From Candidatus Omnitrophota bacterium (GTDB lineage Bacteria > Omnitrophota > Omnitrophia > Omnitrophales > Aquincolibacteriaceae), in assembly GCA_043803685.1 (NCBI GenBank), contig JAZDJU010000054.1:1-32965 (forward strand): a stretch of 32,965 nucleotides of DNA, given 5' to 3'. The notes beneath the pieces were generated by a model. It searched no databases. It saw only the letters and a program-made list of their open reading frames with translations, and was not told the DNA's origin. Both the position numbers and the translations under genes were made by a program. Of the stretch, positions 1-32,965 are shown piece after piece. The first letter of the stretch is position 1. Each line of letters starts with the position of its first letter.

Positions 1-851
1 TAAAGGATCTTCACCGTCGTTTTTTTATCCAGCTGACCATTGAGCGACGTCTGGAGGTACGGGCGGACCAGGACCTCGTGAGAAAAATTGTCCACGATCT
101 GCAAACCCCCGACCCCCTCCCAAAAAAGACGCTCTGTAAAATAATACCGCGTCCCCGCCGTCAGCGCGTGGATCGTGGAATGCGGCCCGTCGTCGAATTC
201 CCGGAACGCGAAATCATAAGCGCCTAGAAGGCCCCACTTGTTACTGACCTTGTAATACCCGCTCAGCCCGGCCCGGAGGTTGTACGAATCCGTCCCCGCT
301 TCTTTATCGATGATGTTGATCCCTCCGCCCGCGCTCGCGGTAAGAGAAAAGCGCTGGCTGACATCGCGGGTGTAACTTCCGTCAGCCTGCCCTGTCCAAT
401 AACTGTACTGTCCCCCGGTCCGTCCAAACGCTTCCTCAAAATCTTGCGGGTTGTAATAATGGTCCATCGAACCCGTGAACCCGAACCGGTCATACTGGGT
501 CCGCTCGTACTGGTAATTCAGCCGCGCATTCTGTGAATTGTTGGTGTACTTGGAATGCTTGGCATAGATCTCCTGTTTATCTTCCACCAGGAGGTCCAGG
601 AGATGCCGCTTACCGGTGTAGATCGCCTTAAGACCCGCAACAAGCTCGCTGATCAGGTCGGCCTTCTTCCCATTTTTTGCCAACGTAATATTACTATCGT
701 AGACCTCTCCCGCGCTCCCCGTCACAGCAACCTCAAGTTCTTTGGAGGCGAAGGGATAATACGCCAGAATGCTCACCGGTGCATAAAACGGAGTGATAAG
801 CCCGATCACTAAAGGGATGATAAGATAGCGCTTCAGGGTCTTCCTTTGCAT
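1..851 (-). CDS. Outer-membrane beta-barrel protein, probably a polysaccharide-export-associated porin type; 3' end runs off the window
   Basis: Not in the ORF track. Manual translation from ATG 851 (MQRKTLKRYLIIPLVIGLITPFYAPVSILAYYPF...GEVYDSNITLA...) is open to base 1. It has a signal-peptide-like N-terminus, a YDSNI motif, and alternating aromatic/Gly beta-strand segments (LRAGLSGYYKV, LTAGTRYYF). Confidence 0.65.
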   Translation of the reverse strand, partial: MQRKTLKRYLIIPLVIGLITPFYAPVSILAYYPFASKELEVAVTGSAGEVYDSNITLAKNGKKADLISELVAGLKAIYTGKRHLLDLLVEDKQEIYAKHSKYTNNSQNARLNYQYERTQYDRFGFTGSMDHYYNPQDFEEAFGRTGGQYSYWTGQADGSYTRDVSQRFSLTASAGGGINIIDKEAGTDSYNLRAGLSGYYKVSNKWGLLGAYDFAFREFDDGPHSTIHALTAGTRYYFTERLFWEGVGGLQIVDNFSHEVLVRPYLQTSLNGQLDKKTTVKIL

Positions 852-1025
852 AAGTCGTTCTATGGGGCCGCTTTCCCCTTCCTAGCTTTAAAGAAGCGGG
901 CATTGTATCAAATTCAGGATGTAGAAGCCATAGGCCCCATCGGATCATAGGTCGCTTAAGACATGTTTTGGAAGTATGCCCTATAGAACGTTCCTTGGCA
1001 ACCGGTTCACGAAATATTATTAAAG

Positions 1026-1056
1026 TCGCAACTCATTTGATTTCAATAAGTTGCGA
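1026..1056. promoter_or_regulatory. Imperfect inverted repeat containing an IHF-like site
   Basis: TCGCAACT-N15-AGTTGCGA in an AT-rich intergenic stretch; TTTCAATAAGTTG resembles the IHF consensus WATCAANNNNTTR. Confidence 0.3.
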
Positions 1057-1127
1057 TGACTGAAGCACCCAGGAGCCGACCTTTCATATCAAACACGAGC
1101 CAAAGGTCCATAACGGTGTACGCCCAG

Positions 1128-1538
1128 TTACGAGCCTACAGAAGTGCGGGTCTTCCGAATAAGCCTGCTACGTGCAGAAAAATAGAGCAGGATCCCCAAG
1201 ACCGCGCAGCACACGTCGAAAAGAACGTCATCGAGCTCTCCCGATCGTCCCGAAACAAAAGTCTGATGCCATTCATCAGAAAGCGCGAAGAGCGCGGTCA
1301 ATGCCCAGGCTAGGATCGAGGCTTTAAAACCCGCGACCCGGGAACTGGAAAGCAACAAAGCCCGTAGCCATAGTCCCCCCAAGACCGTGTACTCGAAGAA
1401 ATGCACCACCTTATGGAACTGAGGGATCGAAAGATCAGGGATCTCTTTGCCAGGGACCGAAGAAAGGATGAAGATAAAGATCATCCACAAAAGAACCGGC
1501 AGCCACGCGCGTGAGAAACTATTCTGTTGATCTTTCAT
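1128..1538 (-). CDS. VanZ family membrane protein
   Basis: WMIFIFILSS, KVVHFFEYTVLG and ALSDEWHQTFVSGRSG..DD..D motifs typical of VanZ-like proteins; 4-bp overlap with the upstream gene's stop. Confidence 0.9.
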   Translation of the reverse strand: MKDQQNSFSRAWLPVLLWMIFIFILSSVPGKEIPDLSIPQFHKVVHFFEYTVLGGLWLRALLLSSSRVAGFKASILAWALTALFALSDEWHQTFVSGRSGELDDVLFDVCCAVLGILLYFSARSRLIRKTRTSVGS

Positions 1539-3475
1539 CCCGCACGCTCTCCTCTCAAAGCCTGCGATCCTGTCTTCGAAACGTCGCTCGTCAGTTCCGA
1601 GGGAACACTCAATTCAAGAGCACGCTTCAGATTTCTTTCGGCATTCTTGTTCCCGGTGACTAATCGACAGGCCTCCTGGAATGCTTTGATCGCATCGGGG
1701 ATATCCCCCAGATTCATGAGCGTCTCGCCGAGCCACACATAGTATTGATCATTTTTGGGCTCTTGCGCGATCGCCTGACGAAAAGAATCGGCGGCCTTCT
1801 TGAAATCGCCGGAAAGGAAGAAGGCCCTGCCGAGAAGAGGTAAAGTCGAAGCCTCTCCCGTATCGAGCCCCTTCGCCATGCGAAGATGCCACTGGCGGAA
1901 CTTTGAGTACTCCGGATGAGCCTGAAGCTCCCTTTCCTTTTCCAGAAAGAGAACCGCTCTCTGAGGATCCCCTTGCCCCAGATAAATACTGCCGATCTTG
2001 CGAAAGTAGTGCGCCTGAATGAACGGGTCCCGTCCCAAGCTCGCCTTCAAAAAAAGCTCGATCGCGGGTTGAAAAAGGCCTTTCTTCTCATAGGCGATCC
2101 CGAGCGTTTTCTGGACCGAGCGATCCTGAGGACGCATGCTTAGAGCCTTTTGTAGCAATACGATCGCCTTATCCACATCGCACCAGGCCCCATCTTCAAG
2201 ACACACCGTGCCGAGCAAGCTGTTGGCAACAAAGGACTCGGGACGCTCCAGAAAAAGCCGCCCCCAAAGCGCCCGCGGATCCTTGTAGTTAAACGTCAAA
2301 CAAAAACTAAGGACCGAAAGGTAAACCACACCCGCGATCGCAAGGCTCTTCCTCAGGAAAGGAGACGGGATCCACGATCGATGCGTCCTCAAGATCCCGA
2401 GCCGGGACCCTGCGCTCTGAAAGGCGGCGCAGGACAAAAGCAAGATGGGCGGCACGGAAAGATAACTGAAATGATCGGACGCAGGGGTCATCGACAGAAG
2501 CGAAACCTTGAAAAATCCAAGCGCCGGAAAGATACTCACGCCATAAAAACAAAGGAGCGCAAAAGCCCCCCGGCCAAGATGCCGGCGGAAGCGATACAAA
2601 ACAAGAAAAAACAGGATCACGCCAACGGGAAATGCCCAGTTCCCCCAGCGAGCCGCATGAAGATCCCACGCGGGGTAAGCGGTCAAGAATTTCCATGGCA
2701 ACACGATCTGCTTGATATAAAAAAAGAAGTTCTTTCCAGCAAGAATGATCTTTTCTGAAAAAATAAGATCTGAAACCTCCGGTGAGCCCAGATCTTCATT
2801 GAGCATCGGACGAATGACGCTGAGGATCCCTATAAGAAAGAATGGCGCTGCCCCCCAAAGATCTCTCCTTGAGACGGAACCTTGTTTCCACCAGACATAA
2901 AGAAGCGGCACCACCGCGAAACACACCGCAATACATTTACACAACAGAGCCGCCGTGAAGAAAGCCAATGCTTTGACATAGTCTTTCTTCCCGCGACCGG
3001 AATCGAAATCCAGATAAGCATGAAAGGCGAGCATCATAAAAAAGAAACAAAACAGGTTCTTTTGTTCCGCGATCCAGGCGACCGTTTCAACCTGAATGGG
3101 ATGGATCGCGAATAAAAGCGCGGTCACTCCCGCAAGCGTTGGCATGATCCTGCGAACCAGCCCCAAAAGAAGCAGAGCGTTGAGCATATGCATCGTCAGG
3201 CTGAAGGAATGATAACCCCAGGGGTGGGAACCCCATAATTGATGTTCAAGCCAGAGAAAGGAAACCGTAAGCGGAAAAGCGGAAAGAGGATTAGAGAAAG
3301 TCCAAAGCCCGATAAGATCTTTCATCATCCCCATCGAGGCCTTGGCGGGAAGATAACTCCGATCATCCCATATAAATCCATTCATGAGGGAATGTCCGTA
3401 AATAAGGACGGTTAACCCGAGGATCAACCACGGCCAAAAACTCTCTTTTAAAAAAGCACTATTTTCACGCCCCAT
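1535..3475 (-). CDS. TMTC-like GT-C membrane glycosyltransferase with C-terminal TPRs (paralog 1)
   Basis: GFIWDD loop, WGYH..L..H.LN, LLFAIHPIQVETVAWIAEQK, DHFSYL; many TM helices, then TPR repeats. Confidence 0.8.
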   Translation of the reverse strand: MGRENSAFLKESFWPWLILGLTVLIYGHSLMNGFIWDDRSYLPAKASMGMMKDLIGLWTFSNPLSAFPLTVSFLWLEHQLWGSHPWGYHSFSLTMHMLNALLLLGLVRRIMPTLAGVTALLFAIHPIQVETVAWIAEQKNLFCFFFMMLAFHAYLDFDSGRGKKDYVKALAFFTAALLCKCIAVCFAVVPLLYVWWKQGSVSRRDLWGAAPFFLIGILSVIRPMLNEDLGSPEVSDLIFSEKIILAGKNFFFYIKQIVLPWKFLTAYPAWDLHAARWGNWAFPVGVILFFLVLYRFRRHLGRGAFALLCFYGVSIFPALGFFKVSLLSMTPASDHFSYLSVPPILLLSCAAFQSAGSRLGILRTHRSWIPSPFLRKSLAIAGVVYLSVLSFCLTFNYKDPRALWGRLFLERPESFVANSLLGTVCLEDGAWCDVDKAIVLLQKALSMRPQDRSVQKTLGIAYEKKGLFQPAIELFLKASLGRDPFIQAHYFRKIGSIYLGQGDPQRAVLFLEKERELQAHPEYSKFRQWHLRMAKGLDTGEASTLPLLGRAFFLSGDFKKAADSFRQAIAQEPKNDQYYVWLGETLMNLGDIPDAIKAFQEACRLVTGNKNAERNLKRALELSVPSELTSDVSKTGSQALRGERAG

Positions 3476-3558
3476 TGCGACAATCTCCTAAAAGTGATCC
3501 TTCAAAGCAAAGATACCCCGGCAAGCATTCCGTTCTTGTTTTGTTCACTCTGGGAATT

Positions 3559-5346
3559 TTAGGCCTCACGGTCCCTTTCAGCTAGCTTTGTTCTTGTGTG
3601 TTCCAAGCCCTTCTTTGCGCTCGGGCTTTGAGGATCCAATCGAAAGGCCTCCTGAAAGTTTTTTAAAGCATTCTCAAAATCCCCGGAAAGAAAATACGCC
3701 TGCCCCAAAAAGGAATAGTCGGCGGACTTTTCGGAGGAGGGATCGGAGGTCCTTTGGAAGCGAGTGTACCGCTGGCGATGGATCAAATAGTCGGGATGGC
3801 TCTTAAGAGACAAGGCTAATTCCAGAAAAGGGATGCCTTCCGAGAACTTTCTTTGATGAACGCCGACCCTTCCGATCTCGCGAAAGAAATGCGACTGAGA
3901 AAAGGGGTCTTGCCCGATACTGGCCCTCAGATAGGCTTCCTTGGCCTGCTCCGGAAGTCCTTTCAGCTCGTAGGCGGCGCCAAGCTTTGAAAGGGTCAAA
4001 CTCTCATCGGGGCCGATCCGGACGGCTCTCTCAAGAGCCTTGATGGCCTTGTCCGTGCTGCAGAGATCGGGATTATCAATGCATACGATCCCAAAACGGC
4101 TATTCGCAAAAAAAGAGTCCGGGCACTCCCGCTGAAGTTGGCCGAACAGAGTTACATCATTCTTATAATTGAGCGTCAGACGAAAGCTGACCATGGAAAG
4201 AAAAAGAACGACCGCGACCGCGAGACTCCTTTTCAGCGTCCCCCATTCGCGGAAGGACGGTGCTGGGAGCCGCGCAAAGACGGCGCGACCGGCGCCGCAA
4301 CATAAAAGTAAAACGGGCGGCACGGAAAGATAACTGAAATGATCCGAAGCGTAGGTGATAGAAAAAAGGGACACCGTGAGAAACCCCAAAGCCGGAAAAA
4401 TGGAAATCCCGTAAAAACTCAGGAGTGCAAAAGCGCCGCGGCCAAGCCGCTGCCGATACTGATACAGGACGAAGTAAAGCGCTAGAACGCCCGAAGGAAA
4501 GACCCAATTCCCCCAAGAAAGGACATCGACATCCCATTTTGGATAGAGAGTCAGGAACCGCCATGGCCATACGATCTGTTTGATATAAAAAAAGAAGTTC
4601 TTTCCAGCAAGGATGAGCTTCTCGGACAGAAAGACTCCCGAAAGGTCCGACCCCGAGCCGAGGCTTTCGTTGTACATGGGAACAAAAACGCTGAGAGCTC
4701 CGATCAAGAGCAAGAAACCGGTCATGAGAAGATCGCGCTTGAGAACCGAACCCCGTTGCCACCATGCAAAAAGAACAGGGATCGTCGAAAAACAGATCGC
4801 GATACTTTTACTGAGAAGCGCCGCGGCAAAGAAAAGGGCCATCTTGGCGAAATCCCATTTTTTCCCCTTCTCATGAAAATCCAGAAATGAATGAATGGCG
4901 AGCGCCATAAAAAAGAAACACCAAAGATTTTTTTGCTCCGCGATCCAGGCAACCGTCTCGACCTGGATGGGATGAATGGCGAATAAAAGCGCTGTCACTC
5001 CCGCAAGTGTTGGCGCCAGTCTGCGGACAAGTCCGAAAAGGAGTAACGCGTTAAGAATGTGTACAGTAAGGTTCACAACGTGGTAACCCCAGGGGTTGAG
5101 ACCCCACAGCGCATGCTGCATCCAAAGCGCTGAAACAGTCAGCGGAAAAGCGGAAAAGGGGTCGGACAGGGTCCAGAATCCCGCAAGCCCCTTGAGGGAA
5201 CCCAGCGAAGGGTTATACACAAGATAGTCATGGTCGTCCCAGACAAAACCATGGGACAAGGACCCGGCGTAAATAAGAGCCGTCAACCCGATGATCAGAC
5301 AGGGCCACATACTCTCTTTTAAAAACAGCTTTATTTTAAGATCCAT
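3559..5346 (-). CDS. TMTC-like GT-C membrane glycosyltransferase with C-terminal TPRs (paralog 2)
   Basis: Same motifs as paralog 1. Start moved from 5424 to ATG 5346 because MDLKIKLFLKESMWP aligns with MGRENSAFLKESFWP. Confidence 0.8.
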   Translation of the reverse strand: MDLKIKLFLKESMWPCLIIGLTALIYAGSLSHGFVWDDHDYLVYNPSLGSLKGLAGFWTLSDPFSAFPLTVSALWMQHALWGLNPWGYHVVNLTVHILNALLLFGLVRRLAPTLAGVTALLFAIHPIQVETVAWIAEQKNLWCFFFMALAIHSFLDFHEKGKKWDFAKMALFFAAALLSKSIAICFSTIPVLFAWWQRGSVLKRDLLMTGFLLLIGALSVFVPMYNESLGSGSDLSGVFLSEKLILAGKNFFFYIKQIVWPWRFLTLYPKWDVDVLSWGNWVFPSGVLALYFVLYQYRQRLGRGAFALLSFYGISIFPALGFLTVSLFSITYASDHFSYLSVPPVLLLCCGAGRAVFARLPAPSFREWGTLKRSLAVAVVLFLSMVSFRLTLNYKNDVTLFGQLQRECPDSFFANSRFGIVCIDNPDLCSTDKAIKALERAVRIGPDESLTLSKLGAAYELKGLPEQAKEAYLRASIGQDPFSQSHFFREIGRVGVHQRKFSEGIPFLELALSLKSHPDYLIHRQRYTRFQRTSDPSSEKSADYSFLGQAYFLSGDFENALKNFQEAFRLDPQSPSAKKGLEHTRTKLAERDREA

Positions 5347-5493
5347 TTTCATCCACAAGCTAGGTCGCGATCGTACGCTGAAAGATTGTTTCCATCGGGT
5401 CTCCTGCCCACCATTTATCGTCATTTTTCCGATATCCTTATCCTAAAACAATGCTCCGGAAAATATTCCGGTCATGATCATGCACATTTCAGC

Positions 5494-5522
5494 TTGCGAG
5501 GAAGCGCGAAAGGCCCTATATT
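5494..5522 (+). promoter_or_regulatory. Putative sigma70 promoter for the carbonic anhydrase operon
   Basis: TTGCGA-N17-TATATT about 60 bp upstream of ATG 5582. Confidence 0.4.
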
Positions 5523-5581
5523 TGTCCAAAAAGTTGGCCCGTTTTCCTGAGAAAATCGTTCAAACATTGGTGATCTCGACT

Positions 5582-6121
5582 ATGAACCGCCTCGTATCGA
5601 TCAACAAAGTCTCAGACATCCCGGCAAAATACCGCGGGACACCCATCGGACGTCTCCTCGAATATCAAAATCTGGGTCGCCCGTTCAAACCCTATTCCCA
5701 GGCACAGCTTCTCATCGGCATGTGCATGGACAGCCGAAAACTGTTACACATCCCTGACAATTTTGCCTTTGTTCTTCGCACGGGAGGCGCCAACCTCCGG
5801 TATAGCGAATTCAAAGTCTCTTACGCGATCGCCGTCGGCGGCGTCTCGTATATCGCGCTTATCACGCATGACCACTGCGGCATGGTCAACCTCCCTGCTC
5901 GCAAGGACTTGTTTATCAAAGGTCTCGTCAAGAAAGGCGGCTGGAAGAAAAAAGACGCGGAAGAACATTTCAGGAATTTCTCGCATCTTTTTGAGATCGG
6001 CAATGAAACGGATTTCGTACTCAGTGAAGTTAAACGGCTTCGTCTCCGCTACCCCAAGGTCAAAGTCGTTCCGATGTTCTATAAAGTTCAGGACAGCCGG
6101 CTTTTTCTACTCAAAGAATAG
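5582..6121 (+). CDS. Beta-class carbonic anhydrase
   Basis: Zn-ligand motifs CMDSR and HDHCG, plus RTGGAN. Probable start MNRLVSI at 5582 (track ORF begins at 5474). Confidence 0.85.
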   Translation: MNRLVSINKVSDIPAKYRGTPIGRLLEYQNLGRPFKPYSQAQLLIGMCMDSRKLLHIPDNFAFVLRTGGANLRYSEFKVSYAIAVGGVSYIALITHDHCGMVNLPARKDLFIKGLVKKGGWKKKDAEEHFRNFSHLFEIGNETDFVLSEVKRLRLRYPKVKVVPMFYKVQDSRLFLLKE

Positions 6122-6126
6122 ACGCC

Positions 6127-7353
6127 ATGGCAAAACCCGCAGACCCCAGCGAAAAAACATTTCTGGCCCGAGTTGAGATCCTGAACCGGCGCATCCAGGA
6201 AGCCAAAAAGAACGATCTCTACCCTTACATGCACTCCTCTGACGCGGTCGAAGGGGTCCACGTCACGGTTCAGGGTCGCCCGATGCTCCAATTCGCATCC
6301 TACTCTTACCTCGACCTTCTGGGGCATCCCAAGATCAATGCCGCGGCCAAAAAAGCCATCGACGAGTTCGGAACAGGCACGCACGGCGTCCGGTTCCTCG
6401 CGGGAACCACCCGGATCCATGTCGAACTTGAAAAAAAGATCGCCGCTTTCAAAAAGACTGAAACGGCCGTCGCCATCGCCTCAGGTTACGGTGCCAATTT
6501 CGGAACGATCTCCTCCCTTTTAGGACGCCACGATGTGGTCATCTCCGACAAGATCAACCATGCCAGCATTGTTGACGGCTGTATCTTGTCACGGGCCCAG
6601 TTCGTCCGGTTTGAGCATAACGACATGGCCGCCCTTGAAGAAGCGCTTGCGAAAGCCCCTAAAAAAGGGACCAAGCTCGTTGTGGTGGACGCGGTCTTCA
6701 GCATGGACGGCGACATCATTAACCTTCCTGAAGTGATCCGGCTTTGCAGGAAATTCAAGGCGCTCCTCATGATCGATGAAGCTCATTCCCTGGGCGTTAT
6801 TGGAAAAAAGGGACACGGGATCGAAGAGCATTTTGGGATCGATCCGGCGGAAGGACTTATCGACATCAAGATGGGAACGCTCAGCAAGACCATCCCGAGC
6901 GTCGGAGGCTATATCGCCGGAGACTCCAAACTCATCAATTACCTGCGGCACTCCATCCGGCCCTTCATTTTTTCAGCACCCATTCCTCCTCCTTCAGCCG
7001 CCGCGGCCAAGGCAGCGTTTGAAGTGATCGAGGATGAACCGTGGCGTGTGGAAAAACTCCATAAGAACGCGGACTATTTCCTCAAAACCCTGCAATCGCG
7101 AGGATTCGATACACTCAGAAGCCAGACCGCCATCGTACCGATCATTATCGGAGATGAGAACCAGGCCCTGGAAATGACACGCCTCGCGAGGAACGAAGGG
7201 ATCTTCATCGTGCCGATCCTGCCCCCCGCTGTTCAGCCCAACACCTCCAGAATTCGCGCGACAGTTACCGCAGGTCATTCGCTCCAGGAGATCGACCGCG
7301 CGATCAACACGTTTGAGAAGATCGCTAAATCCCTCGGCATTATACATTCTTGA
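6127..7353 (+). CDS. PLP-dependent alpha-oxoamine synthase (aminotransferase class II; SPT/BioF/Kbl family)
   Basis: SYSYLDL, NHASIVDG, VFSMDGD, DEAHSLG and GTLSK (PLP lysine) motifs. Confidence 0.9.
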   Translation: MAKPADPSEKTFLARVEILNRRIQEAKKNDLYPYMHSSDAVEGVHVTVQGRPMLQFASYSYLDLLGHPKINAAAKKAIDEFGTGTHGVRFLAGTTRIHVELEKKIAAFKKTETAVAIASGYGANFGTISSLLGRHDVVISDKINHASIVDGCILSRAQFVRFEHNDMAALEEALAKAPKKGTKLVVVDAVFSMDGDIINLPEVIRLCRKFKALLMIDEAHSLGVIGKKGHGIEEHFGIDPAEGLIDIKMGTLSKTIPSVGGYIAGDSKLINYLRHSIRPFIFSAPIPPPSAAAAKAAFEVIEDEPWRVEKLHKNADYFLKTLQSRGFDTLRSQTAIVPIIIGDENQALEMTRLARNEGIFIVPILPPAVQPNTSRIRATVTAGHSLQEIDRAINTFEKIAKSLGIIHS

Positions 7354-7377
7354 CCCCCTAACCGGGACAACCCAAGC

Positions 7378-8160
7378 ATGACTCTCGGATACGCTCTGAT
7401 CACAGGTGCATCGGAAGGCCTCGGCCAGGAATTCGCAAAGATCTTTGCCCGCGGCGGTCATCCTCTTGTTCTTGTTGCCAGGAACAAAGCCAGGCTCGAC
7501 GCCCTCGCTTCAGAATTGAGCTCAACCCATCAGGTCGACATCCGTACGATCTCACAGGACTTGAGCCTCCCGAGTGCGGCCGAAGAGCTTAAGAGCGCGA
7601 TCTCCGCGTTGAAGATCGATATTGAGATCCTGGTTAATAACGCCGGGTTCGGCGTGCACGGGCTTTTTCCGGACACCGACTGGAAGGACACACAAAGCAT
7701 GCTAAGCCTCAACATGATGACCGCAACCCATTTAACCCATTTATTCCTTCCCGAAATGCTTCGGAGGGGCCATGGAAAGGTCCTGAATGTGGCATCGACG
7801 GCGGCATTTCAGCCAGGTCCTTTCATGGCCTGTTACTTTGCTTCCAAAGCGTATGTGCTTTCTTTCACCGAAGCGATCGCCGAGGAAGTTCGCGGGACCG
7901 GCGTTACGGTCACAGCCTTTTGCCCCGGCCCTACGCGGACACAATTCCAGAAGCGTTCCCACACCGAAAACATCAGGGAAAATGCCTTCGTAATGGCAGC
8001 AGCCCCCGCGGCCGAAGCGGCTTATCGTGGACTCATGAAAAATAAACGTCTCGTGATCCCTGGATTCACAAATAAACTCCTCGCGGTTCTGGTCCGTCTC
8101 GCTCCCCGAAGCCTTGTGATGCGAGTCACCCGCTATCTCGAAGAAAGCGTTCCCGTATAA
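7378..8160 (+). CDS. Short-chain dehydrogenase/reductase (classical SDR)
   Basis: TGASEGLG, LVNNAGFG, catalytic YFASK, PGPTRT. Confidence 0.92.
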   Translation: MTLGYALITGASEGLGQEFAKIFARGGHPLVLVARNKARLDALASELSSTHQVDIRTISQDLSLPSAAEELKSAISALKIDIEILVNNAGFGVHGLFPDTDWKDTQSMLSLNMMTATHLTHLFLPEMLRRGHGKVLNVASTAAFQPGPFMACYFASKAYVLSFTEAIAEEVRGTGVTVTAFCPGPTRTQFQKRSHTENIRENAFVMAAAPAAEAAYRGLMKNKRLVIPGFTNKLLAVLVRLAPRSLVMRVTRYLEESVPV

Positions 8161-8167
8161 AAACCCC

Positions 8168-8195
8168 TTGCAAATTCACTCGTCATCGGTAGACT
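8168..8195 (+). promoter_or_regulatory. Putative sigma70 promoter of pckG
   Basis: TTGCAA-N16-TAGACT; strong RBS AAGGAG ahead of ATG 8244. Confidence 0.45.
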
Positions 8196-8243
8196 TCACC
8201 CCGTAAACGCAATCAAATTCTCTATACAAAAGGAGTAACACCA

Positions 8244-10031
8244 ATGGCAACACCGCTCGAAAAATGGGTCGCAGAACAGGCTCAACTGACCAAACCTTCC
8301 AAGATCTATTGGTGCGACGGCACGGAAGCCGAAGCCAAAAAGTTGATCGAGGTCGGCATGAAGGAAGAGCTGATCAACGGTCACCCCGTTTTTCAGAAGC
8401 TGAACGACAAGCATTGGCCAAACGCTTATTATCACCAATCGCATCCCAATGACGTCGCCCGCACCGAGCAGTTGACCTTCGTCTGTCATCCGGACAAAGA
8501 GACCGCGGGACCGAACAATAACTGGATGGACCCCAAGGAAGCCAAAGCGAAAATGGCTGGGCTTTTTGACGGCTGCATGAAGGGCCGCACGATGTATGTC
8601 ATGCCCTACATGATGGGTCATCCCAAGTCGCCTTACGCGAAGGCCTGTGTCCAGATCACGGACAACAGCTATGTCGCGGTCAGTATGCGCATCATGACCC
8701 GCATGGGAAAAGAAGCGCTCGATCGTATCGGGAACTCTGAGAATTTCGTCCGCGGCCTTCATTCCGTTGGCGACCTCAATCCCGAACGCCGTTTTATTAT
8801 GCACTTCCCTCAAGAGAATCTCGTGCAGAGCTTCGGCTCAGGGTACGGCGGCAACGCCCTCCTCGGAAAAAAATGTTTTGCCCTGCGTATCGCTTCATGC
8901 CTTGGACAAAAAGAAGGATGGCTCGCTGAACACATGCTTATCATGGGGATCGAAGACCCGAAGGGCAAGATCACCTATATCGCCGCGGCGCTGCCTTCCG
9001 CTTGCGGCAAAACCAATCTCGCGCTCATGCAATCCGCGCTTCCGGGCTACAAGGTCTGGACCGTGGGCGATGACATCGCGTGGTTGAATATCGGCCCGGA
9101 CGGTCGGCTCTATGCCATCAACCCTGAGGCGGGATTTTTCGGCGTCGCACCAGGCACATCAAGCAAGACGAACCCTAAGATGGTCGAGACGCTCAAAAAC
9201 AATAAATTCTTCCCCACCCTCTTCACAAATACCGCGGTCGACAAAGACGCGAACGAGCCTTGGTGGGAAGGATTGGACGGCGCAGTTCCCAAAAACGTCA
9301 CCGATTGGCAAGGCCAGGCTTGGGACCCTTCCAAGGGCACGAAAGCCGCGCACGCCAATTCCCGCTTCACGGTTTCCATGTATAACTGTCCCAGTCTCTC
9401 CAAGGAAGTCGATAACCCTCAAGGCGTTCCCATCTCGGCGATCCTTTTTGGCGGGAAACGCGCAAAGCTCATCCCTCTTGTCGCGGAAGCCACTAGCTGG
9501 CAGCAAGGCGTCTTTTTCGGCACCCGCATGGGCTCTGAAATTACCGCGGCCGCTTCGGACCTCAAGGCAGGCGCCACCCGGCGCGATCCGATGGCCATGC
9601 TCCCCTTCTGCGGCTACAACATGGGCGATTATTTCAGTCATTGGCTGAACGTTGGGAAGAAACTGAAACAGGCTCCCAAGATCTACTCCATTAACTGGTT
9701 CCGCACGGACGCGTCTGGGAAATTCATGTGGCCGGGCTTTGGTGACAATATCCGCGTCATGAAGTGGATCATGGACCGCATTGAAGGCAAGGTCAGCGCT
9801 AAGGAAACACCGATCGGCGCCATTCCTGAGACAAAGGATTTTGATCTTTCAGGGCTCAACATGCCGAAGGATACGGCGGAAGCCCTTTTCGCGGTAGATC
9901 CTTCCGAATGGGCGGGTGAACTTCAGGAGATTGAAAAGTATTTGTCGCAATTCGGAACACGCACCCCGGAAGCGATATGGCAGGAATACCGGTCACTCGC
10001 AGAAAAACTCGGGCAGACCGTTTCGAAGTAA
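8244..10031 (+). CDS. pckG: Phosphoenolpyruvate carboxykinase (GTP)
   Basis: DVARTE, SFGSGYGGNALLGKKC, WLAEHM, PSACGKTNLA, VGDDIAW, NPEAGFFGVAPG, DPMAMLPFCGY. Confidence 0.97.
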   Translation: MATPLEKWVAEQAQLTKPSKIYWCDGTEAEAKKLIEVGMKEELINGHPVFQKLNDKHWPNAYYHQSHPNDVARTEQLTFVCHPDKETAGPNNNWMDPKEAKAKMAGLFDGCMKGRTMYVMPYMMGHPKSPYAKACVQITDNSYVAVSMRIMTRMGKEALDRIGNSENFVRGLHSVGDLNPERRFIMHFPQENLVQSFGSGYGGNALLGKKCFALRIASCLGQKEGWLAEHMLIMGIEDPKGKITYIAAALPSACGKTNLALMQSALPGYKVWTVGDDIAWLNIGPDGRLYAINPEAGFFGVAPGTSSKTNPKMVETLKNNKFFPTLFTNTAVDKDANEPWWEGLDGAVPKNVTDWQGQAWDPSKGTKAAHANSRFTVSMYNCPSLSKEVDNPQGVPISAILFGGKRAKLIPLVAEATSWQQGVFFGTRMGSEITAAASDLKAGATRRDPMAMLPFCGYNMGDYFSHWLNVGKKLKQAPKIYSINWFRTDASGKFMWPGFGDNIRVMKWIMDRIEGKVSAKETPIGAIPETKDFDLSGLNMPKDTAEALFAVDPSEWAGELQEIEKYLSQFGTRTPEAIWQEYRSLAEKLGQTVSK

Positions 10032-10044
10032 TTACGTATCAATT

Positions 10045-10090
10045 AAAGAGGCCGGAACCCCCTTGAAATACGGGGTTCCGGCCTTTTTTT
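10045..10090. terminator. Intrinsic terminator, probably bidirectional, between convergent pckG and metH
   Basis: AGGCCGGAACCCC-N10-GGGGTTCCGGCCT followed by a T-run; A-rich on the other side. Confidence 0.9.
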
Positions 10091-10097
10091 GTTCGGA

Positions 10098-13000
10098 TCA
10101 GACGCTGAAATATTTGGCCTGAGGATGATGGACGATGATGGCCGAGGTGGATTGCTCCGGCGCCATCTGAAAGGTCTCACTCAAAGTGATCCCGATCTTC
10201 TCCGCCGGAAGAAGCTGAAAAAGTTTTGTTTGATCCTCCAGGTTTGGACACGCCGGATACCCAAAACTGTAACGCGACCCCTGATACCCCTGCCGGAAGA
10301 TCTCTTCTTTCTTGCGTTTCTCCTGCTTGTCGATCCCAAGATCACGACGGATCAGAAGATGGACATATTCCGCCAAAGCCTCCGCCACCTCCACGGAAAG
10401 CCCGTGAAGATAATGGTATTCCGCGTATTTGTTCGCCTTAAAGAGCTTCTGTTCTGCTTCACTCGCGCGCTTGCCCACGGTCACCGCGTGAAAAGCCACC
10501 ACATCCAAGGCGTCCCCTTGGGGTCTAAAAAAGTCCGCGATACACTGAAAAGGTTCCCGGGACTGCCGGGGAAACGAGAAACGCGTCAGTTCATTCTGCG
10601 CGGAGCCGTCCAGCACCACCAGATCGTTGCCCTCGGAATAACATTTGTAATAACCATAAATGACCTTCGGTTCAAAAATCTTCTCGCGAATGATCTGAGC
10701 CTTGAACTGTTCAAAGATCGGCTCGACATTCTCCTGAAGATAAAGCTCAAATTCACGCGGGGTCCGGTCCCCTTGTTTGAACTGCCACTGGGCCCGGTAG
10801 AGCGCGATCTTATTGACCCACGGGAACACATCCTGCAGCCGTAGAGCTTTAAGGATCCGGTAGCCCAGAAACGGCGGCGTGGGGATGAGATTGTCCCGAT
10901 GAATGTGATACAAAGGTTTCTTGATGGCTTCCACAGCGTGGGAACTCGGCACCGCAACTTTAGGCGTAGGAGGAGGCAAAGTTGGAATAACGGGAGCAGG
11001 AACGGGGACTGCGGCCTTAACCTCTTCTTTTTCAGGCACACCTCTTCGAAGGCTTTCCATGATCCTGAGCCCCGAAAAAGCGTCACGCCCGTAATGGACC
11101 GGCCCTTCGTAAGCCTGAGCAAGATCTCGCTCCACATAGCGTTCCGTAAGCGCCGCGCCGCCGCAGATCACAGGGATCTTCATGCCGCGCCGCTTCATTT
11201 CCTCTAGGTCTTCTTTCATGATAAGCGTCGATTTCACCAAAAGACCCGAAAGGCCTATCGCGTCAGCCTGATGTTCGATCGCTGCTTTCACGATCGCTTC
11301 CACCGGCTGCTTGATCCCGATATTGAATACCTTATAACCATTATTGGAAAGAATGATATCCACGAGGTTCTTTCCGATATCGTGGACATCCCCCTTGACG
11401 GTCGCAAGCACGATCCTGCCACGCTCCTGGCCATCACTTTTCTCCATGAAGGGCTGGAGATACGCCACCGCCTTTTTCATGACCTCCGCGGACTGAAGCA
11501 CGAACGGAAGCTGCATCTTTCCGGCTCCGAAAAGCTCCCCCACCACTTTCATGCCACCCAAAAGGAACTCATTGACGATCTCAAGCGGTTTGTATTTCTT
11601 AAGAGCCTCATCCAGATCCGCCGCAAGTCCTTCGGAACTCCCGTCCAAGATACGGTTTTTCAGGATCTCTTCGATCGTTCCGGCCCTAGCCCTGGGGGCT
11701 TCGATTACGCCCTGTTTTTTCGAAAAATGAGCGATGTATTCCTGCAGAGGATCCTTCCCGTCGATCCACTTATTATGCAGGAGCCGTGTCGCGGCCTCGA
11801 GATCGTCCGCCGGGATCTTGAAAAGAGGCACGATCTTTTTGGCGTGAATGATCGCGGCATCCAACCCGGCCTCCAGACACTCGTGAAGAAAAACACTATT
11901 CAGCACTTGGCGGGCGTTCGGCGCAAGTCCGAATGAGATATTGCTCACTCCGAGGATCGTCCGCACCTCCGGCAAGTCTTTTTTAAGGCGCCGTATGGCC
12001 CCGATCGTCTCCGGCGCCGCATTACGGAACTCTTCACTACCACTCCCGATCGTGAACGTCAGGAGATCAAAAAAAAGATCTTCCGGACGAATGCCATATT
12101 GCTGGGTTACGATCTGATAGATTCGCTTGGCCACGCGGAGCTTATCCTCGCGCGTCTTCGCCATGCCTTTTTCGTCGATCGTCAGGACCACGAGCGCCGC
12201 CCCATATTTCTTCGCCAGAGGACAGATCTTGCGGAGTCGCTCGCCGCCATCTTCCAGATTGATCGAATTGATCACGGGTTTCCCCGCGACATGTTTCAGC
12301 GCCTCTTCGATCACCGCAAATTCCGTCGAGTCGATCATGACGGGCACGGTCACGTGCTGATTGAAGCGACTGATCACCTCGGCCATGTCCTTTTTCTCGT
12401 CGCGACCGACATAAGCCACACAAAGATCGACGAGATGCGCCCCTTCCTTCACGGCCTCACGCGCCACGCCCACGATCGCGTCGTAATCCTCGCGCTCAAG
12501 AAGCTGTTTGAACCTTTTACTGCCGTTCGCGTTCGTCTGCTCGCCCACCAAAAGCGGCGCGGGCTTCTGCGTGTAGGTGGAAACCCCGTAAAGGCTCGCG
12601 CAGGCGGGTTCACGCTTCGGCGTCCTTTTCTTGGGAACGCATTTCCCCACGCGTTCCACAACGGCTTTCAAATGCTCGGGCGTCGTGCCGCAACAACCGC
12701 CGACGATCGAAACGCCGAATTCTTTGACAAAGCGTTCATGGAAATCCGCGAATTCCTTCGGGGACAGATGATAATGCGCGACTCCCCCGACATTCTCCGG
12801 AAGCCCCGCGTTCGGCAATACAGAAATATGCTTCACCGAACTTTCGCAAAGAGCCCGGACATGCTCCGCCATCTCCACGGGACCCGTCGCGCAGTTCATA
12901 CCGATGACATCCACAGGGAACATTTCCAGGGTCGCGATCACTGCCTGGATATCAGTCCCAAGAAGCATGGTGCCCGTGGGTTCCAGGGTCACCTGCGCCA

Positions 13001-13559
13001 TGAGCGGCAGGCGGCGCCCCGTTTCCTTGAAGTACTCCACGGCGGCGATAATGGCGATCTTGGTTTGAAGCAGATCTTGGCAGGTCTCGATAAGCAGTCC
13101 GTCCACCCCGCCCGCGATGAGACCTTTGTATTGTTCCTTGTAGGATTCCTTGAGTTCTTCAAAACCGATATGCCCAAGCGACGGAAGCTTGGTCCCGGGG
13201 CCGACAGACCCCATCACAAATCGAGGATGTTCCGGCGTGGAATATTTCTGGGCAAGAGCCTTGGCAAGACGCGCTGCCTTTTCATTCAACTCGATCACGC
13301 GATCTTGGAGGCCATACTCGGCGAGCACAATACGATTCGAGCCGAACGTATTGGTCTCGATCACGTCACAGCCGGCCTTGAGAAAGCTCTCGTGAACCCC
13401 TTCGATCACTCCGGGTTTGGTGACAACCAGATATTCATTACAGCCGTCCTTGCCTCCGAAATCCTGGGAAGTGAGATTGAGAGACTGAAGATTAGTTCCA
13501 AGCGCCCCGTCGAATACGAGGACCTTCTCATTAAGCCGTTTCAAGAATGGATGGGTCAT
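10098..13559 (-). CDS. metH: Cobalamin-dependent methionine synthase
   Basis: DGALGT, ETNTF, GGCCGT (Hcy domain); pterin domain; GDVHDIGKNLV and GLSGLL (B12 binding); RYSFGYPACP (activation domain). Confidence 0.97.
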   Translation of the reverse strand: MTHPFLKRLNEKVLVFDGALGTNLQSLNLTSQDFGGKDGCNEYLVVTKPGVIEGVHESFLKAGCDVIETNTFGSNRIVLAEYGLQDRVIELNEKAARLAKALAQKYSTPEHPRFVMGSVGPGTKLPSLGHIGFEELKESYKEQYKGLIAGGVDGLLIETCQDLLQTKIAIIAAVEYFKETGRRLPLMAQVTLEPTGTMLLGTDIQAVIATLEMFPVDVIGMNCATGPVEMAEHVRALCESSVKHISVLPNAGLPENVGGVAHYHLSPKEFADFHERFVKEFGVSIVGGCCGTTPEHLKAVVERVGKCVPKKRTPKREPACASLYGVSTYTQKPAPLLVGEQTNANGSKRFKQLLEREDYDAIVGVAREAVKEGAHLVDLCVAYVGRDEKKDMAEVISRFNQHVTVPVMIDSTEFAVIEEALKHVAGKPVINSINLEDGGERLRKICPLAKKYGAALVVLTIDEKGMAKTREDKLRVAKRIYQIVTQQYGIRPEDLFFDLLTFTIGSGSEEFRNAAPETIGAIRRLKKDLPEVRTILGVSNISFGLAPNARQVLNSVFLHECLEAGLDAAIIHAKKIVPLFKIPADDLEAATRLLHNKWIDGKDPLQEYIAHFSKKQGVIEAPRARAGTIEEILKNRILDGSSEGLAADLDEALKKYKPLEIVNEFLLGGMKVVGELFGAGKMQLPFVLQSAEVMKKAVAYLQPFMEKSDGQERGRIVLATVKGDVHDIGKNLVDIILSNNGYKVFNIGIKQPVEAIVKAAIEHQADAIGLSGLLVKSTLIMKEDLEEMKRRGMKIPVICGGAALTERYVERDLAQAYEGPVHYGRDAFSGLRIMESLRRGVPEKEEVKAAVPVPAPVIPTLPPPTPKVAVPSSHAVEAIKKPLYHIHRDNLIPTPPFLGYRILKALRLQDVFPWVNKIALYRAQWQFKQGDRTPREFELYLQENVEPIFEQFKAQIIREKIFEPKVIYGYYKCYSEGNDLVVLDGSAQNELTRFSFPRQSREPFQCIADFFRPQGDALDVVAFHAVTVGKRASEAEQKLFKANKYAEYHYLHGLSVEVAEALAEYVHLLIRRDLGIDKQEKRKKEEIFRQGYQGSRYSFGYPACPNLEDQTKLFQLLPAEKIGITLSETFQMAPEQSTSAIIVHHPQAKYFSV

Positions 13560-13613
13560 AGGGCAGGTATTTTATCACAACTTCAGGAAATAAAACGAGT
13601 TTCGTCTTTATTT

Positions 13614-14022
13614 GGGTACACGTCCGCACAAAACAGGGAGAGGGAAAGCGTATGCCGGACGACGCTCGCGAGGCGGAGCGGGCATGGTGGTCGGGAGACT
13701 TCGCCTTCGCCATCGGCGGTTCGTCGGCTCCTGTCCCAATACTTATCAATTTCCACGCTGTGGAAATTGGGGCTGCCCTGATTAGTCCTTCATTTTCTAT
13801 CTGGGAATCAGGGCTGCGGCCAACGCCCGCCTGCGCCCTCACGCTTCGACCCGCCTCCGGTGGGACCGAGCTCGAAGCGCTCCGGGAGCTGGCTCCGGCA
13901 AAGTCTCCCGACCGAGCGAAGCCGAGCGCGCGAGTGCGTCACGTCACGCCGGGGCGGGACGCACGATCGAAAGGCATACGGTTTCCCTCTCCAGCCTTCC
14001 CCGCAGTTGCGGATGTGCACCC
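13614..14022. mobile_element. MITE-like non-autonomous element / large nested inverted repeat
   Basis: Terminal IRs GGGTACACGTCCGCA / TGCGGATGTGCACCC (13/15), further nested IRs, and flanking 9-bp near-direct repeats TCTTTATTT (13605-13613) and GCTTTATTT (14023-14031). No transposase. Confidence 0.6.
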
Positions 14023-14051
14023 GCTTTATTTCAGCGCAAGGAGAACGAACT

Positions 14052-15512
14052 TTAAGCTTTCGGGTGGGACAAAAAATAATCGTGAACAGATTCGGCGGTT
14101 TTCCGGTCGATCCCGTGGATATTCCGGAGCTTTTCCGTATCGGCGGAACGGATCTCATCCACGGAATTGAAGTGCCGGAGAAGGATACGTTTGCGTTTCT
14201 CTCCCATACCCGGGATATCGTCCAGAATAGAACGTTGCAAAACTTTCGACTTGAGCTTCCGGTGATAAGTGATCGCAAACCGGTGCGCTTCATCCCGTAT
14301 CTTTTTCAGAAGATAAAGTGCCGGAGAGTCCGTAGCGAAAACGAGCGGTGCCCGGGACCTTGCTGAGTGGATCCACTCGAATTGCTTGGCAATGGAAATA
14401 AGCTCGATCGTCGTCATTCCCTCGCGGGCGAGCACTCGGGTCGCGGTATGGAGGTGTCCTTTCCCGCCATCGATCACAATAAGGTCCGGCACAAATTCTT
14501 CCCGTCCTTCTTTGATCCCGCGAAGCATCCGCGTCAGGGCCTCTGCGATCATCGCGTAGTCGTTTATCCCGGAAACACCCCGGATCTTGTATCGCCGGTA
14601 CCCGGCTTTGTCCGGAAGTTCCCTGTAAAAACTCACCTTCGACGCCACAGACTGGTCGCCCTGCACATTCGAGACGTCGAAACAAACGATGCGTTCAGGG
14701 ACCTTTTCAAGATTAAGGAGATGCCTCAACTCGATCGTTGCTGAAAGCGAGATGCCTTGCCCCGGATTCTTAGGGAAAAACCTTTTCTTCCGAAGCTTTG
14801 AAAGGGCGTCGATCTGATCCTTGAAGAACTGGGCGTCCTCAAACCGGAGTTCCCGGCTCGCCTTCTCCATCCGCTCACTGAGATATTGGGCAAAGCTTTT
14901 TTTGCCTCCCCCGAGAAAGCGTTTCACCTCGGCGATCCACCGATCGTATTCGGGTTTTACTTCCGGCTTGATGCAAGGAGCCATGCATTGCCCAATGTGA
15001 TGGTAGAGACACGCCGTCTTCGGAAGCAACTGACACTTCCGGATGGGGAAAAGATCGTTGATCAGATCCACCGCCTGATGCAAAAGTTTTGAATCCGTGT
15101 AGGGACCGTAATAAGTTGCTCGTTTGTCAGTCTTCTGCCGGGTCACACAAAGCCTCGGGAATTTTTCGTGCGTGATCTTAAGCAGAGGAAAACTTTTGTC
15201 ATCCTTAAGATCTTGATTGTAACGGGGCTGATGTTTGCGGATGAGTTGCGCCTCGAGAAGCAAGGCATCCACTTCGGTCGGCGTATCAATGTGGTCGATC
15301 GACCGGACCTTCCTCATCAGGATCGAGATCTTGGGGATCGGCACGGGAACCCGGAAATAGGAAAGCACTCTCTTGCGAAGCGCCTTTGCTTTGCCAATAT
15401 ACAGTATCTTGCCGGCCGCATCACGCATCAGATAAACGCCAGCCGTAAGCGGTAATTTTCCGGCGCTTGAACGCAGATCCCTGAATGATCCGTGTGTTTC
15501 CATAAGGCTCAT
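14052..15512 (-). CDS. uvrC: Excinuclease ABC subunit C
   Basis: GIY-YIG N-terminus (GVYLM..YIGKA..LRKRV), UVR helix, CFDVSN, PDLIVIDGGKG, RDEAHRFA, C-terminal HhH. Start probably 15512 or 15503. Confidence 0.95.
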   Translation of the reverse strand: MSLMETHGSFRDLRSSAGKLPLTAGVYLMRDAAGKILYIGKAKALRKRVLSYFRVPVPIPKISILMRKVRSIDHIDTPTEVDALLLEAQLIRKHQPRYNQDLKDDKSFPLLKITHEKFPRLCVTRQKTDKRATYYGPYTDSKLLHQAVDLINDLFPIRKCQLLPKTACLYHHIGQCMAPCIKPEVKPEYDRWIAEVKRFLGGGKKSFAQYLSERMEKASRELRFEDAQFFKDQIDALSKLRKKRFFPKNPGQGISLSATIELRHLLNLEKVPERIVCFDVSNVQGDQSVASKVSFYRELPDKAGYRRYKIRGVSGINDYAMIAEALTRMLRGIKEGREEFVPDLIVIDGGKGHLHTATRVLAREGMTTIELISIAKQFEWIHSARSRAPLVFATDSPALYLLKKIRDEAHRFAITYHRKLKSKVLQRSILDDIPGMGEKRKRILLRHFNSVDEIRSADTEKLRNIHGIDRKTAESVHDYFLSHPKA

Positions 15513-15546
15513 GATGTTTCGCTTACGCCTCACACGCGGCACAATC

Positions 15547-17232
15547 TTAGGAGGCTCCATCCAGAAAGCTTTCTGCATCGACCGGACTAGCGCTGGGTTT
15601 CTTTCTTTTCAGGAACCACGCCCAAGCCTCCTTGGCCTCCGGAACACGACAAACAAAACACAGACCCAGGTAGGAAACGGTCGCGACAAGGATACTTCCA
15701 AAAACCTGAAAAAGTTGGGCCCGCGTCTCAAGTCCCGGCACCCAACACCTGAACACTTGAAGGCTGTAGTGACCGATCACCCCCATCGCAAGGGACGCAA
15801 GCAAAATGCGAAAAAAAGAGGCCCGGACCTCACGGAACGGGAACGGCCCCACCTTTTTGGGATAAAAATAGACCAGCTGACCAAACTGGAGAATCCCGGA
15901 AAGCGATGTCCCCAGCGCAAGGCCGGCTTCTTTGAACGGGATCATGAGGAGCACACTGAAAACAATGTTCGAGAGGAGTGAAATGACCGAAGTCATCATC
16001 GGCGTTCGGGAGTCATGTGCCGCATAGTAGCCGCTATTCATGATCTTCTGACCCGCGAACGCAAAAAGTCCAACAGTATAACCCATAAGCACTGCCGAGC
16101 TCCGCGCGGTCGAAACGGCATCAAAGGCTCCGCGCTCGAATAGCATCCGGATGATCGGTTCACGAAGCACGATCAATCCGACCGAGGAAGGCAAAATAAT
16201 AAAAAAAATGCTGCGGAGCGCGAACGAAAGCGTTTTCTGTGACGCCTCATTTTGTCCTTGCGCGATCTGCTGGGCAAGCATCGGAAGCAACGCCGTCCCC
16301 AGGGCTAGCGCAAAGATCCCTAGCGGAAATTGCATGAGCCGGTTCCCGTACCAGAGACTGGAATTCGCCCCCGGCCCGATCGCCAGGCCGAGCGTCATGT
16401 CAACCGTGATGTTGATCTGGACCACCGCAAAACTCAAGACCACCGGCAGTAAAAGCCGCCAGGTCTTCCTAAGACCTTCGTAACCCATATCCCAGATCCA
16501 CCGGAACTTGAAACCGATCTTTCGAAGCGGCGGCAGTTCCACCGCCACATGCAAGAGCCCTCCCAAGAGAATGAAATACGAGAGCCAGCTGATCCTTGAC
16601 AGGTAGTCGTGTCCGATCCAGGAGGGGACCCAAAGCACCGCGACGATCCACACGAGATCAAGGATCGCGGGACCCATAGCCGGCGCGAGAAAATGCCGGT
16701 GGCTGTTCAGGATCCCCATCCCGAGCGCGTAGAGCGACAAGAACCACAGATAAGGAAAAAGAATACGGGAAAGCTGCAAGGTCAGCATGACGGTGTCGGA
16801 CTGAAAGCCGATCTTGAGAAGAAAAGTCAAAATGCCTTCTACGCCGAGAATAAAGGCAAAGAGCGCGAGGCTCAGGAAACTCAACGTAATATTGGCAAAG
16901 CGAAACGCCTCGCCGAGCCCCTGTTTTTCCCTGATCTCCGCGTAAACCGGGATAAAGGCGCTCGTGAGTCCGCCTTCCCCCACAATGCGCCGGAAAAGGT
17001 TCGGGAGCATAAAAGCATAGAGAAAAGCGTCATACTGCCAGTTCGTTCCAAAACTCTTAGCGCTCACAATGTCGCGGATCAAACCCAGGATACGCCCGAT
17101 CAAAGTCATGCCCCCCACCACGGCGGCGGCTTTGACAAGATGGTGCTTACCGCCGCTCCGGGGGGGATGCGGATTGACAGAATGAGGTCCTCGTGTTACA
17201 TTGTCGCCACTTTTTTCACCCAAAGGAGTCAT
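15547..17232 (-). CDS. murJ: Lipid II flippase MurJ (MviN)
   Basis: RILGLIRD, LPNLFRRIVGEGGLTSAFIP, RLMQFPLG, LFERGAF. Start uncertain; first plausible ATG is 17232. Confidence 0.93.
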   Translation of the reverse strand: MTPLGEKSGDNVTRGPHSVNPHPPRSGGKHHLVKAAAVVGGMTLIGRILGLIRDIVSAKSFGTNWQYDAFLYAFMLPNLFRRIVGEGGLTSAFIPVYAEIREKQGLGEAFRFANITLSFLSLALFAFILGVEGILTFLLKIGFQSDTVMLTLQLSRILFPYLWFLSLYALGMGILNSHRHFLAPAMGPAILDLVWIVAVLWVPSWIGHDYLSRISWLSYFILLGGLLHVAVELPPLRKIGFKFRWIWDMGYEGLRKTWRLLLPVVLSFAVVQINITVDMTLGLAIGPGANSSLWYGNRLMQFPLGIFALALGTALLPMLAQQIAQGQNEASQKTLSFALRSIFFIILPSSVGLIVLREPIIRMLFERGAFDAVSTARSSAVLMGYTVGLFAFAGQKIMNSGYYAAHDSRTPMMTSVISLLSNIVFSVLLMIPFKEAGLALGTSLSGILQFGQLVYFYPKKVGPFPFREVRASFFRILLASLAMGVIGHYSLQVFRCWVPGLETRAQLFQVFGSILVATVSYLGLCFVCRVPEAKEAWAWFLKRKKPSASPVDAESFLDGAS

Positions 17233-17236
17233 CGAA

Positions 17237-17500
17237 ATGCCCAATATTCGTTCTGCCGCAAAACGTATTCGTAGTGATGCTAAAAAACGCGCGAAGAACC
17301 TGGCTGTTCTTTCCGAGTTGAAATCCCTCAGCAAAAAACTGGCGCAGCTTGCCTCCGATCCTGAAAAGGCCAAAGCCGTGGCTGTTGCCCTGGTCGCCCG
17401 TTATGACCGTGCCGTCACCAAGGGAGTCATCCCCAGTGGACGCGCCGACCGGAGGAAATCCCGCATCGCGCTGTTCCTCGCCAAGCTCAAGAAAAAGTAA
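17237..17500 (+). CDS. rpsT: 30S ribosomal protein S20
   Basis: MPNIRSAAKRIR...DRAVTKGVI...ADRRKSRI; RBS AAGGAG at 17223-17228. Confidence 0.95.
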   Translation: MPNIRSAAKRIRSDAKKRAKNLAVLSELKSLSKKLAQLASDPEKAKAVAVALVARYDRAVTKGVIPSGRADRRKSRIALFLAKLKKK

Positions 17501-17509
17501 GACTTCTAA

Positions 17510-17562
17510 TATTTTTTGTTCAAAGCCGGGTTTTGATGTTCAAAACCCGGCTTTGTCTTTTT
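17510..17562. terminator. Bidirectional intrinsic terminator between rpsT and holA
   Basis: CAAAGCCGGGTTTTGA-TGT-TCAAAACCCGGCTTTG perfect stem followed by TCTTTTT. Confidence 0.85.
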
Positions 17563-17563
17563 A

Positions 17564-18508
17564 TCACGAAGTTGTATATTCCAAAAGCCACGCTTCCAAT
17601 CCTGAAACACCTTCGGTCTGTCCGCTTTTAGATTTTCGATCGATCTGGTAAAGCGCCTCAACCGCCGACTCAAGACGCCCAACGGGAAACCGTCTTAGAG
17701 CGTTCAAGCGATGCGGTGGCATCCGGAGTTTTGAGCTGATCTCTCGCTCGGAAACACCCGTCGCCAGAAGCAAGGCCGCCTGCCACAACTGTCGAAGCTG
17801 CCAGTGCAAGATCCCGATCAGGGAAAAAAGATCCGCTTCGTAAAACTCCATCAGATTTCGAAAGATCCCGAGAGCTTTCGCCGGATCGCGGTCCACCAAA
17901 GCATTGGTAAGCTTAAAAACATCCATCTCGGTCCAGTTCTCTTCAAACTGTCCGACCATGTCCTCGTCGATCTCCCGACGTTCCCCCGCGAACTGGACAA
18001 GCCTCTCGATCATACTGTCGAGAAACATCACCGCATCACCGCACATCGCGATCACACGGGCCTTGGCGCCCGAAGTCATGATCTTGTGATGCTGTGCGAG
18101 TTTTTGCTGGATGAAGGCCGCGCCCGCTCCACGCGCTTCGTCTTTTGCCAAAAGGATCAACTGCCCCTTAGCCTTCACAAGTTTTTGGAGCTCTGAGATA
18201 CCCTTAGCGTCATCCGATTCCAGGATCAGCGTGGTTCCCGGCGTAGGATTCGCAAGAAAGGCTTCTAAAATATTAAGATCAGCTTCTTTCAGCAAGTCTG
18301 CACTCTGAGCGAAGATCACTTGTTGCGAGGAAAAGAATGGGAGAGTTCTTGCGGCGGAGAGTACGATTTCAAGGGACGTTTCGTCGAGATCGAATGTTTG
18401 CCGGGTGAGAGTTCCCCCAGAGCTTTTTTCGATCTCAGAAACCAAGGCCTGGGTCTTTTGGGCCCGGAGGAAGGGATCGCCGGTAATTAGAAAAACGTCG
18501 GTTTTCAA
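17564..18508 (-). CDS. holA: DNA polymerase III delta subunit
   Basis: FLITGD.FL, ARTLPFFS, VFKLTNAL, IDRKSKSG; follows lptE. Start taken as TTG 18508. Confidence 0.85.
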   Translation of the reverse strand: MKTDVFLITGDPFLRAQKTQALVSEIEKSSGGTLTRQTFDLDETSLEIVLSAARTLPFFSSQQVIFAQSADLLKEADLNILEAFLANPTPGTTLILESDDAKGISELQKLVKAKGQLILLAKDEARGAGAAFIQQKLAQHHKIMTSGAKARVIAMCGDAVMFLDSMIERLVQFAGERREIDEDMVGQFEENWTEMDVFKLTNALVDRDPAKALGIFRNLMEFYEADLFSLIGILHWQLRQLWQAALLLATGVSEREISSKLRMPPHRLNALRRFPVGRLESAVEALYQIDRKSKSGQTEGVSGLEAWLLEYTTS

Positions 18509-18530
18509 GGGCGTCGTCCGGGAAAAGGGA

Positions 18531-19055
18531 TCACCAATCTTCGACAATTCGATTGACGACGTTATAGGCGAGATTATTGACAGCATCTCCTGCAGCCTTT
18601 TGCATCCCGATCGATGTCACAGTGGTCACGTAATACTCAGTGCCCCCCGAAAAATTCGATTCTTCCCAGATCGTGTCCCCCGTCTTCGCGTCCACTAGGA
18701 TCAACCGGACCATAATAAAAAGCCGGTATTGACTGACACCCTCCAAGGAATTAAAACGAAGTCCTTCTTGATCCAGGGAGACCAGATCCGTTTTCAGGAT
18801 CACATCAGCATCCTTTTGCGTCGCCACTTTCAAGGTGCCATCCTGCTGGAGCCTGCGGATCACCGCATTCGTAATATCCATCTCCAAGCCCTGTTGGTAG
18901 GCGTAGATATTGTCGGCATTGAGCTTGTTCTTGACCGTTTCGACGTAGATCGTCTTCATGTTCCGCGGGAGCACCGTCTTACGAGTGTACCCGCACCCGC
19001 TGAACGCCATGATCGCCACCAAGCCCCAAACTCCCAAACCCCGCAAATTTGTCAT
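18531..19055 (-). CDS. lptE: LptE-family LPS-assembly lipoprotein
   Basis: Lipobox FSGCGY, then KTIYV..VKN; lies upstream of holA. Confidence 0.75.
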   Translation of the reverse strand: MTNLRGLGVWGLVAIMAFSGCGYTRKTVLPRNMKTIYVETVKNKLNADNIYAYQQGLEMDITNAVIRRLQQDGTLKVATQKDADVILKTDLVSLDQEGLRFNSLEGVSQYRLFIMVRLILVDAKTGDTIWEESNFSGGTEYYVTTVTSIGMQKAAGDAVNNLAYNVVNRIVEDW

Positions 19056-19079
19056 ATCAGGTCCCCGTTGTACCATGAT

Positions 19080-22076
19080 CTATTTTTTAAAACGTTCTTT
19101 TTCCTTGGTAAGAAAATCGTGACGCACGGCCAGTTCCGAAAGACGCTTTTCGATACGAGCCTTCTCCGTTTCAAGGTCTTGCTGCATCGCCTTGGAAGTA
19201 ACGGTTGGGATGACCTTATCGGTCTCCTGGATCCGTTTCTCGAGAATGGATATTTCCTGCTGCTCAATCCCGAGTTCTTCGTCGATCACCCCGGAAAGCT
19301 CAATGCCCACCTTTTTGTACTCGGCATGCCACTTAGCACCTTCAGCGTCTTTGGGAGCGTCCGCCTCAACCGCACTCCCAAGCGCAACGGCCTTCTCTTG
19401 AGCATAAATGCTGTAAGAAATCTCCAGTTGCTCCTGCAAATTCATAACATCCTCACGCAGCTGTCTTTCATCCGGAACTTGCTCCGCCTTCTTCCCGGTG
19501 GCAGCCACTTCTTCAGTCGTGGTAGATTTCGGTAAGGCTTGAGGCGTTTTCTCTTTGATGGCGACCTCCGTAGCCTCCAGTTCAGCCTTAAAACGATCCA
19601 GCTCTCGCGTTTGATTGTCCAACCGATTGAGAAGCACGTCTTTCCTACTCTTTCTGGGAACAACACGACGCGCGCTTTGAACGGCTTCATCGATAAACGC
19701 GTAAGGCACCTTGACGAAAGATGACCGGAACTTGAGCCCCCCCGCGAGGGACGCTTGGGCGTTCAAAACCTCGAGTTGTTTTTCAAATTTGGCTATTTCC
19801 TCCGCCTGAGCCTGGATCATAAGACTTTCAAGCTCGATATCTTGCTGGATCTTCTTCGCCTGAGCGGTCGCTTCCGGCTTTTTCGCTGCTTCCGTCAAAG
19901 TCACATCCTCATTGGGAAGTCCGAAGATAAACGCTTTGGCAAGATAGGCCGGCCCCGTGACCGGCTTGGCGAGAGTCTTCAAAACCCCGCCCTTCTCTTC
20001 CTGTGGGTTCAAGGTCTTGTCCAACTCAACGAGAAGTTTCCCCTTCTTCTTCTGACGGTCTTGAATATCCTCATAACTCTTTCGAATGTTTTTCTCGACA
20101 TTCTTGATCTTCTTTCGAAGAGCACGAGCGTCAACTTCCTTTTCATTCTCGAGAGACTTCATCATGGCTTTTTGTTCCTTCAATGCCAATTCTTTATCAA
20201 AAGCCGTGCTAAGAGTTTCCACGATATCCTGCTGCACCCGAACCTGCTCGTTGAGGTGCATTTTCAGCTCAAGCAATTCTTCGAGACTCTTCCCCCGAAG
20301 ATCGCCTGTCCCAGTCGAGAACGGATTGAAAGCGGCTTGAGAGACCGACTTACTTTCGATCAACGCCTCAAGCTCTTGCTCCGCGGACTTTCCAAAAAAC
20401 TTCTCATAATCGGCCATCTTCGCGTCGAGCTTGGCCTCGAGAGCCTCTATGTCCTTCTCGCGCGCCAAAAGTTTCGGGGCCGTAGATTTGCTGGGATCCT
20501 GCTTCGAGACCCCACGCAGACGCTTCCGCTTCAAGCCGGTCTCTGTGCGTTCCGGAGCCAACAAAGTCTGAAGTTCGCTGTAACGCTTGTAGAGCTTTTC
20601 TTTTTTCTCAAGAAGCTCTTTTTTCTTTCGGGACAACTTGTACAGATCCTTCTCATTCAGTTGCTGGATCTTTTGAACCGGAGTTTCGGATTTCCCAACG
20701 AATGGGATCAAATGCTCCGGGATCAGATTTTCATAGAACTTCTCGTCCGGGATCCCGAGTTCAGAACGCCACGATTCAAGACGCCCCTTCTCTTCGGCTA
20801 AAGCATCCCTCTCAGCCTCGAGAGATTTCTGCCAACGATCGATAGCCTTCTGAAACTCCGGAGATGTGTTGTTCTTAAAACGCTTTTTCTTGCGCTCGAG
20901 CTCTTTGAATTTCTCTTTAAGTTCGCGCTCGCGGCGCTTGAGATCTTGCTTACGGCGATCCAGGCTCTCGACTTTGCTCTTTTCGACCGTCTTGATGCGC
21001 TTTTTCATCTGAGCGATCTCTTTAGCCAGTTGGCCCCGCTCCGCCTTCTGACCCACCCCCAAAGCCTGATATTTCGCCTCTAAATCTTTTAGCTCCTTCT
21101 GCAGCTCTCCAGCCTGAGCGTTAAGATACTTCACAGGTTCTTGCAATGAGTGAAGCTTTTCCGCGGCCTTTTGCCCCCAGTTCGTGTCCGGATAGCGCTT
21201 GGCGGTGTCGGCATAGTAGATCAAGGCACTTGTCACATAGTTGCCTTTTTCGTAATAGAGCCCGATCCGGTAATTCTTTTCGGCATTCAGCTCATCCACT
21301 TCCCGGCTGATCTTCGCGGCTTTTTCAGCATCTTCGGATCCAGGATATCGCTTGATATAGCTTTGGGCCTGACGAGAGGCTTCATCCAACGCGCTCTGAT
21401 CACGTGTTTGACGCGAGGATTTCGCATAAGAAACCTCGGTCATTTGGAGTCGCGCCTGCTGGACGAGCGTGCTTTGCGGGTATTGATCGATCAAAGCTTG
21501 ATAGGCTTCGAGAGAATCGTCCCAATTTCCGGACTTCTGATAAGCCACACCGAGATTAAATTGAGATTTGTCCCCAAAAGCTCCATAGGGAGCTGCCGCA
21601 ACAAGCTTTTGGAACACTTCGATGGCTAAGGGTAACGAAGGTCGGATATCAAGCCCCAAGAGCTTGCCTTTCTTCCCGGAAAGGAACATGACGCCTATCT
21701 GATATTCCCGTTCGATCACCTCTTCAAAACGTTCACTCTGAGGATAGGATTTGATCAGATTTTGATAGGCCTTGTGGGCTTCCACAAAGTCGCCGGTTTC
21801 TTCGTAGATGGTGCCAATACGGTATTGAGATTCGGGGGCTACGAGGGACTTGGGGTACTGTTTGAGGATTATTTTGAACTGCTCGGCAGCCTTTTCAAGC
21901 TTTTTCTCCTTATACAGATCAAGCGCATTATCAAAAACATCATCGGCGCTGCTTCCTGTCTCGGATTCGGTATTTATGAACTTCCCTTGCTCCGGTGACC
22001 AGACCCAGTCCGCGGAAGCAAAAGAGTGCGGGAGGAATAAGAGGACTAAGAAAGCTAAAATTCTCGAGATTTTCAT
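19080..22076 (-). CDS. BamD-like TPR protein with a ~690-aa coiled-coil C-terminal extension
   Basis: Signal peptide, WVWSPEQGK, BamD-type TPRs (YPKS, YPQS, RDQS, AEKNYRIGLYYEK..SALIYY..YPDT.W) in aa 1-~310; the rest is E/K/L/Q-rich heptad sequence. Confidence 0.75.
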   Translation of the reverse strand: MKISRILAFLVLLFLPHSFASADWVWSPEQGKFINTESETGSSADDVFDNALDLYKEKKLEKAAEQFKIILKQYPKSLVAPESQYRIGTIYEETGDFVEAHKAYQNLIKSYPQSERFEEVIEREYQIGVMFLSGKKGKLLGLDIRPSLPLAIEVFQKLVAAAPYGAFGDKSQFNLGVAYQKSGNWDDSLEAYQALIDQYPQSTLVQQARLQMTEVSYAKSSRQTRDQSALDEASRQAQSYIKRYPGSEDAEKAAKISREVDELNAEKNYRIGLYYEKGNYVTSALIYYADTAKRYPDTNWGQKAAEKLHSLQEPVKYLNAQAGELQKELKDLEAKYQALGVGQKAERGQLAKEIAQMKKRIKTVEKSKVESLDRRKQDLKRRERELKEKFKELERKKKRFKNNTSPEFQKAIDRWQKSLEAERDALAEEKGRLESWRSELGIPDEKFYENLIPEHLIPFVGKSETPVQKIQQLNEKDLYKLSRKKKELLEKKEKLYKRYSELQTLLAPERTETGLKRKRLRGVSKQDPSKSTAPKLLAREKDIEALEAKLDAKMADYEKFFGKSAEQELEALIESKSVSQAAFNPFSTGTGDLRGKSLEELLELKMHLNEQVRVQQDIVETLSTAFDKELALKEQKAMMKSLENEKEVDARALRKKIKNVEKNIRKSYEDIQDRQKKKGKLLVELDKTLNPQEEKGGVLKTLAKPVTGPAYLAKAFIFGLPNEDVTLTEAAKKPEATAQAKKIQQDIELESLMIQAQAEEIAKFEKQLEVLNAQASLAGGLKFRSSFVKVPYAFIDEAVQSARRVVPRKSRKDVLLNRLDNQTRELDRFKAELEATEVAIKEKTPQALPKSTTTEEVAATGKKAEQVPDERQLREDVMNLQEQLEISYSIYAQEKAVALGSAVEADAPKDAEGAKWHAEYKKVGIELSGVIDEELGIEQQEISILEKRIQETDKVIPTVTSKAMQQDLETEKARIEKRLSELAVRHDFLTKEKERFKK

Positions 22077-22119
22077 AAGTCGTTTGCACTCTTCGGGTTA
22101 GGAAAATTAGCGAGGCGTT

Positions 22120-22149
22120 ACTATATCATGGGCCAAGAAAAACTGTCAA
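22120..22149 (-). promoter_or_regulatory. Sigma70 promoter for the bamD-like-lptE-holA operon
   Basis: Minus strand TTGACA-N18-TATAGT with an extended TG, 44 bp upstream of the ATG. Confidence 0.65.
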
Positions 22150-22305
22150 TAAAAATGACCTGCCAACTTGACCATTCAACTCATTTATCAATCCTATGGA
22201 TGATTCCAAAGGCCGCATGAATATCCCTGATTACAATTTCAAAGCTCAATACCGTTTCCCATATTCGATATCGAAGATCATAGCCATTTTTCAGGTTACT
22301 CATGC

Positions 22306-23337
22306 TCAACAATGCCTTAAGCCCCCAAGAAGCGCCGGATAGGCCTCGCAGGGGCTCCAACACCCTGGGCACTTCTGCTGCAAAATTTTGCCGCGCCCCG
22401 CTATCAACCCAGGATGCCGCCACAACTTAGCAATATTATTATCGAAATCACGCAAAAGCCCAGCAGGCTCATTAAATATCCCGCAAGGATAGACCCTTCC
22501 TTCGGGATCAATAAAACATGTGGCATTAAATGCCTGACAGGGAATAGGAAATCTGTTGCCCGACAAAAACGACCTCATTTTACCTAAATACTGATTCTCC
22601 AATATGGCCTTTACAAGAGATCCTCGGCGAGACCATGATAAATACTTCATAACGGTACGAGCTTCAAGCCCTTTGTCGGCACCCACATCGCTGTTCTTAT
22701 AATAATGCGCAGAGGTGTGACATAAATTGAAATGAAGGTCCGCAAGCGTGAATGCTGGATAAAACCTATAGATATCACTCAACATTTCTTCCACATGGAA
22801 CAGATTTTGATTCGAAAGCGTACAACTCAGATAATAATGCCCCCGAGGGTTGTCTGTTTTCAACCGTTTAAAAGCATCCAAACTCTTCACGAAAGATCCA
22901 TTCATTCCGCGCAAGGAATCATTCATCGCCACAGAACCATCGACGCTAACATTGATCACTGGAATACAACCCGAACGCAAAACCTCGCGTGCCATCAACG
23001 CCACAACATCGGGTCGCTGACCATTGGTCGAAATGTGAAACAGGATAAGCTTTGAAGAACTACGGGCTATCACACGAATGACTTCTAGGATATCCTCTCG
23101 TAAAGTCAGCTCACCCCCCGTCAAATCCAGCCATGCCAAATTCTTAAAATTTCTAAAAACCTGTTCAATCTCACTCAGGGACATCTCCGGCACCGCGGGC
23201 TGATCCCAAATACGACAAATAGAACATCTCAAATTACAACGATACGTAATGGCAAATGTCGCTTTATAAGGAGATGAAAGCCTTCGGAAATTTGAAGCTA
23301 GGACGCACCTAAATAGATTAACCCACTTGAGCATCAA
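22306..23337 (-). CDS. Radical SAM protein with SPASM/twitch domain
   Basis: CNLRCSIC motif, LTGGE, VSVDG; C-terminal CQ..CFIDPEGRVYPC...CPGCWSPC. Confidence 0.9.
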   Translation of the reverse strand: MMLKWVNLFRCVLASNFRRLSSPYKATFAITYRCNLRCSICRIWDQPAVPEMSLSEIEQVFRNFKNLAWLDLTGGELTLREDILEVIRVIARSSSKLILFHISTNGQRPDVVALMAREVLRSGCIPVINVSVDGSVAMNDSLRGMNGSFVKSLDAFKRLKTDNPRGHYYLSCTLSNQNLFHVEEMLSDIYRFYPAFTLADLHFNLCHTSAHYYKNSDVGADKGLEARTVMKYLSWSRRGSLVKAILENQYLGKMRSFLSGNRFPIPCQAFNATCFIDPEGRVYPCGIFNEPAGLLRDFDNNIAKLWRHPGLIAGRGKILQQKCPGCWSPCEAYPALLGGLRHC

Positions 23338-24496
23338 AAAACCTCTCGGAGATCTTGTCAGCTATCTCACGCGGATCAAAATCAAGACAGCGATAATGAT
23401 ATCGACATTTCCGATTCAAATATCGCACACCCACACAAGGGCTGCAACTGTCTCGCTTATAAAAAACAAGGCTATTTGCGTTCAGAGGACCATATCGATC
23501 CGGGCTCGCGGGTCCATAAAGGACCGAGAGATTAACCCCCAGGCTCGCTGCTAAATGCGCCGGCCCCGTATCATTCGAAATATACACGCGGCATTTTTTC
23601 ATCAGGGCTGCCAACTCTCCAATATTAAAGATACCCGCCGCGTTGATCACCTTATCATTTCGACCGATCGCCTTACGGATCCATTCAACAGCCATGCGAT
23701 CCGCTGATGTCCCCGTTAGCACCACATTCGCACCATGCCTAAGGATCAAATCCCGGGCCAAAAAAACCCACCTATCCCGCAAATATTGTTTCCCTTTAAA
23801 ATTAGAGCTAGTCCCCGGATGAATACCAACAAGATAGTCCCCCTTTAGCTCACGCAATACATCGCAGACATGCTCCACCTCATTCAATGCCGGAGATAGA
23901 GGTTCATAGGCATAATCCGCTTCAATCCCCAAAGGCTTCAAGAGCGCGCTAAACATGGAAGAAATATGATTCCCCGCATCAGGTTTTATAGAATAAGCGT
24001 AAAAAGAATCGTTCAAATCAAAGCTAAAACCCACGCAGAATGGAATTCTTAAAAAATGCGCGAAGACAATCGATGTGGAATTATACATTTCAAAATTGAT
24101 CCCTACATCAAACCGTTCCCGATTCAAATCCTTTATAAGGGAAAGTGTCTGACGAATGATCTTTAATAAATCTGTTGTTAACTGAAAATACACAATGCGC
24201 TCAATGTTTTGATTGCGTTCCAGGAATCCACGGTTAGCATCAAACGTAAGAAATGTGATCTTAGCTTGAGGATATCGAGCCTTGATCTTAGCCATGAGCG
24301 GCGTGAGCACGATCAAATTACCCAGCCCCCACAACTTAATGCACAGTATTTTCTTTATTTCCCGGTTCATCTCCCGCTTTTTCCCAGAAGTGATCCTTAT
24401 GAAAAAAGAAAATACAACCCCTAAAGACCTATCTAATATCCTTAAAAGATCGAACACAGGCCTGCCTTTTCTTATAACCATCCATCCCTGAGCCAT
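23318..24496 (-). CDS. Glycosyltransferase family 9 (ADP-heptose:LPS heptosyltransferase-like)
   Basis: GLGNLI..TP, IHPG, SNDTGPAHLAASLG, LYGP, CSPC. Confidence 0.9.
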   Translation of the reverse strand: MAQGWMVIRKGRPVFDLLRILDRSLGVVFSFFIRITSGKKREMNREIKKILCIKLWGLGNLIVLTPLMAKIKARYPQAKITFLTFDANRGFLERNQNIERIVYFQLTTDLLKIIRQTLSLIKDLNRERFDVGINFEMYNSTSIVFAHFLRIPFCVGFSFDLNDSFYAYSIKPDAGNHISSMFSALLKPLGIEADYAYEPLSPALNEVEHVCDVLRELKGDYLVGIHPGTSSNFKGKQYLRDRWVFLARDLILRHGANVVLTGTSADRMAVEWIRKAIGRNDKVINAAGIFNIGELAALMKKCRVYISNDTGPAHLAASLGVNLSVLYGPASPDRYGPLNANSLVFYKRDSCSPCVGVRYLNRKCRYHYRCLDFDPREIADKISERFFDAQVG

Positions 24497-24686
24497 GGCT
24501 CAGAAGATTTTAGATGCTTTTTCCTATCGATCCTTACTGAGAGATCGAAAATATGGGGATTTTCCGCAAGGAAATAAATACTGTCGGCAATAATAACATA
24601 AACCAATGCAGACGCAGAACACCGTATATAACAATCGAGCCATCCGCGACCTCGATGGAAACAATTTGATGAACATTAAAAACAGC

Positions 24687-26250
24687 TTAAGAATATGCAA
24701 AAAAACCCATAGGCCCCTTCAAGAAGGATGACAACTCTAATCGAGAGCCTCGGCTCCTGAAACTTAGCGCGCCAACACTCTTCAGATCAAGGGCCGGGAT
24801 TCGCTGAGCTTCCAGATAAGCCATAAATTCTGGATTTATATCGGGCAAAACGACGAGCGACGGTCGGGCGAGTTCCAGCCATTCTTGAAATTCCACAGGG
24901 ATCGTGCGTTTGAGAACGGGTAAATAAACTGCATGGACCTCCTCCAAGTCCGCAGGATGCCGGAGAAGTTCTGAAAATAGTTCTGGATCCCAATGAGAAA
25001 TGAAAAGGATCCGCCACGAGCCCGACTCGACTCTCAGGACAGTCCCTCGTTGTGATGCCGCAAGCACCCGTATTCTTTCCTTCCCCATCACGATGGCATC
25101 TCCCCGCTGAAAGGTCCTGGTTTGGCGTCCGCGTGAGCGAATAGCGCGACGGAACTCCTCCGACCCGTATGGGAATGCGGCGGGATACAGCAGATAATGA
25201 ACCGGAAAATCCCGCAAGAGTGACGCAATTCCACCTGTATTCCTTTTGGAAAGGTCGGAAAAAAGTATCCCCTCCAAACGCTGGATGCCTTGGCGCCTCA
25301 AGAAAGGAGCCACCAGCCATTCCCCCTGATCTGAGGGAAACCCTCTCCCCGTATTCAAAAGCCAGTGCGTTCCATTGGAGAAATTCGAGTGCACGATCTG
25401 GTTCCTGCCGCTCGCAAGCAAAGTAAGCTCAAATTCCTTTTTTCCGGACTGGATAAAAAATGAACCCAGGCAAAAGATCCAACACCCCACAAAACAAGCC
25501 ATGAGATAGCGTTTTCCGTAAAAGGCCCTTTTATAGAGAAACAAGATCATGGCCACGCATGTGTAATAGCCCACTAGCTGGCCAAACGAGGGCCGCTCCA
25601 GGAACCAATACCCCCACCTCCATGTCGAAAGGGATTGGACCCAAAAAAGTCCCACCCCAAGGATCCAGGACGATCCTTTGACCCAAAGGACACTCAGGAA
25701 TGGTACTCCACTAAAAATGAGGGTAAAAAGAGCGCTGAAAAGCGCGGCGTCAAAAACCGGAATCGCCACCAGGTTCGCAAGGAGACTGATTGGAGAGAAA
25801 ATGTTGAAGTGATACAGAACCACAGGGAACGTCCCGAAAAGCACCGCAAAACTAGAGCCGAGAGATAAAGTCCGGATATTCCAACGCGAAAATACCGGGA
25901 TCGCCAGGATGAGTGAAAAAACAGAAAGAAAGGAAAGCTGAAATCCGATATTCCAAAGGCTTTTGGGATTACAAAGAAGGATCACAAAAAAAGCGAGGCA
26001 AAGCGCATTCAAAAGACTGGCGGGCCGTCCCACGAGGATCCCCACTAGCACCAGGATCGCAGCGTATCCGGCTCGCTGGACCGGAAGGCCGGCTCCCGCA
26101 AGCCCCACGTAGATGACCACAATCAGGATCGTCAAAAACGAGGTTCCTCGATGTCCGATCCCTGCAAGAAGGAACATCATGTAAAAACTTCCGGCGATCA
26201 TGGTGATGTTGAGCCCGCTGATCGCAAGCAAATGGATCGTTCCGACGGCG
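24687..26250 (-). pseudogene. comEC: 3' part of comEC/Rec2 competence gene, interrupted by the integrated element
   Basis: GTIHLLAISGLN, P.QRA, GFQLSFLSV and ANLVAIP Competence-domain motifs plus an MBL-like domain. The N-terminal TM/OB region is absent; the recombinase gene lies there instead. Confidence 0.85.
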
Positions 26251-27907
26251 ACAGGGAAACAACATTTGAATTTCCCTTTGGCAATACAGTTGATGTTGTT
26301 TCGTGGCCGCGTCGGCAAGGATGGGACCCTTCCGATGGTGGAGCGGAAACAACATTGGAGGTTTCATCAGAAAAACGCAGTTCTGATGTAGGGATAGTGC
26401 AGTAAACATCCACCGCGCCACTAACTTTTGCAATAACTCGCGTATTTAAAAGATGCAGAATTCTTTTCTTCGAATCAAAAGCATTGGTATTCAACCCTTT
26501 CTTTATTTGCGCGACATAGTCAATGGCCTTTTCGACCTGGGCACTATCCCCCTTCGTAAAAAGGCTTACAGCTTCATCCCTTCCCAAGGAAAGCGTGACC
26601 GTCTCCGCTTTGATTTTGGCCATCTGGCTTTTAAATTGTTCGATGCTGATAATTTCCTGGCGATAAGCTTCCAACATCCGGAATTCCTCCTTACCCAACA
26701 CCTTCAACCGGGCTTCTATCTTGGCGAGCTCTTGCTGGGAATTCTTAACCTGTTCCGGATCACGTTTGTTTTGCTGCTTCACGATATTTTCGATCAGTTT
26801 CGGATTTTCCAAGAGACTCTCAATCTCTTTCCAGACAACAGAATCAACGGATCCCGCCTGCATATAGCGCAAGTTACACTTAACCGTTTTCTTATAGATG
26901 TTTTTCGTAAAATGCGTGCATCGGTAATAGAGATTAAAGTAAGGGCCATAGACCCTCCCATTTTTTTTAAAACGCTGGCGGTCTGCGGTCCCCGCGATCG
27001 TATTGCCGCAATCACCGCATTTGGTAAGGCCCTGAAGGAGATACTGGTATTTCACATTCCTTGCGGTGTAGTTCCTGCGCTCGGTAAGCAGATATTGCGC
27101 TTGCTGGAAAATGCTTTCTGAAACAATGGCCGGGACACTAACTTCGATCCACTCCTCTTGAGGCTTGCGCTTCCCCTTCCGGCCATATCTATTCGCGTAC
27201 CATTTCCCTATATAGATAGGATCACGAATAATGTCATGAATGGCATCGCCTTTCCATTCAACGTTTTCTCTGGATTTGTAACCAAGCTTGGTAAGTCTCT
27301 TCGCTACGCGAACAAGCGAGCCCTCGGGTTCGCAGTACCATTTAAAAGCAAGCTTTACGATCTCTGCCTCCTCGGGACAGATTTCAAGGTGCCTCCGATC
27401 TTCCGTACACTTGAAACCGTATTTGGTTGGGTTTGCTCCAGAGTAGTAGCCCTCTTTAGCCCGTCTCATTCTGCCCATACTGGAACGTTCCATAAACGTG
27501 TCTCTTTCCAGCTGAGCGAGAGACCCAAATAGTGAAAGGATGAACTTGCCGAGGTGATTGGATGTGTCAAAGGGTTCGGTAATGGATTTAATCCCCACAC
27601 CAAAGTGCTCCAGCTCTTCGGTCACCGTAAGCAAGGCGCGGTTGTTTCGAAAGAAGCGATCCAGCCGATGGACCAAAATGAGATTAAATTCTAAATTCTT
27701 TGCGTCTTGTAGCATTTTTTGGAATGCGGGCCGATCAAGGACTGTTCCAGAATACCCGGCGTCAACATACTCGTTAAATACCGCATAGCCATTGTCGGCT
27801 GCGTACTTTCTGAGCATTTCAAGCTGCGCAGGGAGTGAAAAGTTTGAAGCCTGATCTTCCGTCGACACCCTGGCGTATAAAGCGACCTTTTTACCGTTTG
27901 AGATCAT
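26198..27907 (-). CDS. Large serine recombinase (integrase)
   Basis: YARVST catalytic Ser, SG...RP, RLDRFFR, recombinase domain (DPIYIG), Zn ribbon CGDCG...YYRC...C, coiled coil. Confidence 0.96.
   Translation of the reverse strand: MISNGKKVALYARVSTEDQASNFSLPAQLEMLRKYAADNGYAVFNEYVDAGYSGTVLDRPAFQKMLQDAKNLEFNLILVHRLDRFFRNNRALLTVTEELEHFGVGIKSITEPFDTSNHLGKFILSLFGSLAQLERDTFMERSSMGRMRRAKEGYYSGANPTKYGFKCTEDRRHLEICPEEAEIVKLAFKWYCEPEGSLVRVAKRLTKLGYKSRENVEWKGDAIHDIIRDPIYIGKWYANRYGRKGKRKPQEEWIEVSVPAIVSESIFQQAQYLLTERRNYTARNVKYQYLLQGLTKCGDCGNTIAGTADRQRFKKNGRVYGPYFNLYYRCTHFTKNIYKKTVKCNLRYMQAGSVDSVVWKEIESLLENPKLIENIVKQQNKRDPEQVKNSQQELAKIEARLKVLGKEEFRMLEAYRQEIISIEQFKSQMAKIKAETVTLSLGRDEAVSLFTKGDSAQVEKAIDYVAQIKKGLNTNAFDSKKRILHLLNTRVIAKVSGAVDVYCTIPTSELRFSDETSNVVSAPPSEGSHPCRRGHETTSTVLPKGNSNVVSLSPSERSICLRSAGSTSP
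26205..26365. repeat. Putative hybrid att site plus an adjacent attP-like site (three copies of CCGA-N10/9-GAAACAACAT)
   Basis: GAAACAACAT at 26256-26265 and 26346-26355 (90 bp apart, direct) and inverted ATGTTGTTTC at 26293-26302. Confidence 0.6.
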
Positions 27908-27919
27908 AGCATTATCCTT

Positions 27920-28084
27920 TCATAGGTTTTCTAGTGTCTTCTCTTGATACGCTCGGGAAGTTTTTTCGTCCATATCAGCGATTTTGAGCGCCATCACAAA
28001 CATATTTAGCAGCTGCTCGTAACGGACGGGATCATCCTTATATTCCAGGATGAGTTTCGCCTTGATATCCTGAGACTTACGCAA
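27920..28084 (-). CDS. Small hypothetical protein (54 aa) directly upstream of the integrase
   Basis: Manual translation MRKSQDIKAKLILEYKDDPVRYEQLLNMFVMALKIADMDEKTSRAYQEKTLENL; TTG start with RBS AAGGGGAG; below the ORF-track cutoff. Confidence 0.6.
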   Translation of the reverse strand: MRKSQDIKAKLILEYKDDPVRYEQLLNMFVMALKIADMDEKTSRAYQEKTLENL

Positions 28085-28285
28085 GGGTTAACTCCCCTTG
28101 CAAAGCTTTACTCCCGAGATGCTTTCCAAAGGCCGTGCGGTCTTGCGCCATAAATGGACACCCCCCCATGGGAGGCCCGTTTACGACGCATGCATTCACA
28201 CAAAACGAACATTTTTATACTGAAAATATTTTTTTCAGACATCAAGAACTGGTTTACTCCTAGTAAACTATTCTGGTAAAAAAAA

Positions 28286-28456
28286 CTATTTCCGGAACTT
28301 CTCAAGATCCTTCTTATCCATAAACTTGATACCGCTGATCGTAATAAATTTCAATCGGCCTTCCCTAATTGCCTTATGGATTGCTTGTCGCGTTAAACCG
28401 GCTTCCCTGGCGAATCTTGTTATGCACAAGAAATTATCCGTCTCAATCGTCGGCAT
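28286..28456 (-). CDS. Small excisionase-like HTH protein (56 aa)
   Basis: Manual translation MPTIETDNFLCITRFAREAGLTRQAIHKAIREGRLKFITISGIKFMDKKDLEKFRK; winged-HTH pattern of the HTH_17/Xis type. Confidence 0.7.
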   Translation of the reverse strand: MPTIETDNFLCITRFAREAGLTRQAIHKAIREGRLKFITISGIKFMDKKDLEKFRK

Positions 28457-28478
28457 GAGCGTAGTATATATAGAGAGT

Positions 28479-29027
28479 TTACCTGATGTCTACTTTTTTT
28501 TCTTTTGCTAAAAGCATCGTTTTATCGCTCCACAACCCGAGCCCCTTCTCCCTCGCCTCTTTTTGCAAGCCAAGAAACAAGTCCTGATATTTAACGTTTG
28601 GAGGGTAAGTCATGACCTGGGCGTAACCCGCTTTCATTATCTCGGCATTGACGAATGTTCCGTCCTCCAAATAAACGTAAGCCAATAAACGCCCGTATTT
28701 ATCTCTCGGCCGGACATCCAACTCAAGCCTGACCTTCTTGCCTTGAACCAATCTCCGGGTGAACGCCGCCGCCTCTTTCCCCATCAGGATGATCTCATTT
28801 GCGTCCCGCCCGGTTCTCTTTGCGTCCTTGCGCAGTTTCGAGTTATTGGAGGATTCCGGAGTATCAACACCGATGAGACGGACTTTTTCTCCGCTGGAAA
28901 GCTGCAAAGTATCACCGTCCACGGCGCGGGTGACGGTCAAAGGATCATTTTTCGAAAATCCAACGAAGGGGCTGCTAATAAACATTACCGCCCCGAGGAT
29001 TAGTATTTTCAGTACCGGACATCTCAT
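28479..29027 (-). CDS. Thermonuclease (staphylococcal nuclease-like) with signal peptide
   Basis: VDGDT, VRLIGVDTPE, DKYGRLLAYV, A(RE)KGLGLW; hydrophobic N-terminus. Confidence 0.95.
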   Translation of the reverse strand: MRCPVLKILILGAVMFISSPFVGFSKNDPLTVTRAVDGDTLQLSSGEKVRLIGVDTPESSNNSKLRKDAKRTGRDANEIILMGKEAAAFTRRLVQGKKVRLELDVRPRDKYGRLLAYVYLEDGTFVNAEIMKAGYAQVMTYPPNVKYQDLFLGLQKEAREKGLGLWSDKTMLLAKEKKVDIR

Positions 29028-29031
29028 GGGC

Positions 29032-29298
29032 TCAGTCCTTGCTTCCGAACTTTCTCATCATCACCAAAAAATCCGAGTACGCATCAACATCTTTTAGTTG
29101 CTTCTTATACTTGGCCACTAGCTTTTGGAAGCGTCCATCCTTCAGCAGCCCCTCGCCCTCAAGGATCTCAAAAATCGCCATAAAGTAAGCACCCTGATTG
29201 ATCATAAGTTTTGAAAACTGCCGATCGAGCTCATTTACTTTCTTTTTTATCTTCTCGAGTTCCATGCCGCCCCCTTCCAATGAGTACTTACCGCTCAC
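29032..29298 (-). CDS. Hypothetical helical protein
   Basis: ORF overlaps the upstream stop (GTGA) and ends 4 bp before the nuclease; alternative start at ATG 29265 after GGGGGG. Confidence 0.6.
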   Translation of the reverse strand: MSGKYSLEGGGMELEKIKKKVNELDRQFSKLMINQGAYFMAIFEILEGEGLLKDGRFQKLVAKYKKQLKDVDAYSDFLVMMRKFGSKD

Positions 29299-29552
29299 CC
29301 TTCATCACACGCGCAACCGTCATACAAAACCTGGCCCGTATCCTTCGCGATAACAACAGCATGCCCGGAAGCTATGACGCCCTTTCTATCCGGCTGAAGC
29401 GAACAATAAACGCACCAGACATCATCGGGATTACGAGGAAAACTCCCATAGATAGCAAAATTAGACGGAATCCCGCGCGTAGCCCCGTACAATTCGAACT
29501 TAGCGCCATGAAGCTTTTCCGCGATCGCGACCGCTTCTTCCTTAGAAATCAT
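29295..29552 (-). CDS. Hypothetical protein, PepSY/immunity-like pattern
   Basis: RBS GAGG; ISKEEAVAIAE...VVIAKDTGQV pattern. Confidence 0.6.
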   Translation of the reverse strand: MISKEEAVAIAEKLHGAKFELYGATRGIPSNFAIYGSFPRNPDDVWCVYCSLQPDRKGVIASGHAVVIAKDTGQVLYDGCACDEG

Positions 29553-29627
29553 ATTTCCTCAATCGCACCTGCATAAATCTTTACGTTTCAAGATATGTTC
29601 CTCGTTAATTAGAGATCTTGTTAATTA

Positions 29628-29849
29628 TTAAGGCGTGCATTTCACTGATCGTTTTTTTTCAGCTAACCATACTTCAATCTCGTCAACTTTAAATTTTGTG
29701 AGTTTACCCAATTTGTAATGAGGTATCTTTCTGATGGCGCACCAATCATAAAGCGTATTTTTCGCTACCCCCAACATTAACGACAGCTCATCAATGTTGA
29801 TTAGTCGGCTCGAGTTATCAGCCCATGACTTTTTAATGTCGCGAATCAT
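29628..29849 (-). CDS. Excisionase-family HTH DNA-binding protein
   Basis: LINIDELSLMLGVAKNTLYDW...IPHYKLGKLTKF..DEIEVWL; RBS AAGGGAG. Confidence 0.85.
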   Translation of the reverse strand: MIRDIKKSWADNSSRLINIDELSLMLGVAKNTLYDWCAIRKIPHYKLGKLTKFKVDEIEVWLAEKKRSVKCTP

Positions 29850-29914
29850 GCCAATCGACTTAGCTCCCTTTCTTACGCATTGTGGTACGCGGTAACGTTC
29901 TTTTCTGAAAGCAC

Positions 29915-31009
29915 CTACATTTTTAAAAACATTCTTAAACTGGTAGCGACCTCGTATGCCAGTGGCACAGGAACGCCATTCCCTATCAGCTTGAATTTTT
30001 TAGTTAAAGAAAAATCTTCTGGCAAGACGTACTCATCAGGAACTCCTTGAATCCTCAAGGCTTCGCGTACCGACAAACGCCTTTTTTCCCAGGGGTGCAA
30101 ATGCACCTCGTTATTGCCATAACAAGCGGTAGGACTGAACCGATAACGATGCAACCTTTTGAAAGACTTCCGAGAGGTATCGCCTTCAAGGATAGAAAAA
30201 AACTTTTTCGAATAGGCCTTGAACGCTTCCTGACCGTTCACTATTTCCTGCGGAGGATTTTTGCTGCCAAAAATTGAATCTATCATTAACTCATAAGGAA
30301 TGTTTTCCGGCTTAAGAGGTTTCGCCCCAAAAAGATTAGTGTCTGGCCACTTATATTTCTTTTTCGCATCCGGAAACTTCAACTTATGCCATGGAAACCA
30401 GCCCCTCTCCTCCCTAGGCACCATTCTTCCGAGTTGTTTCCTCACGATGCCTCGTTTAACCCCTACAACAAACAACCTCTCCCGATCTTGCGGGCACCCA
30501 CACTCAAGCGCATTCAAGATTCTTATATCAATGTTGTAATCGGCTTCTTCAAATTCATGCTCTATTTCAAGCAAAAACTCTCGGTGGATTTTAGTTCTAT
30601 ACAGGCCTGGAACATTCTCGAAAACGAAAAAAGAGGGCTCGATTTCGCATATTTTTTTCGCATAGACCCAGGAGAGTTGACCATGATCCCCCGTCTTTCC
30701 CTTTTGCTTTCCTCCCACGCTAAAATCTGGACACGGAGGACCGCCTATCACACCAAACATCTGCTTCTTCCCGCACAGCACCTTGTTACGAATTTGTTCG
30801 CCGTCGACTCTTTTAATGCTTCCAATCTCTGATATCTCAATTAAGCTGCCGCCTCTCGATTTGCGCCAAGACGACATTCCATGCCTGTACAGTTCTGCAA
30901 AGTCTGGGTTTATTTCATTTGTCCACACAACATTGAATCCTGCTTTTTCGAACCCTATGTCCAAAAATCCGCCACCGGAGAAAAAAGATAATATTGGGAT
31001 GTGTTTCAT
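29915..31009 (-). CDS. DNA (cytosine-5) methyltransferase, DrmMII-like
   Basis: Motifs FSGGG (I), GGPPC (IV), ENV (VI), QDRERLF (VIII), RIQG (IX), GNGVP (X); ATAA/ATGA-type overlap with drmB. Confidence 0.95.
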   Translation of the reverse strand: MKHIPILSFFSGGGFLDIGFEKAGFNVVWTNEINPDFAELYRHGMSSWRKSRGGSLIEISEIGSIKRVDGEQIRNKVLCGKKQMFGVIGGPPCPDFSVGGKQKGKTGDHGQLSWVYAKKICEIEPSFFVFENVPGLYRTKIHREFLLEIEHEFEEADYNIDIRILNALECGCPQDRERLFVVGVKRGIVRKQLGRMVPREERGWFPWHKLKFPDAKKKYKWPDTNLFGAKPLKPENIPYELMIDSIFGSKNPPQEIVNGQEAFKAYSKKFFSILEGDTSRKSFKRLHRYRFSPTACYGNNEVHLHPWEKRRLSVREALRIQGVPDEYVLPEDFSLTKKFKLIGNGVPVPLAYEVATSLRMFLKM

Positions 31010-32925
31010 AAGATTTGTTGTTCATTAAAAAACCCGAGAGATTCGGCGCCAAAGCTCCCAATTAACATTGCGCGATCCAAAAACTTGTTAAACTCTTCAC
31101 AAGCCGTCTCAGGAACCAGGCAACAACCATGACATGCGGCTAAATTACATGAAAATGGGCCCTGTCCACCGGCTTCCCCCATCTCCATACAAACAGGATC
31201 CGATGAACACCATTTTGCGTCATTAAGGGCACGGACCACTACGTTTTCAAGATTATCAACTTCCCCCATTTTCACCAGCCCCCCCATGCTGCCCTCTGCA
31301 TCACCCGCTGCCGTATATATCAATAGTCCTGCCATTGGAACATCATGATTACTTGATACATATAATTTTTCTCTTAAAGAAGCGGTACTATACCCACTAT
31401 CAAAAGTGAGTCTATTAATCAAACAATGGCTAAAAGTGTGAATTAATACATATCTGGGCGAAATCGTCCTCGGGCGCCATCCCCTCTCATGTTGTAGCCG
31501 CGCGTACATTCTCGCCAAACCTTCTATTCGCGAAGCAACCAACGGCAGACTTTCCCATTGGCGCAGCACATCCTCTTTGAATCTAAAAAAAATACCTTCT
31601 CCAAACACTTTGTAACCAGGCAACCAATTATTCGCTTCATTCTCCGGATCCCGCCACAGCAATGACCGCTGCTGCTCTAACGTCTGCTCGTTTTCTGCAA
31701 AAATACGTGAGAATCCGGCGAGCACCCTCGTTTCTCGAAGTTTGTCTACGAGCATAATGCTTTCAAAGTACCGTTTCATTAAATCACCATAAAGATTAAC
31801 CTGCATTTTGCGTATCTTTAGAACCTCCTCATCCCTGGGATTACTAAGAACCTCATACTCACTCCTTCGAAAAGCAGTCTCTTCATCATCGTCAACGACA
31901 ATTGCAGCTTGCTGTTCCATCCTTTCGGGCTGGCGACTCGCATCGATTGCAGCTTTTAACTCTTCGTCCGAAAATGGATCTAAGGCCCCCATATTTGCTC
32001 TTTTAAGTGAGGGCACAATAACTTCCGTCTCCGCTCCACTGGTCAGCAATATGTTCAGAATTTCGGACAAAGGAGGCTTCTCTAATAGCGTCAACAATGT
32101 CTCAGACACACCTCTTCTTCTTGGCAAATAAATTGCCGATCTAATATGCGCAAAATAAACGTTAGATGCATTCCTCAATGAACCACGAAGGGGATGACTA
32201 CATGTCGAAATATCACTACCTCCTAGCCAGGGTCTCTTGCCCTGGCAAGGATACAGCCCCTCTTCCTCAAATAGATGCGCGCTTAGATAGGACCGCTCAT
32301 TACCATCATCATCAGCATTCGATTCCATGATGCGTCCAAGATTTCTATTTGCACCACATTCGCACCAAACAACCTGTGCAGCAAGAGATGTGCTTCCTGT
32401 GGCGACAAGCCTCAGACTCAGATTACACGCAGGATACGCACTCCTGTGAACCCATTCCCGCCACGGAAAGTCCTGAATATGGCCAGCTGAGCACATTGCG
32501 ACTATAGGGACTTGGACTAGGTATCCAGCGCGATTATTTTGCGCAGCGCAATGCCGACATCTCCCTTTTTCACGCTGATGTAGTGATATTTGTTCCAAAC
32601 GATTACAAGCTAGACAGAAATGCCACTGGGGGAATCTAAGAAAAGGTACCGTCAGATACTGATTTTTCCCTTTCTTGCCAAATCCTTTTCTCGTTCTAAA
32701 ATCTGGAGGGTTTCGGAAATGGTTTACACGCAGCAGTCTCTGTAAGCGCCATTCGTTTATTATGTACTCATTTCTATCAACAACCTCATCTTCATAATTT
32801 GGCTCGTGTTGATACCAGTGATCTAAACCCGCCGTAATTAGTGACGTCCCATCCTTAACAATCACCATTGCCCCCACGCCGAAGGGGGCAATAAGTTGAG
32901 CCCGCCTAATAGGTCCTTTTGTCAC
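31006..32925 (-). CDS. drmB: DISARM DrmB-like protein (DUF1998, MrfA-like Zn-binding)
   Basis: IRRAQLIAPFGVGA N-terminus, C..GHIQDFPW, GEGIF, HTFSH.LI, SLREKLY, GSMGGLV, CSSDP.C, LAACHGCCLVPETACE.FN.FLDR. Confidence 0.88.
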   Translation of the reverse strand: MTKGPIRRAQLIAPFGVGAMVIVKDGTSLITAGLDHWYQHEPNYEDEVVDRNEYIINEWRLQRLLRVNHFRNPPDFRTRKGFGKKGKNQYLTVPFLRFPQWHFCLACNRLEQISLHQREKGRCRHCAAQNNRAGYLVQVPIVAMCSAGHIQDFPWREWVHRSAYPACNLSLRLVATGSTSLAAQVVWCECGANRNLGRIMESNADDDGNERSYLSAHLFEEEGLYPCQGKRPWLGGSDISTCSHPLRGSLRNASNVYFAHIRSAIYLPRRRGVSETLLTLLEKPPLSEILNILLTSGAETEVIVPSLKRANMGALDPFSDEELKAAIDASRQPERMEQQAAIVVDDDEETAFRRSEYEVLSNPRDEEVLKIRKMQVNLYGDLMKRYFESIMLVDKLRETRVLAGFSRIFAENEQTLEQQRSLLWRDPENEANNWLPGYKVFGEGIFFRFKEDVLRQWESLPLVASRIEGLARMYARLQHERGWRPRTISPRYVLIHTFSHCLINRLTFDSGYSTASLREKLYVSSNHDVPMAGLLIYTAAGDAEGSMGGLVKMGEVDNLENVVVRALNDAKWCSSDPVCMEMGEAGGQGPFSCNLAACHGCCLVPETACEEFNKFLDRAMLIGSFGAESLGFFNEQQIL

Positions 32926-32965
32926 AACGCTTCCTCGATATTGTCAGTTAGATACAACTGTGAGA
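32922..32965 (-). CDS. 3' end of an upstream gene, possibly the DrmA helicase
   Basis: Frame ...SQLYLTDNIEEAL* is open to the window edge and its TGA overlaps the GTG start of drmB. Identity inferred only from DISARM gene order. Confidence 0.4.
   Translation of the reverse strand, partial: SQLYLTDNIEEAL

Follow-up and report, generated by a model that had tools for sequence, protein, structure and literature searches.

A second attP-like dyad beside the comEC junction of a serine recombinase island in an Omnitrophota genome

The stretch of DNA analysed here (32,965 nucleotides, hereafter the window) carries, at positions 26205-26365, the integrase-proximal junction of a large serine recombinase (LSR) island that splits comEC in an Omnitrophota MAG (genome G000). 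The end of the island beside the integrase is a hybrid attR-type junction, in which a P half is joined to the comEC B' half, and a further attP-like dyad lies within the same region (Table 1). We consider it reasonably probable that the region combines this comEC hybrid junction with a duplicated pseudo-attP, which does not recombine and to which the integrase probably still binds.

The comEC junction and its crossover

The integrase ORF matched Resolvase, Recombinase and Zn_ribbon_recom in Pfam, as well as the phrog_95 integrase family (E 6.5e-108). The catalytic domain (PF00239, E 3.1e-36) covers residues 8-154, with the motif ALYARVSTEDQ present in the ORF; the Recombinase domain (PF07508, E 6.9e-22) and zinc ribbon (PF13408, E 3.2e-8) were also found, and weak helical-family matches at 360-452 hint at a coiled coil. 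With its catalytic domain, Recombinase domain and zinc ribbon, together with a precise 2-bp crossover, the protein is a member of the LSR family.

Homology to comEC in the window begins at GTIHLLAISG, whose His codon (CAT) occupies 26232-26234 on the minus strand, and intact comEC genes of the same genus could be aligned as far as the crossover. The CA is the sole in-register dinucleotide common to attL and attR (five genomes) and is central in the layout TTTCC-N20-CA-N20-GGAAA. Among three carriers from three hosts, identity was ∼92% on the element side and fell at ∼26234 to 60–70% in comEC. The comEC halves lie on two contigs, C54 and C63, and share the core TGGATCGT; the half on C63 is accompanied by the P' arm. 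An uninterrupted attB is present in 14 same-genus genomes; taken jointly, attL (C63) and attR (window) agree with this intact site. All 14 of these sites, as well as four further hosts, have the CA without variation. For serine integrase, PMC3783163 describes a 25-bp half-site, a 50-bp contact and, in attB, a zinc-ribbon domain (ZD) motif shifted by 5 bp; inspection by eye of the comEC B and B' arms yielded no convincing motif shifted in this way.

The outer P half-site was kept in relatives with 48–91% integrase identity, and its PWM score of 32.4 was the highest among 5.77 M genome positions. An earlier sequence-only reading had set the centre of this lone arm on the comEC His codon and taken the arm for what a hybrid site retains of attP; both proposals agree with a crossover at 26233-34. 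Its expectation of a matching arm at the other element end held in part, as the arm on C63 shares TTTCG..CCGC at the mirror position and lacks ATGTTG. In one relative, G060, a flipped core was observed together with the opposite orientation of insertion.

Table 1. Features of the comEC junction and the adjoining island, in window coordinates.
Feature	Position	Strand	Basis or remark
comEC 3' part (host gene split by the element)	24687..26234	-	Pfam PF03772 E 2.9e-45; genome search C54:25533-26246
Large serine recombinase ORF, 569 aa	26198..27907	-	reads through both sites; stop inside comEC
comEC-derived B' half of hybrid junction	26208..26232		layout of right half of intact attB, 14 same-genus genomes
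Crossover dinucleotide TG	26233..26234		CA on minus strand, first two bases of His codon
Outer, functional P half-site	26235..26265	+	GGAAA at positions 21-25 from centre, then CAACAT
Spacer, outer P arm to inner dyad	26266..26292		6/27 columns variable, 3 carriers
Extra 90-bp unit (30 codons, stop-free)	26270..26359	-	specific to integrase clade of at least 77% identity
Inner attP-like dyad	26293..26355		distal perfect 10-nt inverted repeats; both arms of attP-type geometry
Inner left half-site	26299-26322		24 nt, 1 short; gapped PWM 13.5
Inner centre GG	26323-24		GG/CC, vs TG/CA at working crossover
Inner right half-site	26325-26349		PWM 16.6 bits, rank 14 of 5.77 M
Cargo SNase, C-5 cytosine methylase, DrmB-like protein (defence-type)	28479..32925	-	Pfam, PADLOC
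HTH_17 excisionase-like small ORF	29628..29849	-	PF12728 E 3.4e-12; phrog_66 'excisionase and transcriptional regulator' E 6.1e-8

The inner dyad and its carriers

The junction region contains a direct repeat (26234-26269 and 26324-26359), whose copies agree in 27 of 36 positions and start exactly 90 apart. A 30-mer within it had been described as repeating exactly 90 bp apart, which is true of the spacing and not of the sequence (23/30 match). The inverted arm reported between the copies is present: ATGTTGTTTC (26293-26302) repeats, inverted and without mismatch, the GAAACAACAT that stands at 26256-26265 and 26346-26355. As had also been proposed, copies 2 and 3 form a dyad centred near 26324 (26293-26355, centre 26323-24). 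In the 2.89-Mb genome this 10-mer has 13 occurrences, counting both strands; three of them are here, and these three are its only exact matches in the window. The arrangement of repeat and dyad is not due to chance. The dyad DNA gave a fold of -15.1 kcal/mol (z -2.75); a reading as RNA structure or terminator was rejected, there being no T-run and the single arm change in variant L047 being uncompensated.

Both arms of the inner dyad are P-type half-sites in inverted orientation, the right one with GGAAA at 21-25 and the left one with CGAAA at 20-24. The right arm scores like the true P' arm (16.6 vs 15.6 bits), while the left arm reaches 2.5 bits when ungapped. In all three DNA variants (G000, G024 and L047) the inner dyad measures 51 bp, as against the canonical 52 bp of TTTCC-N20-NN-N20-GGAAA. 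Read in the TTTCC-N20-NN register its core is CC in G000 and AC in both G024 and L047, an assignment that depends on the register, the 1-nt shortfall being placeable either mid-arm or at the centre. In this register the inner core (CC or AC) matches no comEC attB, every one of which has CA.

The extra unit was found in all three DNA carriers (G000, G024/L048 and L047) and in the tails of all eight protein clusters with at least 77% integrase identity (P0001-P0008); as P0001 and P0002 correspond to DNA variants L047 and G024, the carriers comprise G000 and the eight clusters, nine in all. It was absent from five relatives (L015, L016, L019, L020 and L021) with 48–64% integrase identity that occupy the same comEC site and in which one P arm is followed directly by comEC. 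The comparison across homologous integrases that had been suggested shows that both the number of units and the inner core vary. After the distal unit, all carriers (three DNA variants, eight protein clusters) turn into comEC-derived residues, and the inner site served as the crossover in none of the nine. DNA carriers of the inner site among 401 genomes of the phylum were G000 and G024 only, and the same two were the only ones with a tandem-clade integrase among 66 genomes of the family; 27-nt matches in G318 and G126 were taken as chance (E about 0.003–0.004 per genome). A 20-nt pattern of the outer P arm was located at three metagenome loci, namely L047, L048 and a chance match (L049), and in no viral contig. 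Of the sequencing runs searched, none matched over 0.18 of the words. Logan contigs showed no joint at either 26234 or 26324; these are assembled sequences, from which rare use of the inner site could escape and which have no bearing on excision. When a second LSR was sought as a user of the inner site, G000 was found to have one LSR match at E<=1e-30.

The integrase-RHH frame and explanations for the extra unit

The integrase ORF has no stop ahead of attP, and in the excised circle would continue in frame into an RHH gene. This frame across attP is open for 131–149 codons in all five elements. One database protein, P0020 (742 aa, encoded on an 18.5-kb contig), has the fusion (Resolvase, Recombinase, Zn ribbon and RHH_1, the last at E 2.8e-7) and aligns to the P'-side ORF of G000 (E 1e-15), whose own RHH module is a marginal RHH_1 match (E 1.4e-4; 22.2 bits vs a cut-off of 20.5). 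A word search for longer proteins, a weak test, gave no fused RHH forms, and a search of viral contigs with P0020 returned only a 25% relative. In the fused ORF, the 90-bp unit separates the body of the integrase from the RHH module. The integrase tail is free of stops and frameshifts in every carrier. Protein-coding constraint on the tail was considered and rejected, with no codon-position bias detected there (6–12% of positions 1+2 changed vs 10–18% of position 3). The read-through from integrase to RHH illustrates a way in which integration can reshape the very recombinase that performs it.

Under the duplicated pseudo-attP explanation, the extra dyad would have arisen once, when 90 bp of the attachment region were duplicated exactly and in frame in the forebear of the clade with at least 77% integrase identity. 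The integrase-distal copy would have remained the working attP. The proximal copy would have kept its P-type half-sites and, as these are still recognisable, is probably bound by integrase dimers; its centre would have drifted (to GG/CC here and to AC in G024 and L047), and one of its arms lacks 1 nt, for which reasons a non-recombining pseudo-attP is its most likely identity. The unit would stay open and in frame because it forms part of the translated linker of the integrase-RHH ORF, an ORF that would be unbroken in the excised circle alone. Should the dyad be no more than a relic, it is an ordinary finding, a duplication scar in a linker. A 10-bp inverted repeat without mismatch, and arms that evolve slowly, exceed what would be required of a relic in decay and may point to a function.

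Such a function could be that of a selected cis-acting site (decoy, architectural or autoregulatory), at which an integrase dimer 90 bp from attR, or beside attP in the circle, would modulate synapsis or directionality without recombining, an explanation that we regard as rather unlikely. It draws on the conservation of the arms, which vary at 7 of 53 columns compared with a 4-fold-site rate of 0.28 (P=0.008), although this test used three sequences, one of them (L047) found through an exact outer-arm match, and windows picked after the alignment was seen. The centre (6 of 10 columns variable in the three carriers) and the spacer, which varies at about the 4-fold-site rate, show no such restraint. 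The retention of the perfect 10-bp inverted repeat in G000 and G024, an unvarying unit length of exactly 90 bp among integrases as little as 77% identical, and half-sites that score like the true P' arm point the same way. However, the partition is post hoc and rests on three DNA sequences, the kept length and frame are already accounted for by the integrase-RHH reading frame, relatives use the same comEC site without the unit, and accessory att-like sites were not described for LSRs in the literature searched. An elaboration that we judge unlikely is that the integrase senses its own state: the circle would encode an Int-linker-RHH fusion, integration into comEC would remove the RHH module, and the selected, non-recombining dyad in the linker of the clade with at least 77% identity would act in cis as a second integrase-binding site, a decoy or clamp beside attP/attR, biasing integration versus excision. 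If so, the site would be a natural built-in directionality device and not a scar. Quite unlikely, in our estimation, is that the unit is only a length variant of the protein linker, its 30 extra codons mattering, if they do, as integrase-RHH spacer and the dyad being incidental; its length of exactly 30 codons, stop-free in all carriers, and its place between integrase body and RHH module would fit, but the tail lacks codon-position bias and the pattern of conservation tracks the half-site layout.

That the inner dyad is an active second attP, its orthogonal core directed to another attB or to alternative integration, appears very improbable. The sequence-only reading had proposed a second, diverged attP, and the dyad is indeed complete, with P-type geometry and a different, non-palindromic core unlike CA; yet it falls 1 bp under the canonical spacing, was never the crossover in the nine carriers and has a core that differs among them (CC, AC, AC). 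The alternative target specificity and the tandem accretion suggested for it are not supported by these observations. Since the CA is invariant in the 14 intact attB sites and four further hosts, a CC or AC core is not required by any variant among the hosts, and the inner P arm is more diverged from the arm of G022 than is the outer arm (12/34 vs 7/34 mismatches, hand count). A different origin, which we find rather doubtful, is a remodelled old attR, whereby 90 bp (P arm and comEC B' flank) would have been duplicated while the element was integrated, and later excision through the distal copy would have taken the old junction along. The left arm and spacer match comEC B' at 36 of 53 positions, slightly above P' (33/53); a repeat, D2 (26193-26211 and 26280-26298), agrees at 14 of 19 positions with a spacing of 87; and the flank beyond P' has no detectable homology to the spacer (17/29 vs 15.0 ± 1.8 in shuffles). 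On the other hand, the left arm has ACGAAA at P-type distance, the same as the P' arm of G000, whereas comEC B' has no GAAA, and the alignment to B' requires three gaps. The half-site types all resemble one another (16–18/24), so that similarity cannot decide the origin of the left arm (33–36/53 against four comparators, including 36/53 for the P arm read outward). That the site is simply a scar left by a previous integration, as had been suggested, is unlikely because both arms are P-type; as an origin of the unit such a scar is possible, judging from a left arm about as similar to comEC B' as to P'.

Relation to known systems and accessory genes

LSR systems such as Listeria A118/LI, phiC31, Bxb1 and SPbeta SprA combine Resolvase, Recombinase and zinc-ribbon domains with a 2-bp crossover; their attP is an imperfect dyad of ∼52 bp with a distal motif, and attB is precisely reconstituted. 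To our knowledge, LSR recombination of attP with attB needs no accessory sites. The present system is like these in its domains, dyad attP, 25-bp half-sites, 2-bp crossover and reconstituted attB, and unlike them in two respects, namely that the working dyad has another complete, attP-like dyad 90 bp away and that attP falls within the integrase reading frame; no description of either feature for an LSR was found in the limited library of literature searched. The spare dyad beside a working site is thus apparently a small, undescribed twist on a well-known integration system. Serine integrases are prized as minimal, with one protein and two short sites, and a natural, non-crossover attP-like dyad in the integrase's own reading frame suggests a cis-architecture beyond this textbook picture. 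If the dyad binds integrase, it would offer a ready test case for the effect of extra P-type sites on synapsis and directionality. The family also provides a well-defined new set of integrase, attP and attB, with comEC as target and the layout TTTCC-N20-CA-N20-GGAAA.

Among tyrosine recombinases, Mx8 IntP/IntX and SSV1-type integrases have attP inside the integrase gene. As in those systems, integration here alters the C-terminus of the integrase, the crossover being within the ORF; unlike them, the enzyme is a serine integrase, and an entire RHH module (131–149 aa) would be cut from it. The skin element in sigK is a gene-splitting regulatory switch. Host genes are also interrupted by serine-integrase elements in the Listeria comK prophage and SPbeta in spsM, according to PMC7397523 and PMC5499854. 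The island resembles the comK prophage, SPbeta and skin in its precise, in-frame interruption of a host gene, which excision would restore, and differs in its target, comEC in Omnitrophota, and its defence-type cargo (DrmB, methylase). Man-made fusions of a serine integrase with its RDF are described in PMC5737554; they likewise place a serine integrase and a small accessory DNA- or integrase-binding module on one polypeptide, unlike which the form predicted here is natural, would exist in the circular state only and carries a putative RHH module that is not a known RDF.

PADLOC matches in the cargo comprised DrmB (E 2.8e-75), DruM/MTase_II (E 2.3e-136) and SNc+LTD (E 1.5e-28). The small HTH_17 ORF of the island is a candidate directionality factor or regulator.

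Integration into comEC and the family crossover

The window is the whole of contig C54 of the G000 MAG (2.89 Mb in 133 contigs). The sequence-only reading had called for the other element end and the 5' half of comEC, and both were found on contig C63; the attB rebuilt from C63 and the window matches intact comEC of the same genus. The 5' half (DUF4131, E = 1.5e-26) closes its ORF with ...FMKTGTIHISPMADTKWNYTPF*, and the core TGGATCGT is common to the window (26233) and C63 (10450). Since intact comEC equals the comEC sides of C63 and the window joined together, integration was precise. The C-terminal part of comEC was present in 18 of 20 same-genus genomes; among these 18, the gene was uninterrupted in 14 (open frames of 750–824 aa), split in G000 and G024, and cut by contig ends in two more, at loci L065 (G062:C28) and L063 (G160:C7). 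These two breaks may be further insertions that broke assembly; the G062 contig stops 3 nt before the CA crossover. In a 23.5-kb Logan contig (record 1 of query X1), the window's comEC side continues past 26244 into comEC 5' sequence. A separate 215-nt Logan contig (record 3), identical to the window, begins at 26239, a few bases off the crossover, and may reflect a fork in that sample's assembly graph, produced there by a mixture of integrated with other forms, or of hosts.

Integrase relatives (48–91% identity) were drawn from 401 phylum genomes. The integrase 3' end passes into comEC at the same codon in G024, G022, G178, G169, G360 and G034, and the G020 contig terminates at the crossover. 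With attL located in four of the five genomes searched, the sole dinucleotide shared in register by attL and attR (5 genomes) was the CA of a His codon, TG at 26233–34, as the earlier estimate of ∼26234 had placed it. All true sites follow TTTC(C/G)-N20-CA-N20-(G/C)GAAA, that is, 25-bp half-sites and a 52-bp attP, sizes expected for large serine recombinases (LSRs); PMC3783163 gives a 25-bp half-site and a 50-bp contact. At L018 (G060:C43), an integrase with 54% identity faces the 5' half of comEC, oriented the other way round; its register, TTTCG-N20-TG, marks the same attB with a flipped central dinucleotide, which explains the inverted insertion.

Features at the comEC junction and in the element.
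Feature	Contig	Position	Strand	Evidence
comEC 3' part	C54		minus	PF03772, E = 2.9e-45; homology begins at GTIHLLAISG
LSR ORF, 569 aa	C54	26198–27907	minus	Resolvase, Recombinase and Zn_ribbon_recom domains
RHH-side partner of LSR ORF (locus L002)	C63	10001–10450	minus
Outer P half-site	C54	26235–26265
Extra 90-bp unit	C54	26270–26359
Inner dyad	C54	26293–26355
Direct repeat	C54	26234–26269, 26324–26359		27/36 positions identical; spacing 90
ATGTTGTTTC	C54	26293–26302		perfect inverted copy of GAAACAACAT
GAAACAACAT	C54	26256–65, 26346–55
56-aa ORF	C54	28286–28456		without family match
Small ORF	C54	29628–29849		HTH_17 / phrog_66, excisionase-like
Cargo	C54	28479–32925		DrmB-like protein (PADLOC E = 2.8e-75), C-5 cytosine methylase, SNase-type nuclease
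Far element side ORFs	C63	4558–9389		resemble response regulators and membrane sensor kinase, judged by eye

An additional 90-bp unit in one integrase clade

Direct reading and a repeat search returned the reported repeats at exactly the positions first described. The 10-mer ATGTTGTTTC/GAAACAACAT occurs 13 times genome-wide on both strands, and the three copies at this junction are its only exact matches inside the window. In five comEC-sited relatives at 48–64% identity, one P (element-side) arm follows the integrase and leads directly into comEC. An additional unit of exactly 90 bp was found in three DNA variants: G000, G024 (identical to L048 in the displayed portion) and L047, which represents a third, metagenomic host. 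Both sites are also bridged by two Logan contigs of 151 nt assembled from other runs, each with a single mismatch. Both units are likewise present in the protein tails of all eight clusters at ≥77% identity (P0001–P0008), where comEC-derived residues (I-x-x-RSA) appear only past the second unit; P0009 (65%) and P0010 (61%) have a single unit. This distribution indicates a single origin in the clade of at least 77% identity, with the distal copy always the crossover. Among the 401 phylum genomes, inner-site DNA was confined to G000 and G024. Across homologous integrases, both properties proposed for comparison vary: unit number (one versus two) and core (CC versus AC).

Integrase-side DNA is ∼91–93% identical among the three carriers and falls to ∼60–70% exactly at the junction, and the comEC proteins of G024 and G000 share only 64–65% identity; it follows that the element has travelled between divergent hosts and kept its tandem layout. 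The P side of the unit reads clearly as a copy of the P arm (29/36 matches). The left arm plus spacer matched the C63 P' side at 33/53, the comEC B' side at 36/53, the outward-read P arm at 36/53 and the inner right arm at 33/53, and half-site comparisons gave 16–18/24 against 12.3 ± 1.7 in shuffles. Because similarity is about equal for all four comparators, both routes are possible: duplication of attP in the circle, or of attR while integrated and then remodelled. The dyad geometry is now P-type, with ACGAAA as in P'; the comEC B' arm is without GAAA.

Status of the inner dyad and the integrase-RHH frame

As the sequence-only reading had claimed, the second site is a true dyad of attP geometry whose core differs; its arms are P-type, and the centre in G000 is CC in place of CA. 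The right arm is in family phase (GGAAA at 21–25), and the left arm has CGAAA at 20–24, so in each of the three DNA carriers the dyad measures 51 bp, one short of 52; the absent base can be placed mid-arm or at the centre. Family register puts the centre at 26323–24, which reads GG on the plus and CC on the minus strand. G000 has CC as its central dinucleotide, G024 and L047 have AC, and CA is invariant among all attB seen. With a PWM from seven half-sites, G000 left out, the inner right arm ranked 14th among 5.77 M genome positions with 16.6 bits; the true G000 P' arm reached 15.6 bits, and the inner left arm 13.5 bits with a 1-nt gap or 2.5 ungapped. Outside the central 10 bp, the inner arms varied at 7/53 columns (P = 0.008), with 28% of 4-fold sites of the integrase gene variable and counts of 6/10 in the central 10 bp, 6/27 in the spacer and 3/25 in the outer P arm, all from three carrier sequences only, in windows picked after the alignment was seen and with L047 ascertained via the outer arm.

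The surrounding frame is open. None of the seven relatives integrated in comEC has a stop in the integrase ORF ahead of the crossover; in all seven the C of the crossover CA is codon position 3, and the integrase stops 13–172 nt inside comEC. On the P' side, the integrase frame stays open for 131–149 codons and shares its stop with a conserved RHH (CopG-like) protein in 5/5 elements with known attL; the two remaining frames stop within 4–49 codons. P0020, from an 18.5-kb Logan contig, is a 742-aa protein with Resolvase, Recombinase, Zn-ribbon and RHH_1 domains; P0018, a protein that stops precisely at the crossover, shares 89% identity with it across 613 residues, and P0020 residues 612–742 align with the G000 P'-side ORF from the 5th residue (E = 1e-15). 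The open frame and this fusion together place the unintegrated attP inside one int-RHH ORF, truncated by integration. Integration would, on this reading of the frames, remove the RHH module from the integrase. The module family is small (27 representatives at E ≤ 1e-3), nearly all called as 54–185 aa proteins. No codon-position bias was found in the integrase tail, despite which the 90-bp unit is in frame and stop-free in every carrier.

We lean towards a pseudo-attP that arose by duplication, never serves as the crossover, probably retains integrase binding and lies within a linker that must stay open. An active second attP with alternative specificity, as the sequence-only reading had suggested, would have the complete P-type geometry on its side, yet it is unlikely, crossover in carriers being always at the distal copy. 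A selected decoy or regulatory role, with the low arm variability in its favour, is possible but less likely than the pseudo-attP. No description of a tandem or spare attP, or of an attP within an LSR ORF, was found in the limited library of literature searched.

Rest of the element

The island cargo looks defence-related; the contig ends 40 bp past the start of the DrmB-like ORF, so a DISARM-like set may extend elsewhere. Both the 56-aa ORF and the excisionase-like ORF lie upstream of the integrase and may encode factors for excision or regulation. The G000 element is 17 kb or longer, with 6.7 kb on C54 and 10.4 kb on C63; no overlap between contig ends was found. In G022, a single contig (C5; L015/L044) carries attL at ∼8.06 kb and integrase/attR at 72.6–74.2 kb, giving an element of ∼66 kb.
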